The notes under the pieces were generated by a model. The model saw nothing but the letters and a program-made list of their open reading frames with translations. It was not told the origin of the DNA and ran no database searches. From an uncultured Gemmatimonadales bacterium (GTDB lineage: Bacteria > Gemmatimonadota > Gemmatimonadetes > Longimicrobiales > Gaopeijiaceae), in contig CAWELD010000010.1 in the NCBI GenBank assembly GCA_963809895.1, positions 384,001-448,000 of the forward strand: 64,000 nucleotides of DNA. The letters run 5' to 3'. Position numbers and translations under genes: made by a program. Shown here piece by piece: positions 1-64,000 of this stretch (position 1 is the first letter of the stretch; each line of letters starts with the position of its first letter).

Positions 1-688
1 CTCCCGAGACCGTTTCGATCTCGTGGGTGTCTTCCTGATCGAATGCGTGATCCAGCGTCTCCGGGTTGAGGATATCCAACATGTCGGTGCCGAACTGCTT
101 CATCACCGATCGGTTCACTTCGGCGAACTCCACGTGGAGGAGGATCTGCTCCGCTGCCGGCGCCGAAATGTTGTCCACGATGGGCACCTCGAGCGTGTTC
201 GCCAGGTCCAGCGCCTTTCGGCGGACCGCGGGGTCCCGGACCTGGCCTGTGAGCACCACCGTCTGCCCGGTGGAGTTCACCTGGATGTCGTTGTCCGGAA
301 AGAGGTCCACCAGTTGCCGCCTCAGGGACTCGATGTCGGCCGTTACCTCGATGGTGAACAACCTGGGAATGGAACTCGCTCCCCAGAGGATGAGCGTCGT
401 CGTGCCGACGCTGATCGCGTTGACGATCACCTGATTGGGCTGATCGGAAGCGATCTGGACATCCGCGATCTGCGGGTCGGCGATGGAAACCCGCCGCAAG
501 CTGTCCGGGCGCGTGATCACCGCGCTGGACCCTCGAGAAATGGAGATCACACCCTGGACTTCGGTCTGGATCGTCTCCTGACCCCGCAGAGCCTGGGGGG
601 CCATCAGCGGCGCGAGCACGGCCAGGAGCACGGCTGAGGCACCGCGTCTGGCAGCCCGGATTCGCAGGACTTCCCGGATCTCGATCAT
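1..688 (-). CDS. cpaC: Flp/Tad pilus secretin CpaC/RcpA, N-terminal part (runs off the window)
   Basis: Manual translation from ATG 688: signal peptide, then 'ISISRGSSAVITRPDSLRRVSIADPQIADV...VIVNAISVGTTTLILWG', a BON-like segment and 'QILLHVEFAEVNRS'. Lies directly after cpaB. Confidence 0.88.
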   Translation of the reverse strand, partial: MIEIREVLRIRAARRGASAVLLAVLAPLMAPQALRGQETIQTEVQGVISISRGSSAVITRPDSLRRVSIADPQIADVQIASDQPNQVIVNAISVGTTTLILWGASSIPRLFTIEVTADIESLRRQLVDLFPDNDIQVNSTGQTVVLTGQVRDPAVRRKALDLANTLEVPIVDNISAPAAEQILLHVEFAEVNRSVMKQFGTDMLDILNPETLDHAFDQEDTHEIETVSG

Positions 689-739
689 GGATTCACGTGC
701 CTTGTGTTTCGGGAAACGCGTGGGTCGTTCATCGGGTCA

Positions 740-1566
740 TCAGTACGAGATGAGGGTACGCACACCACCCTTGTAGATCTCGATGATGCCCGGGCGGGTC
801 GGAGTGCTCGCGGTGCCCGTGCGGACCGTCCCCGAGGCTCGACGCTCACCGGTCGAGGAGGCCCGAAACCCGCTCACCGGGCGTGTCCACTTCGTCCAGG
901 TCCAGCATGTTGCGGAGCGCCATCTGGATGCGGCCCTGGGTCGATGCAAGAACCAGCTTCTCGGCTTGCTCGGGTGTGACCAGAACCGTCACCACCGTCA
1001 CCGTCATGGGCTTGCCGTCTTCGTCGCGGCGGATCTCCTGCCCTGCCGCCAGAGCACGGATATTCTGGAGAATGACCTTGCTGCGGGCATCGGACGATCC
1101 ACTGGGCGTGATGGTGAGGATCACGTCGACCCGGGTTTGTGGAGTCACGAAGCCCGCTACGCCGACCACTTCGTCCACACGGACGCTGAGCGCACGCATC
1201 CCCGGCGGAATCAAGGGCGGCAATCCGCCGCCTTCCGCGGCATCGGCGAGCTTGGCGTCCAGGATGGGCTCGTTCGTGCGATACTTCGGCCACCAGCCCG
1301 CGGCCCACGACATCGCTCACGGCGCGGGCGTAGCCGTCGGGAACGGCCCCCGCTGGCCAGTCCACCAAGCGGATGTCGTCGTCGGTGATCACCTCGCCCA
1401 GACCCATGTCTCGTGCGGCGATCACGACGGGCAGCGTCGAGCCTCCCGACTCCGCTGCCACCAGCCTCGTGGGTCGTTGGCGCAGGAAGGTGAGAATTGA
1501 ATACCCGGCCACGGCTCCCGAGAGCACCGCGAGCAGGAGAATGAGCGGAAGTCGCTTCGGTCTCAT
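740..1566 (-). CDS. cpaB: Flp pilus assembly protein CpaB (SAF + RcpC), two apparent frameshifts
   Basis: Pieces in three frames: 'VVIAARDMGLGEVIT' (874..1566), 'IPPGMRALSVRVDEVVGVAGFVTPQTRVDVI...IQMALRN' (846..1313) and 'IIEIYKGG' (740..949). Shifts near 1282 and 860. Confidence 0.88.
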
Positions 1567-1582
1567 GGCATCATGCTCCCGG

Positions 1583-1993
1583 CTACTCGTTTCTCATGAC
1601 GATTTCACTGGTCAACGTCAGCACATTGTCTCCCTGAACCAAGGCTACCAGTGCACCGATCCACGCGAGCTGGTAGTCGTACTCGATCTTCACGGTGGTG
1701 GGGTTGCCGGTTCCGGAGCGGAACCCCGTGATGGTGACCGTAGCGGAGTCGATGCTCGCCCTCTGCAGCGCGGCTCCGATGACGGCCCGGACGCTGTCCT
1801 CGCTCACGCCTGTATCGTCGACGACCGCGGTGCGCGCTCCCTCGCGCGCAGCGTCGGTGATCACCTGGAAGACGTTCCAGGCCCGGGCGAAGTCCACCAG
1901 TCCCAGGATCAACATCAGGAGGATGGGGACCACCAGCGCGAACTCCACCAGCGCCTGTCCTCTGCGGCGGTCGCCGCGCCGGGCGCGTCTCAC
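1583..1993 (-). CDS. tadE: TadE-like minor pilin
   Basis: 'RRRGQALVEFALVVPILLMLILGLVDFARAW...DAAREGAR'. GTG start overlaps the cpaA stop. Confidence 0.9.
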   Translation of the reverse strand: MRRARRGDRRRGQALVEFALVVPILLMLILGLVDFARAWNVFQVITDAAREGARTAVVDDTGVSEDSVRAVIGAALQRASIDSATVTITGFRSGTGNPTTVKIEYDYQLAWIGALVALVQGDNVLTLTSEIVMRNE

Positions 1994-2533
1994 CGGAGTC
2001 CCTGGAGCAGTCCAGGGAAGAACCAGGCCGCCAGGCCGCCGACCGCGATGGCGACCCCGTAGGGAACGGGCGAGTGCCCCGACGTGGTAAGCGTCCTCCG
2101 TCGTCCGGCCCGGCCGAAGGTCACCACCCAGACCATCAGGTTCTGGGTCGCCAGCAGGACCGGCCCGATGGTGCCGGTACGGAGGGCCCATGCCAGGGTC
2201 AGCAGCCGCGCCGGCGATGCCGCCGTACAGAGCGGTGAGCACCAGACCCGTCGGGCCGAGGAACGCTCCGACTGCGGCCAGGAGCTTGGCGTCGCCGGCC
2301 CCAAGGGCGCCCAGCGCGAACAATGGAAAGCCGATGCCGAGTCCCAACGCCATCCCCGCCAGTGCCGACAGCGGAAGGCCGTGCGCCTCGAGGATGCCGA
2401 AGGCCAGACCCACCAGTACCCCCGCGCCCGTAAGCACGTTCGGAATACGGCGATCACGGATGTCCAACGCCGCCGCGGTCAGCAGCAGCAGGGTGAAGGC
2501 CGTGAGCTTGATGGACAGGATGGGGCTCGACAT
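1990..2533 (-). CDS. cpaA: A24 prepilin peptidase CpaA/TadV, one apparent frameshift near 2205
   Basis: 'DIRDRRIPN' and 'LGAGDAKLLAAVGAFLG'. The C-terminal 'VPYGVAIAVG' is in the 1990..2457 frame. Confidence 0.88.
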
Positions 2534-2565
2534 TTGGACAGGTGGAAGGAGTCAGAGGGAAGACT

Positions 2566-2602
2566 CAGGACGACCGGGCCCCGACGGGGCCCGGCCATCC
2601 TG
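2566..2602 (-). terminator. 17-bp stem-loop between flp and cpaA (partial terminator or mRNA stabiliser)
   Basis: Minus strand CAGGATGGCCGGGCCCC-GTC-GGGGCCCGGTCGTCCTG. Fully paired when G-U pairs are allowed; no clean U-tract. Confidence 0.65.
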
Positions 2603-2616
2603 AAAAGCAATCCCCG

Positions 2617-2811
2617 TCAGGTCGTTGAGTAGCCGGAACCCGGGGCATTTCCGAGCCTGTCCGAAATGTTCTTGAAGACGTCCCCGATGGCGTCCCGGAA
2701 CACGATGAGGATCGCGATCAGCCCGATGGACACCAGCGCGATGATCAGCGCGTACTCGGTGAGGCCCTGACCCGACTCATCGGTCCAGAACCGCTTCATG
2801 AGATCCTGCAT
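2617..2811 (-). CDS. flp: Flp family type IVb pilin
   Basis: 'DESG/QGLTEYALIIALVSIGLI' Flp motif, 64 aa, AAGGAG RBS. Confidence 0.95.
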   Translation of the reverse strand: MQDLMKRFWTDESGQGLTEYALIIALVSIGLIAILIVFRDAIGDVFKNISDRLGNAPGSGYSTT

Positions 2812-2955
2812 GGTCGCTCCTTTCGGCCCGCGGGCCGAGGTGAATGAGCCCAGGCGACCCTCGTTGGCCGCCCCGTGGCGTGGTCCCGGTCGTCAATTCG
2901 ACCGGACGACAAGGCCCAGCGCCCGTTTCGGGGGGGCCTGTGCTGCCAGGTCGTG

Positions 2956-2973
2956 TATCACGGGGCGTGCCAA
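2956..2973 (-). promoter_or_regulatory. Putative sigma54 -24/-12 promoter of flp (non-canonical -12)
   Basis: TTGGCACG-CCCC-GTGATA: perfect -24 element, GA instead of GC at -12. Confidence 0.55.
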
Positions 2974-2989
2974 GAGGGCGTCAATTCCG

Positions 2990-3002
2990 TAAGTGATTGT
3001 TT
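2990..3002. promoter_or_regulatory. Putative IHF site
   Basis: TAAGTGATTGTTT, one mismatch to YAANNNNTTGATW, in a locally AT-rich patch between the promoter and the enhancer. Confidence 0.45.
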
Positions 3003-3047
3003 TTGCAGTTATTTAGATCGATGGACCGGTTCGCCGGATCGTGGGGC

Positions 3048-3064
3048 TGTAATGCCGCGTTACA
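3048..3064. promoter_or_regulatory. Putative upstream activator sequence for a sigma54 activator
   Basis: Inverted repeat TGTAAT-GCCGC-GTTACA about 110 nt upstream of the predicted start site. A second GTTACA half-site lies at 3083-3088. Confidence 0.5.
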
Positions 3065-3190
3065 CCTCGCCTCCGATCCGGTGTTACAGATGACGGTGCT
3101 TTGACGGCCGCAATGGCTGTTGGTGCGCGAGTCAAGGGTGCATGCGGTGACCCAAGCGGCCCGGGACATCGCCGGGGAGAAGGGGAGGGG

Positions 3191-3706
3191 TCAGATCTCC
3201 GCGCACGCGTGAGGATCGCGGTGTGATTGACCGCGATGCGATCCATGACCTCCCCGTTCTCGCGGACCGTCACGGAGCGGAGGGGAACGAAGCTCGGATT
3301 GGAGTCCAGATAGTCGGACATGCGCTGCTCGTCGGCGATGTTCAGCCGAACGCGGAGTCCCAGGTCACCCAGCCACTCCAACTCCACCTCACGAGACTCT
3401 CGGTGGGACGATGGCGGAGGACAGGGACAGAAAGGGATCCTGTGGCACGATCCACACGATCTGGGAGATTCGGATCGCGAGGTGGGGGAGCGAGCCCTCA
3501 CCGCGACCGTCCAGCCATCGTACCGAGGTGAGGTTGAGGAAGGCCTTTCGAGAGTCGAGAAAGCCGATGAGGGACTGCCCTTCCGCTACGTGCATGACCC
3601 CCTCGAGGGCTCGATTCCCGCGCAGGAGGAGGCGAACGGGGCGCTGGTGCAGGTAGACCCACCGCGGTCGCGGCGGAGTACGGCTCGGGGGCGGGGAGGA
3701 GGGCAT
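3191..3706 (-). CDS. Hypothetical protein with two tandem DUF6812-like (possibly Sm-like) domains, frameshifted
   Basis: Domain 1 'VRLLLRGNRALEGVMHV..SLIGFLD..FLNLTSV..HLAIRISQIVWIVP' and domain 2 'VELEWLGDLGLRVRLNI..RMSDYLD..FVPLRSV..RIAVNHTAIL' are in different frames. The 3' end is inferred. Confidence 0.6.
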
Positions 3707-3723
3707 GGACGGCCTCGGCGAAG

Positions 3724-5103
3724 TCAGGTCACCAGGCGATGACGGTCGATCATACGGTCGAGCCTCGGCCGTGAGATGTCCAGGATGCGCGCCGTGGCGC
3801 TCTTGTTTCCGCCGGTCTGCATCAGGACACGCTGGACATATCGGCGCTCGATGCCTCCAGGCTTCCCCGGTCGTTTCCTCGTCGCTCGGCACGGCCTCGT
3901 GGGCCTCCAACGCGTCACCCGAGAATACCTGGCCCTCGAGACCGCCCACGTCCTTGAAGGTGAGCGCGGGCCCCCGGCACAGGGCGACCGCCCGCGTGAG
4001 GATGTTCTCGAGCTCCCGTACGTTGCCCGGCCAATCGCGTCTCACCAGCTCCGCCATCACGGTCGGGGGCACCACCGGAACCGGGCGACCCAGGGTGTCG
4101 CCGGCCGCGCGCCAGCAGATGGCTGACGAGCAGAGGGATGTCGGAGCGGCGTGCCCGCAGGGGCGGGACGTGAATCTCGATGACCTGAAGTCGGAAGTAG
4201 AGGTCCTCGCGGAACTCCCCTGCTCGTACCAGCTCTTCCAGGGGCTGGTGCGTGGCGGCGATGACCCTGGCCCGCGTCCTTCGCAGATCCTCACCCCCCA
4301 GCCGGTAGAACTCGCGCTCCTGAAGCACGCGGAGGAGCTTCGCCTGGAACGCCAGGCTGGTGTCGCCGATTTCGTCCAGGAAGATGGTGCCGTCGCCAGC
4401 CAGTTCGAAGCGTCCGAGCCGGTCGGCGCTCGCCCCGGTGAATGCGCCCTTCACGTGTCCGAAGAGCTCGGACTCGAGAAGGCTGTCCGGTACCGCCGCG
4501 CAGTTCACCGGGACGAAGGGCTCCGACGCGTAGGCCGAGTTTTCGTGTATGGCGCGAGCCACCAGCTCCTTGCCCGTTCCGGTCTCACCCCGGATCAGCA
4601 CGGCCGCGCGACTCGACGCGAGCGTGCCGACCGTCTTGTAGAGCTCCATCATTACGGGATCCCGCCCGACCAGCCCGCCCGCCGTGCCCTGTAGACAGGG
4701 CGGAGCCGCGCCGTCTTGTTGGGTGCTGCGCTGCTCGGAGAAACAGCGGCGCAGGATGTCGTCGAACTGGTCCAGGTCCAGCGGCTTCACCAGGTAGTCG
4801 TAGGCCCCGTCCTTCATGGCGTCGATGGCGCCCTGGATGCCGGCGAAGCCCGTCACCACGACCACCTCCACCCCGGGGGCGTCGGCTCGGATGCGGCGCA
4901 GGAGCTCGAAGCCCGTCATCTCCGGCATCTGGATGTCCGTGATCACGACCTGGGGTCGGAATTCGTCGATCCGGGCCAAGGCCCGGAGGGCGTCCTCGAC
5001 GGCCATGACCCGGTAGCCCTCGCGGGTCAAGATGTCGCTCCAGTGTGAGGCGGTGCGCCTCGTCGTCTTCCACGAGGAGAATGCGTTGCTCGTGCTCGCT
5101 CAT
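3724..5103 (-). CDS. Sigma54-dependent response regulator (NtrC/AtoC family: REC-AAA+-HTH), about three apparent frameshifts
   Basis: 'RILLVEDD', 'ITDIQMP', 'GETGTGKE', 'ESELFGHVKGAFTGA', 'FLDEIG', 'WPGNVRELEN' and HTH 'GGNKSATARILDISR'. ATGA overlap with the kinase. Confidence 0.92.
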
Positions 5104-6863
5104 GACAACCCGCGCTGTGGTTCGGGGCGAGAAACGGTGCGACCCGCGATGGAACGGTCGGGCCCCACCGTCATCCATTGGGGCAGGTACACGCGTGACG
5201 TCGACACCTGCTCGGAGGCGACCGCGGCAAGGGGCACCTCCACGACGAACTCGGCGCCGCTCTCCGTCTCCGGAAGCTCGGCCAGGTAGAGATCGCCGCC
5301 GCCGTCGCGCATGGTCCGTTGCGCGGCCGCGAGGCCGATTCCAGAGCCATTGCCTTTGGTCGTGAAGAACGGTTGAAAGATCCGGTCTCGGAGCCTGGGC
5401 GGAATGCCGGAGCCGGTGTCTCGCACGTGGATGGCGACATTGGGTCGTCCGTCGCCCGAGACGGCGAGGCGTGACGAGATCACGATGGCGCCGCCTTCGG
5501 GTTGGGCCTCCACGGCGTTTACCAGCAAGTTCATCAGGACGCCCTTGAATTGGCCCGGAACGGCCAGGACCCGGTCGGCCGCGGGATCCAACTCGACGTT
5601 GATGTCCACACCGGCTTCGCGGCACTGTTCAGCCATGAGCTGGACCGCTTCCTCCACGATACCGAGGACGCTCACCTCGACGCGCTGGCCGCCCGAGTTG
5701 GCGCCGAGCCGCAGCACCTGATTGACCGAGCTGGCGAGGCGATCGACCTCACGCAGGCTCAGCTCCATCAGCTCCCGGGAATCCTCGGGGACGCGGCCGT
5801 GACGCAGATCCCTGTCCAGGACCTGGAGGTTCATGCGGATGGAGCTGAGCGGGTTGCGGATCTCGTGGGCCAGGTAGGACGTCAGCCGGCCCACCACTGC
5901 CAAGCGGCCTTCCTGGTCGACGCGTTGGATCATCTGGCGGAGCCGCTCGAGCATCTGGGCGAACGCCATGCTCAGGCGGCCGACCTCATCGTTGCCGGGG
6001 GGCGGTAACCAGGGGTCGAGGTCGCCGTCGCCGATCCGTTCTGCCGCCTCGGTGAGCCTCTCCAGGGACCGGACGAGCTCGCGCAGGAGCACCGAAAAGG
6101 CCAACGCCGTGCTCAGTGTCAGCAGCAGGACGAAGAGCCAGTAGGAGCGCTGGATCTGGTCCAGGGGATCGAGGACCGCCGCCCGGGCCATGGAGGTCGC
6201 GGCGACCCAGGGCCGGTCCGCCAGCGGTTGGAAGCTCGCGAATCGGTCCGCGAAGCCCGAATCGTCCGCGCTCGGTCCCCCGTCCGCCGCCGCGAGCAAC
6301 GCGTGGGCGTTGGACTGGCACGGCGAGGCGAGGACCACGGTCCCGCTGTTGGCGTCGAAGACCGTGTACGTGCGGGACCGGTCTTCCATGGACGGCAGAC
6401 CCAACCCGTCCGGCCATACGCCCGCGCGAATCGAGAGGCGATCAGCCCCCTGCGGGGGTCGTGAGAGCTCGCTCAAAGTGGCGAGGCGGTCGCTTCGGCA
6501 TCGGGTGGCCTCGTCGGGAACGGAGCCCCAGGAGCGAATCACCGTACCGGATCGGAGGATCTGCACGTACGCCAGGGCGTCGGGTGGCAGCCCGAGTTCG
6601 GTCGCCCAGCCGGCGAGCTCGCCCGGCATGGTCGTGAGGGAATCGTCGTGGACCCCAGAGGCGAGGTCGTCGAGGCGATTCTCCACGCGCACGAGCGCCT
6701 GGTCCAACTCCGACGAGAGACGTGAGGCCGAACCGCTCAGGACACCCATCATGACCTGCCCGACCAAGCCTTCCGCCTGGCGTGCGCCGAACGCGGCGAC
6801 GCCCAGGAGCGGAAGGATGGCCAATCCCACGAAAAGCAGGATGATGCGACCCCGAAGGGACAT
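5100..6863 (-). CDS. Membrane sensor histidine kinase (2 TM, HAMP, HisKA, HATPase)
   Basis: 'LAHEIRNPL', 'NLLVNAVEA', 'DTGSGI' and 'FFTTKGNGSGIGL'. A GAGGAG RBS favours ATG 6863 over 6884. Confidence 0.93.
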   Translation of the reverse strand: MSLRGRIILLFVGLAILPLLGVAAFGARQAEGLVGQVMMGVLSGSASRLSSELDQALVRVENRLDDLASGVHDDSLTTMPGELAGWATELGLPPDALAYVQILRSGTVIRSWGSVPDEATRCRSDRLATLSELSRPPQGADRLSIRAGVWPDGLGLPSMEDRSRTYTVFDANSGTVVLASPCQSNAHALLAAADGGPSADDSGFADRFASFQPLADRPWVAATSMARAAVLDPLDQIQRSYWLFVLLLTLSTALAFSVLLRELVRSLERLTEAAERIGDGDLDPWLPPPGNDEVGRLSMAFAQMLERLRQMIQRVDQEGRLAVVGRLTSYLAHEIRNPLSSIRMNLQVLDRDLRHGRVPEDSRELMELSLREVDRLASSVNQVLRLGANSGGQRVEVSVLGIVEEAVQLMAEQCREAGVDINVELDPAADRVLAVPGQFKGVLMNLLVNAVEAQPEGGAIVISSRLAVSGDGRPNVAIHVRDTGSGIPPRLRDRIFQPFFTTKGNGSGIGLAAAQRTMRDGGGDLYLAELPETESGAEFVVEVPLAAVASEQVSTSRVYLPQWMTVGPDRSIAGRTVSRPEPQRGLS

Positions 6864-6915
6864 TGGGCGGGACTCCTCGAACATGCGGACAGGTCATGCG
6901 AGGAACACCCGACCG

Positions 6916-6932
6916 TGGCAACTCCGGTGCCA
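6916..6932 (-). promoter_or_regulatory. Sigma54 promoter of the kinase/regulator operon
   Basis: TGGCACC-GGAG-TTGCCA matches TGGCAC-N5-TTGC about 50 nt upstream of the kinase start. Confidence 0.7.
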
Positions 6933-7130
6933 GGGGCGCCAAGGACCCGTCAAACGTGGCGTTCGCAGGAAAAAGCGGGAACATCTGGCGTCAGCCAGCC
7001 CCGGAAACCGGCAAAATGCCGCGCGAAGTGTAGTGATCACGCCACATTATGTTGCAGTGGGGCGTCGAGTCAAGGATCCTGATTCGGGCGTTTATGCAAG
7101 ATTTCTGCAGAAAGCAGCGTGTCTGACCGC

Positions 7131-7337
7131 CTAGCCCTTCCCACCGTCCAGGAAGGAGCGCCCGTCGGGGTCGGGGGCCGGACGCACCTCGACCAGGTCC
7201 CCACGGACGCGCACCTCGCCGGGAAGCTCCCGGGCCGCGGCCGCCAGCGCCTCGCCGATGTCGGTGGCCTCCACGGCGAAGGTGTGGTAGCGGACCGGAC
7301 GCTCACCGTATCGAACCGTCACCTGATAGCGTTTCAT
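7131..7337 (-). CDS. Small hypothetical protein (68 aa)
   Basis: ATG-started ORF with protein-like composition that fills the gap between the kinase promoter and waaA. Confidence 0.65.
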   Translation of the reverse strand: MKRYQVTVRYGERPVRYHTFAVEATDIGEALAAAARELPGEVRVRGDLVEVRPAPDPDGRSFLDGGKG

Positions 7338-7389
7338 GGCTCGGGCTACCCGGCTTCCCCCCCGGCGTTTCTGCCTCTACACTCCCCCC

Positions 7390-8691
7390 ATGACCTTTGC
7401 CGAAAGCCTCTACCGCGCCGCGCTGGTCACGGTCAGGGTCGGCTCACCTCTGCTGCGTGGGGGCGATTCGAAGCTGGCCAGGGGTCTGCGGGGACGGCGG
7501 GACACGGTGGACCGATTCGCTGCCTGGGCCGCCGAGGCCCGGGACCCGAGCCGCGCCCTGGTGTGGTTCCACGCCCCCTCGGTCGGAGAGGGTCTCCAGG
7601 CCCGGGCCGTTCTGGAGGAGCTCCGTCGGCTCCGTCCGGACGCACAGACGGTGTTCACGCATTTCTCGCCCTCGGCCGAGGCCCTGGCCCGGGCCCTGCC
7701 CGCCGACGTCGCCGACTACCTGCCCTGGGACCTCGGGGGCGACATGCGGCGCATGCTCACTGTCCTGGATCCGGCGCTGATCGCCTTCACCAAGACCGAG
7801 GTGTGGCCCACCCTGTCCGCGCTGGCGGCGCGAGCCGGGGTGCCGACGGCGCTGGTGGCGGCGACGCTCCCGGACGCTTCGTCCCGCCGGGGCCCGCTGG
7901 CGCGCTGGCTGCTCGGTCCTTCGTACCGGCGCCTCGAGGCGGTGCTGGCCATCGCCCGCGAAGACGCCACCAACCTGGAGGCGCTGGGAGCCCGCCCGAC
8001 GGCGCTCCAGGTGACCGGCGACCCCGGGATCGACTCCGCGGCGCAGCGCGCCCAGGCCGCGGATCCCACGAGCCCGTTCCTGGCACCGTTCCTCACCGAC
8101 CCGGCGCCCACGCTCGTCGCGGGCTCGACCTGGGCCGACGACCACGCCGTGCTCGTGCCGGGGGGCTCGATCCTCCGACGTGACACCCCCGATCTGCGCC
8201 TCGTGGTCGCGCCGCACGAGCCCCATGCCGCCGAGGTGCGTGCCGTGAGCCAGGCCCTGGCCGCCGAGGGGTGGCGGGTGTCCACCCTGGGCGAGGTGGA
8301 GGAGCGCGGCGCCGTGGACGACGCCACGGCGGTGGTGGTGGACCGGGTCGGTGTGCTTGCGCATCTCTACACCGTCGCCGCGGTGGCCTACGTCGGCGGG
8401 GGATTCGGCAGCGACGGCCTCCACTCGGTCCTGGAGCCCGCGGCGGCAGGCGTGCCGGTGGCCTTCGGTCCCCATCATGCCAACGCCCGCGCGGCCACGG
8501 ACCTGCTCCGGGAGGGTGGCGGTGCGGAGGTCCACGACCCCGGGTCACTGTCGTCGGCGCTGGGCCGCTGGCTGGCGGACGAGGACGCGCGCATGTCCGC
8601 ATCCGAGGCTGCCCGGGGTTATATTGCACGGCACCGGGGAGCAGCTCTCCGGTGCGCCGAATCGCTGTCCTCTCTCATGCCTTCCGCCTGA
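7390..8691 (+). CDS. waaA: 3-deoxy-D-manno-octulosonic acid (Kdo) transferase
   Basis: 'VWFHAPSVGE', 'FTHFSPS', 'TEVWP', 'VAGSTW' and 'AYVGGGF..GLHSVLEPAAAGVPVAFGP'. TACACT-N6-ATG suggests a leaderless start at 7390. Confidence 0.9.
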   Translation: MTFAESLYRAALVTVRVGSPLLRGGDSKLARGLRGRRDTVDRFAAWAAEARDPSRALVWFHAPSVGEGLQARAVLEELRRLRPDAQTVFTHFSPSAEALARALPADVADYLPWDLGGDMRRMLTVLDPALIAFTKTEVWPTLSALAARAGVPTALVAATLPDASSRRGPLARWLLGPSYRRLEAVLAIAREDATNLEALGARPTALQVTGDPGIDSAAQRAQAADPTSPFLAPFLTDPAPTLVAGSTWADDHAVLVPGGSILRRDTPDLRLVVAPHEPHAAEVRAVSQALAAEGWRVSTLGEVEERGAVDDATAVVVDRVGVLAHLYTVAAVAYVGGGFGSDGLHSVLEPAAAGVPVAFGPHHANARAATDLLREGGGAEVHDPGSLSSALGRWLADEDARMSASEAARGYIARHRGAALRCAESLSSLMPSA

Positions 8692-8707
8692 TCCGTTTCA
8701 AGCCATC

Positions 8708-9058
8708 GTGACCCATTCCGACACCGGTGCCGGCATCCCCGAGATGACGGTCGACGAACTCAAGCAACGCATGGACGAGGAGCAGCCGTTGCTCCTCGTG
8801 GACGTGCGTGAAGCCTTCGAGAGTGAGATCGCGGATCTCCCGGAATACGGGCAACACCGCATTCCGCTGGGGGAATTCCCGGCGCGGCTCCACGAACTGG
8901 ACAAGGACCGGCCGTTGGTCGTGTACTGCCGTACCGGCAACCGCAGCGCCTGGGCGGTCCAGTTCCTGCAGCATCGCGGGTTCGAGAACGTCTGGAACCT
9001 GAGCGGAGGGGTCATGGCATGGCGCGAGGAGGTGGATCCATCGCTCCAGCAGTACTGA
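8708..9058 (+). CDS. Single-domain rhodanese-like sulfurtransferase
   Basis: 'LLVDVRE', 'VVYCRTGNRS' and 'NLSGGVMAWREEVDPSLQQY'. Confidence 0.88.
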   Translation: MTHSDTGAGIPEMTVDELKQRMDEEQPLLLVDVREAFESEIADLPEYGQHRIPLGEFPARLHELDKDRPLVVYCRTGNRSAWAVQFLQHRGFENVWNLSGGVMAWREEVDPSLQQY

Positions 9059-10546
9059 GGAGCGCGCGATTCGCCGTCGTGGTCGGCGCCCTCTGGCTAG
9101 GGGGCGCGGCCTGCGGCGGGTCCGGAGGCGACGTACCCGCTGGCGACCCCGCGCTGGATGGCGTCGCCGACGCCGAAGCGACCCCTCGGGCGCCGGCCAG
9201 CGCTGAGCAGGTGGCGCGCGCGGGGGCGGACTCCGATGCGTCGTCCCAGGCGCCCGCCGATGCGCCGTCTGCCAGCGCCGGCGACTCCGCACCGGCCCAG
9301 GTGGTGCCACGCGATCCCCCTCCGCCCGTCGAGATCCCCGACGAGCCTCCGGTCTTCGAGCGTCCAGAGCACATCCGGGGCATCTACCTGAACGCCTGGA
9401 CCGCAGGCTCGAGTCGCCGTGTCGGCCAGCTCCTGGAGCTCGCGCGCCGGACCGAGATCAACACCTTCGTCATCGACATCAAGGACGCGTCGGGATACGT
9501 GAGTCACGCCAGCGCCGTGGCGGCGGTGCGAGATGTCGGCGCCACCGGCGAGCTGCGCATCCACGACCTGCCCGCGCTCCTCTGGCGCCTGCACGACGCC
9601 GGCATCTATCCCATCGCCCGCATCGTCATCGTCAAGGATCCCGTGCTCATCCAGGCCCGGCCCGAGCTGGCGGTGCAGGACACCGCTGGCGGCGCGTGGG
9701 TGGACTCCAAGGGATTCGTGTGGCTGAACCCCTACGACCGGCGCGTCTGGGAGTACCACGCGGATCTCGCGGAGGAGGTCGCGCGCCTGGGATTCCCGGA
9801 GATCCAATGGGACTACGTGCGCTTTCCGGATGCGCCGGCGGCGGACATGGCCCGCGCTCGCTTTCCGGGTGACTCGGTCGGGGTGCGAACGGAGGCCATT
9901 CGCGGCTTTCTCGGGTTACGCCCGCGAGCGACTGGCCAAGCTCGACGTGCGCATGATGGCCGACGTGTTCGGGGTCACGACGTCGTACCACAACGACGTG
10001 GGCATCGGGCAGTTGTGGGAGCGCTTCATCGACCGGGTCGACGCGGCGCTGCCCATGGTCTACCCCAGCCACTACTGGCCCGGCGCCTACGGGTTCGAGA
10101 ATCCCAATGCGCACCCGTACGAGGTCGTGCTCCAGGCCCTCGACGACGCCACGGCTCGCTCCGCCGCCGTGCCCGACGCGGGTGCGGTCGTGCCCTGGCT
10201 CCAGGACTTCTCCCTGGGGGATCCCGACTACGGCGCGCCCGAGGTGCGGGCCGAGATCCAGGCCACGTACGACGCGGGGATTCAGGACTGGGTGCTGTGG
10301 AACCCCGGGAGCCACTACACCGAGGCGGCCCTGGAGCCGACCGGGGGATTCCGCAGCGAACCCAGGATCCTGGTGGCGGGGCGTGTCGTGCCGGTCTCCC
10401 AGCGCCGCACGGTCCTGGCCCAGGTCGAGGCCGCGCGGGACAGCGCCCGCGCCGCGGCGGAGGCCCGGAAAGCGGCCGCCGACTCGGCCAGGACGGCCCG
10501 GGACAGCACCGTGGCGGACACGTCGAGGGTCAGGCGGCGGCGCTGA
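9019..10546 (+). CDS. Putative glycoside hydrolase lipoprotein (DUF4015-like), frameshift near 9916
   Basis: Lipobox-like 'LGGAAC', 'IRGIYLNAW', 'FVIDIKD' and 'GFPEIQWDYVRFPD'. Continues in the 9830..10546 frame with 'PMVYPSHY', 'PWLQDF' and 'WVLWNPG'. Start uncertain. Confidence 0.8.
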
Positions 10547-10557
10547 TCTCTTCCCGG

Positions 10558-12363
10558 TCACGCCGCCGGGCGGGTGGCGAACTGGAGCTCGTGCAGGCGG
10601 GCGTACAGACCACCCCGCTCCAGCAGCTCCTGGTGGGTACCCTCTTCGCACAGCTCGCCGTGGTGCATCACGAGGATGCGGTCGGCATTCACCACCGTGG
10701 ACAGACGGTGCGCGATGACCACCGAGGTGCGGCCGCGCATCAGCTCGTTGGTGGCCTCCTCGATGTGCGCTTCGATCTCCGAGTCCACGGAGCTGGTGGC
10801 CTCGTCCAGGACCAGGATGGGCGGATCGAAGGCCAGGGCGCGTGCGAAGGAGACCAGCTGCCGCTCGCCCACGCTCAGGCTGGCCCCACGCTCGCCGAGA
10901 GGCTGGTCGTAGCCGTGCTCCAGTCGCTCGATGAAGGGGGCGGCGCCGATGCGTTCCGCCGCTTCCCGGATGCGCTCGTCGCCGATGGCCGGGGCTCCCA
11001 GGCGGATGTTGTACGCCACGTCCTGACTGAAGAGGAAGACGTCCTGTAGGACCAGGCCGATGCGTTCACGCAGGTCGTCGAGACGCACCCGATCAATGGG
11101 CACGCCATCCAGCAGGATCTCACCCCGCTGCACGTCGTAGAAGCGCATCAGCAGGTTGATGATGGTGGTCTTGCCGGCGCCCGTATGGCCCACGATCGCC
11201 ACCTTCTCGCCCGGCGCGACCCGGAAGCTCACGTCCTTCAGGACCCAATCCCACGCGTCGTCGTCGGTCTTGCCGTAGGCGAACCAGACGTTCCTGAACT
11301 CGATTTCGCCCCGGGTGTCGGAAGCGAGCTCAACCGGGTCCGCGGGATCGACGATCTCCACGTCACGGTCCAGCAGCTTGAAGATGCGCTCCGACGAAGC
11401 CATGGCGCCCTGGAGCAGGTTGTATTTCTCCGAGAGATCCTGGATGGGACGGAAGAAGCGGCGTGCGTACTGGAGGAAGGCGGCGACCACGCCCACGGTG
11501 ACCGCGCCGGACAGGACCTCGCGCCCTCCGGCGAAGATGATGAGCGCCAGCGCCACGGAGGTGAACACCTCGATGACCGGGAAGAAGAGGGCGTAGTAGG
11601 TGATGGAGCGCAGGTGCGCGTCCAGGTAGTCCTCGTTGATGTCCCGGTGACGCTGCGCGTCGGCCCCTTCGCGGTTGAAGAGCTGCACGACGCGCATGCC
11701 CGTGAAGCGCTCGTGCAGGAAGGCGTTGATGCGCGCGAGGCGGACCCGGATGTCCCGGTACGCGTCCCTGATGCGCGCGCGGAACAAGAAGGCCGCCCAG
11801 GCGACGAAGGGGAGCACCGAGAAGGTGATGAGCGCCAGCTTCGGGTCCATCTGAAGCATGGCGGCCAGGATGAAGACCAGGGTGAACACGTCGCCGAACA
11901 CGGACACCACGCCCGACGAGAAGAGCTCGTTGAGCGTCTCGACGTCGGAGGTGATGCGGGTCATGAGGCGGCCCACCGGGTTGCGGTCGAAATACCGCAG
12001 ATCCTGGCGCTGGAACTTGCGGAAGATCTCCTCCCGCAGGTCGTACATGACGGTCTGGCCGAGCCAGGTGGTGAGAATCCCCTGTCCGTACTGGAGGCCG
12101 AAGCTCAGCACGAGGGCGATGCCGTACCCGACGGTCAGGTATCCCAGCAGTCCGACGTCGCCCTGAGGGATCGCCTCGTCCAGCGCCCGCTTGGTGAGCC
12201 ACGGGCCGACGATCTCCAGGGCCGAAGCGCCCATGAGCAGCACGATCGCCAGAAGCACCAGCCACCGGTACGGGCTCAGGTAGCGCAACAAGCGACGCAT
12301 GAGGCGCGCGTCGTACGCCTTGCCCAGGACCTCTTCTTCGTGGATGCCGGGAGTGGGACTCAT
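10558..12363 (-). CDS. ABC exporter (TMD+NBD, MdlB/YfiC-like)
   Basis: Six-TM region, Walker A 'GHTGAGKT', signature 'LSVGERQ' and Walker B 'ILVLDEATS'. Confidence 0.93.
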   Translation of the reverse strand: MSPTPGIHEEEVLGKAYDARLMRRLLRYLSPYRWLVLLAIVLLMGASALEIVGPWLTKRALDEAIPQGDVGLLGYLTVGYGIALVLSFGLQYGQGILTTWLGQTVMYDLREEIFRKFQRQDLRYFDRNPVGRLMTRITSDVETLNELFSSGVVSVFGDVFTLVFILAAMLQMDPKLALITFSVLPFVAWAAFLFRARIRDAYRDIRVRLARINAFLHERFTGMRVVQLFNREGADAQRHRDINEDYLDAHLRSITYYALFFPVIEVFTSVALALIIFAGGREVLSGAVTVGVVAAFLQYARRFFRPIQDLSEKYNLLQGAMASSERIFKLLDRDVEIVDPADPVELASDTRGEIEFRNVWFAYGKTDDDAWDWVLKDVSFRVAPGEKVAIVGHTGAGKTTIINLLMRFYDVQRGEILLDGVPIDRVRLDDLRERIGLVLQDVFLFSQDVAYNIRLGAPAIGDERIREAAERIGAAPFIERLEHGYDQPLGERGASLSVGERQLVSFARALAFDPPILVLDEATSSVDSEIEAHIEEATNELMRGRTSVVIAHRLSTVVNADRILVMHHGELCEEGTHQELLERGGLYARLHELQFATRPAA

Positions 12364-12483
12364 GAAGGTGCCGTGCGACTCACGGGTGTCGGGAGAGCGG
12401 GAGGCCGCACCGCGTACACGGCGCCTGTGAGCCGGTTCCGGCGTCGCCGGGAGGGCGCGGCGCCCGCGCTGCCGTGCCGCCGC

Positions 12484-13108
12484 TCAGCGTCGGCGTGTGG
12501 CGAGCACAGCCGCGCACGTCGTCGAGCGACAGGCCGGCGGCGTCCAGCGCCACGAGCAGGTGATAGACCAGATCCGCGGCCTCGGCCGCCGACTGGTCGT
12601 GCTCGCCCCGGGCCAGGGCGAGGATGAGCTCCGCCGTCTCCTCGCCCAGCTTCTTGAGGCGCAGGTTCTCGTCTTCCAGGAGCTGCACCGTGTAGCTGTT
12701 CTGGGCCCCGGAGCGGCCACGCTCGCGTATCACGGCGCCGATCTGGTCCAGCACATCGGTGGGGTCGAGCCCGACGTCGCCGAAGCAGCTGCCGTCACCG
12801 GTGTGGCATGCCGGTCCGGTGGGCCGGACCAGAGCGAGTACCGTGTCGCCGTCACAGTCGGCGTGCAGGGATACGACCTCCAGAAAGGAGCCGCTGGTGG
12901 CTCCCTTGTGCCAGAGCTCGCCACGGGAGCGAGACCAGAAGTGCATCTGGCCCCGCGCGAGCGACAGCCGCAGGGCGTCGAGGTTGGCCCACGCCACCAT
13001 GAGCACGCGGCCGCTGCCGGCGTCCTGGCAGACCACGGGCAGGAGGCCCCGGTCGTCGAAGCGCAGGTCGACCAGGGCGTCGCCGTCGCGAAGCGTGCGA
13101 TCGGTCAT
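12484..13108 (-). CDS. hisIE: Bifunctional phosphoribosyl-AMP cyclohydrolase / phosphoribosyl-ATP diphosphatase
   Basis: 'WSRSRGELWHKGATSG', 'DCDGD', 'GPACHTG' and 'KKLGEE'. A +1 shift near 12510 hides the probable end 'AVLATRRR*'. Confidence 0.92.
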
Positions 13109-13860
13109 CGAACCGGTACTCCCCAGCCCCGGAGGGCCGCCTTGAGGCTCGCCACGGTGGTGGTGGCGTCGTGCAGGATCCCGGCCACCAGCGCGGCCGA
13201 CGCATGGCCCTCGTCGAACGCAGCCCGCAGGTGGGCCGCCTCACCCGCGCCGCCGGACGCGACCACCGGCACCGACACGCGGTCCGATACGGCGCGCGTG
13301 AGCTCGAGGTCGTAGCCCGTGCGGGCGCCGTCGCGGTCGATGGAGGTGAGCAGGATCTCGCCGGCGCCACGCCGGGCGCACTCTTCGGCCCACGCCACCG
13401 CATCGAGTCCCGTGTCGGTGCGCCCGCCGTGGGTCCAGTGACGCCAGGAGCCGTGACCGTCGTCGGCCGCGTCGACGCTGGCGACGATGCACTGGCTCCC
13501 GAAGCGGCGGGCGCCTTCCGCCAGCAGATCGGGATCGCGCACGGCGGCGGTATTCACGCTGATCTTGTCGGCGCCGGCGCGCAGGAGCGGACCGATGTCG
13601 TCCACGGAGCGCACACCGCCTCCGACCGTCAGGGGCACGAACAGGACTTCGGCGGTGCGCTGCACGAGATCCAGCAGCGTGCCGCGCCCCTCGCGAGAGG
13701 CCGAGATGTCCAGGTACACGATCTCGTCAGCGCCTTCCGCCTCGTAGCGCGCCGCCAGCTCCACCGGATCACCGACGTCGCGGAGATCCTGGAAGCGCGT
13801 GCCCTTCACGACGCGGCCGTCTCGCACGTCGAGGCAGACCACCACCCTGGGCTTCAGCAC
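13105..13860 (-). CDS. hisF: Imidazole glycerol phosphate synthase, cyclase subunit
   Basis: '[15 protein letters not shown]', '[10 protein letters not shown]', 'LTSIDRDG' and 'VVASGGAG'. Confidence 0.96.
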
Positions 13861-13861
13861 G

Positions 13862-14401
13862 TCAGTCCTCCCAGGTGAGCCGCACCGAGCCCTTGGTGCT
13901 GAAGACGGTGTCCCCCTGTCGGAGCGCCTGGCGCAGCGCCAGACCCACGGCCTTGACGGCGGCCTCCACCACATGATGGCGGTCGCGCCCACGCTCCGCG
14001 GTCACGTGGAGGGTGGCGCCCAGGTTGGTCGCCAGGCTGTGGAGGAAGTGCTGGTAGAGGGCGCTGGGGAGGGTACCCTCGTACCACGGCCGGCCGCCCA
14101 CGTCGATGGCGGCGGACACCAGGGCGTCGTCCATGGGCACGACGGCCCACCCGTAGCGCTGCACCTCGGCGGGGATCTCGCGCGCCAACGCCAACCCCAG
14201 GGTGATGGCGACATCCTCCACCAGGTGATGGCGCAGGTCGCCCCGGGCCTCGAGCTCGAGCGTGAGCCCCGCGTAGCGCGCCAGGGTCTCGAGCATGTGG
14301 GTCAGGAAGGGCTCGTCGGTGGTGATCCGTGCGGGCCCGGCGCCGACCGTCACGGTCAGCGCGACGCGGGTTTCTCCCGTCTCGCGTATCAAGCGTGCCA
14401 T
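13862..14401 (-). CDS. hisB: Imidazoleglycerol-phosphate dehydratase (monofunctional)
   Basis: 'RETGETRV', 'FLTHML', 'HHLVED', 'PMDDAL', 'HHVVEA' and 'STKG'. Confidence 0.93.
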   Translation of the reverse strand: MARLIRETGETRVALTVTVGAGPARITTDEPFLTHMLETLARYAGLTLELEARGDLRHHLVEDVAITLGLALAREIPAEVQRYGWAVVPMDDALVSAAIDVGGRPWYEGTLPSALYQHFLHSLATNLGATLHVTAERGRDRHHVVEAAVKAVGLALRQALRQGDTVFSTKGSVRLTWED

Positions 14402-14423
14402 GATGCCTCGGGTTGAGCGCGAC

Positions 14424-15137
14424 TCATCCGCCCCAGCGGGCGGCCACGTCGTCGGGGTCGAGAACGGCGGTGTAGAGGGCCATGCCCAGGACGGCGCCAG
14501 CGGCGCCGGCCTGCTCCAGGGCCTCCAGGTCCGACGTGCGGGTGATTCCCCCGGAGATCCACACGGGGTGGGCAGAAGAGCCCACGACGGCGGACATGGC
14601 CGCCAGGTCGATGCCCTCCATGCGACCCTCCCGCGCCGCGTCGGTACAAAGAATGCCCGCCAGGGGCAGCTCGTCGAGGCCGGCCAGAAACTCCTCCACC
14701 GCCAGCGGCGACTTCTCGGTCCACCCCCGGCGCAGGACGCGCCCGTCGCGCACGTCGGCGGCCACCACGACTCGCTGCTGGTGACGCCTGGCCAGTGCTT
14801 CCAGCCAGGGACGGTCGTCCACGGCGCGGGTTCCCACCACGACCCGATCGGCGCCGGCGACCAGGAGCTCGGCGGCCCGGCCATCGTCGCGGATGCCTCC
14901 TCCCACCTGGGTGGTGGCCGGCGTGGCGGTGGCGACCCGGGCCACGAGGGCGCGGTTGTCTCCGGTTCCCAGCGCCGCGTCCAGGTCCACGACGTGCAGC
15001 GTGCGGAAGCCACGGTCCCACCAGTGGCGCGCCATGGCCACCGGGTCGGGAATCGAGACGGCCTCCTCTTCGGGGACTCCCCCGACCAGCTGCACGCAGC
15101 GACCTCCTTTCACGTCCACGGCGGGTGCGACGATCAT
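14424..15137 (-). CDS. hisA: ProFAR isomerase
   Basis: 'PAVDVKGGRCVQLVGG', 'LHVVDLDAA' and 'QVGGGIRD'. Confidence 0.94.
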   Translation of the reverse strand: MIVAPAVDVKGGRCVQLVGGVPEEEAVSIPDPVAMARHWWDRGFRTLHVVDLDAALGTGDNRALVARVATATPATTQVGGGIRDDGRAAELLVAGADRVVVGTRAVDDRPWLEALARRHQQRVVVAADVRDGRVLRRGWTEKSPLAVEEFLAGLDELPLAGILCTDAAREGRMEGIDLAAMSAVVGSSAHPVWISGGITRTSDLEALEQAGAAGAVLGMALYTAVLDPDDVAARWGG

Positions 15138-15754
15138 CGGACCCCTCCCTTGCCGGCAGAGGCCGCCAGGGCGAGGAAGTTCGCCAGCAGTCGGCGGCCC
15201 GGGCCGGAGCTCTTCTCCGGGTGAAACTGGACGCCCCAGGTGTTCCCGGAGCGCACCGACGCCACCAGGCGCCGGCCTTCGTACGTGCTCCACGCGATGA
15301 CGGTCGAGGGATCGTCGGGCCGGCACACGTACGAGTTCGCATAATAGGCCGGCATGGCCTCCACCCCCTGGAACAGCGGGTCGCCCGCCGTCTCCACCTC
15401 GTTCCATCCCATCTGGGGGACGCGCTTCGCCTCCAGGCGCTGGACCGATCCGGAAATGACGCCGATGCCGCGTCCCTCTCCCTCTTCGCTACGATCCATC
15501 AGGAGCTGCATGCCGAGACAGATGCCCAGGCACGGGAGCCCGCCCACCAGCGCCTGGCGGAGAGGGCTCGGGTCGGAGGGCAGCGCCTCCACGGCCGCCG
15601 AGAAGGCGCCGACGCCGGGCAGGACCATGGCGTCTGCGCCGTCCAGCGCCCGCCGCCAATCCGTGGTGACCACGACCTCGGCGCCGGCACCTTCCAGCCC
15701 CTTGCGGAGAGAGTGCAGGTTCCCGACCCCGTAGTCCAGCAACGCCACCTTCAC
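15134..15754 (-). CDS. hisH: Imidazole glycerol phosphate synthase, glutaminase subunit
   Basis: 'DYGVGNLHS', 'LPGVGAF', 'GICLGMQLL' and 'QFHPEKS'. Confidence 0.96.
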   Translation of the reverse strand: MKVALLDYGVGNLHSLRKGLEGAGAEVVVTTDWRRALDGADAMVLPGVGAFSAAVEALPSDPSPLRQALVGGLPCLGICLGMQLLMDRSEEGEGRGIGVISGSVQRLEAKRVPQMGWNEVETAGDPLFQGVEAMPAYYANSYVCRPDDPSTVIAWSTYEGRRLVASVRSGNTWGVQFHPEKSSGPGRRLLANFLALAASAGKGGVR

Positions 15755-16851
15755 GGCCGGCCTCCGGCGGGCTCATCGGCGGCCGCCAGCGTATCCAGCG
15801 CCCCCAGAAAGCGCTCCATGAGCGGCCAGGGACCCACGGTCACCCGAAAGGCGTCGCCCACGTCGGGGCAGCTCGGGAACGGGCGTACCGCCACTCCCTG
15901 GTCGCGAAGGGCGGACGTCCACGCCTGGGCCGAGCCCGACGCCACCGGAACCAGGACGAAGTTCGCCCGTGAGGGCAGGGGCCGGAGCCCGCGCCGGGCC
16001 AGCTCGCCGTGGAGCCGCTCCCGGTTCTCGATGCACTCGCCCACGGTTCGGACCACCCACCCGGACTCGTCACGCAGCGCCGCGCTGCCGGCGGCCTCGG
16101 CGATGCGGCTGACCTTGTAGGGACCGCGACTCTTCTCCGCCTCCAGGACCAGACCGGGATCGCCGATCCCGAAACCGACCCTCATTCCGGCCAGGCCGTA
16201 CGCCTTGGAGAGCGTGCGCACCACAAGCGCCCGCGGGTGCGCCAGAGCCGCCTCGACGGCGGAGACGCCGGCGAAATCGGCGTAGGCCTCGTCGAGGATC
16301 ACCACCGGACCGTCCTCGCCGGCGCGATCCAGAAGCTCGCGTATCCAGGCCAGCCCCGAGAGGTGGCCCGTGGGGTTGTTGGGGCGGCACACGTAGACCA
16401 GCACCGGATGGTCGGCCAGGAGGCGGCCCGGATCGTCCAGAGCGGCCGACCACGGCACCGGGCGCGCGCTACGCCCGTTCATGCCCGTGAGCGGCTCCAC
16501 CATGGAGAAGGTGGGTGCCGCGAAGCGCACCACGCCGCCGTGTTCCGCGACCGCCCGCCACGTCGAGTCCAACACGTCGTCGGACCCGCATCCGGTCGTG
16601 ACATGCTCGGGAGCGACGCCGAAGCGTGCGGCGGCGGCCTCGCGGAGCTCGTCGGCGTACAGCGACGGATAGCGCGCCAGCGCGTGGATGTCGGCGTCGC
16701 GCACCACGGACAGGGCGTCGGGATGCGCGCCCCACAGGTTGGTATTGTCACACAGATCCACCGGCACCGGTCGCCGGTCCGGCGTATACCGGGTGAGCGG
16801 CCGGTAGTCGGGTCTGGGGAAGCGGCCTTCGCCGGGCTGGTCGGTACTCAC
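15751..16851 (-). CDS. hisC: Histidinol-phosphate aminotransferase
   Basis: 'GCGSDD', 'PNNPTG', 'DEAYADF' and 'RTLSKAYGLAGMRVG'. Confidence 0.94.
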   Translation of the reverse strand: MSTDQPGEGRFPRPDYRPLTRYTPDRRPVPVDLCDNTNLWGAHPDALSVVRDADIHALARYPSLYADELREAAAARFGVAPEHVTTGCGSDDVLDSTWRAVAEHGGVVRFAAPTFSMVEPLTGMNGRSARPVPWSAALDDPGRLLADHPVLVYVCRPNNPTGHLSGLAWIRELLDRAGEDGPVVILDEAYADFAGVSAVEAALAHPRALVVRTLSKAYGLAGMRVGFGIGDPGLVLEAEKSRGPYKVSRIAEAAGSAALRDESGWVVRTVGECIENRERLHGELARRGLRPLPSRANFVLVPVASGSAQAWTSALRDQGVAVRPFPSCPDVGDAFRVTVGPWPLMERFLGALDTLAAADEPAGGRP

Positions 16852-18164
16852 GATTCCCCTCCGGAGGACTCCAGGGGGGGCCGGCGCAGCCGCGCGGCCG
16901 CCGCGTGGGCCGGCAGTCCCTCGGCTCCGGCCAGCGCCACCACGCCGTCCACCAGCGCGGCGGCGGCCGTGGGGGTGAGCTCCTGCCAGGTATAGGAGCG
17001 CATGAAGTCCAGCACCGACAGGCCGCTGAAGCTTCGACTCGTGCCCGCGGTGGGCAGCACGTGGTTGGCGCCGGTGAGATAGTCCCCGAACGCCACCGCC
17101 GACGGCTGCCCCAGGAACACGGTGCCGGCGGTGCGGACGGCCCCCAGGTGGATGCGCGGCTCCCGCGTGTAGAGCGCCAGATGCTCCGCGGCGTAGTCGT
17201 CGGCGAAGGCCAGCGCCTGATCCAGGTCTTCGGCCAGGAGGAGTGCCCCCGATCCGGCCAGCGCCTCCGCGACCACCGCCCTTCGGGGTGCCTGGTCGAG
17301 TTGTGCCGCCAGCGCCGTGCGCACCGAGGCCAGGAGGTCTGCCGAGGGCGTGACCAACGCCACGCATGCGTGGGGGTCGTGCTCGGCCTGGGCCACCAAC
17401 TCCGCCGCCACCAGCTCGGCGTCGGCGCTGTCGTCGGCCACCACCAGGACCTCGGACGGACCCGCCGGGGAATCGATGAGCACCTGGCCGGCGACCTGGC
17501 GCTTCGCCTCCAGGACCCAGCGGTTGCCCGGTCCCACCACGGCGGCGCAACGGGGCACGGAACGGGTCCCGAACGCCATGGCGGCAACGGCCCCGGCGCC
17601 CCCCAACGAGAAGAGGCGGGTCGCTCCGCTCAGGGCGGCGGCGGCCATGACCACCGCAGACGGGCGCCCGTCGGGACCGGGGGGTGAACAGACCACGATC
17701 TCCTCGACCCCCGCCGCGCGGGCGGGCACCGCTCCCATGAGCACCGACGAGGGATAGGCGGCCCGGCCCCCCGGCGCGTAGACGCCCACGGCGGGCAGCG
17801 GCAGGAACCGGCGGCCCAGCGTGAGCCCCGGCTCCACCTCCATCCGGAGCTCGCCGGGGAGCTGCGCGCGGTGGAAGGTCTCGATGTTGGCGGCGGCGCG
17901 CTCCAGGGCGCTGCGCACGGTTCGGGGGATCGACGTCAGTGCCTCGTCCCAGATCTCCTTGGGCACCTCCAGCTCCTGGAGCTCCACGTCGTCGAGCTCC
18001 CGGGCGAGGGCACGCAGCGCGTCGTCGCCCTGGTCGCGCACCCGTTCGATGATGGCCGCGGTGGCCGCGGCCGCTTCTCGCGTGTCGGCCGGCTGGCGCT
18101 CCAGGAGCATGCGCCGTTGGTCGGAGGTCAGCGCCGCCAGGGATCCCTCCACCGCGATCCTCAT
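16848..18164 (-). CDS. hisD: Histidinol dehydrogenase
   Basis: 'GVYAPGGRAAYPSSVLM', 'GPGNRWV', 'AGPSE', 'AQAEHD' and 'GDYLTGANHVLPT'. Confidence 0.96.
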   Translation of the reverse strand: MRIAVEGSLAALTSDQRRMLLERQPADTREAAAATAAIIERVRDQGDDALRALARELDDVELQELEVPKEIWDEALTSIPRTVRSALERAAANIETFHRAQLPGELRMEVEPGLTLGRRFLPLPAVGVYAPGGRAAYPSSVLMGAVPARAAGVEEIVVCSPPGPDGRPSAVVMAAAALSGATRLFSLGGAGAVAAMAFGTRSVPRCAAVVGPGNRWVLEAKRQVAGQVLIDSPAGPSEVLVVADDSADAELVAAELVAQAEHDPHACVALVTPSADLLASVRTALAAQLDQAPRRAVVAEALAGSGALLLAEDLDQALAFADDYAAEHLALYTREPRIHLGAVRTAGTVFLGQPSAVAFGDYLTGANHVLPTAGTSRSFSGLSVLDFMRSYTWQELTPTAAAALVDGVVALAGAEGLPAHAAAARLRRPPLESSGGES

Positions 18165-19024
18165 GGCATGAGTCTCTCGATGCGGGTCACCAGGATGCCC
18201 TCGGCGCCGAGGGCCTTGAGCCGCGCGATGGTCTGGAAGACCCGATCGGCGTCCACCACGGCGTGCGCGGCGACCCAGTCTCCCGAGTCCTCGACTTCGA
18301 CGATGGTGGGGCCGTTGATGCCCGGAAGGACCGCTTTCACCTCGGTGAGGCGGGCCCGGGGAACGTTGGCCATGAGGTAGCGCTTCGCCCGGGCGCGCAG
18401 CACGGACTCCAGCGCCGTCACGACCTCGGTCATGGTGTGCCGGCGCCCCTCGTCTTCCCATGCGGCGCGATTCGCCACCACGCGGGCGGTGGACTCCAGG
18501 ATGGTGGCGATCTCGCGGAGGTTGTTCACCCGCAGCGTGGATCCCGTGCTGACCAGATCCACGATGACGTCGGCCACGCCCAGATGAGGGGCGATCTCGG
18601 TGGCGCCGGTCACCGGCGCGATCTCGATGGACACGTCCATGGCGTCGAAGTAGGAGCGCGTCAGGTTCGGGAACGAGGTGGCGATGCGAGATCCGGGGGC
18701 GATATCGGCCGGATGCCGGATCCCGCTGTTGTCGGGCACCGCCACGGCCAGGTGACAGCGGCCGAACCCCAGGTCCAGCAGCTCCTTGACCTCACGTCCG
18801 TTCTCGGCCACCAGATCGGCCCCCGTGACCCCGAGGTCGGCGGCGCCGTCGGCCACGAACTCCGGTATGTCGGCGGCCCGCACGAAGATGGCCTGACACG
18901 TGCCTCCCAGCTCCGCGACCAGGGCGCGCTCGGAGCTGAACTCGGCTCTGAGGCCCGCCGTCTCGAACAGATCCAACGCCTTGTCGTGGAGGCGTCCCTT
19001 GTTCGGCAGTGCGATTCTCAACAC
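18161..19024 (-). CDS. hisG: ATP phosphoribosyltransferase (long form)
   Basis: 'LRIALPNKGRL', 'VRAADIP', 'DLVSTGSTL' and a C-terminal regulatory domain. Confidence 0.96.
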   Translation of the reverse strand: MLRIALPNKGRLHDKALDLFETAGLRAEFSSERALVAELGGTCQAIFVRAADIPEFVADGAADLGVTGADLVAENGREVKELLDLGFGRCHLAVAVPDNSGIRHPADIAPGSRIATSFPNLTRSYFDAMDVSIEIAPVTGATEIAPHLGVADVIVDLVSTGSTLRVNNLREIATILESTARVVANRAAWEDEGRRHTMTEVVTALESVLRARAKRYLMANVPRARLTEVKAVLPGINGPTIVEVEDSGDWVAAHAVVDADRVFQTIARLKALGAEGILVTRIERLMP

Positions 19025-19045
19025 GAAAATGTCCTCTTCGGAATG

Positions 19046-19085
19046 AAAAAACGCCGCGGCCCGTCCTTGTCGACGGGCCGCGGCG
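19046..19085 (-). terminator. Attenuator (intrinsic terminator) upstream of hisG
   Basis: CGCCGCGGCCCGTC-GACAAG-GACGGGCCGCGGCG-TTTTTT: a perfect 14-bp stem plus U6, about 20 nt before hisG. Confidence 0.92.
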
Positions 19086-19113
19086 CGGAGTGATGCGGGT
19101 GCTGGACGGCGTG

Positions 19114-19197
19114 CTAGGCGCGTACCCCCGACTCCACGGTGCCCGTTGGAGCGCCGTGATGGTGATGGGAATGCCGGAAGTGCCGGGTGCCGTTCAT
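19114..19197 (-). CDS. hisL: his operon leader peptide (27 aa)
   Basis: MNGTRHFRHSHHHHGAPTGTVESGVRA*, with 6 His codons, immediately upstream of the terminator. Confidence 0.88.
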   Translation of the reverse strand: MNGTRHFRHSHHHHGAPTGTVESGVRA

Positions 19198-19204
19198 GCC
19201 GGGA

Positions 19205-19232
19205 AAGGTAGCTCGGTGCCGGACGAGGTCAA
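19205..19232 (-). promoter_or_regulatory. Sigma70-type promoter of the his leader
   Basis: TTGACC-N16-TACCTT, with the -10 element 7 nt before the leader ATG. Confidence 0.65.
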
Positions 19233-19314
19233 GACGGGGCGCCACTCCCTCGTCACCCTTCCAGTAGCGCATTTCGCCGGAACTCCGCCGCCCGGCGGGG
19301 GTTCGGTCCGTGCT

Positions 19315-22173
19315 ATGGACGATGTCATCCGGATCCGCGGTGCGCGGCAGAACAACCTGAAGAACCTGGATCTGGACCTGCCCCGGCGGGCCCTCACCGT
19401 CGTCACGGGTCCATCGGGCTCGGGAAAGTCCTCGCTCGCTCTCGACACGCTCTTCGCCGAGGGGCAGCGCCGCTACGTGGAATCCCTCTCCACCTACGCC
19501 AAGCAGTTTCTCGAGCGCATGGAGAAGCCGCTGGTGGACGCGGTGGAAGGCATCGCGCCGGCGGTGGCCATCGAGCAGAAGAACCCCACCAAGTCCAGTC
19601 GCTCCACCGTGGGCACCGCCACGGAGGTCTACGACTACCTGCGCTTGCTGTGGGCCCGTGTCGGACACACGCACTGTCCCGAGTGCGACCGGCGCGTGAT
19701 CCCGGACACCGTGCCCGGCGCCGTGGACACCATTCTCGAGCTTCCGGAGGGCACGCGCTTCCAGGTGACCTTCCCGCTCCGGCACGGGGGCGAGATCACC
19801 CACGCGCAGCTCGTGGAGAACCTGCTGGCCATGGGTTTCGTGCGGGCCCTGGCCGACGGCCGGCCCGTGGACCTGGGAGAAGAAGACGCCGCCGACCCGG
19901 GCGCGCTGGGTCTCGATCTGACGCTGGCGTCGGAGCTCCTGGTGGTGGTGGACCGTCTCTCCATCGGCAGCGATGGGCTGGGCGACCGCCTCGCCGATTC
20001 GGTGCAGACCTGTTTCTCGGAAGGCGAGGGAGAGTGTGTCGTGGTGACCGCGGGCCGCCGGGGCGGGGGCCAGGACGAGGTGCCCGAACGGCTCACCTTC
20101 ACCGAGCACTTCCGCTGTCCCGAGCACCCGGACATCGACTTCCCGGAGCCGACACCGCAGCTGTTCTCGTTCAACAATCCCTACGGATCCTGCCCCACCT
20201 GTACCGGTTTCGGCGCGACCCTGGAGTACGATCTCGATCTCATCGTGCCCAATGCGACACGGTCGCTGGACGACGGCGCCGTGGATCCCTGGACCAAGCC
20301 CCGCTACAACAAGGAAAGGGATCGGCTGCGGGCCTTCGCCAACGAGCGCGGCGTGTCGCTCTACAAGCCCTGGACCGAGCTGCCGGAGGACTTCCGCGAG
20401 GCCGTGCTGCACGGGGGGCACGGCTTCAAGGGAGTGGTCCCCTTTCTCCGCAGTCGTGAGAAGAAGCGCTACAAGCAGTACATCCGCGTCTTCCTGCGTC
20501 AGTATCAGAGCCCGGTGACCTGTGCCACGTGCGGCGGCGCCCGCCTGCGCCCCGAGGCGCTCCGCATCCGGGTCGGCGGGCGGCGCATAGACGAAGTCTC
20601 CGATCTGCCTCTGGAGGATCTCGAGCGGTGGCTCGAGGAGCTCGAGCTGGAGGGTGCCGACGCCAGGGTTGCCGAGACCATTCTCCGTGAGCTGCGGGCC
20701 CGGGTGGGATTCCTGGTGAAGGTCGGACTGGGATACCTGACGCTGGCCCGTCAGACCCGCACGCTCTCGGGCGGCGAAGCCCAGCGCATCAACCTGGCGA
20801 ACTCGCTGGGCTCGTCGCTCGTCGACACGCTCTACGTGCTCGACGAGCCCACCGTGGGACTCCACCCCCGAGACACCGATGCGCTCCTCTCGCTCCTCAC
20901 GCGCCTCCGCGACGGCGGAAACACGGTCGTGGTCGTGGAGCACGACCCGGCGGCGCTCAGGATCGCGGACCACATCGTCGAGCTGGGGCCCGGCTCGGGT
21001 GAGCGCGGGGGGGCGGTGGTGTTCGAGGGCACCCCCGATGCCCTGGCCGCGGCCGACACCGTCACCGGCAACTACCTGTCCGGGCGCCGGCCCATCGCCG
21101 TGCCGGAGCGTCGGCGCCCGGTGAGTGGGCCGTGGCTCAACCTGCGCGGTGCCCGCCTGCACAACGTGGACGAGGTCGACCTGGAGATCCCCCTGGGCAC
21201 CCTCACGGTGGTCACGGGGGTCTCGGGTTCGGGAAAGAGCACGCTGGTGCACGACGTTCTGTACCGAGCCCTGGAGAAGGAGTTGGGCGGCGGCGAGACG
21301 TCGGCGAAAGAGCACCTGGGTGAAGCCGTGGGTGCCTACGCCGAGCTCGAGGGCGTGTCACGGCTGACGGAAGTGGTTCTCGTGGACCAGAGCCCCATCG
21401 GCCGCACGCCCCGCTCGAACCCGGTGACCTACATCAAGGCATGGGACGAAGTGAGGCGCATCTTCGCCGATCAGCCCCTGTCCCGGCAGCGCAAGTACGA
21501 TCCCGGTACGTTCTCGTTCAACACCAGTGGCGGCCGCTGTGAGGCGTGCAAGGGTGCGGGCCAGGTGGAGATCGAGATGATCTTCATGGCCGACGTGTAC
21601 GTGCCCTGCGACGTGTGCCGGGGCACCCGCTACAAGCCCGAGACGCTGGAGGTGACCTACCGGGGTCGCAACATCGCCCAGGTGCTCGAGCTCACCGTCG
21701 ACGAGGCGATTCGCTTCTTCCTCAAGGAAGACCGCCTGGGGCAGATCCTCTGGCAGCTCCAGCAGGTGGGACTGGGGTATCTGCGCCTCGGCCAGCCGGC
21801 GCCCACGCTGTCGGGGGGTGAGGCACAGCGCCTGAAGATCGCCCGGGAGCTCGCCGGCGCTTCGGGGCGCAAGGGACGCAAGCTCTACCTCCTGGACGAG
21901 CCCACCACCGGCCTCGCCGGCGAGGACGTCAAGAAGCTCCTCAACGTCCTCGATCGCCTCGTGGAGGCAGGAAACACCGTCGTGGTCATCGAGCACAACC
22001 TCGATCTCATCAAGACCGCCGACTGGGTGGTGGATCTCGGCCCGGGAGCCGGCGTGCGCGGAGGGCGGATCGTCGCAGCGGGCCGCCCCGAAGAGGTCGC
22101 CGCCGTACCCGAGAGCGCGACGGGGCGCTACCTGAGAGAAGTCCTTTCCAACGGAGTCGCAGGGGCGGGCTGA
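19315..22173 (+). CDS. uvrA: Excinuclease ABC subunit A
   Basis: 'IRGARQNNLKN', two Walker A motifs (GPSGSGKS, GVSGSGKS), two 'LSGGEAQR' signatures, zinc fingers and 'PIGRTPRSNP'. Confidence 0.96.
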   Translation: MDDVIRIRGARQNNLKNLDLDLPRRALTVVTGPSGSGKSSLALDTLFAEGQRRYVESLSTYAKQFLERMEKPLVDAVEGIAPAVAIEQKNPTKSSRSTVGTATEVYDYLRLLWARVGHTHCPECDRRVIPDTVPGAVDTILELPEGTRFQVTFPLRHGGEITHAQLVENLLAMGFVRALADGRPVDLGEEDAADPGALGLDLTLASELLVVVDRLSIGSDGLGDRLADSVQTCFSEGEGECVVVTAGRRGGGQDEVPERLTFTEHFRCPEHPDIDFPEPTPQLFSFNNPYGSCPTCTGFGATLEYDLDLIVPNATRSLDDGAVDPWTKPRYNKERDRLRAFANERGVSLYKPWTELPEDFREAVLHGGHGFKGVVPFLRSREKKRYKQYIRVFLRQYQSPVTCATCGGARLRPEALRIRVGGRRIDEVSDLPLEDLERWLEELELEGADARVAETILRELRARVGFLVKVGLGYLTLARQTRTLSGGEAQRINLANSLGSSLVDTLYVLDEPTVGLHPRDTDALLSLLTRLRDGGNTVVVVEHDPAALRIADHIVELGPGSGERGGAVVFEGTPDALAAADTVTGNYLSGRRPIAVPERRRPVSGPWLNLRGARLHNVDEVDLEIPLGTLTVVTGVSGSGKSTLVHDVLYRALEKELGGGETSAKEHLGEAVGAYAELEGVSRLTEVVLVDQSPIGRTPRSNPVTYIKAWDEVRRIFADQPLSRQRKYDPGTFSFNTSGGRCEACKGAGQVEIEMIFMADVYVPCDVCRGTRYKPETLEVTYRGRNIAQVLELTVDEAIRFFLKEDRLGQILWQLQQVGLGYLRLGQPAPTLSGGEAQRLKIARELAGASGRKGRKLYLLDEPTTGLAGEDVKKLLNVLDRLVEAGNTVVVIEHNLDLIKTADWVVDLGPGAGVRGGRIVAAGRPEEVAAVPESATGRYLREVLSNGVAGAG

Positions 22174-22182
22174 CACGGTGCC

Positions 22183-22198
22183 TGGCATGGCTCCTGCA
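22183..22198 (+). promoter_or_regulatory. Putative sigma54 promoter of the beta-barrel gene
   Basis: TGGCATG-GCTC-CTGCA with correctly spaced GG and GC. Confidence 0.55.
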
Positions 22199-22278
22199 GA
22201 CTGTTGCCGGTCCGAGCGCGGCTCGCGGTCCCGATTCGCGGGCCGCGCCCTGAAGAATCGAATGGAAAGGAGCGCATC

Positions 22279-22872
22279 ATGAGACGTCTCCTCGCGACTA
22301 CCGTGGCCCTCGCGGGCCTTGCCGCTGCCTCGGCGCCCCAGGTGAAGGCGCAGACGGCCCTCGTCAATCTCGGCGCGGACTACACCGCGAGCTTCGTCGG
22401 GGACGATTTCGACGGACTGGACGGTGGCATCGGCGTGCAGGGGGGACTCCTGTTCCCTCTGGGCCCCATGTCACACATCGGTGGTGAGGTGAACTGGACC
22501 GGCATCGATTTCACGAGCGACCTCGCCGATGACGCCGCGGACGCCAGCATCCTGGATATCGTGGGCGACGTGAACATCGGCCTCTCCGACGGCACCAGCG
22601 CGCGTCCGTACATCGACCTGCGCGCGGGCTACAGCCGTATGGCCTTCCAGGTCGGCGACGTCGACGGATCGGTGGACGGCCCCACGGCCGGTGGCGGACT
22701 GGGTGTCCGTCTCCACGCCGGCGGCATCATGGTGGACCTCCACGGCCGCTACCAGCACCACTGGTACGGCGATTTCAACGACGACAACCTGATCTTCAGC
22801 GAGAAGACCACCGGCGGCCGGCTGGTGTTCGGCGCCGGCATCAGCATTCCCATGGGCGGCGGTGGAATGTGA
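22279..22872 (+). CDS. Small outer-membrane beta-barrel protein
   Basis: Signal peptide, alternating amphipathic strands ('RPYIDLRAGYS', 'AGGGLGVRL', 'LVFGAGISIP') and an AAGGAG RBS. Confidence 0.8.
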   Translation: MRRLLATTVALAGLAAASAPQVKAQTALVNLGADYTASFVGDDFDGLDGGIGVQGGLLFPLGPMSHIGGEVNWTGIDFTSDLADDAADASILDIVGDVNIGLSDGTSARPYIDLRAGYSRMAFQVGDVDGSVDGPTAGGGLGVRLHAGGIMVDLHGRYQHHWYGDFNDDNLIFSEKTTGGRLVFGAGISIPMGGGGM

Positions 22873-22927
22873 TCCGCTGACGATCACTGCGAAGGCGTAG
22901 CGGCCGATCCCACGGTCGTCGCGTGAT

Positions 22928-22964
22928 GGGCGGGTCGGAGGGAGACGCTCCCTCCGGCCCGTTC
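22928..22964 (+). terminator. Stem-loop after the beta-barrel gene
   Basis: GGGCGGGTCGGAGGGAG-ACG-CTCCCTCCGGCCCGTTC, a 17-bp stem with wobble pairs. Confidence 0.6.
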
Positions 22965-23058
22965 GCGCGTCGGGGGGTCGCGTGGCGCCGTGGCGGAGAG
23001 TCGCACCGGGCGCGTACCTTCGGCGCATCCCTCCATCCCCGTGTCGCAGGAGGCCCTC

Positions 23059-25317
23059 GTGCGAATCGCCCGTACCGTCGCCGCATGTGTCGCCGTTGCC
23101 GTTCTCGGCGCGCCGTCACCGTCTCTCCGCGCTCAGGAGCTCAGGCCCTTCAGGGTGGACGACGCCCTGCGCGTCCGATCGGTCTCCATGGCGGACGTCA
23201 CCGACGACGCCCGCTGGGTGGCCGCGACGCTGTCCACGCCCGAAAGCCGCATGGGCACCGATCACTTCCGGTTCGGCGATCCGACCTACGTGGCCCCCTC
23301 GCGGACCGAGGTGCTCGTGGTGGATGCCGCCGACGGCTCCAGCTGGAGCCCGTGGGACGGCGAAGTCCAGGTTCGGGGCGCTACCTGGTCACCCGACGGG
23401 ACGCGCCTGGCCCTCTTCCGCTATCTGGACGACGGCTGGCACCTGGACTTGCTCGATCCGGAGAGGCGCCGCGTGCGCGAGGTGGACATCGACGGCGCGC
23501 CGGTCCTTTCGTCGGCGTCGCCGCTGGTGTGGACGCCCGATGGCGCGGGCGTGGTGGTCGGCGTGCGGACACCCGGATGGGCGGACGCCGCTCGGGCCGC
23601 CTACGACTCGCTGACGGTGGGCCCCATCGTGGTGCAGGACGGATCCCGGCCTTTCCTGGCCTGGGACGCCGTGCGCATGCGCGGCGACGAACAGCGCCTG
23701 GCATTGGTGCAGGTCGCATCGGGCGCGATCCGGATGCTCACGCCGGCCGACGCCTACGGCGACGTGCGGGTGTCCGACGACGGCGCCCACCTCACGTACA
23801 CGCTCACCCACGCGCTGCGGACCTCGTACGAGCGAGGCGAGGGCACGGAATACGAGTACCTGTCGCTGGCGTTGTCCGGTGATGCCGAACCCGTGGCGCT
23901 GCTGGACAAGGGCGAGCGACGCTTGCGTCTCCAGTTCCAGCCCGATGGGGACACCTTCGCCTGGAGCGACCGTGGTGACATCTGGGTGAAGGGTCCGGCG
24001 GCCGACAGCGCGCGCAAGCTGACGGAGGAGTTGCGCGTGCCCCTCTCGGAGAACGATTCCACGAAACGCTCGTTCTCGCTGGAGCAGTGGCGGCCCGATG
24101 GCGGCGCTCTCCTGGCCCGCGCCCAGGACGGCTACTGGGTGCTCGACCCCGCCACCGGGGCCGGCGAGCGGGTGTGGGCGTTCCCCGAAGACAAGGAGGC
24201 CCGCGAGGCGATGCCCCGCCTCGACGTGGTCCAATGGACCGAGGACGGACGCTGGCTGTACGCGTCGCGCTCGGCCCGGGACGAATGGCAGCGGGGTCTG
24301 GTGCGCTACGATCTGCAGTCGCGCCGTGAGGAGACGCTGGTGGCCGATGCCGACCTCTACCGGGACTGGCATGTGGCCGACGACGGCTCGCGCATCGTGG
24401 TGCGCCGCTCGGACGGTGACCATCCCGACGAGCTGTGGGCGGCCGACGGACGGTTCGGCGAGGCCCGCGCCCTCACCGACCTGAATCCCTGGCTCAACGG
24501 CGTGCAGTTGGCCCGCAGCGAGCTCGTCACCTATCTGGACGTGGATGGCGAGGAGCTCCACGGAGTCCTCCACTATCCGGCCAACTACCAGCCCGGGCAG
24601 CGCTACCCGCTGGTGGCGGAGATCTACGAGGATTTCTTCGACAACGGATGGAACTACGGCGCCCAGATCCTGGCCGCCAACGGATGGTTCGTGCTCCACC
24701 CGTCGGTGGAGCTCGAGGAGGGATACCCGGGTGAGGCCTGGGAGAAGGGGGTGACGACCGCCATCAACGACCTCATGGATCGGGGCCTGGTAGACGGCGA
24801 CCGCCTGGGCGTGCACGGCACCAGCTACGGGGGCTATGCCGTCAACCTCCTCATCACCCAGACCGACCGCTTCGCCGCCGCCGTCAACATCTCGGGCAAG
24901 GTGGACATCATCAGCTTCCTGGGGGATTCCGAGAAGATCACCACCCGCAACTACAGCGCCGCCGAGGAAGGCCAGGACCGGATCGGCGCCACGCTGTGGG
25001 AGCAGCCTCAGAAGTACATCCAGCATTCGGCCGTCATGTTCGCCGACCGCATCGACACGCCGCTGTTGCTTCTCACGGGCCAGGGGGACTGGAACGTGCC
25101 CGAGACCAACACCCGCGAGATGTACTACGCGCTGCGGCGGCTCGGGAAGGAAGTGGTGTGGGTGAACTACATGAGAGCGGGCCACGGCGCGGGTCGGGCG
25201 GGTACGCGCGAGGACTTCCTGGACCACTGGAGCCGCATGATCGACTGGTACGGCAGCCACTTCCAGAAGGCCGCGGACAAGAAGGCGGCGGCGGAGGAGC
25301 AGGCGGGAGGCTGGTAG
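23059..25317 (+). CDS. Secreted S9 family (prolyl oligo/acylaminoacyl) peptidase
   Basis: Signal peptide, propeller repeats 'WSPDG'/'WTPDG', catalytic 'GTSYGG', 'GQGDWNV' and 'AGHG'. AGGAGG RBS. Confidence 0.9.
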   Translation: MRIARTVAACVAVAVLGAPSPSLRAQELRPFRVDDALRVRSVSMADVTDDARWVAATLSTPESRMGTDHFRFGDPTYVAPSRTEVLVVDAADGSSWSPWDGEVQVRGATWSPDGTRLALFRYLDDGWHLDLLDPERRRVREVDIDGAPVLSSASPLVWTPDGAGVVVGVRTPGWADAARAAYDSLTVGPIVVQDGSRPFLAWDAVRMRGDEQRLALVQVASGAIRMLTPADAYGDVRVSDDGAHLTYTLTHALRTSYERGEGTEYEYLSLALSGDAEPVALLDKGERRLRLQFQPDGDTFAWSDRGDIWVKGPAADSARKLTEELRVPLSENDSTKRSFSLEQWRPDGGALLARAQDGYWVLDPATGAGERVWAFPEDKEAREAMPRLDVVQWTEDGRWLYASRSARDEWQRGLVRYDLQSRREETLVADADLYRDWHVADDGSRIVVRRSDGDHPDELWAADGRFGEARALTDLNPWLNGVQLARSELVTYLDVDGEELHGVLHYPANYQPGQRYPLVAEIYEDFFDNGWNYGAQILAANGWFVLHPSVELEEGYPGEAWEKGVTTAINDLMDRGLVDGDRLGVHGTSYGGYAVNLLITQTDRFAAAVNISGKVDIISFLGDSEKITTRNYSAAEEGQDRIGATLWEQPQKYIQHSAVMFADRIDTPLLLLTGQGDWNVPETNTREMYYALRRLGKEVVWVNYMRAGHGAGRAGTREDFLDHWSRMIDWYGSHFQKAADKKAAAEEQAGGW

Positions 25318-25344
25318 CCGGCTCGGGGTCGCGCGCGATCCCTT

Positions 25345-25390
25345 AACGAAAGGGCGGCGGGCCGGAACGCTCCGGCCCGCCGCCTCGTTT
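25345..25390. terminator. Probable bidirectional terminator between convergent peptidase genes
   Basis: GGCGGCGGGCCGGA-ACGC-TCCGGCCCGCCGCC flanked by AACGAAA and TCGTTT. Confidence 0.7.
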
Positions 25391-25412
25391 CATGCCCGCT
25401 CGGGGCTCCGCG

Positions 25413-27009
25413 TCAGTTGCAGCGGAGGTTCTTGCCTCGGACGCTGCAGCGGATCGTCTGGGTGGACTGATCGGTCGAGCTGCCGTCACCCACCAACAGC
25501 ACCACGCCGTGGTTGCCTGCGGCGGTGTACGTGTGGCTCGTCGTCACGCCGCTGCCGGTGGCACCGTCACCGAAGTCCCACGAGTAGCTGGTGATGCTGC
25601 CCGTGGAGCTGCTGGCGTCGAACGAGCAGTCAGCCGCGTGGCAGCTGTAGCTGAAGCTGGCGGTGAGGGGATCCGACGGTGGCGGCGGGGGCGGAGGCGG
25701 AGCGCCACCGCTCGTGACTGCGGCGTAGGTGTTCAGCCGCCCCGCTCCGAAGTGGAACGTGTCGCCCAGGTCGTCGGCGTTGTCCAGGATGCGGGAGCGC
25801 AGCGACGACGCACTCATGGAGCCGTTCACCGCGACCACCACCGCAGCGGTTCCCGTCACCTGGGGCGCAGCCATGGACGTGCCCTGGTAGTAGGCGTAGC
25901 CGCCGGGCACGGAGCTGTAGATTCCCGCCTCCTCGGTGGTGTTCGAGTACATCTCGCCACCGGGTGCGCTGATGTCGAGGCCGTTGCCCCAGTTGGAGTA
26001 GTAGCTCAAGCCGTCCTGCCAGTTGGTGGCGGCCACGGAGATGGCGTTGGGATCACACGCCGGGCAGCTCACCGTGCTGGTGCCGTCGTTGCCGGCCGAG
26101 GCGATGACGAGCGCCCCCTTGGAGAGCGCGTACTGGATGGCGTCGGCCTCACCCTGCGACTCGGACCCGCCCCCCAGGCTCATGTTCATGGCCACCACGC
26201 CATCATCCGCAGCGGCGCGAATGGCGTCGATGATGGCGCTGGTGGGGCAGCCGATGCTGCCGCACACGCGGTAAGACGTAGACCGTCACCTTGGAAGCGG
26301 CGCCGGCCACGCCTGCCACGCCCACGTTCCTGCCCACCATGGTGCCGGTGGTGTGGGTGCCGTGGCCCTCGGTGTCGGTGGGATCGCTGTCGTTGTCGTA
26401 GAAATCGTAGCCAGCGACGACGTTCGCGCTGCCGATGCCGCTGAACTCGGCATGGTTCATGTCCACGCCCGTGTCGATGCTGGCGATGGCGACGGAGTTC
26501 GACGCACCGCTCGCATACCCTTCCGGGCTGTTGTCCTCGTCGGCATCGTTGGTGGACTTGTAGGAATTGACCGGTTTGCCCTTGTTGCGGCCACGGGTGT
26601 AGGCGATGGTCAGATTGCCGGGGTTGTAGAACGCCCACAGCCTGTCGTCGATCTGGGTGGGCTGACGCAGATAGTCGGGCTCGGCCCAGACCACGCGGGT
26701 GTCTCCGCGGAGCCGGGCGGCCAGCGCGCGCTCGTTGCCGGCGGCGCCGCGGAAGGCCACGTAGCCGCGGCTCACGCGGCCCAGGGCGAGGCCGTGGCTG
26801 TTGCCGACCTCGGCCGGATCGGCGCCGTCCTGGAGACGGGCGAGCACCCGGCCGGGCACGACCCGCTCGGCCTGCTGGGTGCGGAGCGAGACGTCGGCTG
26901 GAGTGAGGGGGGCCTGAGCAGGCTCGGGGGTGACGGGCTGGTCCATGTCCTGACACGCTGCCAGAAAGGCGAGCGCGCCCAGAGCGACCAGGGGGAGGGT
27001 ACGTCGCAT
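25413..27009 (-). CDS. S8 subtilisin-like lipoprotein with C-terminal PKD domain, frameshift near 26272
   Basis: Lipobox 'LAAC'; triad 'IDTG', 'HGTHTTG', 'GTSMAAPQV'; 'ASAGND'; PKD 'SYSWDFGDG'. Confidence 0.9.
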
Positions 27010-27254
27010 ACCGCGGTACTCCTGGACTGAGAGGGACATTCCACGTGGTCCCTCCTTCACCCGTGACTGCCCCTTCCGCCATCGGAACCACCCTTCCAAG
27101 CTAGAACCGGCCTCTCGGCTTTCACAATGACGTCGTTTCTGGCGCTCGTCCGGAACGGCTCCGGGAAAGGGTGTGGGTTCGAGGCTTGCGTCGTTCCCAC
27201 GCGGGGCCGAGCATGCCCTGGCTTCGCGTCCCTCCATTCCTCAGCGGTGCTGCC

Positions 27255-30200
27255 ATGACAGACATGCGGGGCCCGGGAGGCTTCGGCGCCGACGAGGCGC
27301 GCGCCCTGCTGCCCGACCTGTACGGCGTCGACGGGTCCGTGACGCCCCTGCCCGGCGATCTGGACGACAACTTCGCGGTGGTCGAGCCCGACGGCGCGCG
27401 CTCGGTGCTCAAGGTGATGCACGCCGGTGCGTCGGTCCGCGACGTGGAGCTTCAGGTCGCGGTGCTTCGGCATCTCGCCCGGGCCCGCTTGCGCCTGGCC
27501 GTCCCGGACGTGCTGCCCACCTCGGCCGGAGACGATATGGGGCGCGTGCAGGACCGGGATGGACGGGAACGCCTGGTGTGGCGATCGAGCTGGCTCCGAG
27601 GCCGGCCCCTGTCCGAGGTCGCACCGCGCTCGGAGCAGCTTCTGGAGCACCTGGGCGCCAGCCTCGGTGAGCTGGATCGCGCGCTGGCGGACTTCAGCCA
27701 TCCCGCCGCCGGCCAGCGGCACCTGCGCTGGGATCCGGCCCGGCCCGGCTGGCTGTCCGAAGAGGTATCGGACATGGCCGACCCGGAGCTGCGCCGGCTC
27801 GTCCGCGAGGTGACGGACCGCTTCGGTCACCTGGACGACCTCCTGAAGGCGCTGCCGCTCCAGGTGATCCACGCCGACGCCAACGATCACAACCTGCTGG
27901 TGGACGAGGACCCCGAGCCGACCCGGGTGGTGGGTCTCTTCGACTTCGGCGACCTGATCGGCACCCGGCGGGTCTGCGAGCCGGCCATCGCCGCGGCCTA
28001 CGCCGCCTTCGGCTCGTCCGATCCCATCGGCGTGGCGGCCCGCCTCGCCCGCGGCTATCACCTGGCGTTTCCGTTGACGCCCCCCGAGTTGGACGCCTTC
28101 GTGCCGCTGATGGCGGTCCGGCTCGCCATCAGCCTGGTCTTCTCCGATCGCAGGCGGCGGGAACGGCCGGGCGACGCCTACGTGACGGTGAGCGAGGACG
28201 GCGCGCGGACGACGCTGGCGCTTCTCCTGGAGGTGCATCCACGCCTGGCGGCCGCCCGCCTGCGACGGGCTTGCGGATTTGCTGTGAACGATCGCGCCCC
28301 CGCCGTGGAGGCGTGGCTCGACGACCCGGACCGCGACTTCGCGCCTGTGCTGGGCGAGCCCCTGGAGCCCGGGGACTGGACGCTCATCGACCTGTCCGTG
28401 GGTAGCCTCATGCTCGGGGCGGATCCCACGAACCTGCGGTGCGAGCCGTGCGGACAGCTCATCGAGGACGTGATGCGGGCCCGCGGGGCGCGGGTGGGCG
28501 TCGGACGTTGGAACGAGGCGCGCGCCATCTATCTCGGCCCGGCGTTCGCCGCCGGGGACCACGCCATCGACGAGCACCGCACCATCCACATCGGCGTGGA
28601 CCTGTTCGCGCCGGCGGGGACGCCGGTGCACGCTCCCCTGGACGGCGTGGTCGCATCGGCGGGCGAGCATCCCGAGGCCGGCGACTACGGGCCCGTCATC
28701 CTCCTGGAGCACCGCACGGACCAGGGAGACCCGTTCTGGACGCTGTACGGACACCTGGACCGGGCCTCGCTGGACGACATGACACCCGGAAGGGCCGTGG
28801 CGGCCGGCGAGCGCTTCGCGTCGCTGGGTGCTCCGCCGGTCAACGGGGACTGGCCGCCCCACCTCCACCTCCAACTCGTCCTCGACCCGCTGGACCGGGG
28901 CCACGACGTGCCCGGGGTGGCCGCACCACGCGAGCGTGGGGCGTGGACGGCGCTGAGTCCGGACCCGTCGCGGCTGGCGGGACTCCCGGCGGGGGCGGCG
29001 TCGGCCCCGCAGCCGGATGCCGACGAGCTGCTGGAGCGGCGGAGGCGGCATCTGGGTCCCAACCTGAGCGTGTCCTATCGCCGTCCCTTGCACCTGGTCC
29101 GGGGCTGGAGGCAGTTCCTCTACGACGCCGACGGCCGCGGCTACCTCGACCTCTACAACAACGTGGCTCACGTGGGTCACAGCCACCCGGTGGTGGCGGA
29201 GGCCGTCGCGCGGCAGACGGCGCTGCTCGCCACCAACACCCGCTACCTGGACGAGAACCTGCTCCGCTACATGGAGCGCCTGACGGCCACGCTCCCGCCC
29301 CAGCTCGAGGTGGGGTGGGTGCTGAACTCCGCCAGCGAGGCCAACGAGCTGGCGTTGCGTCTGGCCCGGGCTCATACGGGACGGCGCGATGTCATCGTCC
29401 TGGAGGCGGGCTACCACGGCCACACCACCACCCTCATCGACGTGAGCGCCTACAAGTTCGCGGGACCGGGCGGCGAGGGCGCCCCTCCGTGGGTGCGCGT
29501 GGCCCCCCTCCCGGACACCTACCGGGGGCCGTTCCGGCGCGACGTTCCCGATGCCGGAGCGCGCTACGCTGCGGCGGTGGGAGACGTCGTCGACGACATG
29601 GTGGCGGCCGGGCGGCCCCCGGGCGCCTTCCTGGCCGAGACATTCCCCAGCGTCGGCGGCCAGATCGTGCCTCCGGACGGCTACCTGCGCCATGTGTACC
29701 GGCGCGTGCGGGCCGCGGGCGGTGTCTGCATCGCCGACGAGGTGCAGACCGGCTTCGGCCGCCTGGGCGAGGCGTTCTGGGGCTTCGAGATCCAGGACGT
29801 GGCCCCCGACGTCGTGGTGCTCGGGAAGCCCGCCGCCAACGGATTCCCCCTGGGGGTGGTGGTCACCACCCGGGCCATCGCCGAGTCCTTCGACACCGGC
29901 ATGGAGTTCTTCAGCACCTTCGGAGGGAATCCCGTCGCGTGCGCCGCCGGCCTGGCGGTGCTGCAGGTGCTCGAGGACGAGGGCCTCCAGGAGAACGCAC
30001 GCACGGTCGGTGCGCGGCTGCGGCGCGGGCTGCAGGAGCTGCGGGCTCGCCATCCTCTCCTGGGCGACGTGCGCGGGATGGGACTCTTCCAGGGAATCGA
30101 GCTGGTACGGGAGGGCGACGCGCTGGAGCCGGCGGCGCGGGAAGCGCGTTACGTGGTGGACCGCCTGCGCGAGCGTGGCGTCCTCACCGGGACCGACGGT

Positions 30201-30314
30201 CCCTTCCACAACGTCGTCAAGCTCCGTGGCCCACTGGTTCTGGAGCCCCGGGACGTGGATCGCTTCCTGGGCGAGCTCGACGCGGTGCTACACGAGAGCC
30301 CGCTCCGCCGCTGA
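27255..30314 (+). CDS. Fusion of APH-like kinase, M23-like domain and class III PLP aminotransferase/phospholyase
   Basis: 'IHADANDHN' and 'DFGD'; 'HIGVD', 'LYGHL' and 'PHLH'; 'NNVAHVGH', 'ADEVQTGFGR' and 'LGKP'. Confidence 0.88.
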   Translation: MTDMRGPGGFGADEARALLPDLYGVDGSVTPLPGDLDDNFAVVEPDGARSVLKVMHAGASVRDVELQVAVLRHLARARLRLAVPDVLPTSAGDDMGRVQDRDGRERLVWRSSWLRGRPLSEVAPRSEQLLEHLGASLGELDRALADFSHPAAGQRHLRWDPARPGWLSEEVSDMADPELRRLVREVTDRFGHLDDLLKALPLQVIHADANDHNLLVDEDPEPTRVVGLFDFGDLIGTRRVCEPAIAAAYAAFGSSDPIGVAARLARGYHLAFPLTPPELDAFVPLMAVRLAISLVFSDRRRRERPGDAYVTVSEDGARTTLALLLEVHPRLAAARLRRACGFAVNDRAPAVEAWLDDPDRDFAPVLGEPLEPGDWTLIDLSVGSLMLGADPTNLRCEPCGQLIEDVMRARGARVGVGRWNEARAIYLGPAFAAGDHAIDEHRTIHIGVDLFAPAGTPVHAPLDGVVASAGEHPEAGDYGPVILLEHRTDQGDPFWTLYGHLDRASLDDMTPGRAVAAGERFASLGAPPVNGDWPPHLHLQLVLDPLDRGHDVPGVAAPRERGAWTALSPDPSRLAGLPAGAASAPQPDADELLERRRRHLGPNLSVSYRRPLHLVRGWRQFLYDADGRGYLDLYNNVAHVGHSHPVVAEAVARQTALLATNTRYLDENLLRYMERLTATLPPQLEVGWVLNSASEANELALRLARAHTGRRDVIVLEAGYHGHTTTLIDVSAYKFAGPGGEGAPPWVRVAPLPDTYRGPFRRDVPDAGARYAAAVGDVVDDMVAAGRPPGAFLAETFPSVGGQIVPPDGYLRHVYRRVRAAGGVCIADEVQTGFGRLGEAFWGFEIQDVAPDVVVLGKPAANGFPLGVVVTTRAIAESFDTGMEFFSTFGGNPVACAAGLAVLQVLEDEGLQENARTVGARLRRGLQELRARHPLLGDVRGMGLFQGIELVREGDALEPAAREARYVVDRLRERGVLTGTDGPFHNVVKLRGPLVLEPRDVDRFLGELDAVLHESPLRR

Positions 30315-30387
30315 GCCACGGACCTCGCCCGGGGGCAGGGGCGTAGCAATCCGGCGGATCTCGAAGCACGAACCTCAGGAGTCTCGC

Positions 30388-31779
30388 GTGTCCGGTCGTC
30401 TCTCTGCCCTGTTGCTCGTCGCCGCGGTGGTTCTGTGCGTGGGGATCGCACGGCCGGTGCGTGCCCAGACTGCGGAGGGCTTCCGGATCCCCGACCTGCC
30501 CGTGGACACCTTCAGCCTGTCCAACGGCCTCCGGGTGGTGGTCTCCGAGGATCACTCGACCCCCGTGGTGGCGGTGAATATGTGGTACTACGTGGGCAGC
30601 GCCCACGAGGAGGTCGGCCGCTCGGGATTCGCCCATCTCTTCGAGCACATGTTCTTCGAGGAGACGGAGCACCTGGCCCGCGGCGACATGGATCGCCTGG
30701 TGAACCGCGCCGGCGGGATCTACAACGGCACCACCAACACCGACCGCACCGCCTATTTCGAGGTGCTGCCCGCCAACCGCGTGAACCTCGCCCTGTGGCT
30801 CCACGCCGAGCGCATGGCCCGTCTGCGGGTGAGTCGGGAGAACTTCGAGAACCAACGGAGCGTGGTGAAGGAAGAGCGCCGGATGCGCATCGACAACCAG
30901 CCCTACGCCGTCGCACAGCTCACGGTGGACACGCTGGCGGAGCGCGACTATCCGCCCTACCGCCACACCGTCATCGGCTCCATGGACGATCTGGACGCGG
31001 CCTCGGTAGCCGACGCCCAGGCCTTCTACCAGCGCTACTACGCCCCCAATCACGCCGTGCTCACCGTCGTGGGTGACGTGACCGTCGACGAGGTGCGGGA
31101 GCTGGCCGAGACCTACCTGGGCGGAATCCCCCGGGGCCCGGAGCTGCCGCCGCTCCCCGCTCCGCCGGCGATCCCCCGCAGCGACGGTGAGCGCCGGGCG
31201 GAGATCGACGCGCCCCTGGCCCAGCTCCCCCTCCTGTGGATGGCCTTCAACCTGCCTCCGGCCGGAAGCCCGGACCACTACGCGCTTCGCCTGCTGTCGG
31301 AGATCTTCTCCACCGGAGAGAGCTCCCGTCTCCGCCAGCGACTGGTGGACCGGGAGCAGGCGGCGCTGGACGTGATCTCGCAGGTGGACCAGCGCGTCGG
31401 TCCGGGGCTCATTCTCTTCGGCGCGATTCCCAATCAGGGCGTGGGAGTGGACCGTCTCGAGGCGTTGATGCAGGACGAGATCCAGCGGCTGCAGCAGGAG
31501 GGGGTGAGCGACCGGGAGCTGGACAAGGCGAAGAACCAGGTGCGAGCACAGGCGGTAACCGATCGCATGACCGTGCAGAGCAAGGCTTCGCTCCTGCAGA
31601 GCCTCGCGCTCTACCAGGGATCCCCCCTCGCCGTGAACCACGAACTGGCACGCTACGAAGAGGTGACCGCCGCCGACGTGCGGCGGGTGGCGCGGACGTA
31701 CCTGGTGCCGCCCAACGAGACCGTGGTCGTGGCCCGGCCCCCGACCTCGGCGGGTGGCGGAGAAGGGGGGCGGCCATGA
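30388..31779 (+). CDS. M16B zinc peptidase, catalytic subunit
   Basis: Signal peptide, 'SGFAHLFEH' (HxxEH), 'NGTTNTDRTAY' and 'VVKEERR'. Confidence 0.92.
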   Translation: MSGRLSALLLVAAVVLCVGIARPVRAQTAEGFRIPDLPVDTFSLSNGLRVVVSEDHSTPVVAVNMWYYVGSAHEEVGRSGFAHLFEHMFFEETEHLARGDMDRLVNRAGGIYNGTTNTDRTAYFEVLPANRVNLALWLHAERMARLRVSRENFENQRSVVKEERRMRIDNQPYAVAQLTVDTLAERDYPPYRHTVIGSMDDLDAASVADAQAFYQRYYAPNHAVLTVVGDVTVDEVRELAETYLGGIPRGPELPPLPAPPAIPRSDGERRAEIDAPLAQLPLLWMAFNLPPAGSPDHYALRLLSEIFSTGESSRLRQRLVDREQAALDVISQVDQRVGPGLILFGAIPNQGVGVDRLEALMQDEIQRLQQEGVSDRELDKAKNQVRAQAVTDRMTVQSKASLLQSLALYQGSPLAVNHELARYEEVTAADVRRVARTYLVPPNETVVVARPPTSAGGGEGGRP

Positions 31780-33857
31780 GGCCCGGAAGGGGTGGGCGCG
31801 CTGTGGTCGGGACGCTCGCCGCCTGTCTCGCCTGCGCCCGGGCGCTGGCGGCCCAGGCGACGCCCCCGCCACCCCTTCCGCTCGATCGGGTGGAGCTCCC
31901 CCGGTTCCAGGAGCGGAAGCTGGCCAGCGGTGCGCAGCTGATCGTGGTTCCGCAGCACGAGGTCCCCTTCGTCACCGTCAATCTGGTCCTTCCCGGAGGG
32001 AGCGTGGTCGATCCGCCGGGCGCGGAGGGCGTGGCGAGCTTCACCGCGCAGCTCCTCACCCGCGGCACCTCCACACGCAGCAAGGACGAGCTGGCCGACG
32101 CCGTGGACTTCCTGGGAGCCACCCTGAGCGCCTCGGCCTCGGACGACTGGTCCACGGTGTCCCTGGGGGTGGTGACCCCCGAGTTGGACCGGGGACTCGC
32201 CCTCATGGCCGACGCCGTGCTGCACCCCTCGTTTCCGGCCGATGAACTGGCCCTTCTGCGGACCCGTACGCTGTCGGCGCTTCAGGTGCAGCTCAGCCAA
32301 CCCGATGCCCTGGCGTCACGGGCGTTCACCCGGACGGTCTACGGCGACCATCCCTACGGGCGCCTGGTGACTCCCACGTCGGTCCAGGCGGTGGACCGGG
32401 CGGCCGTGGAGACCTATCACGAGGCCTGGTACCGGCCTACGGAGGCGCTCTTCGTGGTGGCGGGCGACGTGGAGGTGGAGGACGTGGCACGCCGCATCGA
32501 CGGTGCGTTCGCCGGGTGGGAAGCCGCCCCCCTGCCCGAGCGCCACTACCCGGAGCCGCCGGGGCGCGTCCAGCCGCGGGTCGTGGTGGTGCATCGGCCC
32601 GGAGCGGTGCAGTCCGAGGTGCGCGTCGGCGAGCTGCTGCCGGCAGGTCGCTTGCCCGACTGGACCGCGCTCAGCGTCGCCAACCAACTCCTGGGCGGGG
32701 GCCCCTCGGGACGGCTCTTCCGGGTGCTCCGCGAGGAGCGGGGGTACACCTACGGAGCCTCCTCCAGCGTGACGCGCCGCCGGGACCGGGGCGTGTTCAC
32801 GGCGAGCATGGCCGTGCGCACCGAGGTCACCGGCCAGGCCGTGGGCGCCATGCTGCAGCTCATCCAGGAGCTGGGCACGGATTCCGTGCCGGTCTCCGAG
32901 ATCCGGGACACGAAGGACTTTCTGGTGGGCTCGTTTCCGCTCCAGATCGAGACTCCCCAGCAGGTGGCGGCGCAGCTCACCAGTGGCCGGCTCCTGGGTC
33001 TGCCCGACGATGCCCTGGAGACCTACCGGGACCGGGTCGAGGCGCTCGATGGGGCCGCGGTGCGCAGGGCGGCCGCCCGCTACCTCGATCCCCAGCAGCT
33101 TCTGGTGGTGGTGGCGGGCGACGCCACGCGTGTCCGCGACCAGCTCGCCACGCTGGGGCACGTACAGGTGGTGGACGCCGAGGGGGCGCCGCTCACCCTG
33201 GCGGACCTGACACCGCAACGGCGCTCGGAGGTGCTGGACGCCTCGTCGCTGGAGCCGGTCTCCCTGACGTACAACGTGGTGATCCAGGGCAACCTGGTGG
33301 GCACCGCCGAACGCACCCTCACGCGACCGGAGCCCGGCCAGCTCCGCTACGCGAGCCAGGTGAAGGCCGGTCCCCAGTCGGTGTCCCAGGACGTGGTGGT
33401 GAGCGACGCCCTGCAGCTGATCTCCAGCCGCAACGAGATCTCGGTCCAGGGACAGACGCTGAGCATCAGCGCGCACCGTGAGGGCGAACGCCTGACGGGC
33501 ACCGTGTCACTGCCCGGTCAGGGAGAGCAGCCGCTCAGCATGGACGTTCCCGCCGACGTGGTCGTCTCGGACATGGTGGAGCTGGCCCTGTGGGTCGCGG
33601 AGCTGGAGGTGGGCAAGCGCATTCGCCTGCCCATGGCGGTGCTGCAGAGCCAGTCGCTGGAGAACGTGACGTTGGAGGTGAAGGAGCGGACCCAGGTCAC
33701 GGTGCCGGCCGGCACCTTCGACGTCTTCCGCGTCGAGATGAGCGGCGCCGAGGCGCAGACGTTCTGGGTGCGGGCGCAGGCGCCTCACCGCGTGGTGCGT
33801 ATCGAGGCCACGGGACAGCCGGTGGCCCTGGAGCTGGCGGAGGTCGGTGGCGGCTGA
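31776..33857 (+). CDS. M16B partner subunit (no HxxEH) with extra C-terminal beta domain (DUF3108-like)
   Basis: 'LLTRGT' and 'RLFRVLREERGYTYG'; C-terminal 'VTVPAGTFDVFRV'. ATGA coupling with the catalytic subunit. Confidence 0.85.
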   Translation: MRPGRGGRAVVGTLAACLACARALAAQATPPPPLPLDRVELPRFQERKLASGAQLIVVPQHEVPFVTVNLVLPGGSVVDPPGAEGVASFTAQLLTRGTSTRSKDELADAVDFLGATLSASASDDWSTVSLGVVTPELDRGLALMADAVLHPSFPADELALLRTRTLSALQVQLSQPDALASRAFTRTVYGDHPYGRLVTPTSVQAVDRAAVETYHEAWYRPTEALFVVAGDVEVEDVARRIDGAFAGWEAAPLPERHYPEPPGRVQPRVVVVHRPGAVQSEVRVGELLPAGRLPDWTALSVANQLLGGGPSGRLFRVLREERGYTYGASSSVTRRRDRGVFTASMAVRTEVTGQAVGAMLQLIQELGTDSVPVSEIRDTKDFLVGSFPLQIETPQQVAAQLTSGRLLGLPDDALETYRDRVEALDGAAVRRAAARYLDPQQLLVVVAGDATRVRDQLATLGHVQVVDAEGAPLTLADLTPQRRSEVLDASSLEPVSLTYNVVIQGNLVGTAERTLTRPEPGQLRYASQVKAGPQSVSQDVVVSDALQLISSRNEISVQGQTLSISAHREGERLTGTVSLPGQGEQPLSMDVPADVVVSDMVELALWVAELEVGKRIRLPMAVLQSQSLENVTLEVKERTQVTVPAGTFDVFRVEMSGAEAQTFWVRAQAPHRVVRIEATGQPVALELAEVGGG

Positions 33858-34887
33858 GGCCTCCGTACCGGCCCGGGGTGCGGCGCCGGCGGTCTCCGTG
33901 CTCCTGCCCGTTCGGGACGGCGCGGAGCACCTGGCGGCGTGCCTGGAATCCCTCCGGAGCCAGACGCTCGAGGACATGGAGATCCTCGCGGTGGACGACG
34001 GCTCCCGCGACGACACCCGGCGCCTGCTCCAGGCGTGGGCGGATGAAGACGCCCGCATTCGCGTGCTGCACCAGGATCCCCGGGGGATCGTGCCCGCCCT
34101 GGAGCGCGCCCGCGCCGAGGCCGCCGCCCCCCTGCTGGCGCGCATGGACGCCGACGACGTGGCGTTGCCCGACCGTCTGGCCCGCCAGGTGGAGGCCATG
34201 TGCGCCAACCCCACCTGGGCCCTGTGTGGAACCGGGGTGCGTTACGTGCCCCGGGAGCTGGTGCGCGGGGGGGCCCGGAGATACGAGGCGTGGCTCAACG
34301 GCCTGCGCACGCCCGCAGCGCTGGAGAGGGACCTGTTCGTCGAGTGTCCTCTCGCCCATCCCACCTTCCTCATGCGGGCCGAGGCGGTTCGCGCGGTGGG
34401 TGGCTATCGCGACGAAGGCTGGCCCGAGGACTACGACCTGGTCCTGCGCCTGTGGTCGGCCGGCGCTCGCCTGGGAACGGTGCCGGAGGTTCTGCTGCAC
34501 TGGCGCGAGAGCGGCGATCGCCTCTCCAGAATCGACCCCCGCTACTCGCCCGAGGCCTTCCGCCGCTGCAAGGTGTACCATCTACGCCGGACCCTCCTGA
34601 CGGGACGGGACGGCGCCCTGGTGTGGGGCGCCGGACCCACCGGAAAGGCCTTCGCCCGCACGCTGACCCGGGCCGGCGTGGAGGTACGCGCCTTCGTGGA
34701 CCTGGACCCCCGCAAACTCGGACAGACGATTCACGGGGCGCCGGTGGTGCCCCCGAACGAGATCGACGCCTTCCGCGGCGCGTTGGCTCTGGCGGCCGTC
34801 GGCCAGGCCGGCGCCCGGGCCGAGATCCGGGCCGCCCTCGATGCCGCGGGGTGGCGTGAGGGGGTGGACTACGTGGCGGTGGCCTGA
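33847..34887 (+). CDS. GT2 family glycosyltransferase with C-terminal Rossmann-like domain
   Basis: 'VSVLLPVRD', 'VDDGSRD', 'ARMDADD', 'PEDYDL' and 'VWGAGPTGK'. Confidence 0.88.
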   Translation: MAAEASVPARGAAPAVSVLLPVRDGAEHLAACLESLRSQTLEDMEILAVDDGSRDDTRRLLQAWADEDARIRVLHQDPRGIVPALERARAEAAAPLLARMDADDVALPDRLARQVEAMCANPTWALCGTGVRYVPRELVRGGARRYEAWLNGLRTPAALERDLFVECPLAHPTFLMRAEAVRAVGGYRDEGWPEDYDLVLRLWSAGARLGTVPEVLLHWRESGDRLSRIDPRYSPEAFRRCKVYHLRRTLLTGRDGALVWGAGPTGKAFARTLTRAGVEVRAFVDLDPRKLGQTIHGAPVVPPNEIDAFRGALALAAVGQAGARAEIRAALDAAGWREGVDYVAVA

Positions 34888-34994
34888 TTCAGCGATGTTC
34901 CTCGAGGTGCCACCATTGCTAACATTGGCCGCGCCGGACCTGTCATCCGGATGAGGCCCTCCCGGTCGCATCGGCGACCCGCAAGCGACAGGAC

Positions 34995-37022
34995 ATGGAC
35001 CAGAAGACACCTCAGTCGGGCCTGAGCCAGTTCCTCTCCGAGCTCAAGCGTCGCCACGTGGGACGGGTGGCGATCGCGTACGCCGCGGTGGTCTTCGTGC
35101 TGCTGCAGGCGGCGGAGATCATCCTGCCGGCATTCTGGAGCTCCCGGCAGTCGGAGGCAGGGCTTCGCATCATCGTGGTGGCCTTCGTGCTGCTCCTGCC
35201 GGTGGTGCTGGCACTGGCCTGGGTGTACGAGATCACGCCGCAGGGGGTGCGGTCCATGGCGGCGCTGGACGCCGAGCACGGGCGGTCCGACGCCGGCGGC
35301 CGCCTGATGCCGCGGGTGGCGTTCCTGGTGGTCACGATCCTGGCGGCCATGGGCGCCGGGCTGTGGTGGTTCCGCACCGATCAGGCGACGGTGACGGAGC
35401 TGGAGGGGCGCCGCCGTCAGCAGCCGACCCCGACCTTCATGGCGGCGAGCACCACCGATCCGTCGGGGCCCATCCGCTCGCTGGCCGTGCTTCCGCTGGA
35501 GAACTTCAGCCCCGACTCCGAGGGCTCGCAGGACTACTTCGTCGCGGGCATGCAGGAGGCGCTGATCTCGCAGTTGAGCCAGATCACCGCGTTCCGCGTC
35601 ATCTCGCGCACCACCGTGCTCCAGTACGATGCCACCGGAAAGTCGATTCCCCAGATCGGGCAGGATCTGGGCGTGGACGCGGTGGTGGAGGGGTCGGTGC
35701 TCCGGGCCGACGGCCGGGTGCGCATCACCGTGCAGCTCGTCCACGCCCCCTCGGACACCCACATCTGGGCCCGGGACTACGAGCGGGACTTCGGCGACGT
35801 CATCGCCCTGCAGCGTGAGGTGGCCCAGGCCATCGCGAACGAGATCCAGACCCGCCTCGAAGAGCGGCAGGCCGCCGGTGAGGACCAGGCCGCCGCGGAC
35901 CACGTGGCGGCCGCCCAGCCCGAGGCGCCCCCCACCACGGCCGGCAAGGAAGCGACCCTCACCGCCGCTCCTCCGGCCCCGGCGGCCCCCGAGGTCCAGG
36001 ACGCCTTCCTGCGCGGCCGCTTCGCCCTCACCCAGGGGTCTCCCGAGGCGGTGGAGGAGGCGCAGCGGCGCTTCGGCGAGGCCCTGAGCCTCGACTCCAC
36101 CTTCACGCCGGCCCTGGTGGGGTTGGCGGGCACCTGGCTGGTGGAGGGCGTCGCCGGTGATTCCGTCTCGCTGCCCCGCCTCATCGAAGCACGCAGGCTG
36201 GCCCAGCGGGCCCTGGAGCAGGACCCCACCAGCACCGAGGCCGAAGAGGTGATGACCAGCGTGTCGCAGGCGCTGGCGGACTACGGACAGCGGGTGGCGG
36301 AGCAGGCTGCGGCCCAGACGTCTCGCATCCGCGTGCAGACGCTGGCGGGTGACTCGGTCATGATCGTCACCCCGGACGACTCCATGCGCATCTCCCGCAC
36401 ACGCTTCGCGCCGGTGGCCACGGAATTCGGCGGGCTCCTGCAGACCGCGCTGGCTCGCCGGGATTCGGCCCAGGACGGGGCCGAGTCCTCGCTGCGCGGA
36501 CTCCGCAGACTCGAGGCCGCGGGACACTTCCACGACGCGCGGCGACGCGCCGAGGAGGCGGTGGCCCGGTTCCCGGAGAACGAGGAGCTCATGGACGAGT
36601 TGGAGCGCATCCAGGCGCTGACGGGCCAACTCGATGCGGCACTCGCCACCCGTCGCATGCGGCAAGCGCGCTTCGGCCCGGGCGCGGGCCCCGATGCCGA
36701 CGACCTGGCGGACGCCGTGGACGCGGACGGAGCCGCCGGCTACTGGTCGTGGCGTCTCCGGGATCTCCGTGCGAGAGCCGACGCCGGCGAGACGGTCTCA
36801 CCGGTCTGGGAGGGGGAGGCGCTGGCGTCTCTCGGGCGCAACGACGAGGCGCTGGCGGCCCTGGAGCGGGCCCGGGCAGCCCGCGATCCCCACCTCTTCA
36901 CCCTGCGGGCGAATCCAGTGTGGGATTCCCTGCGCTCGGACCCCCGCTTCCAGAGCTTCCTGGGCTCGTTGCGTCCCGACCGTTCGACCTCCGGCCGACA
37001 GGGGCCTCGCGGAGGGCTGTGA
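34995..37022 (+). CDS. Membrane-anchored TolB-like/TPR protein
   Basis: N-terminal 'ELKRRHV' plus 3 TMs, 'SLAVLPLENFS...YFVAGMQEALISQL...VISRTT...VRITVQL', TPR-like helices and 'LRSDPRF'. Confidence 0.8.
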   Translation: MDQKTPQSGLSQFLSELKRRHVGRVAIAYAAVVFVLLQAAEIILPAFWSSRQSEAGLRIIVVAFVLLLPVVLALAWVYEITPQGVRSMAALDAEHGRSDAGGRLMPRVAFLVVTILAAMGAGLWWFRTDQATVTELEGRRRQQPTPTFMAASTTDPSGPIRSLAVLPLENFSPDSEGSQDYFVAGMQEALISQLSQITAFRVISRTTVLQYDATGKSIPQIGQDLGVDAVVEGSVLRADGRVRITVQLVHAPSDTHIWARDYERDFGDVIALQREVAQAIANEIQTRLEERQAAGEDQAAADHVAAAQPEAPPTTAGKEATLTAAPPAPAAPEVQDAFLRGRFALTQGSPEAVEEAQRRFGEALSLDSTFTPALVGLAGTWLVEGVAGDSVSLPRLIEARRLAQRALEQDPTSTEAEEVMTSVSQALADYGQRVAEQAAAQTSRIRVQTLAGDSVMIVTPDDSMRISRTRFAPVATEFGGLLQTALARRDSAQDGAESSLRGLRRLEAAGHFHDARRRAEEAVARFPENEELMDELERIQALTGQLDAALATRRMRQARFGPGAGPDADDLADAVDADGAAGYWSWRLRDLRARADAGETVSPVWEGEALASLGRNDEALAALERARAARDPHLFTLRANPVWDSLRSDPRFQSFLGSLRPDRSTSGRQGPRGGL

Positions 37023-37267
37023 GACCGGCTTCGGGCGCCTTCGCCGAAGCCCTCAAATCCCGAAAAACAACGCTGCTCCACGGCTTGCTCCGAGGGGCTG
37101 AGGTGCGTTATTTTTCAATGATTTCTGGCCTCCCTCCCCGGGGCCGTCCGGGGGGGATGCTTTCCGATGTTTTCGAGGCGTCGGAAGGGCGGGGGCCGCC
37201 CACCCCTCCATAACGTCGGCGCACCGGGTTTTCGAGCCTTGCGCGCGGGCGTGCGAAAGGCTTCGGT

Positions 37268-39880
37268 ATGGCCGACGATCAGGATATCCTGAACGAGCGA
37301 GACGAGGACGGAGGAGGAGGACCGCGGGTCCTCCTCCGTCTCCTGGAAGACGAGATGCGCGAGTCGTTCATCGACTACTCGATGAGCGTCATCGTACAGA
37401 GGGCCCTCCCCGACGTCAGGGACGGCCTCAAGCCCGTGCACCGGCGTATCCTCTTCGCCATGCACGAGATCGGCCTGTCGCCGGGCCGTGCGTACAAGAA
37501 GAGCGCCACCGTGGTGGGTGACGTGCTGGGCAAGTACCACCCCCACGGTGACTCGGCGGTCTACGACTCCATGGTGCGCATGGTGCAGGACTTCTCGTTG
37601 CGCTACCCGCTGGTGGACGGCCAGGGCAACTTCGGCTCCATCGACGGGGACTCCGCGGCGGCGTACCGGTACACCGAAGCCCGCCTGACCTCGCTGGCCA
37701 CCGAGCTCCTCGAGGACATCGACAAGGAGACGGTCGACTTCGTTCCCAACTTCGACGGTCAGCGCAACGAGCCCACCGTGCTGCCGGCGAAGGCGCCCAA
37801 CCTCCTCATCAACGGGAGCAGCGGCATCGCGGTGGGGATGGCCACCAACATCCCTCCGCACAACCTGCGCGAGGTCGTGAACGCGTGCATCGCCCTGATC
37901 GCGGATCCCCAGCTTCCGCAGGAGGAGCTGGAGGTCCTGGTGAAGGGACCCGACTTCCCGACCGGCGCCTACATCTGCGGACGGGACGGCATCCTCGACG
38001 CCTACCGCACCGGGCGGGGTCGGATCGTCATGCGTGCCCGTACCGACGTGGAAGAGGACCCACGCGGGGGCGAGCGCATCGTGGTGACCGAGCTCCCCTT
38101 CCAGGTCAACAAGTCGCGGCTGGTCGAGCAGATCGCCCAGCTCGTGCGGGACAAGAAGATCTCAGAGATCCGGGATCTGCGCGACGAGTCCGACCGCCAG
38201 GGCATGCGGGTCGTGGTGGAGCTCAAGCGCGACGCCATCCCCCACATCGTGCTGAACAAGCTGTTCAAGCACACGCAGATGCAGTCCACCTTCGGGACCA
38301 TTCTGCTCGCGCTTGTCGACGGCGTGCCGAAGGTCATGGGGCTCCGTGAGATCCTCCTGCATTTCCTGGAGCACCGCCACGAAGTGGTGGTCCGCCGCAG
38401 CGAATACGAGCTCGGCAAGGCCAAGGATCGGGAGCACATCCTCGAGGGCCTGAAGATCGCCGTCGACAACATCGACGAGGTCATCAAGCTCATCCGGGCC
38501 TCCCGCGACACCGACGAGGCATCGCAGGGACTGCAGGAGACCTTCGGGCTCTCGGAGCGCCAGGCCAAGGCGATCCTGGACATGCGCCTGGCTCGCCTCA
38601 CCGGCCTCGAGATGGAGAAGCTGGAGGAGGAGCTGGCGCAGGTGCGGGCCACCATCGCCGAGTTGGAGTCGATCCTGGCTTCGCGCGAGAAGCGCATGGA
38701 GATCATCGCCGACGAGCTTCGGGGCCTGGTCGACAAGCACGGTGACGAGCGTCGCTCGGAAATCATCGGGTCCACCGGCGACTTCAACATGGAGGACCTC
38801 ATCCCCGACGACGACATGGTCCTGACCGTGTCGCACCAGGGCTACGTGAAGCGTCTGGGCGTGGACACCTACCGGTCCCAACGTCGGGGCGGCCGCGGGC
38901 TCCAGGGGATGAACACCAAGGACGAGGACTGGGTCGAGCATCTGTTCGTGGCATCGGCCCACGACACCCTCATGATCTTCACGCGCCGCGGCCAGTGCTA
39001 CTGGCTCAAGGTGTGGCAGATCCCGGAGGGCAGCCGCCACGCCCGCGGCAAGCCCATCGTGAACCTGGTGACCATGGAGGGCGACGAGGAGATCGCCGCC
39101 GTGGTGCCGGTGCGTGAGTTCGCCGACGACCGCTACCTCATGTTCGCCACCCGCAACGGAGTGGTGAAGAAGACGGCGCTGTCGGCGTATTCGAACATCC
39201 GCTCGGTGGGCCTCAACGCCATCAACATCCGCGAAGGCGACTACCTCATCGACGTGCAGATCACCGACGGTGACCACGAGATCATTCTGGCGACCCGCCG
39301 CGGCATGGCCATCCGCTTCAACGAAGACGATGCCCGCGCCATGGGGCGGGCCACCGAGGGGGTGAGGGGGATTCGCCTCAAGGGTGACGACGTCGTCGTC
39401 GGAATGGTGGTGGTCCGCGAGGGCGCGAACCTCCTGGTGGTCACCGAGAAGGGCATGGGCAAGCGCACCGACGTCGACGCCTACCGGCTCCAGGGTCGTG
39501 GCGGGCAGGGGGTCATCAATATCAAGACCTCCGAAAAGACCGGACGCGTCGTGTCCATCAAGGGTGTGACCGATGAGGAGCAGCTCATGTTCATCACCCG
39601 CAACGGCGTGGTGAACCGACAGAGCGTGGCCGAGATCCGCACCATCGGCCGGGCCACGCAGGGCGTGCGCCTGGTCAACCTCGACGAGGGCGACACGGTG
39701 ATGGACGTGGCCCGCGTCGTCCTGGACGACGAAGACGAAGAGGAGATGGAAGGCGAAGACGGCGCCGTGGCGGAGGTGGACGGCGATCTGCCGGTGGAGT
39801 CGGGTGAGGCCGAGGACGCCGACGACGAGGGCGCCGACGACGAGGCTCCGGAGGACCCGGAGGAGGCACCGGAAGCGTGA
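37268..39880 (+). CDS. gyrA: DNA gyrase subunit A
   Basis: '[16 protein letters not shown]', '[10 protein letters not shown]', 'AAYRYTEA', GyrA box 'QRRGGRG' and an acidic tail. Confidence 0.98.
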
Positions 39881-40866
39881 CCGGAGAGCGGGACTCCGCC
39901 GCCGGCGACGCCGGCCTCGTCACACTGAACGACGTGCGGGAGGCGGCATCACTGCTGCGTGACGTGGTGGTGCGCACGCCGCTGCTTCCGTCTCCCGAGC
40001 TGGCCGACGTCTCGGGGGCTGCCGAGGTACGCCTCAAGTGCGAGAATCTCCAGCGCGTCGGGGCCTTCAAAGCCCGCGGGGCCTACAATTACGTGGCCCG
40101 TCTGCCCGACGATGTCGCGGACGCCGGGGTCATCACCTATTCCTCGGGCAACCACGGGCAGGCCGTCGCCCTCGCGGCGAAGCTCCGGGGTGTACGAGCG
40201 GTGGTGGTCATGCCCACGACCGCCCCCAGGGTGAAGGTCGAGGGGGCGCGGCGCCTGGGCGCCGAGGTGATCTTCGAGGGAACGACCTCGCTGGAGCGGA
40301 AGCGCCGGGCCGAGGACATCGCGACCGCCCAAGGGCTCGCCGTGGTGCCCCCGTTCGACGACCCGCGCATCATCGCCGGACAGGGAACGGTCGGTCTCGA
40401 GATCGTCGAGGACTGGCCCGAGGTCGACGCCGTGCTGGTGCCCGTGGGCGGTGGGGGGCTGGCGTCGGGCGTGGCCGTGGCCGTCCGGGCCCTGCGACCC
40501 GATGCGCTGATCTACGGCGTGGAGCCCGTGGGGGGGGCCTCCATGAAGGCGGCGCTGGAGGCCGGGGCCCCGGTGACGCTGGAGTCCATCTCTTCCATCG
40601 CCGACGGGCTGCTGCCCGTGCGCACGGGCGATCTCACCTGGCGGCACTTCTCGCGGCTGGCGGACGGGGTCCTGCTGGTCGAAGACGACGAGATCCGCGA
40701 GGCGGCGGGGTTCCTGCTGAAACGGCACCACCTGGTGGTGGAATACTCGGGGGCGGCCACCACCGCTGCGCTGCGGCGGGCCCCCGAGTCGCTCCGCGGT
40801 CGTCGCGTGGCGGTGATCCTCAGCGGCGGCAACCTGGACCCGTCACTGCTCGCCGAGCTCACCTGA
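39877..40866 (+). CDS. PLP-dependent threonine/serine dehydratase or racemase family protein
   Basis: '[16 protein letters not shown]', '[10 protein letters not shown]', 'VGGGGL' and 'LSGGN'; no regulatory domain. Confidence 0.9.
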
Positions 40867-41640
40867 AGCTCCCTCCGGCTCGCCCGCCGCGGGGCCCGTC
40901 TCGGAGGTCTCCCGAACCGGGGTGCGGGCCCAGCGCGTCATGAGCCAGCGGACGCCGAAGGTGTCCAGGATCCCCACCCAGAGCCGGTTGTGAACCCCGT
41001 ACTTGGTATGGCCGTGTTGCCGTGGTCGGTGGCCCACCGGCACTTCGGCGACCCTGGCGCCGTTCAGCCGCAGCAGCGTCGGCAGAAATCGGTGCATGCC
41101 CCGGAAGGGTGGCAAGGGATCCGCGAAGCGCCGGCGGAAGACCCTCAGGGAGCACCCCACGTCGCTGACGGTCTCACGCGTGAGCCAGTTGCGGTAGGCG
41201 TTGGCGATGCGCGACGACGCCTTGCGCACGAAGCTGTCGTGACGGCGGGCGCGCACCCCGTTCACCAGGTCCACGTCGCGGGTGTCGAGCTCGTGCAGGA
41301 GCACGGGCAGGTCCGCAGGATCGTTCTGGAGGTCGGCGTCGAGGGTTCCGATGAGCTCGCCCCGCGCCGACCGGAATCCCGCCAACAGGGCCGCCGATTG
41401 ACCCTGGTTGCCGTCCATGGAGACGTAGCGATGGCCGGGGCGCGCGGCGCTCAGCTCCCGCAGCACCTCCAGGGATCCGTCGCCACTGCCGTCGTCCACC
41501 CAGATGGCTTCCCACCCCCCTTCCACGTTCGCCAGCGCCGCGTCGAGCTCGTCCGCCAGAACAGGCACGGATTCGCGCTCGTCCTTGACGGGGATCACGA
41601 CGGAAAGACGGGGCGGCTGCCCCGGAGTTCGGGACGTCAT
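40843..41640 (-). CDS. GT2 polyprenol-phosphate glycosyltransferase (DPM1/ArnC-like)
   Basis: 'VDDGSGD', 'GQSAAL', 'LDADLQNDP', 'HRFLP' and 'HRPR..G.TKYG'. Confidence 0.9.
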   Translation of the reverse strand: MTSRTPGQPPRLSVVIPVKDERESVPVLADELDAALANVEGGWEAIWVDDGSGDGSLEVLRELSAARPGHRYVSMDGNQGQSAALLAGFRSARGELIGTLDADLQNDPADLPVLLHELDTRDVDLVNGVRARRHDSFVRKASSRIANAYRNWLTRETVSDVGCSLRVFRRRFADPLPPFRGMHRFLPTLLRLNGARVAEVPVGHRPRQHGHTKYGVHNRLWVGILDTFGVRWLMTRWARTPVRETSETGPAAGEPEGASGELGEQ

Positions 41641-41791
41641 GGATGTGGTCGTTCGGGGAATGGCCGGGACCGCAAAAGGTAACCGAACCGCGGACAGGTC
41701 GCAGGCCCAGCTTGTTCCGGCGCCGGGGCGTTATCTAGCTTTCTTCAGTCCACTCTCGTCCGCACCATTGCCGCATGAGCCTCACCACCCG

Positions 41792-43192
41792 ATGAAGAAG
41801 CGGGCACCACCCTCGGCCTCGAGCCGGAGGCCGCGGCTCCGCAAGGGACTCCGGCTCGCCGGCCGCGCCCTTCTGGTCGCGGTGCTCGTGTATGCGGTCG
41901 CTGGATTCGTGTCCTTGCGCCTCTCCCGCTCGCCCTATGTGCTGGAGGAGCCTCCCCGGCTGGCGGTGCCGGCCCAGGCCGCGGCTTCCGGCGCCGGGGG
42001 ATTGCTGCCCGGTGTCGAGGTGCTGGGGGCTGTTTCCGTCCACACGGGCCGCTCTCACGACGCGGTGGGCACCCTCGCAGAGGTGGCCGCGGCCGCGGAG
42101 CGAACGGGTCTGGATTTCGTGCTCATGGGCGATCACCCGGACCCGTGGATGGACGCGGGTCCGGCTTCGCTGGCGCCGGTGCGCGAGGACGGGGTGCTGC
42201 TGGTGAGCGGCGTGGAGTTGGTGATCCAGGATGTGGGCCGCGTGCTGATCACGGATCTCGACACGCTCCCCCGCCGCTGGGACGGCGACGTGGAGTCGCT
42301 CCTGAGGCGCGCCCGCGCCGACGACAGCTTCGTTTCCATCGTGCATCCCCGGAGTCCCCGGACCCGTGAGAGCTGGAAGGCGCCCCGGCCCCTGGACATG
42401 CCCACCTGGGAGGCCTTCGACGTGTCGGAGATGGCCCGCCTGCGCCAGAGCGAGAAGTGGGTGGGCTATCACGTCGCCTCGCTCCTCGCCGGGTGGATCA
42501 CGGGGCGCGGCGAGGGCAACCTGGTACGCCTGGACCGCGAGGGCTTCTCGTCGCCGGCCATCCTGGCCTACGACTCCGCGCGAGCGCTGGGACCGTTGTC
42601 ACTCACCGGCGGCGTCAATCACCATCCCAAGGCACGCTGGTTCGGCCACCTCCTTCCACCGTACGATCCGTTCTTCGAGGCTGTGGTGAACCACGTGCTC
42701 GTGGAGCGCCCGCTGTCCGACGACCCCGTGGCGGCGTGGGCGCAGGTGCGGCACGCCCTGGCGCGTGGCAGGAACTTCGTCACCCTGGGCCGGGCCCACG
42801 CGGCGGCGGGGTTCGACGTGGCCGGGATCAGGCCGGGAGCCGCGCCCACGGCCATGGGTGGGGTGGCGCGCTGGAGCCCCGGGGCGGAGCTCACCGTGCG
42901 CATGCCTCGCGACCTCGACGGGGGGCTCCTGCTCCGTGTGCTGCGCAACGGACGTGAGCTCGGATGGGTGCGGGCGCGTGCGGGCCAGACCTTGCGGTGG
43001 CCCTGCCCCCGCCCGGGGGTCTACCGGGTCGAGGTGTATCGGGCCGGTCTTTCGCTGGGGCGCTGGCGTTGGAATCTGCGGCCCTGGATCCTCGCGAACC
43101 CGGTGGAATTCACCGCCGACGGGCCCGCCTTTCAGACGAAGGCGAGCACCGCGTCCGAACCCGCTGCATCTTCGGCGGGCGACGCGGGGTAG
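41792..43192 (+). CDS. Membrane-anchored PHP-like protein
   Basis: N-terminal TM; 'VHTGRSHD', 'MGDH', 'SGVE', 'IVHP' and 'GGVNHH'; C-terminal 'PGVYRVEV...WILANPV'. Confidence 0.7.
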   Translation: MKKRAPPSASSRRPRLRKGLRLAGRALLVAVLVYAVAGFVSLRLSRSPYVLEEPPRLAVPAQAAASGAGGLLPGVEVLGAVSVHTGRSHDAVGTLAEVAAAAERTGLDFVLMGDHPDPWMDAGPASLAPVREDGVLLVSGVELVIQDVGRVLITDLDTLPRRWDGDVESLLRRARADDSFVSIVHPRSPRTRESWKAPRPLDMPTWEAFDVSEMARLRQSEKWVGYHVASLLAGWITGRGEGNLVRLDREGFSSPAILAYDSARALGPLSLTGGVNHHPKARWFGHLLPPYDPFFEAVVNHVLVERPLSDDPVAAWAQVRHALARGRNFVTLGRAHAAAGFDVAGIRPGAAPTAMGGVARWSPGAELTVRMPRDLDGGLLLRVLRNGRELGWVRARAGQTLRWPCPRPGVYRVEVYRAGLSLGRWRWNLRPWILANPVEFTADGPAFQTKASTASEPAASSAGDAG

Positions 43193-43200
43193 AGCGGGGC

Positions 43201-43893
43201 ATGAAACGACTCGTGCTCTTCGACATCGACGGGACGCTTGTGACCGGCGGCCCCGCCAAGGATGCCTTCCACGTGGCCCTGGTGGAGGCCTTCGGGACGG
43301 CAGGCGACATCCACGTGCATGATTTCGCCGGCAAGACCGATCCCCAGATCGCCCGGGAGCTGCTCAGGGGCGCGGGGCTGGACGACGCGGCCATCGACCG
43401 GGGATTGCCGGTGTTGTGGGCACGCTATCTGGACGAGCTGGCCCACCGCCTGCCCGGCATGCCCATGGAGGTTCTGCCGGGCGCGCGCGAGCTGGTGGTG
43501 GCGCTGGAGGAGCTGGCTGACGTGGCGCTGGGGCTGGTCACGGGGAACATCGTCGAGGGCGCCCGGCTCAAGCTCGGCTCGGCCGGACTGGATCGCCCGT
43601 TCCGCCTGGGGGGCTTCGGCTCGGACTCCGAAGAGCGGGATCACCTCCCGGGTGTCGCCCTGGAGCGCGCACGGGAGATGTGGGGCATCGAGTTTCCACC
43701 GTCCGAGGTGGTGGTCGTGGGGGACACGCCCCGTGACATCGCCTGCGGACGCGCCCACCGGCTCCGGACCGTGGGGGTCGCCACGGGACGCTACGCCGGG
43801 GGCGCCCTGCGTGCCGCCGGCGCCCACGAGGTGCTCGACGATTTCACCGACACCGATCACGTCGTCGAGATCCTGGCTCGCCGCATCGCTTGA
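43201..43893 (+). CDS. HAD-superfamily hydrolase
   Basis: 'LFDIDGTL', 'LVTGN' and 'VVGDTPRD'. Confidence 0.92.
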   Translation: MKRLVLFDIDGTLVTGGPAKDAFHVALVEAFGTAGDIHVHDFAGKTDPQIARELLRGAGLDDAAIDRGLPVLWARYLDELAHRLPGMPMEVLPGARELVVALEELADVALGLVTGNIVEGARLKLGSAGLDRPFRLGGFGSDSEERDHLPGVALERAREMWGIEFPPSEVVVVGDTPRDIACGRAHRLRTVGVATGRYAGGALRAAGAHEVLDDFTDTDHVVEILARRIA

Positions 43894-43971
43894 TCCCATC
43901 TCGCCCCGGCAGCATTTTCGGGGTCCGGCGAACCGGGACTCCCGGCCCGCGCGTTTCTCGAGAGAGGTGAC

Positions 43972-44682
43972 ATGAACAAGAACGTTGTGCTCGGCGTGAT
44001 CGTCCTGTTGCTGGTGGCGGCCATCGTCTACGGCGCTTCGAGCCGCGGCGGTGGCGGCGCGGCCACCGAGCCGGTGGAAGTCCCCGGCCTCGACGACAAT
44101 CAGACCCTGGTGAACATGGCGCAGGGCGTGACCATGGGCGAAGAGGACGCGCCGATCACCATCGCCGAGTTCGCCGACTACCAGTGCCCCGGCTGCATGG
44201 GGTTCGCCGGCACGGTGCAGCCCCAGGTCAAGCAGGTCTTCGTGGATAGCGGCAAGGCGAAGTTCATCTTCTACGACTTCCCGCTCACCACGCTGCACAT
44301 GCACTCGTTCCTGGCGGCCCGGGCAGCTCGCTGTGCCGACGATCAGGGCAAGTTCTGGGAGTACCACGACGCCCTCTTCCGCCACCAGTCCTCGTGGGCG
44401 GCGTCACCCACGCCGCCGGTGGACACCTTCGAGGACTACGCCGCCGAGGTCGGCCTGGATCAGGGTCAATTCAGGCGGTGCCTGCGGAGCGACAAGTACG
44501 CCGATGTCATCTCCGCGACCATGACGCTCGGTCAGGAACTGGGGGTGACGGGCACCCCGACCGTGATCATCAGTCGGGGCGGCATGACCCGTCGCGTATC
44601 CAACCCGTCGTTCGAGGGCATCAGCGCGGTGGTGGACGAGCTGTCGCCCGACACCGCGGCCGCGCCGGGCGGGACGCCGTGA
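43972..44682 (+). CDS. DsbA/BdbD-like thiol-disulfide oxidoreductase
   Basis: N-terminal TM, 'EFADYQCPGC', 'YDFPL' and 'GVTGTPT'. Confidence 0.9.
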   Translation: MNKNVVLGVIVLLLVAAIVYGASSRGGGGAATEPVEVPGLDDNQTLVNMAQGVTMGEEDAPITIAEFADYQCPGCMGFAGTVQPQVKQVFVDSGKAKFIFYDFPLTTLHMHSFLAARAARCADDQGKFWEYHDALFRHQSSWAASPTPPVDTFEDYAAEVGLDQGQFRRCLRSDKYADVISATMTLGQELGVTGTPTVIISRGGMTRRVSNPSFEGISAVVDELSPDTAAAPGGTP

Positions 44683-44684
44683 GC

Positions 44685-44873
44685 ATGAAGGTCCGACTTC
44701 TCTTCGTGGACGACGGGTCGTACCACCACGAAGACGTGCGCCTGCCGGGCGAGATCCTGGACGGCTACGAGCGGCTCATCGACTGCCTGCGCGAGGAGCC
44801 GACGGTGCTGGAACGCGTCTACGTGGACGTGGACCGCCTGTGCGCCGCCTGGGTGGTGGACGACGACGACTAG
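44685..44873 (+). CDS. Small hypothetical protein (62 aa)
   Basis: 'MKVRLLFVDDGSYHHEDV...YERLIDCLREEP...VDVDRLCAAW', directly after the DsbA gene. Confidence 0.65.
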   Translation: MKVRLLFVDDGSYHHEDVRLPGEILDGYERLIDCLREEPTVLERVYVDVDRLCAAWVVDDDD

Positions 44874-44965
44874 GCAGACCTCCACTGCTGGCCAAGCCGG
44901 CGGGGCCGGCCGCCTGCGCGCCGACCCCACCGGTCCCCTGGTCGTGCGTGGGACACCGCAGTACG

Positions 44966-46606
44966 TCAGAAGTGGGAGCGCGGTAGGGCGATCGTGGCCT
45001 CACTCCAGGCTGCACGGAACCGTTCTTCCACGCGTGCGGCTTCATCCGTGCGCCCCTGCGCTTTCAGGCTCAGAGCCAGGCCTCGCAGCGACCATCCGTT
45101 CTCCGGGAAGCGGTCGAGGTCGTCTCGGTAGGCTCGTTCGGCGTCGTCGGGCCTGCCGGCGTCGAGATAGGCCTGGCCGAGCGTATGGCGAACCGGTCGA
45201 TACCAGAGCGGAGGCTCGTCGTAGAGCAGGCCGTCCTCCACGTCGCGTGCCCGCTCGAAGATCTCCACTGCTTCGTCGGCTCGTCCGGCGCGCAGAGCGA
45301 TCTCTCCCTCGAGCATGAGCGGAGCGATGTGGGGGATGGGGTTGGCGTCGGGAGGACCCTCGGTTCCCTGCGTCACTTCCACGACGCGGGAGAGAACGGC
45401 CTGCGCCTCACCGGTCCGCCCCAGAGCCGCGAGGGCAGTGCCTCGTGCGTACAGCGCCATCAGGGTCGCCTGCTCGAGCTCGGGTGCGGGCATGGGCTCG
45501 TCCAACACGGCGCTCCACTCGCCGAACGTCAGAAGCGTCAGCTGCGGCAGGACGACTGCATTCTGGATCCAGTAGACGTCTCGCGCCACCTCGAGGGGTA
45601 CCCGGGGCGCCACGGTGCGCGAGGCCTCCAGCGCCGTCTCCTTCATGCCCGCCATGGTCGCTGCGAAGGCCATGAAATGGTAGTTGTGTGGGTAGTAGGC
45701 ACCGGTGTAGAGCGAGGGGCCGCCCATGTCCGCCATCATCGCCTCGTCGGCGTGGACGGCGTGCTCGTTCACCCGGACCGCGTCCGCGTACCGGCCCACA
45801 CGGATGTAGATGTGTCCCGGCATGTGCACGATGTGTCCCGCACCCGGCATGAGGTTGGCGAGACGCTCCGCACACGCCACCGCGCGTTCAGGAAACGCGG
45901 CCTCGACGAGATGGATGTAGTAGTGGCAGGCACCCGGATGCTCGGGGTTTGCGGCCACGGCACGCCCCAGGACGTCGAGGATACGCTCGGTCCCGGCCCG
46001 GGGGCTGCGATCGCCGTAGGGTCCCGACCAGTAGTTCCACGGGCTCAGATTCATGAGGGCCGCACCATAGAGCGTGAGGATGTCGGGATCTCCGGGGAAC
46101 CGACGGGCGGCGTCCTCCAGGGCACGGGCGTACGCGGAGTCGTGAGCCGGTGTCTGGGCGGAAGGCTCGTCCGCGTATCGGACGGCGATCGCGTCGATCA
46201 GGGCCCGTTCCACAGGGGTAGCCGCGCCGCTGCGCTTCCGCGCCTCCATGGCAGCTTCCCGCGCACCCTTCGGGTCGAGTCCCGGTGCGTTGATGTTGTG
46301 ACCGGAGGCCAACGCAACGCCCCACCAGCACATCGCACAGTCCGGATCAGCCCGCAGCGCCTCGCGGTAAGAGCGGATCGCCTCGGGATGGTTGAAGGCG
46401 TACTGGAGGCGCAGGCCCTGATCGAAGAATGCCTGGGCGCGGGGGGACGACGTGCTGACGGTCCTCGTATGGGTTCCCAGATCGTCGTGGAGGACGACGG
46501 CCGTGTCGTTCGTGTCCGCATCGGGAGGGCGTTGCTGGGCAGACAACCCCAGAGTGCTCAAGCCCAGCAGGGGTACGAAGCCCAGCTTCGACAAGCTGCG
46601 GTGCAT
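44966..46606 (-). CDS. Secreted TPR-repeat protein with His-rich motifs
   Basis: Signal peptide, 'AQAFFDQGL..YAFNH.EA', 'HPGACHYYIH', 'HIVHMPGHIY', 'YDEPP.W' and 'PENGWSL'. AGGAGG RBS. Confidence 0.85.
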   Translation of the reverse strand: MHRSLSKLGFVPLLGLSTLGLSAQQRPPDADTNDTAVVLHDDLGTHTRTVSTSSPRAQAFFDQGLRLQYAFNHPEAIRSYREALRADPDCAMCWWGVALASGHNINAPGLDPKGAREAAMEARKRSGAATPVERALIDAIAVRYADEPSAQTPAHDSAYARALEDAARRFPGDPDILTLYGAALMNLSPWNYWSGPYGDRSPRAGTERILDVLGRAVAANPEHPGACHYYIHLVEAAFPERAVACAERLANLMPGAGHIVHMPGHIYIRVGRYADAVRVNEHAVHADEAMMADMGGPSLYTGAYYPHNYHFMAFAATMAGMKETALEASRTVAPRVPLEVARDVYWIQNAVVLPQLTLLTFGEWSAVLDEPMPAPELEQATLMALYARGTALAALGRTGEAQAVLSRVVEVTQGTEGPPDANPIPHIAPLMLEGEIALRAGRADEAVEIFERARDVEDGLLYDEPPLWYRPVRHTLGQAYLDAGRPDDAERAYRDDLDRFPENGWSLRGLALSLKAQGRTDEAARVEERFRAAWSEATIALPRSHF

Positions 46607-46645
46607 GGGAGACCTCCTATCACTGAAGTGACGTAGAATCTATTT

Positions 46646-46665
46646 TAGACTGACTGGTCAGTATA
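46646..46665. promoter_or_regulatory. TetR-type operator 1
   Basis: Palindrome TAGACTGAC-TG-GTCAGTATA overlapping a minus-strand extended -10 (TGTTATACT). Confidence 0.7.
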
Positions 46666-46750
46666 ACATAGAAAAAGGCCATTCGCGGGTGTCGTCAAGG
46701 GGCGCGCGCTCTGGCATCAGCTCGGAACGATCAGCGCGTTTCAGGGTTCT

Positions 46751-46766
46751 TGTACCGAACGGTTCA
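46751..46766. promoter_or_regulatory. TetR-type operator 2
   Basis: Palindrome TGTACCG-AA-CGGTTCA just upstream of the TetR gene. Confidence 0.55.
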
Positions 46767-46784
46767 TAAAACAAACGCTACGGA

Positions 46785-47426
46785 GTGAGAATGCCTCGAG
46801 ACGCCGGTCCGACCCGGGAGAGGATCATCCAGACTGCTCATCGGGTCATTCTGGAGCGAGGCTTCGCCAGCACCTCGATCGACGACATCACCGAACGCGC
46901 CGGCATCAGCCGGGGCACGTTCTTCTATCACTTCGCCACCAAGGACGACCTGGCCCGCACGCTGATCCACCGGCACGCTGCCGAGGATCGGGAGCTGGCG
47001 GAGCGCTTCATGGAGCGCGCCGAGGGTCTGGCTCGGGACCCGCTCCAGCAGTTGCTGATCTTCTTCGGGCTCTACATCGAGCTCGTATCCGAAACCACGG
47101 CCGAGCGCCCGCCGGGATGTCTCTTCGCCTCCTTCTCCTACGAGGCCGGGGTGTTCGACGAGGACACCATGAGAACCATCCGCGAGGCCTTCGATTTCTG
47201 GCGCGAGCTGGTCGGCGCGAAGATCGGGGAGGCCGCCCGGGCGCATCCGCCGGACCGTGGCCTGAAGCCCCACGACCTGGCAGACTTCGCGTATACGGTC
47301 TTCGAGGGCGGGATGATCATGGCTCGGGTGAGGGGAAATCCCCAGGCGCTGGCCGATCAGCTCATCCTCTACCGAGACTATCTCGAACACCTGTTCGGTG
47401 TCGCTTCCGCCGCGGCGGGGGCCTGA
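46785..47426 (+). CDS. TetR/AcrR family regulator (NemR-like)
   Basis: 'TRERIIQTA..GFASTSIDDI..AGISRGTFFYHFATKDDL' and 'PGCLF'. Confidence 0.93.
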   Translation: MRMPRDAGPTRERIIQTAHRVILERGFASTSIDDITERAGISRGTFFYHFATKDDLARTLIHRHAAEDRELAERFMERAEGLARDPLQQLLIFFGLYIELVSETTAERPPGCLFASFSYEAGVFDEDTMRTIREAFDFWRELVGAKIGEAARAHPPDRGLKPHDLADFAYTVFEGGMIMARVRGNPQALADQLILYRDYLEHLFGVASAAAGA

Positions 47427-47462
47427 GCCGTCGACTGGCTCAACGCGGCCGGTGGCGTGGTG

Positions 47463-48044
47463 TCACCGGGCCCGGACGTCACCGATGCGCCGCACCCGCT
47501 CCAGCGTCCAGGCGTCGACGACCGGCGGGGGCCAGCGGCCCTGGTCGTGGGCGGCGCGGATCCGCTCCACCTCGTCCCGGGCACGGCGAGCCGTGCCCTC
47601 GTCGACCCAGCCGTGGGCGAGGGCCTCGTCGAGCTGCTCGCGGTCGAGGACTTCCAGATCGCCGCCGGGGCCGAGCCACACGTCCAGGAAGAGGTCGGTG
47701 GTGTCCCAGCGGACGACGGCGCCGGGCTCGGCCGAGGCAGGCCCTTGCCCGGCGGACTCCAGCACGGGTGGCGTCAGGATGTTCGCGTAGAGCCCCGTGA
47801 AGGTGCCGTCGGCCGTGTGGAAGCGACCGATGTCGTGCCATCGGCCGGGAAAGGTGAACCACACCACGGGCGACCCAGGCTCGAGGATCGTGGCGCCCCC
47901 CACGCGCAGGGGCCGCTCGACCGGCGTGTCGGGCTGATAGGAGACCTTCACTTCGGGATGGTCGACGACGAGCTCCTGCACGTAGACCTGGAGGCGATCG
48001 GGGGGCCGCAGATAGTGGATGTGGACGGTGCGGCCCGGGCTCAC
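47463..48044 (-). CDS. DUF402 domain protein
   Basis: 'WHDIGRFH..G.FTGLYANILTP', 'DLFLDVW' and 'LDREQLDEA'. Confidence 0.8.
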   Translation of the reverse strand: MSPGRTVHIHYLRPPDRLQVYVQELVVDHPEVKVSYQPDTPVERPLRVGGATILEPGSPVVWFTFPGRWHDIGRFHTADGTFTGLYANILTPPVLESAGQGPASAEPGAVVRWDTTDLFLDVWLGPGGDLEVLDREQLDEALAHGWVDEGTARRARDEVERIRAAHDQGRWPPPVVDAWTLERVRRIGDVRAR

Positions 48045-48364
48045 ACGGCCTCCACGTAGATCTCCATCACGCCGCCGCACACGGCCGGGCTCCAGGAGAG
48101 GAGGTCCCGGGTGAGGTCGACGCTCACTAGTTCGGGCGCTCCCGTGTCGACGACTCGCCGGGCGGCTTCCAGCACCTCGGCCTCGCCACATCCGCCGCCC
48201 ACCGTGCCGACCAGGCCCCGCTCGGGGTCCACCAGCATCTTGGTGCCGGTCTTGCGCGGGGTGGAGCCACGGGTGTCGATCACCGTGGCCAGGGCGCAGC
48301 GCCGGCCTTCGGCGCGGGCCTCCACGACCGCTCGCAGCAGCTCCAGGTCCTGCTGTCGAATCAT
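48041..48364 (-). CDS. XdhC/CoxI N-terminal domain protein (stand-alone)
   Basis: 'LATVIDTRGSTPRKTGTKML', 'GTVGGGCGE' and 'VCGGVMEIYVE'. Confidence 0.88.
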   Translation of the reverse strand: MIRQQDLELLRAVVEARAEGRRCALATVIDTRGSTPRKTGTKMLVDPERGLVGTVGGGCGEAEVLEAARRVVDTGAPELVSVDLTRDLLSWSPAVCGGVMEIYVEAV

Positions 48365-49794
48365 GCCGGGTCCTCCTGGTGCGTCGGCTCGAAAAAACGT
48401 TCCAGAACGCGCTCCACGTCGCGCAGGGGGCGCCCGCTTCCGCCGCGCCAGGCCAGCACCAGCTCGGCCGCGACGCTGACGGCGATCTCCGCCGGGGTCT
48501 CGGCTCCCAGGTCCAGGCCCACCGGGGCCCGTATCTCGGCGAGACGCGCCCTCGGGATGCCCTCGTCCAGGAGAGCTGCCCACGTGGCGCGCACCCGGCG
48601 GCGGCTCCCGATCATCCCCACGTAGCGTGGCCGAACGGGCTGCAGAAGGATCCGCCGGAGGCACTCGAAGTCGTAGCGGTGCCCGCGGGTCACGAGCACC
48701 AGGTGCGTGAGCGGACGGATGGAGAGGTCCGCGAAGGGGTCCTGGAAATCCACCCGCAGGATCTCGTCGGCTTCCGGAAAGCGCTCGCCGGTGGCGAACT
48801 CGGGCCGGTCGTCCAGGATCCGTACGCGGAATCCCAGCAGCGCCCCGACGGTGCACAGCGGCTGCGCGATGTGGCCGGCCCCGACGATGACCAGGTCGGG
48901 CCGCGGCACGTGCAGCTCCGCGTAGAGCCCGTCGTGGAGGCCTTCCTGCTCACTACCGTCCAGGACAGCCGTGGCCATGCGGTCGGCGGTCCCGTCCAAG
49001 TCGGCATCGCCGAGGGAGCCGTGCACGTCCAGGACCGCACCGTTCGCGTCGTCGAACCCCTCCACGGCGACCCGGCGAGCGGCCGCGTCGCCGCCCACGC
49101 CGGGTCGCAGCACCACCACGACCCGGCGTCCCGCGTCCATGGCCTCCAACACGAGGGCGGCGGCATCCGCGGCGTCCACGGTGCGTCCGGGAAAGGCCCG
49201 ACGATAGTCGGTCGGGGTGTCGACGTCGTCCAGCACGCCCTCGTCCGACACGGCCACCTCGCGGCGTCGCGCGGCGTAGCGGTGCACCACCGTGCGTGGG
49301 CCCTGGGGAAGATCCGGCTCGAGCAACTCCGGAAAGAGGTCGGCGTGGAGCAGCACGGGATGGCCCGTGCGGCCGTCGAAGGCGGGCTCCGTCACCGGCG
49401 CTCCCTCGCGCCGGAAATCGTCGATGAGGGCCCGCACCGTGGCCGTCTGGACGCGCGGATGGTCCACCGGGTGCACGAGGACGCCGGCCACGTCGTCGGG
49501 GAGCCCGTCGAGTCCCACGCGCAACGAGGAGGCCAGCCCGCCGCGCCGTGGGTGGTCCGGCTCGGGATTCACGGCCACGGTGGCCCCGGCGGCCCGTGCC
49601 GCCTCGGCCTCGGCGCCGTCGGCGTCGCGCACGACCACGACCACGGGAGCGGCCCCGCCCGCCACAAGCGTTTCGACCACGCGGCGCACGAAGGGTCGGC
49701 CGTCGGCATCGAGAAGGGCCTTGGAGCGGCCCATGCGTGCCGATCGGCCGGCACAGGGCACCACCGCCGCCACGGGTCCGGGAAGCGGTGTCAC
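48361..49794 (-). CDS. MocA-like nucleotidyltransferase fused to the XdhC C-terminal Rossmann domain
   Basis: 'AGRSARMGRSKALL', 'PVDHP', 'GHPV' and 'DVDTPTDY', then 'IVGAGHIA', 'DDRPEFA', 'TRGHRYD', 'YVGMIGSRRR' and 'PVGLDLGAETPAEIAVS'. Confidence 0.85.
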   Translation of the reverse strand: MTPLPGPVAAVVPCAGRSARMGRSKALLDADGRPFVRRVVETLVAGGAAPVVVVVRDADGAEAEAARAAGATVAVNPEPDHPRRGGLASSLRVGLDGLPDDVAGVLVHPVDHPRVQTATVRALIDDFRREGAPVTEPAFDGRTGHPVLLHADLFPELLEPDLPQGPRTVVHRYAARRREVAVSDEGVLDDVDTPTDYRRAFPGRTVDAADAAALVLEAMDAGRRVVVVLRPGVGGDAAARRVAVEGFDDANGAVLDVHGSLGDADLDGTADRMATAVLDGSEQEGLHDGLYAELHVPRPDLVIVGAGHIAQPLCTVGALLGFRVRILDDRPEFATGERFPEADEILRVDFQDPFADLSIRPLTHLVLVTRGHRYDFECLRRILLQPVRPRYVGMIGSRRRVRATWAALLDEGIPRARLAEIRAPVGLDLGAETPAEIAVSVAAELVLAWRGGSGRPLRDVERVLERFFEPTHQEDPA

Positions 49795-49819
49795 GGATCC
49801 ATCCCGCCGTGGGCCGGCA

Positions 49820-52006
49820 TCATGTGGGCCGCCGGGCTCCACCGAACGCGTCGTAGAAGCGGCGGTCCTCGTCGGCCAGCCGTAGCAGAAGCTCGGCGGG
49901 CGCGAAGCGGGGCCCTACGCGCTCCTCCAGGGCTCGGAGGCGCTCCACCAGGCTGCGGGGATGGTGGGTGTCGGCGAAGCGCAGCAGGCCGCCACGGAAC
50001 GGTGGAAAGCCGGTGCCCATGATCATCCCCAGATCCACGTCCGCCGCGCTGGCGACGATGCCGTCGTCCAGCACTCGCGCCGCCTCGTTGATCATCGCCA
50101 GGACGAGCCGCGCCCGGATGTCGCCCGTATCGATTCCGCCCCGCTCCGCCGGTACCGACGGGCCGAGGTCCGTGTAGACGGACTCGTCCACGCCCTCGGC
50201 CTTGCCGTCCTCGTAGCGGTAGAACCCCCGGCCGTTCTTGCGGCCCAGGCGGTCGGTGGCCTCCAGAGCCGTGAGCGGGGGTGCCGGGGCCATGCGCGCG
50301 CCGAACGCCTCGTGGAGCGTATCGCCCGCGTGCCGGGCGATGTCGATGCCCACCTCGTCGATGAGGCGGATCGGTCCCATGGGCATGCCGAAGTCGGTGG
50401 CCGCGCGGTCGACCTCCTCGACGGTGGCGCCCTCGGCCAGGAGCCAGCCGGCCTCGTTCAGGTACGGACCCAGGATGCGATTCACCAGGAAGCCGGGCCC
50501 GTCGTTGCACACCACGGGCACCTTGCCGAGGGTCACGGCGAAGGCGTGCACGGTGGCGACGGTGTCGTCGGAGGTGGCGTGGCCGCGAACGACCTCCACC
50601 AACGGCATGCGGTGCACGGGATTGAAGAAGTGCATGCCACAGAAGTCGGCCGGACGGGCCAGCGCCTCGGCCATGTCGTCCACCGACAGCGACGACGTGT
50701 TGGTGGCGAGGATGCACCCGGCCCTGACCACGCCTTCCATCTCGCGCAGCACGGAGCGCTTCACGTCCATGCGCTCCACCACGGCCTCCACCACGAGGTC
50801 GGCCGTCTGGAACCCGTGATACTCCAGGCCGCCCGACACCAGCCCCATCTTGTGATCGGCCTCCCGGCGGGAGAGCTTGTGGCGCTCCACGGCCTTGTCG
50901 AAGAGCCCGCGCGCGTGCTGGAGCCCGCTGGCCACGGCCTCGTCGCGGATGTCCTTGAGGCGCACTTCCACGTCGTTGTACGCGGCGAGCTGGGCGATGC
51001 CACCGCCCATGACACCCGCCCCGACCACGCCCAGGTGCTCCACCTCGTGCGCGCGACCCTCCGGCACGACCCGCGCGGTCTTGCGGGCGTCTTCACGCAG
51101 ATGGAAGACGTGCAGGAGGTTCCGGTGCACCGACGTGGCCGTGAGCTCGCCGAAGGCACGCGCCTCGATGCGGAGCGCATCCGGCACCGGCTTGCCCAGG
51201 GAGCGTTTGAGCACCTCCAGGATCTTGAGGGGGGCCGGATAGTGTCCTCCGGTCTCGTGCTTCACCCGGCGGCGGGCAGTGGCCAGGACGATGCGCCGGC
51301 CGGGGACGGTGTCCTCGAGCAGCCGCTTTCCCAGCCCGCGCTTGCGGCGCGAGGCGCCGTCGGGGAGATCCGGCGCCCGCAGCGCGAACTCGCGCACCGA
51401 TTCGCGAAAGATCTCGGCGGGCAGAATCTCCGAGACCAGGCCGAGGCGGCGTGCCTTCGAGGGCCTGGCCGGGGAGCCGGTCAGGAGCATGGGCAGCGCG
51501 GCCTGCAGCCCGACGAGCCTCGGTAGCCGGGTGGTTCCGCCCCAGCCGGGCAGGAGCCCGAGCTGGACCTCGGGGAATCCCAGGCGCGTGGCCGCGCGAT
51601 CGGAGCAGACCCGGAAGCGACAGGCCAGCGCCAGCTCCAGACCTCCTCCCAGGCAGATCCCGTCGACCGCCGCCACCGTGGCCACGGGCAGCCGCTCCAC
51701 GTCCATGAAGATCGCCTGCCCCAGGAGCGACTTGGCCTCGCCATCGGCCGGATCCTGAATGGCGGCGATGGCTTCGACATCGGCCCCGGCGATGAACGTC
51801 GCGGGCTTGCCGCTGATGAACACCACGACCTTCACGGTCCCGGCGCTCACCTCCCTGGTGACCTCCTGGAGCAGCTCGCCGAGTCGGCGCACGACCTGCT
51901 CGTCGAGCACGTTCTGACTGCGATCCGGGTCGTCGAACTCGATCCACGCGACGCCGTCGGCGTCGATGGACAGCGTGGGATTGGGATGGGGCGTTGGATC
52001 GGCCAT
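49820..52006 (-). CDS. fadJ: Fatty acid oxidation complex alpha subunit (enoyl-CoA hydratase / 3-hydroxyacyl-CoA dehydrogenase)
   Basis: 'FIAGAD', 'CLGGGLELALAC', 'PEVQLGLLPGWGGT', 'GAGVMGGGIA', 'GMHFFNP' and 'GTGFPPFRGG'. Confidence 0.9.
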   Translation of the reverse strand: MADPTPHPNPTLSIDADGVAWIEFDDPDRSQNVLDEQVVRRLGELLQEVTREVSAGTVKVVVFISGKPATFIAGADVEAIAAIQDPADGEAKSLLGQAIFMDVERLPVATVAAVDGICLGGGLELALACRFRVCSDRAATRLGFPEVQLGLLPGWGGTTRLPRLVGLQAALPMLLTGSPARPSKARRLGLVSEILPAEIFRESVREFALRAPDLPDGASRRKRGLGKRLLEDTVPGRRIVLATARRRVKHETGGHYPAPLKILEVLKRSLGKPVPDALRIEARAFGELTATSVHRNLLHVFHLREDARKTARVVPEGRAHEVEHLGVVGAGVMGGGIAQLAAYNDVEVRLKDIRDEAVASGLQHARGLFDKAVERHKLSRREADHKMGLVSGGLEYHGFQTADLVVEAVVERMDVKRSVLREMEGVVRAGCILATNTSSLSVDDMAEALARPADFCGMHFFNPVHRMPLVEVVRGHATSDDTVATVHAFAVTLGKVPVVCNDGPGFLVNRILGPYLNEAGWLLAEGATVEEVDRAATDFGMPMGPIRLIDEVGIDIARHAGDTLHEAFGARMAPAPPLTALEATDRLGRKNGRGFYRYEDGKAEGVDESVYTDLGPSVPAERGGIDTGDIRARLVLAMINEAARVLDDGIVASAADVDLGMIMGTGFPPFRGGLLRFADTHHPRSLVERLRALEERVGPRFAPAELLLRLADEDRRFYDAFGGARRPT

Positions 52007-52136
52007 GGCTGGGCAGGCGGTCGGGGCGCGGGAAGGTCCACTCGCGGATGACTCCGCAATCTACCGCACCGTGCCTACCCCGACAGCGGCCGCGGGTGCG
52101 GCGCCGATTCGCGACGGGCGCTACCCAACACGAGGC

Positions 52137-52170
52137 GAGGCCCCGGACGCGCTGTGGCGTCCGGGGCCTC
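52137..52170 (-). terminator. 14-bp stem-loop after the lipoprotein gene
   Basis: GAGGCCCCGGACGC-N6-GCGTCCGGGGCCTC. Confidence 0.6.
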
Positions 52171-52209
52171 CGTTCCGTTGATCAACTCCGCCGGAGCGGC
52201 GGGCTCGAC

Positions 52210-52986
52210 TCAGAACTTGGGCCGCATCTCCGCGTTGCCGCGGGCGAGCGTGAACGTCACCGGCTCGCCACGCGCCACATCGAGCTCCTCGTTCCAGTAG
52301 AGCTCGGAATAGGGCTCGGCGTAGCGGGCGTAGACCCAGTAGTGGCCCGGCTTCACCTCGAAGCGCGCCACCCCCTGGGCATCGGTGGTGTCGGTGGCAA
52401 TGGGCAGGCCCGAAGCGCGCTGGTGCGCCAACATGACCGCGTCCACGTCGGCGTAGGCCTCGTTGGCCCACTCGTCGTACTGGACCCGGTACTCCTGCGC
52501 CCGCTGGATGTTGGCCTTGGAGAGCGAGTCGAACACCGCGAACGCCTGATCCTTGCGGCGTTCCACCTGACCCAGCTGCGCGTCCATATCGTTGAACTCC
52601 CGGTAGAGGACCGTATAGCGGGCCTCTCCTCGGGAGAACTGGTCCATGGTCTCCTTGATCGTCTGGAGCGTGTCGCGGAGCGTGTTCCAACGGCTCTCGA
52701 GGTCGCGCCAGGTGCGCTGAGCGTCGGCCGTCTCGTTCTGGGCGTCCAGGAGCTCCTGGGGGACCTGGGGCTCAGGCGCCGCGGCCGCGCTGGTCAGCGA
52801 GTCGAAGATCTGGTCGCGATCGAAGGGAAGGAGCTGCACCTCGAGATCGGAGAGCTGGCGGGTCACCGTCTCTCCGGTGGCCGGGTCCTCCAGGTCGATC
52901 TCGGCGGTGACCACCACTTCCGCGGGACCGCAGGCCGCGAGGGCCAACGCCGTCGCGGCGGTGAAGAGGAGGGAGAAGCGCTTCAT
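52210..52986 (-). CDS. Hypothetical lipoprotein with central coiled-coil
   Basis: Lipobox 'LALAAC', heptad-like helical middle and C-terminal 'TTDAQG.ARF...PG.YWVYAR'. Upstream TTGTCG-N17-TACTTT promoter at 53028-53056. Confidence 0.82.
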   Translation of the reverse strand: MKRFSLLFTAATALALAACGPAEVVVTAEIDLEDPATGETVTRQLSDLEVQLLPFDRDQIFDSLTSAAAAPEPQVPQELLDAQNETADAQRTWRDLESRWNTLRDTLQTIKETMDQFSRGEARYTVLYREFNDMDAQLGQVERRKDQAFAVFDSLSKANIQRAQEYRVQYDEWANEAYADVDAVMLAHQRASGLPIATDTTDAQGVARFEVKPGHYWVYARYAEPYSELYWNEELDVARGEPVTFTLARGNAEMRPKF

Positions 52987-53078
52987 GTGGACACTCCGTA
53001 AGTCGTTCCGGACAGGGTCAGGCGGCGAAAGTACACGCGGCCCGAGGGGTCGACAAGGTTTCCGGGTGTATCGGACGC

Positions 53079-54521
53079 TCACCCGCCTCCCAGGTCCGGC
53101 CCGAAGACGAGGATGCGGGGGGGGCCGAGCGCCGAAGCGGCCCGGGTGAGCTCGGAGGGGCCGAGGGTCCACACGGCCGCCCTCAGCGCCCGCACTTCGC
53201 CGTCCCGAACGAGGTCCTGGGCACGCCGCGCCGCGGCCTGCTCCGGCACGGCCTCGCGCAGAAGCTCGGCGGAACGAAACCGTCGCCGCTGCCACCGGAA
53301 GAAGGCGTCCTCGGCAGGGATCGCGAGGGCTTCGACGCCGTTCAGGATGCGCTGCTCCCACCGGTCGGCGGCATCGGGGAGGACGGCGGCCTCGACGACC
53401 AGGGCGCGCCCCGAGTCCAGGGTGCGCACGTCCACCTGGACGTTGAAGACGCCGGGATCCGGGGGTGACGGGTTGAAGTCCTCCGTCAGGCGCCTGGAGA
53501 GGAACTCCAGCAGGGTGGCAGGCATGTCCGAGGGGACGGGATACGCCACGGTGATCCAGGTGTTCGTCACCTCCTGCACGATACGGACGCGGTCGCCCTG
53601 ATCCCACGGAAGCGCGCCCACGTACGCGGTGTCCGGGGCAGGCGGGGCGCCCGTGGCGGCGGAGTCGGGAGACGGTGCAGGCGGTGCTCCCGCCACCGAG
53701 TCGGCGCCGACGGACGCGGCGGCCCCCGTGGAATCGGCAGCTGCCGTGTCGGGAGTCGCCGCCAGCGAGTCGACCACCGCCGGCCGGGGGGCGGGCGGCA
53801 GACCCAGTACCCGGCGCGCGGCGTCTTCTCCGCCCAGGGCGCCCAGCACGGACAGGCTCGCGTCGTCGGCCCGGTACGTGCGCCGGCGGAACCCGTCCAG
53901 GGCGCCGGCGTCGATGCGGCCCACCGATTCCAGCGTCCCATCCGTGGGCCGGGCCGCCGGCGAGGCCGCACCGTAGAGCAGGGCCCGGGTCTGGCCGCGC
54001 ACGTCCACGATGGGAGCGCCGGCCTCGAAAGTGAGGATCTCCTGGAGGTTCGCCACCACGGCGGCGACGTCCGCAGCAGCGGGGGCGTCCTCGAAGGCGG
54101 CCGCCGTCAGGGCCCGCCACGCGACCTGCCAGCTCTCCGGCAGCACCGCCAGCCGGATCAGTGTCAGATGCGGAGTCACGGAGACCGCCACCGTGCCGCC
54201 CCCCGGACCGAGCGCGCTCTCGACCCGCCGCTGGATCGTGCCCGCCATCACCCGGGCCGAGCCTTCGAGCCCGTCGGGATCGTCGGCGGAGCCCACGGGC
54301 AAGGCCAGCGCCATCCCGACGGCGGGAGTGCCCGGCAGGTCCTCGATGTGAATGCGACCGACCCGCCCGCCGGTCAGGGCCGGAGCGCCGGGCGCCAGCC
54401 CCTGTCCGGCCAGCGGTGCGGCCGCCGTCGTCCCGACCAGGATCGTCAACGCCGTGAGCGCCCAGGCGCCCGGGCCCTGCGCCCGCGCCACGATGCGCCT
54501 CATCGCCCCTCGCGTCGTCAT
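53079..54521 (-). CDS. Secreted, divergent M16-like protein lacking zinc ligands
   Basis: 'PVGSADDPDGLEGSA' and 'DGTLESVGRI...FRRRTY...LSVLG' resemble the M16 scaffold; no HxxEH; Ala/Pro/Asp/Ser-rich insert. Confidence 0.65.
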   Translation of the reverse strand: MTTRGAMRRIVARAQGPGAWALTALTILVGTTAAAPLAGQGLAPGAPALTGGRVGRIHIEDLPGTPAVGMALALPVGSADDPDGLEGSARVMAGTIQRRVESALGPGGGTVAVSVTPHLTLIRLAVLPESWQVAWRALTAAAFEDAPAAADVAAVVANLQEILTFEAGAPIVDVRGQTRALLYGAASPAARPTDGTLESVGRIDAGALDGFRRRTYRADDASLSVLGALGGEDAARRVLGLPPAPRPAVVDSLAATPDTAAADSTGAAASVGADSVAGAPPAPSPDSAATGAPPAPDTAYVGALPWDQGDRVRIVQEVTNTWITVAYPVPSDMPATLLEFLSRRLTEDFNPSPPDPGVFNVQVDVRTLDSGRALVVEAAVLPDAADRWEQRILNGVEALAIPAEDAFFRWQRRRFRSAELLREAVPEQAAARRAQDLVRDGEVRALRAAVWTLGPSELTRAASALGPPRILVFGPDLGGG

Positions 54522-55747
54522 GGTCGCACCTGGGCCCGGAAGGTCTGACCTGCCGACAGATCCTGCAGGAAGGCCCGCATGGCGTCGTCGTCGAGGTCCG
54601 TGAGCGCGTCCAGGTATCGGCGGGCCGCGTCGATGGCCAGCCCGGCGTCGATGAAGCGGCCCACGAGATGCACGCGGCCCCACGGCGTCCTGGCCTGGAG
54701 CAGGAGGTCACGGCGGATGCGCTCGGCCACGGACTGCGCCTCGCCGGGCTGGAGATTGGACGTCGCGTCCTGGATGAGTCCGTCGATGCGGCGTTGGAGC
54801 GCTGCGGCCTGCCGTGGGTAGGCCGCTCCCACGGCGGCCAGGACCGTGCGATCGGAGGTCTCCCAGAGCCGGATCTCGGCCTCGTAGTCGTCCTGTTCGT
54901 CGCGCAGGCGACGAGCCAGGAGGACCGCGGCGACGGCGGCGCGGGGGTCCAGAGGCGCGGAGGTGGACCAGGCGGCTCCCACCCAGCGTCGCAGGGTCTG
55001 GACCCGGCCCGGGCGAGGTGAGGGCGGCGCCGGGGCACCGGAGGGTGGGGCCGGCGAGCTCTCGTTGGATCCGAGCCCCGCCAGAGAAGCCAGCAGCACG
55101 GGATCAGCCACCTGGCCTGCGACCAGGAGCGTCATGGCTTCCGGGCGATGACTCCGCGCCCACACGTCGCGCAGCGTCGCGACACCCAGCGTGGGCAGGC
55201 TGCCCCGCGTTCCGTCGATGGGCGGCTTCTCAGGCGTGGCCGCGGCCCGCAACTCGGCCTCGATCCGGCCACCGCCGGTCTCCTCGAGTCGCCGGAGCCG
55301 TTCGTCCAGCTCGGCGCGCACGGCCTCCAGCGTGCCCACGTCGGGCGACGGCTCTCGAGCGGCGACGCGCAGCAGATAGGTCAGGTAGTCCAGATCCGCC
55401 ACGGGCCCGGTCACCGTATAGACCAGGCCCCACGGCGTGCGTCCGGCCTCGACCCGGGCACCCAAGGCGCTCGCCGGCCCTTCCAGGCGACGCTGGGCGA
55501 GCATGGCCAGCATGCGGCCCGCGCCAGCCTCGGCCGGGCTCTCGGAGAGAGGGATGGAGAGGCGGAGCGAGACCACGCCTTCCGTGGGGGCCGGCAAGCG
55601 GATCACGCGCGGTGACCCGGGCGGCGCGAGCACCGAGTCGGGAAGCAGCGGATCCGGCGTGGCCGATGCCTGAGCCCGAAGCGCAGGCGTCCAGGCGAGG
55701 GCCACGGCCAGGGCCGTCGGCAGGAGGGTACGGATGGCTCGGGTCAC
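54518..55747 (-). CDS. Secreted, divergent M16-like protein lacking zinc ligands
   Basis: Signal peptide and 'DGTRGSLPTL...WARSHRPEAMTLLVAG'; no HxxEH; ATGA-coupled to the downstream gene. Confidence 0.65.
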   Translation of the reverse strand: MTRAIRTLLPTALAVALAWTPALRAQASATPDPLLPDSVLAPPGSPRVIRLPAPTEGVVSLRLSIPLSESPAEAGAGRMLAMLAQRRLEGPASALGARVEAGRTPWGLVYTVTGPVADLDYLTYLLRVAAREPSPDVGTLEAVRAELDERLRRLEETGGGRIEAELRAAATPEKPPIDGTRGSLPTLGVATLRDVWARSHRPEAMTLLVAGQVADPVLLASLAGLGSNESSPAPPSGAPAPPSPRPGRVQTLRRWVGAAWSTSAPLDPRAAVAAVLLARRLRDEQDDYEAEIRLWETSDRTVLAAVGAAYPRQAAALQRRIDGLIQDATSNLQPGEAQSVAERIRRDLLLQARTPWGRVHLVGRFIDAGLAIDAARRYLDALTDLDDDAMRAFLQDLSAGQTFRAQVRP

Positions 55748-55790
55748 GTCGGCTTGGGGGCGCCCCCGGGATCGCTTCGGGGGAGGGGGG

Positions 55791-56720
55791 TCAGGGGACG
55801 ACGGCCGGCAGGACGTAGTTCATGGGATTCTGCGGTCGGCCGTTCACGCGCACCTCGTAATGCAAATTTGCGGAGGTCGCGATCCCCGTGCTACCCACTT
55901 GTGCGATGATGTCGCCGCGCTGGACCTGCTGGCCCACGCGTACCAGGATCTTGGACGCGTGCCCGTAACGGGTCGTGTAGCCGTACCCGTGGTCGATTTC
56001 GACCATCTGGCCGTAGCCGGTGACCCAGCCTGCGCGCACGACCCGTCCCTTGGCTGCCGCCAGGATGGGCGTGCCCCGGGGGGCGGCGATGTCGATGCCC
56101 TCGTGGGGAAGGGCCTCGTGGTAGATCGGATGGTTCCGGCTGCGCGAGAAACGCGAGGACAGGTAGCCCGTGGTGGGCATGATGGACGGCGTGGACAGCA
56201 GGAGGTCGCGGTGCGCGCGCAGGGAATCCCCGGCTTCGTCCATGCTCGCTTCCAGGAGTCGGGCTCGCCGTTCGAGGGCGTTCAGATCGTACTGGGCCGC
56301 GAACGCCGCCTTGCCCATGACCGAGTCCACCGGCCACAGCGGGTGCGATTCGGGGGTGTCCGCACCCGGGCCGCCGATACCGACCCGAAGGATCTCGTCG
56401 TCGATGGGGTCCAACCCGGCCAGGCTGCGGAGCTCGGTGTCGCGCTCGGTGAGCCCGTCCAGGTTCCCCTCGAGCTGAGTGACCTGATTCTGGATGCGGT
56501 CGAGCTCGGCGGTGAGAGCCTTGTTGCGTGTCCGGAGCTGGCGGGCCTCGATGCGTGTGGCGCCTCCGAAACCGACGCCCAGCGCGAGAACGAGCAGGAC
56601 GACCAGAATCAGCCCGACGCCCGCGCCTCCGAGGGCCAAGGCCCGCGGAGAGAGCGAGTACTGCCGGACAGGGCTCTCCTCTCCCCGGACCACGAGGAAG
56701 GTCCAGCGGTCTCCTGCCAT
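55791..56720 (-). CDS. M23 family peptidoglycan endopeptidase with coiled-coil
   Basis: TM, coiled-coil, 'TPSIMP', 'HEGID', 'YGHAS' and 'STGIATSANLHYEV' (NLH in place of the usual HLH). Confidence 0.88.
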   Translation of the reverse strand: MAGDRWTFLVVRGEESPVRQYSLSPRALALGGAGVGLILVVLLVLALGVGFGGATRIEARQLRTRNKALTAELDRIQNQVTQLEGNLDGLTERDTELRSLAGLDPIDDEILRVGIGGPGADTPESHPLWPVDSVMGKAAFAAQYDLNALERRARLLEASMDEAGDSLRAHRDLLLSTPSIMPTTGYLSSRFSRSRNHPIYHEALPHEGIDIAAPRGTPILAAAKGRVVRAGWVTGYGQMVEIDHGYGYTTRYGHASKILVRVGQQVQRGDIIAQVGSTGIATSANLHYEVRVNGRPQNPMNYVLPAVVP

Positions 56721-56821
56721 CAGTCGGCCATCGTCTCCATCCCGTTCACACGTGCACCGAAGCCGTCCGGCGGGTCGAAACCCTCCATGTTCCTGCCGCC
56801 ACTCCACGGACTAGCCGGCAG

Positions 56822-56851
56822 AAGTTAGACCGTGGCGCGCGGGGGTGTCAA
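56822..56851 (-). promoter_or_regulatory. Sigma70-type promoter of the M23/M16-like operon
   Basis: TTGACA-N18-TAACTT. Confidence 0.55.
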
Positions 56852-56865
56852 CGTCCGGCCCGGCA

Positions 56866-58407
56866 TCATTCGTCGCGCTTCTTCCGCGGAAAGAGGGGGT
56901 CCCCCTTTCGGACCTCGCGACCCGCCAGCGCGAGGCCGCGCGCGGCCTCGAGAGTCGGCACCTGGTCCAGGCCCAGCCGGTCCGCCAGCTCGGCCATCTT
57001 GCCCGGGGCCACGGGCTGGAAGAGCGCGGACAGCACGGTCAACACGCGTGCCAGGGTGGCGAGGGTCTCGTCCAGGTCGTCGGCCCGCTCCGGGTCCTTG
57101 GCGAGGGCCCACGGCTCCCGCTCTTCGATATAGCCGTTGGCGGCCCTGGCCAGGTCCATGGCCGAGCCCAGCGCGTCGTGGAGCCGATACGACTCCAGTG
57201 CCTCGGTGACCGCCTCCAGCGTCGCATCCACCTGGTCGGACATCCCCGTTCCGCCCGCCGAGGGCACCACGCCGTCCCGGTAGCGGGCGATCATGGACAT
57301 GGCTCTGGACGCGAGATTCCCGAGCACGTTGGCCAGCTCGTCGTAGCGGGCCAGGAAGCGCTCGGGAGTGAACGACGCATCGCCCCCGGTGGGCATCTCC
57401 CGCAGCAGGTACCAGCGCACCGCGTCGGTGCCGAACTCCTCCCGGAGCTGGAGCGGGTCCACCACGTTGCCCAGCGACTTGGACATCTTGGTCTCGCCCA
57501 CCACCCACCACCCGTGAGCCAGGATCCGGCGCGGCAGCGGCAGGCCCGCGCCCATGAGCAGGGTCGGCCAGTACACGGCGTGCGTGGTGAGGATGTCCTT
57601 GCCGATGAGATGGAGGTCCGCGGGCCACCACGAACCGGAGGTGTCGTCCCAGCCCTGCTCGCCGGCCGGGGCCGAGGGATCGACGGCACCGGACGCCGTG
57701 AAGTAGTTGATGAGGGCATCGACCCACACATAGGTGACGTGGTCCTCGTCGAAGGGCAGGGGGATGCCCCACTGCAGGCGGGCCCGCGGCCGCGAGATGG
57801 ACAGGTCCGAGAGCGGCTGCTGCAGGAAGCCCAGCACCTCGTTGCGCCGGATCTCGGGCACGATCCAGTCCGGGTGCGCCTCGATGTGGCGCACCAGGTC
57901 CTCCTGGAAGGCGCTCATGCGGAAGAAGTAGTTCTTCTCCTCGATCTCCCTCACCGGGCGTCCGCAGTCGGGGCAGGTGTGGTCGGGCCCCAGATCCTTC
58001 TCGGTCCAGTAGCGCTCCTCGTGGATGCAGTACCAGCCGGTGTAGCTGCCCTCGTAGATGTGGCCGCGATCCATGAGGCGCTGGACGAAGCCCCGCACCA
58101 CCGCCACGTGCTCCGGCTCGGTGGTACGGATGAAGCGGTCGAAGGCGATGTCGAGCTGTTCCCAGGCGGCCCGGAAACGCGCCGCCATCTCGTCGCAGAG
58201 CTCCTGGGGAGACACGCCCCGGCGGTTGGCCTCCTCCTGGATCTTCTGTCCGTGCTCGTCGGTGCCGGTGAGGAACAGCACGTCGCGTCCAGCCTGGCGG
58301 TGGAACCGGGCCAGCGCGTCGGCGAGAATCGTGGTGTAGGCGTGCCCCAGATGAGGCTCGCCCGAGGCGTAGTAGATGGGTGTCGTCAGGTAGCGTCGAT
58401 CCGCCAC
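56866..58407 (-). CDS. metG: Methionine--tRNA ligase (short form)
   Basis: 'TTPIYY...PHLGH', 'GTDEHGQK', 'YVWVDALINY', 'IGKDI' and 'KMSKS'. Confidence 0.96.
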   Translation of the reverse strand: MADRRYLTTPIYYASGEPHLGHAYTTILADALARFHRQAGRDVLFLTGTDEHGQKIQEEANRRGVSPQELCDEMAARFRAAWEQLDIAFDRFIRTTEPEHVAVVRGFVQRLMDRGHIYEGSYTGWYCIHEERYWTEKDLGPDHTCPDCGRPVREIEEKNYFFRMSAFQEDLVRHIEAHPDWIVPEIRRNEVLGFLQQPLSDLSISRPRARLQWGIPLPFDEDHVTYVWVDALINYFTASGAVDPSAPAGEQGWDDTSGSWWPADLHLIGKDILTTHAVYWPTLLMGAGLPLPRRILAHGWWVVGETKMSKSLGNVVDPLQLREEFGTDAVRWYLLREMPTGGDASFTPERFLARYDELANVLGNLASRAMSMIARYRDGVVPSAGGTGMSDQVDATLEAVTEALESYRLHDALGSAMDLARAANGYIEEREPWALAKDPERADDLDETLATLARVLTVLSALFQPVAPGKMAELADRLGLDQVPTLEAARGLALAGREVRKGDPLFPRKKRDE

Positions 58408-58462
58408 GAAGGTCTCTCCCGGGTTGGGACGGGTCTGCCGACGCGCGCCGGACCGCGCGTCG

Positions 58463-59305
58463 TCAGTCGAAGGCCGGACCGGAGCCGGCGACTTCCTCTC
58501 TGAGGTCCTCCAGGCCCAGCGTGCGTCGATTGCCTTCGGCGTCGCGGAGCGTCACGGTTTCGCGGAGGATGTCCACGCCCAGCACCTTCTCCTCACCCAG
58601 GCCGGTGCGGATCGTGCGACCCTCCCTGGGAAAGCGCCGGCGGGCCTCGACATAGGTGCGGTGCTCGTACATGAGACAGCACATGAGCCGCCCACAACAC
58701 CCCGAGATCTGCGCCGGATTCAGCGACAGGCGCTGGTCCTTGGCCAGCTGCAAGCTGACCGGCTTGAGCTCGGGCAGCCAGGTCGAGCAGCACAGCTCCC
58801 GCCCGCAGCGTCCCACGCCTCCCAGGAGGGCGGCCTCGTCGCGAACCCCGATCTGGCGAAGCTCGATGCGCGTCCGAAAGGTCCGCGCCAGATCTCGCAC
58901 CAGCTCGCGGAAATCCACCCGCCGCTCGGCGGTGAAGTAGATGATGAGCTTGTTGCGGTCGAACTGCCACTCGGCCTCGGTGACCTTCATCTTGAGACCG
59001 TGCTTGTGCACGAGTCGCCGGGTCTCGTAACGCACGCGCTCCTCATCGGAGCGGAGCGTGTCGAGGGACTCCACTTCGTCCTGCCGCGCCAGTCGCAGCA
59101 CGCGCTTCTCGGGCGTCGGCGTCGCGCAACCGCCGGACGAGGAGCACTTGCGCTCGGCGATGAGCCCCACCGCCGAGACCTCGCCCACGTCTTCGCCCCG
59201 GTCGGCCTCCACCAGGACGTGCTGACCGGGCCGCAGGTCGAGTCCCACGGCGGTGAAGTAGTCCTTTCGGGTCCCCTTGAACTGGACCTCGGCAAAGCCG
59301 GCCAC
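58463..59305 (-). CDS. ricT: RicT/YaaT (PSP1 C-terminal domain) protein
   Basis: 'RVDFRELVRDLA', 'RQIGVRDEA', 'CGRELCC' and 'SGCCGRLMCCL'. Confidence 0.9.
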   Translation of the reverse strand: MAGFAEVQFKGTRKDYFTAVGLDLRPGQHVLVEADRGEDVGEVSAVGLIAERKCSSSGGCATPTPEKRVLRLARQDEVESLDTLRSDEERVRYETRRLVHKHGLKMKVTEAEWQFDRNKLIIYFTAERRVDFRELVRDLARTFRTRIELRQIGVRDEAALLGGVGRCGRELCCSTWLPELKPVSLQLAKDQRLSLNPAQISGCCGRLMCCLMYEHRTYVEARRRFPREGRTIRTGLGEEKVLGVDILRETVTLRDAEGNRRTLGLEDLREEVAGSGPAFD

Positions 59306-59307
59306 GC

Positions 59308-60294
59308 TCAGACCTCCACCTCCTGCTGCGCCTCTTCGCCCTGCCACGCGCCCATGGCTTCGTACTTGGCCCAGCGCCGGCGAAGCAATTCGTCCTCGTC
59401 CAACTCGTCCAGTTCCCCCAGATGGCGCAGCAGGGCATCGCGCAGCCGCGCCGCGGTGGTGTCGTAGTCGGCGTGCGCGCCGCCCGGAGGCTCGGGGATC
59501 ACGTCGTCCGCCACCCCCAGGGCCTTCAGGTTGGCCGAGTTCAGCTTGAGCGCGGCCGCGGCTTTTTCCCGGTGCTCGGCGGAGCGCCACAGGATGGCGG
59601 CGCAGCCCTCGGGCGTGATCACCGAGTAGATGCTGTGTTCCAGCATGAGGATCCGGTCCGTGACACCCAGCGCAAGCGCGCCTCCCGATCCGCCCTCGCC
59701 GATGACCACCGAGACCAGGGGCACGCGCATGCGAGACATCTCCCGCAGGTTCATGGCGATGGCCTCGGCTTGCCCCCGCTCTTCGGCGCCGATGCCCGGA
59801 TACGCGCCAGGGGTGTCGATGAGGGTGATCACCGGCCGCCCGAACTTCTCGGCCATGCGCATGAGGCGGAGCGACTTGCGATACCCCTCGGGGTGGGGCA
59901 TGCCGAAGTTGCGCCGGAGGTTCTCCTTCATGTCACGGCCCTTCTGGTGGCCGATCACCATGACCGAGTGGCCGTCGAGGCGGGCCCAACCCCCGACGAT
60001 GGCCTCGTCGTCACGGAACGCCCGGTCGCCGTGCAGCTCGATCCAGTCGGTGAAGATCCGCTCGATGTAGTCCAGCGTGTAGGGACGGCGCGGATGGCGG
60101 GCCACCTGTACCTGCTCGATGGGACGCAGGTTGCGGTAGGTCTCTTCCTTGAGCGTATCGAGCTTGCCGTGCAGGACCTCGAGCTCGGCAGACACGTCGA
60201 TGCCCTTGTCGTCGGCCAGCTCCAGGAGCTTGGAGATCTGCCCCTGGATCTCGACGATGTCGCGTTCGAAGTCCAGATGCGGAACGGCGGCCAA
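59308..60294 (-). CDS. accA: Acetyl-CoA carboxylase carboxyltransferase alpha subunit
   Basis: 'ARHPRRPYTLDY', 'ELHGDR', 'PEGYRK' and 'GEGGSGGAL'; TTG start with a GGAGG RBS. Confidence 0.97.
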   Translation of the reverse strand: MAAVPHLDFERDIVEIQGQISKLLELADDKGIDVSAELEVLHGKLDTLKEETYRNLRPIEQVQVARHPRRPYTLDYIERIFTDWIELHGDRAFRDDEAIVGGWARLDGHSVMVIGHQKGRDMKENLRRNFGMPHPEGYRKSLRLMRMAEKFGRPVITLIDTPGAYPGIGAEERGQAEAIAMNLREMSRMRVPLVSVVIGEGGSGGALALGVTDRILMLEHSIYSVITPEGCAAILWRSAEHREKAAAALKLNSANLKALGVADDVIPEPPGGAHADYDTTAARLRDALLRHLGELDELDEDELLRRRWAKYEAMGAWQGEEAQQEVEV

Positions 60295-60390
60295 GTGCGC
60301 CTCCCGGTTGGGGGGAACCGATCCGTAACGTAACGGACCGGGGGCCGCGTCGTGAAGGTGGGACCGCAGCCCCGGAGCCGGGTGGCGCCG

Positions 60391-62085
60391 CTACCGGGCC
60401 ACCCTTACCAGGAGGTCGTGATCCGGGTCCACGACGACCTCTGCGGAGGGTGGCACGCCCTGGAATTCCCAGTGCCCGGAGTCGCCGTCCAGCTCCACCT
60501 GCTCCCGGCGCTCGCCACCGTCCCAGCGCAGTCGCAGCACCACCGGCAGACGGAAGCGGGGGGCGTAGCTCTCCTGGATCTCGCGGAGCGTCACGGCGAG
60601 GGAGCCGTCCGCGGCGGAGCCCTTGTGGAGGGCCAGGACCGGGTAGCCGGGCTCGTAGAGCCACTGGTGGAAGAACCAGTCGAGATCGGCGCCCGACACC
60701 TCCTCCATCACGTCCTGGAGATCTTCAGTGAGGGCGGTGCCGTCGCGGTGGCGCGCGTAGTACTCGCGGATGCCGTGGAAGAAGACCTCGTCGCCCACGA
60801 GACGGCGCAGCATGTGGAGCACCCACGCGCCCTTCTGGTAGCTGTTGGCGTTCAGGAGGTCGAACAGGTTCGCAGCCTCGGTGTCCACCACGGGGCGGAG
60901 CGTGTCGGGCGAGCTCAGGTAGCGCTGGGCCGCCGAGGCCATACGCGCGTCCAGGGCGGCGGGGCCGTCGGCGTACTCGAAGAAGAGGGCACCGAAGTAG
61001 GTGGCGAATCCCTCGGAGAGCCACAGGTGGGCCCAGTCCCCCTCGGTGACGGCGTCGCCGAACCACTGGTGCGCCGTCTCGTGGCTCACCGTTCCCTCGA
61101 TGCTTCGGCCCGAGGCCAGGGCCTCCTGATCGTAGAAGATGGCCGAGGAGTTCTCCATGCCGCCGAAACGGGTGGCGGACTGCACGTGCGCCAGCTTCTC
61201 GTAGGGGAACGGACCCACCACGTCGGAGAAGAAATCCACCATCTGGGGAGCCCGGACGAAGGATGCGTTGCCCTTGTCGACATCGGGCTGGAAGAGCCAG
61301 GTGGTGATGTCCACGCAGCCGTCGGTGCGGGGCGAAGCCGGGGCACGGCCGCACGCGGCGGTGCCGAGATCGGTCACGGTCAGGGGGCCGGCGCCCACCA
61401 CCATGGTGTAGGCGGGGATCGGCACGTCGGTGCTCCAGATCCAGGTGCGCCGAGGTCCGTCGGCCGGACCGGGCGCACCCGGCGCCGTGGGAAACGGCTG
61501 TCCGATGCGTCGTCCGTTGGCCACGACGGACCAGGCGGCGGGGGCGTGGACGATGAAGCGCACCGTGGCCTTGTCCGACGGATGGTCCACCGAGGGGAAC
61601 CAGAAGCGTGCGCGGTTGGGCCAGTTGTCGGCGAACACCGTGCGGTCTCCGTGCACGTCCTTGCCCAGGTCGAGGCCGTCGTCGGGCACGCCTCGGTAGG
61701 TCACCAGCACCGGGCGCTGCGCGCCCGCGCCCAGCTCCAGGGGAACGTGCAGGCGGCCCGCGTCGAGCGTCCATCCGCTCACCGGCGCGCCGTCCACCGC
61801 CACGGTGTCCACGGCCAGCCCCGAGAAGTCCAGCGCCAGCTCCGTGACGTCGCGCACGGCTCGCACGGTGAGGGTGGCGCGTCCGCCGATCCAGCTCGCG
61901 TCGCTGCCGAGGCCCAGTTCGAGCTGGTAGTGCAGCACGTCGATGCCGGTGTCGTAGTCCCCCGGCGCCGCGGGCATTCCGGCCTCGATGGGGTCGGGCT
62001 CCTGCCGGGGTGGCGTCTGCTGGGCGTGGAGGGTCGGGGTCTGGAGCGTGGCGACGACGGCGAGGAGGAGGAGTCGACGTGGCAT
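60391..62085 (-). CDS. Secreted M1 family aminopeptidase
   Basis: Signal peptide, 'GGMEN', 'HETAHQWFG...WLSEGFATY' and 'YQKGAWVLHMLR'. Confidence 0.93.
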   Translation of the reverse strand: MPRRLLLLAVVATLQTPTLHAQQTPPRQEPDPIEAGMPAAPGDYDTGIDVLHYQLELGLGSDASWIGGRATLTVRAVRDVTELALDFSGLAVDTVAVDGAPVSGWTLDAGRLHVPLELGAGAQRPVLVTYRGVPDDGLDLGKDVHGDRTVFADNWPNRARFWFPSVDHPSDKATVRFIVHAPAAWSVVANGRRIGQPFPTAPGAPGPADGPRRTWIWSTDVPIPAYTMVVGAGPLTVTDLGTAACGRAPASPRTDGCVDITTWLFQPDVDKGNASFVRAPQMVDFFSDVVGPFPYEKLAHVQSATRFGGMENSSAIFYDQEALASGRSIEGTVSHETAHQWFGDAVTEGDWAHLWLSEGFATYFGALFFEYADGPAALDARMASAAQRYLSSPDTLRPVVDTEAANLFDLLNANSYQKGAWVLHMLRRLVGDEVFFHGIREYYARHRDGTALTEDLQDVMEEVSGADLDWFFHQWLYEPGYPVLALHKGSAADGSLAVTLREIQESYAPRFRLPVVLRLRWDGGERREQVELDGDSGHWEFQGVPPSAEVVVDPDHDLLVRVAR

Positions 62086-63017
62086 CAGGGCAGAGGCTCG
62101 TGCGGGGAGGTCGTGTTCCGAAGCAGTTCGAAGGGCTCGACCTCGTCGAAATCGGCGAAGCGGCCCCAGTAACGGGCATGCGCCAGCGCGAAGTCCCGGG
62201 TCGGCGTGTCGGAGGCGCGCTCGTCGTCCTGCGACTCCAGGCCGTCCAGCTTGGCCGCGAGGTGGGCGCCGATCGCGCGGTACGTCGACGGGCGAAAGTC
62301 CAGCGACGTGGTCGCCGTGGCGTATCCCATGATCGACGGCACCGACTGGAGCGCCGGCCGGAGCCGCTCGAGCAGTCCTCCGCGCTCGGGATGCGTGTCC
62401 CGGGGCGAGGGAAGATACACCACTCGAGGCCGCACGTCGCGAAGGAGCTCCATGGCCTGGCCGAGCGCGTCCACCGGGTCGCCCATGGCGGAGAGCACCA
62501 CGCGATGGACGGCATGCCCCGCGGCCTCGTGGGCCGCCAGCGATCCTCCGCATCCCAGCTCCACGTCGCCGGGCTGCACACCCACGGCCACCACGGCGGC
62601 GGCGCCCTGGTCGACCTCGGCCGATCCCGGCAGGAGCTCCAGCACGGTGGCGTACAGAACGTCCCGATCCAACGGCTTCAGGAGGACGGCGTCGGCGCCG
62701 GCGCGCCGCGCACCGTCGACGTGGGCGGGCGTCTGATAGCCCGTGACGGCAATGACGGCCACCCCGGGCTGCCGCGCCTTGAGCTCCTGGGTCAGGGTGA
62801 ACCCGTCCATGCCCGGAAGGTTGAGGTCGGTGATGAGCAGGTCGAAGCTGTGCGAGGCCGCCAGCTCGAGCGCGTGAATCCCGTCCTGGGCCAGACTCAT
62901 GTCGTAGGGCCCGAGCTGGCGGAGAAGGCGGGACAGGAGGTAGGCCTGATCCGGCGAGTCCTCCACCACCAATACGCGCGCGCCCCCGGGGGCGGCGGGC
63001 CTCGAGGATTCGCTCAA
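62085..63017 (-). CDS. Receiver domain fused to a degenerate PIG-L/LmbE deacetylase-like domain
   Basis: REC: 'VLVVED', 'ITDLNLP', 'VTG' and 'KP'. Output: 'AVGVQPGDVELGCGGSL', 'DTHPER', 'DFRP' and 'ARYWGRF'. TTG start is inferred. Confidence 0.75.
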   Translation of the reverse strand: MSESSRPAAPGGARVLVVEDSPDQAYLLSRLLRQLGPYDMSLAQDGIHALELAASHSFDLLITDLNLPGMDGFTLTQELKARQPGVAVIAVTGYQTPAHVDGARRAGADAVLLKPLDRDVLYATVLELLPGSAEVDQGAAAVVAVGVQPGDVELGCGGSLAAHEAAGHAVHRVVLSAMGDPVDALGQAMELLRDVRPRVVYLPSPRDTHPERGGLLERLRPALQSVPSIMGYATATTSLDFRPSTYRAIGAHLAAKLDGLESQDDERASDTPTRDFALAHARYWGRFADFDEVEPFELLRNTTSPHEPLP

Positions 63018-63104
63018 CGTCGGGTGCCTCGGCGTGCGGGTGTCCTGTAGAGGGCTCTCATGCTTCAAAGATGGGATGTCGGGGCGGGTTCGTGCACGGG
63101 TCTC

Positions 63105-63131
63105 TGCAACCTGGCGTGGCGTGAGCCCGTC
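63105..63131 (+). promoter_or_regulatory. Putative ECF-sigma promoter
   Basis: TGCAAC-N17-CGTC upstream of the DUF4097 gene. Confidence 0.5.
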
Positions 63132-63201
63132 TATGTTCATGGAATACGGAAGCCGGGCTGTCGCCCGGCGACACACGGAGCGTGGTCGGGGAGACGACGA
63201 G

Positions 63202-64000
63202 ATGCGAACGGCGATGGTGGTGCTGGCGGCGATGACCGTGGGGGCGTCCAACGTGGCGGCCCAGGCAGGTTGGAGCCGGAACTCCGGCGGATGTCCGGAG
63301 GGCTGGGGCGGAGGTGATCGGGAGCGGGCGTGCGAGACCCGCACCCGCACGCTGGCGGCGGGCGGGTCGCTGACCGTGGACGGCGGGCGGAACGGCGGCA
63401 TCGGCGTCGAGGGCTGGGATCGAGACGAGGTCAGCGTGACCGCCCGTGTGCAGGCGAACGCCCGCAGCGCATCCAGAGCCGAGGAGTTGGCGGCTGCGGT
63501 TCGCCTCCAGGCCGACGACGGTCACCTGAGCGCCCGCGGACCCGACACGGGTCGCGGGGAGTCGTGGTCGGTCAGCTGGGAGATCCGGGTGCCCCGACAC
63601 CAGGATCTGCGGCTGGAGGCCCACAACGGCGGCATCTCCGTGGTCGGCATCGACGGCCGCGCCGAGCTGCGCACCGTCAACGGGGGCCTGCGACTGGAGG
63701 ATCTGGCGGGCGAGGTCGACGGCCGCACCACCAACGGTGGCGTCCACGTCGTGCTGTCCGGCGCCACCTGGGACGGTCGCGGGATGGACGTGGAGACCAC
63801 CAACGGCGGCATCGAGCTGGTGGTGCCCGACGACTATTCGGCCGAGCTGGAGACGGGCACCGTGAACGGCGGCATCGACCTGGACTTTCCGGTCAGCGTC
63901 CGCGGCCGGCTGAGCCGGATCTTGACGGCCACGTTGGGCGACGGTGGCCCGCCGGTACGCGTGCGCACCACCAACGGCGGCGTGCGGGTGCGGCGGCGCT
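63202..64000 (+). CDS. Secreted DUF4097 beta-strand repeat protein (stop probably just outside the window)
   Basis: Manual translation 'MRTAMVVLAAMTVG...VEGWDRDEV', then repeated 'HNGGI/TVNGGL/TTNGGV/TTNGGI/TVNGGI'. Confidence 0.85.
   Translation, partial: MRTAMVVLAAMTVGASNVAAQAGWSRNSGGCPEGWGGGDRERACETRTRTLAAGGSLTVDGGRNGGIGVEGWDRDEVSVTARVQANARSASRAEELAAAVRLQADDGHLSARGPDTGRGESWSVSWEIRVPRHQDLRLEAHNGGISVVGIDGRAELRTVNGGLRLEDLAGEVDGRTTNGGVHVVLSGATWDGRGMDVETTNGGIELVVPDDYSAELETGTVNGGIDLDFPVSVRGRLSRILTATLGDGGPPVRVRTTNGGVRVRRR

Follow-up and report, generated by a model that had tools for sequence, protein, structure and literature searches.

The closest described system is hisL, found in E. coli, Salmonella and other Gammaproteobacteria and catalogued as Rfam family RF00514, in which a short ORF with a run of His codons and alternative terminator and antiterminator hairpins stand before an operon that opens with hisG and specifies the complete pathway. 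The element described here, from a contig of an uncultured Gemmatimonadales bacterium, shares all of these features. The enterobacterial his leader forms a longer series of hairpins, where the Gemmatimonadota leader has three competing pairings, 1:2, 2:3 and 3:4. Outside the hisL family, the accessible part of PMC9413887 describes his RNA attenuators in Gammaproteobacteria and also candidates in three Firmicutes lineages (the B. cereus group, Peptostreptococcaceae and Erysipelotrichales) which RF00514 does not match. These candidates are comparative-genomics predictions from another phylum, and by description, the level at which they were compared with the Gemmatimonadota leader, they share its His-rich peptide, terminator and antiterminator; that part of PMC9413887 reports no leaderless architecture for them. 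The available portions of PMC2965389 and PMC4833913 mention His leader peptides for Gammaproteobacteria, Bacillus and Clostridium only.

Attenuators of the leaderless leader-peptide type have precedents in Actinobacteria, for other amino acids. Leaderless polycysteine small ORFs of mycobacteria were shown experimentally to attenuate, acting on translation (10.1101/834739, accessible part); one of them, Ms5788A, sequesters a Shine-Dalgarno (SD) sequence, whereas at our locus a terminator with a U-tract indicates transcriptional control. In C. glutamicum, leader peptides precede ilvB, trp, leuA and aroF, and Morbach 2000 is cited for formation of the ilvB leader peptide without a ribosome-binding site (RBS) (excerpts of PMC4046766), while the his genes use a T-box-type leader (excerpt of PMC3896937). 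The locus analysed here has in common with these actinobacterial attenuators, as far as the excerpts describe them, leader translation without an RBS or from leaderless RNA, but concerns His and belongs to another phylum.

The window, the whole stretch of 64,000 nucleotides that was analysed, holds the element on its minus strand (Table 1). An Rfam 15 cmscan of positions 18900–19400 at E values up to 10 gave 11 chance-level rows, driven by the terminator hairpin, with neither His_leader (RF00514) nor T-box among them, and a search through the main text of openly accessible articles found no his attenuator described for Gemmatimonadota. Both results agree with the preliminary description, whose author knew of no report from this lineage. 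Compared with hisL, the leader stands apart by phylum, by the lack of an RF00514 match, by the lack of an SD sequence and by a start that is predicted to be leaderless. Its His residues are also interspersed (6 of 27, four of them consecutive), whereas hisL has seven consecutive His in an 18-residue peptide, according to the part of the source available.

Table 1. Features of the predicted histidine attenuator and the operon behind it (positions in the window)
Feature	Position	Strand	Remarks
-35 hexamer TTGACC	19227..19232	minus	Predicted leader promoter; 16-nt spacer to -10
-10 hexamer TACCTT	19205..19210	minus	Predicted; 7 nt (TCCCGGC) to ATG
Leader ORF MNGTRHFRHSHHHHGAPTGTVESGVRA, 27 codons plus TAG	19114..19197	minus	ATG 19197-19195, TAG 19116-19114
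His codons H6, H9 and run H11-H14 (19167-19156)	19156..19182	minus	Putative regulatory codons
Hairpin 1:2	19135..19158	minus	Protector, possibly pause hairpin; 5' arm opens at last His codon
Region 1	19158-19149	minus	5' arm of hairpin 1:2
Region 2, antiterminator 5' strand	19131..19146	minus	Base-by-base pairing check, covariation, folding
Region 3, antiterminator 3' strand	19073..19091	minus	Covers 9 of 15 positions of terminator 5' arm
Intrinsic terminator	19046..19086	minus	15-bp stem 19086-19051, 6-nt loop, T6 at 19051-19046
hisG RBS GAAGAGGA	19039-19032	minus	Precedes hisG GTG
hisG (ATP phosphoribosyltransferase, long form)	18161..19024	minus	GTG at 19024; Pfam HisG, HisG_C
hisD, hisC, hisH, hisA, hisB, hisF, hisIE	12380..18161	minus	ORF-list bounds, starts approximate

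With seven more his genes behind hisG, the operon is complete (hisGDCHABFIE), and the element stands at its head. The downstream products match Pfam families Histidinol_dh, Aminotran_1_2, GATase, His_biosynth (twice), IGPD, and PRA-CH with PRA-PH. The divergent neighbour is uvrA, on the plus strand with its ATG at 19315. Among public reads, a single RNA run (X8) matches the locus, with one 154-nt contig inside hisG, and metagenomes contain the locus and close variants of it, as seen in DNA contigs of X1 and X2.

A minus-strand reading placed the promoter, ATG, ORF, hairpin, antiterminator, terminator and hisG in the order and at the positions first proposed. The base-by-base check found nine standard pairs out of ten in hairpin 1:2, with one C-A mismatch, and bore out the claim of a protector hairpin that opens at the last His codon; no SD-like motif was found 5' of the leader ATG, also as claimed. 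Fourteen pairs, one of them G-U, make up the two helices of the antiterminator. For the terminator, the position, the U6 and the mutual exclusivity with the antiterminator all held, but the stem described as 14 bp has 15 pairs when the closing G-U is counted; 13 of these are G-C, and its free energy is -36.7 kcal/mol. A terminator scan found one terminator at the locus against 0.4 in shuffled sequences. Folded as a whole, the 182-nt leader reached -81.3 kcal/mol (z = -4.18), which none of 200 shuffles equalled, and hairpin 1:2 was present in both the minimum free energy (MFE) and the centroid fold. When the transcript was cut before the 3' arm of the terminator (region 4), the MFE fold was exactly the proposed antiterminator.

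The preliminary description had pointed to His-rich upstream ORFs and covarying stems before hisG in related genomes as a check on its reading, and both were found. We compared 110 hisG loci, 30 from related genomes and 80 from species-representative records, with record titles mostly reading Longimicrobiales, Gemmatimonadales, Gemmatimonadaceae or Gemmatimonadota; the closest relative locus, labelled Longimicrobiales, has 80% HisG identity. In 102 of the 110 loci a His-rich ORF, defined by 4 or more His in 9 residues, is found within 450 nt 5' of hisG; three of the eight others hold merely 71–96 nt of upstream DNA. After removal of five duplicate loci and two without an ATG, 95 non-redundant leaders remained, with a median peptide of 27 residues, 6 His and 13 codons past the last His. 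Three or more consecutive His occur in 81 of the 95, and a strong hairpin followed by a T-run occurs in 93, beginning 17–46 nt (median 27) past the stop codon. The element is always directly 5' of hisG and on the same strand.

A covariance model built from 18 close relatives (R1) was searched against 100 of these loci, which excluded the five duplicates, the incomplete L003, L009, L081 and L100, and L110. It matched 91 of the 100 at E values up to 0.01; eight extra rows were reverse-strand matches to the palindromic terminator. Seven of the nine misses still have a His ORF and a terminator as judged by script, hence L026 and L098 are the sole loci among the 100 with neither an R1 match nor this combination. 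By depositors' MAG labels, the leader is also present in Acidobacteriota (L074, L080, L083, L093), Thermoanaerobaculia (L086) and Candidatus Eisenbacteria (L090). The family is thus confirmed for Gemmatimonadota and also seen in MAGs that bear two or three further phylum labels.

Searched phylum-wide, with the best 20 of thousands of first-look candidates scored per genome, R1 matched at least 6 of 151 genomes. This tally is no measure of absence, because two of three genomes of genus g19 (same family) that R1 had missed have a His-rich ORF, promoter and terminator before hisG. The His-rich ORFs of these two loci, L144 and L146, are MNTRTHTPTHHHHGHREAVV and MSIFVRTATHHSHGHPREAAA; each has a TTGACA promoter and a terminator. 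Their hisG is 30–32% identical to that of the window and the promoter geometry of the leader is the same, which points to convergence or to a deeply diverged branch of the leader family. In genus g6, from the same bacterial family (L026, L143), neither a His leader nor a terminator stands ahead of hisG, so the attenuator is lost or was never gained there; its hisG sits directly behind a gene ending ...ISGFDRIIPVA.... Given the g19 leaders and the g6 operons that have no leader, the design is widespread but not universal, and R1 captures part of it.

The pairings of both states were examined across these relatives. In the MAFFT alignment of the 18 close relatives, 91.7% of antiterminator cells are paired against 34–51% with slid partners, and both sides have changed in 19 cells, where shuffles give 7.8; no shuffle of 500 matched the observed pairing, number of changed cells or covariation score. 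Covarying pairs include one read as AU:11 / GC:4 / GU:2 and another as AU:7 / GC:5. RNAalifold on the same alignment independently predicts hairpin 1:2 and the terminator. For the terminated state, 88.4% of cells are paired against 37–52% with slid partners, with the paired percentage reached by 18 of 500 shuffles and the covariation score by 98 of 500; covariation is weak here because the sequences of hairpin 1:2 and the terminator vary little among these relatives. Across 84 leaders, in an alignment which was fitted to the R1 structure and hence favours it, pairing in the terminated state reaches 89.4%, and both sides have changed in 186 cells, where shuffles give 64 (0 of 500 shuffles as high). 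Hairpin 1:2 is paired in 86.7% of cells in the close relatives and 86.8% in the 84 leaders, where one of its pairs reads CG:30 / GC:24.

Mapped onto the same 84 rows, the antiterminator of our leader is 75.5% paired, with 92.2% in its GGGC:GCCC core and 50% in the distal helix, so the outer register differs between clades. We also folded every transcript over the stretch that begins at the 1:2 loop and ends immediately ahead of region 4. In 80 of 83 leaders the region-2 zone pairs with six or more of the 12 core nucleotides of the terminator arm, with 8.96 core nucleotides paired against 7.14 when region 2 was shuffled, and a mean energy of -41.3 against -33.2 kcal/mol (z = -2.7). This result is supportive but weak, since a shuffled region-2 zone pairs nearly as much in such G+C-rich RNA.

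Among the coding features of the leader, the His codons are conserved best, and in every case they adjoin region 1. Within the genus the peptide tail HG.PTG.VE.GVRA is kept, but it differs between clades, where the RNA pairings are retained, and a function of the tail as a peptide was rejected for this reason. The tail and the very strong terminator could also be read as an independent small gene, for example for a His-rich metal-binding peptide, with a constitutive terminator that insulates hisG from the divergent uvrA region and no switch at all. That reading is very improbable, given the retained pairings, the covariation of the antiterminator and the invariable position directly 5' of hisG on its strand; furthermore, a constitutive terminator of this stability would silence an essential operon that has no other visible promoter. 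Still less probable is antitermination in which an RNA-binding protein, or uncharged tRNA in a T-box-like manner, acts on the hairpins and the His codons are incidental. Histidine T-boxes do control his genes in Firmicutes and Actinobacteria, but neither a T-box nor any other Rfam family rose above chance level in the scan at E values up to 10, the leader is merely about 150 nt long, and the conserved His codons keep their place against region 1. Translational attenuation by masking of the hisG RBS was rejected as the main mode, as the hairpins do not include the RBS and anything from 11 to 165 nt separates the T-run from hisG.

Codon choice in the leaders is skewed, with CAT making up 289 of 591 His codons (0.49) against 51 of 301 (0.17) in hisG of the same loci; CAT and CAC alternate in the leader of the window. 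Slower decoding by wobble, or a need to avoid runs of C, may explain this excess.

In summary, His codons, which encode the end product, are enriched in a short ORF before the biosynthetic operon, an intrinsic terminator lies between this ORF and hisG, and an antiterminator excludes the terminator while region 1 begins at the last His codon, although support for the antiterminator is weaker in the wider family. The element is thus very probably a His leader-peptide transcription attenuator, judging by its sequence. The earlier reading of ribosome-stalling attenuation is supported by the conserved His-rich ORF, the terminator with its T-run and the covarying antiterminator, and we put at roughly 0.8 the probability that these parts act as a ribosome-stalling attenuator before hisGDCHABFIE, with leaderless translation of the leader predicted.

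The order of events that we infer, from the transcription start through leader translation and stalling to histidine dependence, would be as follows. Transcription would begin at 19197, and a ribosome would load directly onto the 5'-terminal AUG. With His-tRNA plentiful, the ribosome would pass the His codons and region 1 would pair with region 2, leaving region 3 free for region 4, and the terminator so formed would release the transcript about 22 nt before hisG. With charged His-tRNA scarce, the ribosome would stall with H11-H14 in its A site and its footprint over region 1, so that region 2 could pair with region 3, block the terminator and allow read-through into the his operon. Without any translation, hairpin 1:2 would form and termination would be the default. 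This geometry agrees with classical attenuation. In one respect the leader differs from the trp textbook case, as its stop codon lies 15 nt beyond region 2, hence a terminating ribosome would leave region 2 unmasked and the choice of fold would rest on refolding of 1:2 and on timing or kinetics.

Several observations bear on where this transcript starts. In 80 of the 95 leaders TTGAC begins 34–38 nt 5' of the ATG, and a TTGAC-anchored consensus (n = 82) has a 17-nt spacer followed by T-A-(G/C)-C-T-T, with the last T in 79 and the A in 56 of the 82. The base at -1 of the ATG is C in 82 of 94 leaders, which gives a pyrimidine-purine start dinucleotide. An SD-like motif precedes only 6 of 95 leader ATGs compared with 39 of 95 hisG starts. 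As the promoter distance is fixed, -1 is mostly C and SD motifs are almost lacking, the leader transcript is probably leaderless, with its predicted start at the A of the ATG.

The same His-sensing attenuator could instead start upstream of the ATG, at a different promoter or a few bases earlier, and be translated independently of an SD from a short 5' UTR. The gap between -10 and ATG, 5 to 9 nt among relatives, would allow a start 1–2 nt before the A in some of them, and a generic sigma-70 scan called no promoter at the leader, as its -10 (TACCTT) is non-canonical. We consider this version unlikely in view of the fixed TTGAC distance, the C-A at -1/+1 and the rarity of SD-like motifs. The genome as a whole also argues against it, as among 107 TTGAC-N17-19-TAnnnT sites an ATG follows 5–8 nt past the -10 in 17 cases where about 4 are expected, an approximately 4-fold enrichment over a baseline of about 1 per offset at 10–40 nt past the -10. 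In 12 of the 17 cases the ATG begins an ORF of 100 codons or more. This enrichment suggests that leaderless mRNAs are common in the organism, and a table in the accessible part of PMC10783764 gives a value of 22 for Gemmatimonadetes, which we take to be a low share of SD-led genes.

Short ATG ORFs with at least 5 His in 9 residues are rare, with five distinct cases genome-wide (5.3 Mb, six frames), and of these the hisG leader alone was also returned by a separate promoter and terminator scan. This strict scan, which required promoter-ATG geometry, a short ORF and a terminator, returned three sites including the hisG leader. Another is an F/W/Y attenuator of the same design on the minus strand of G000:C3, with its ATG at 907649 (locus L111, about 3650-3480, minus), where TTGACA-N17-GAACCT-N7-ATG opens MTPHASTFTRRRHFGFWYYGYPTGAGSPRVL and is followed by a terminator (-35.5 kcal/mol) with T7. 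The gene past it encodes a DAHP synthase (Pfam DAHP_synth_1 with a ferredoxin-like domain), and an F/W/Y-rich ORF with a TTGAC promoter was found by a crude filter before 16 of 26 orthologous DAHP synthase genes (at least 68% identity, full upstream DNA). The aroF leader of C. glutamicum with F-Y-F is a parallel, as described in the available text on that organism. The third site, MPSILSNRPNTNRRPPGVGGDTGVR, lies on the plus strand of G000:C3 with its ATG at 885958 (locus L112) and a terminator of -19.9 kcal/mol, and its ORF has no obvious regulatory amino-acid run.

That the genome also has a matching leader for aromatic amino acids suggests a style of regulation that spans the lineage. Tentatively, and at slightly under even odds in our estimate, Gemmatimonadota and neighbouring little-studied phyla may share leaderless attenuators on amino-acid operons, in which a 70S ribosome would load onto the 5'-terminal AUG as it leaves the polymerase, so that the first ribosome would be coupled to transcription without an SD. 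The His and F/W/Y leaders would both be members, and the His leader would be an old RNA family that travels with hisG.

The element thus appears, on the evidence of conservation and covariation, to be a conserved and uncatalogued His attenuator whose antiterminator switch is well supported and whose start is probably leaderless. Its mechanism is a textbook one, but leader-peptide attenuation of his genes would be extended to Gemmatimonadota, where we found no report of it. Since R1 matches most of the related hisG loci, it could seed an Rfam family, and annotation would improve, as ordinary gene callers do not reach down to ORFs of 27 codons. If the leader is truly leaderless, the ribosome that acts as sensor has to bind the RNA right at the 5' terminus, and the leader would then allow the coupling of transcription and translation without an SD to be studied in a clean natural setting.
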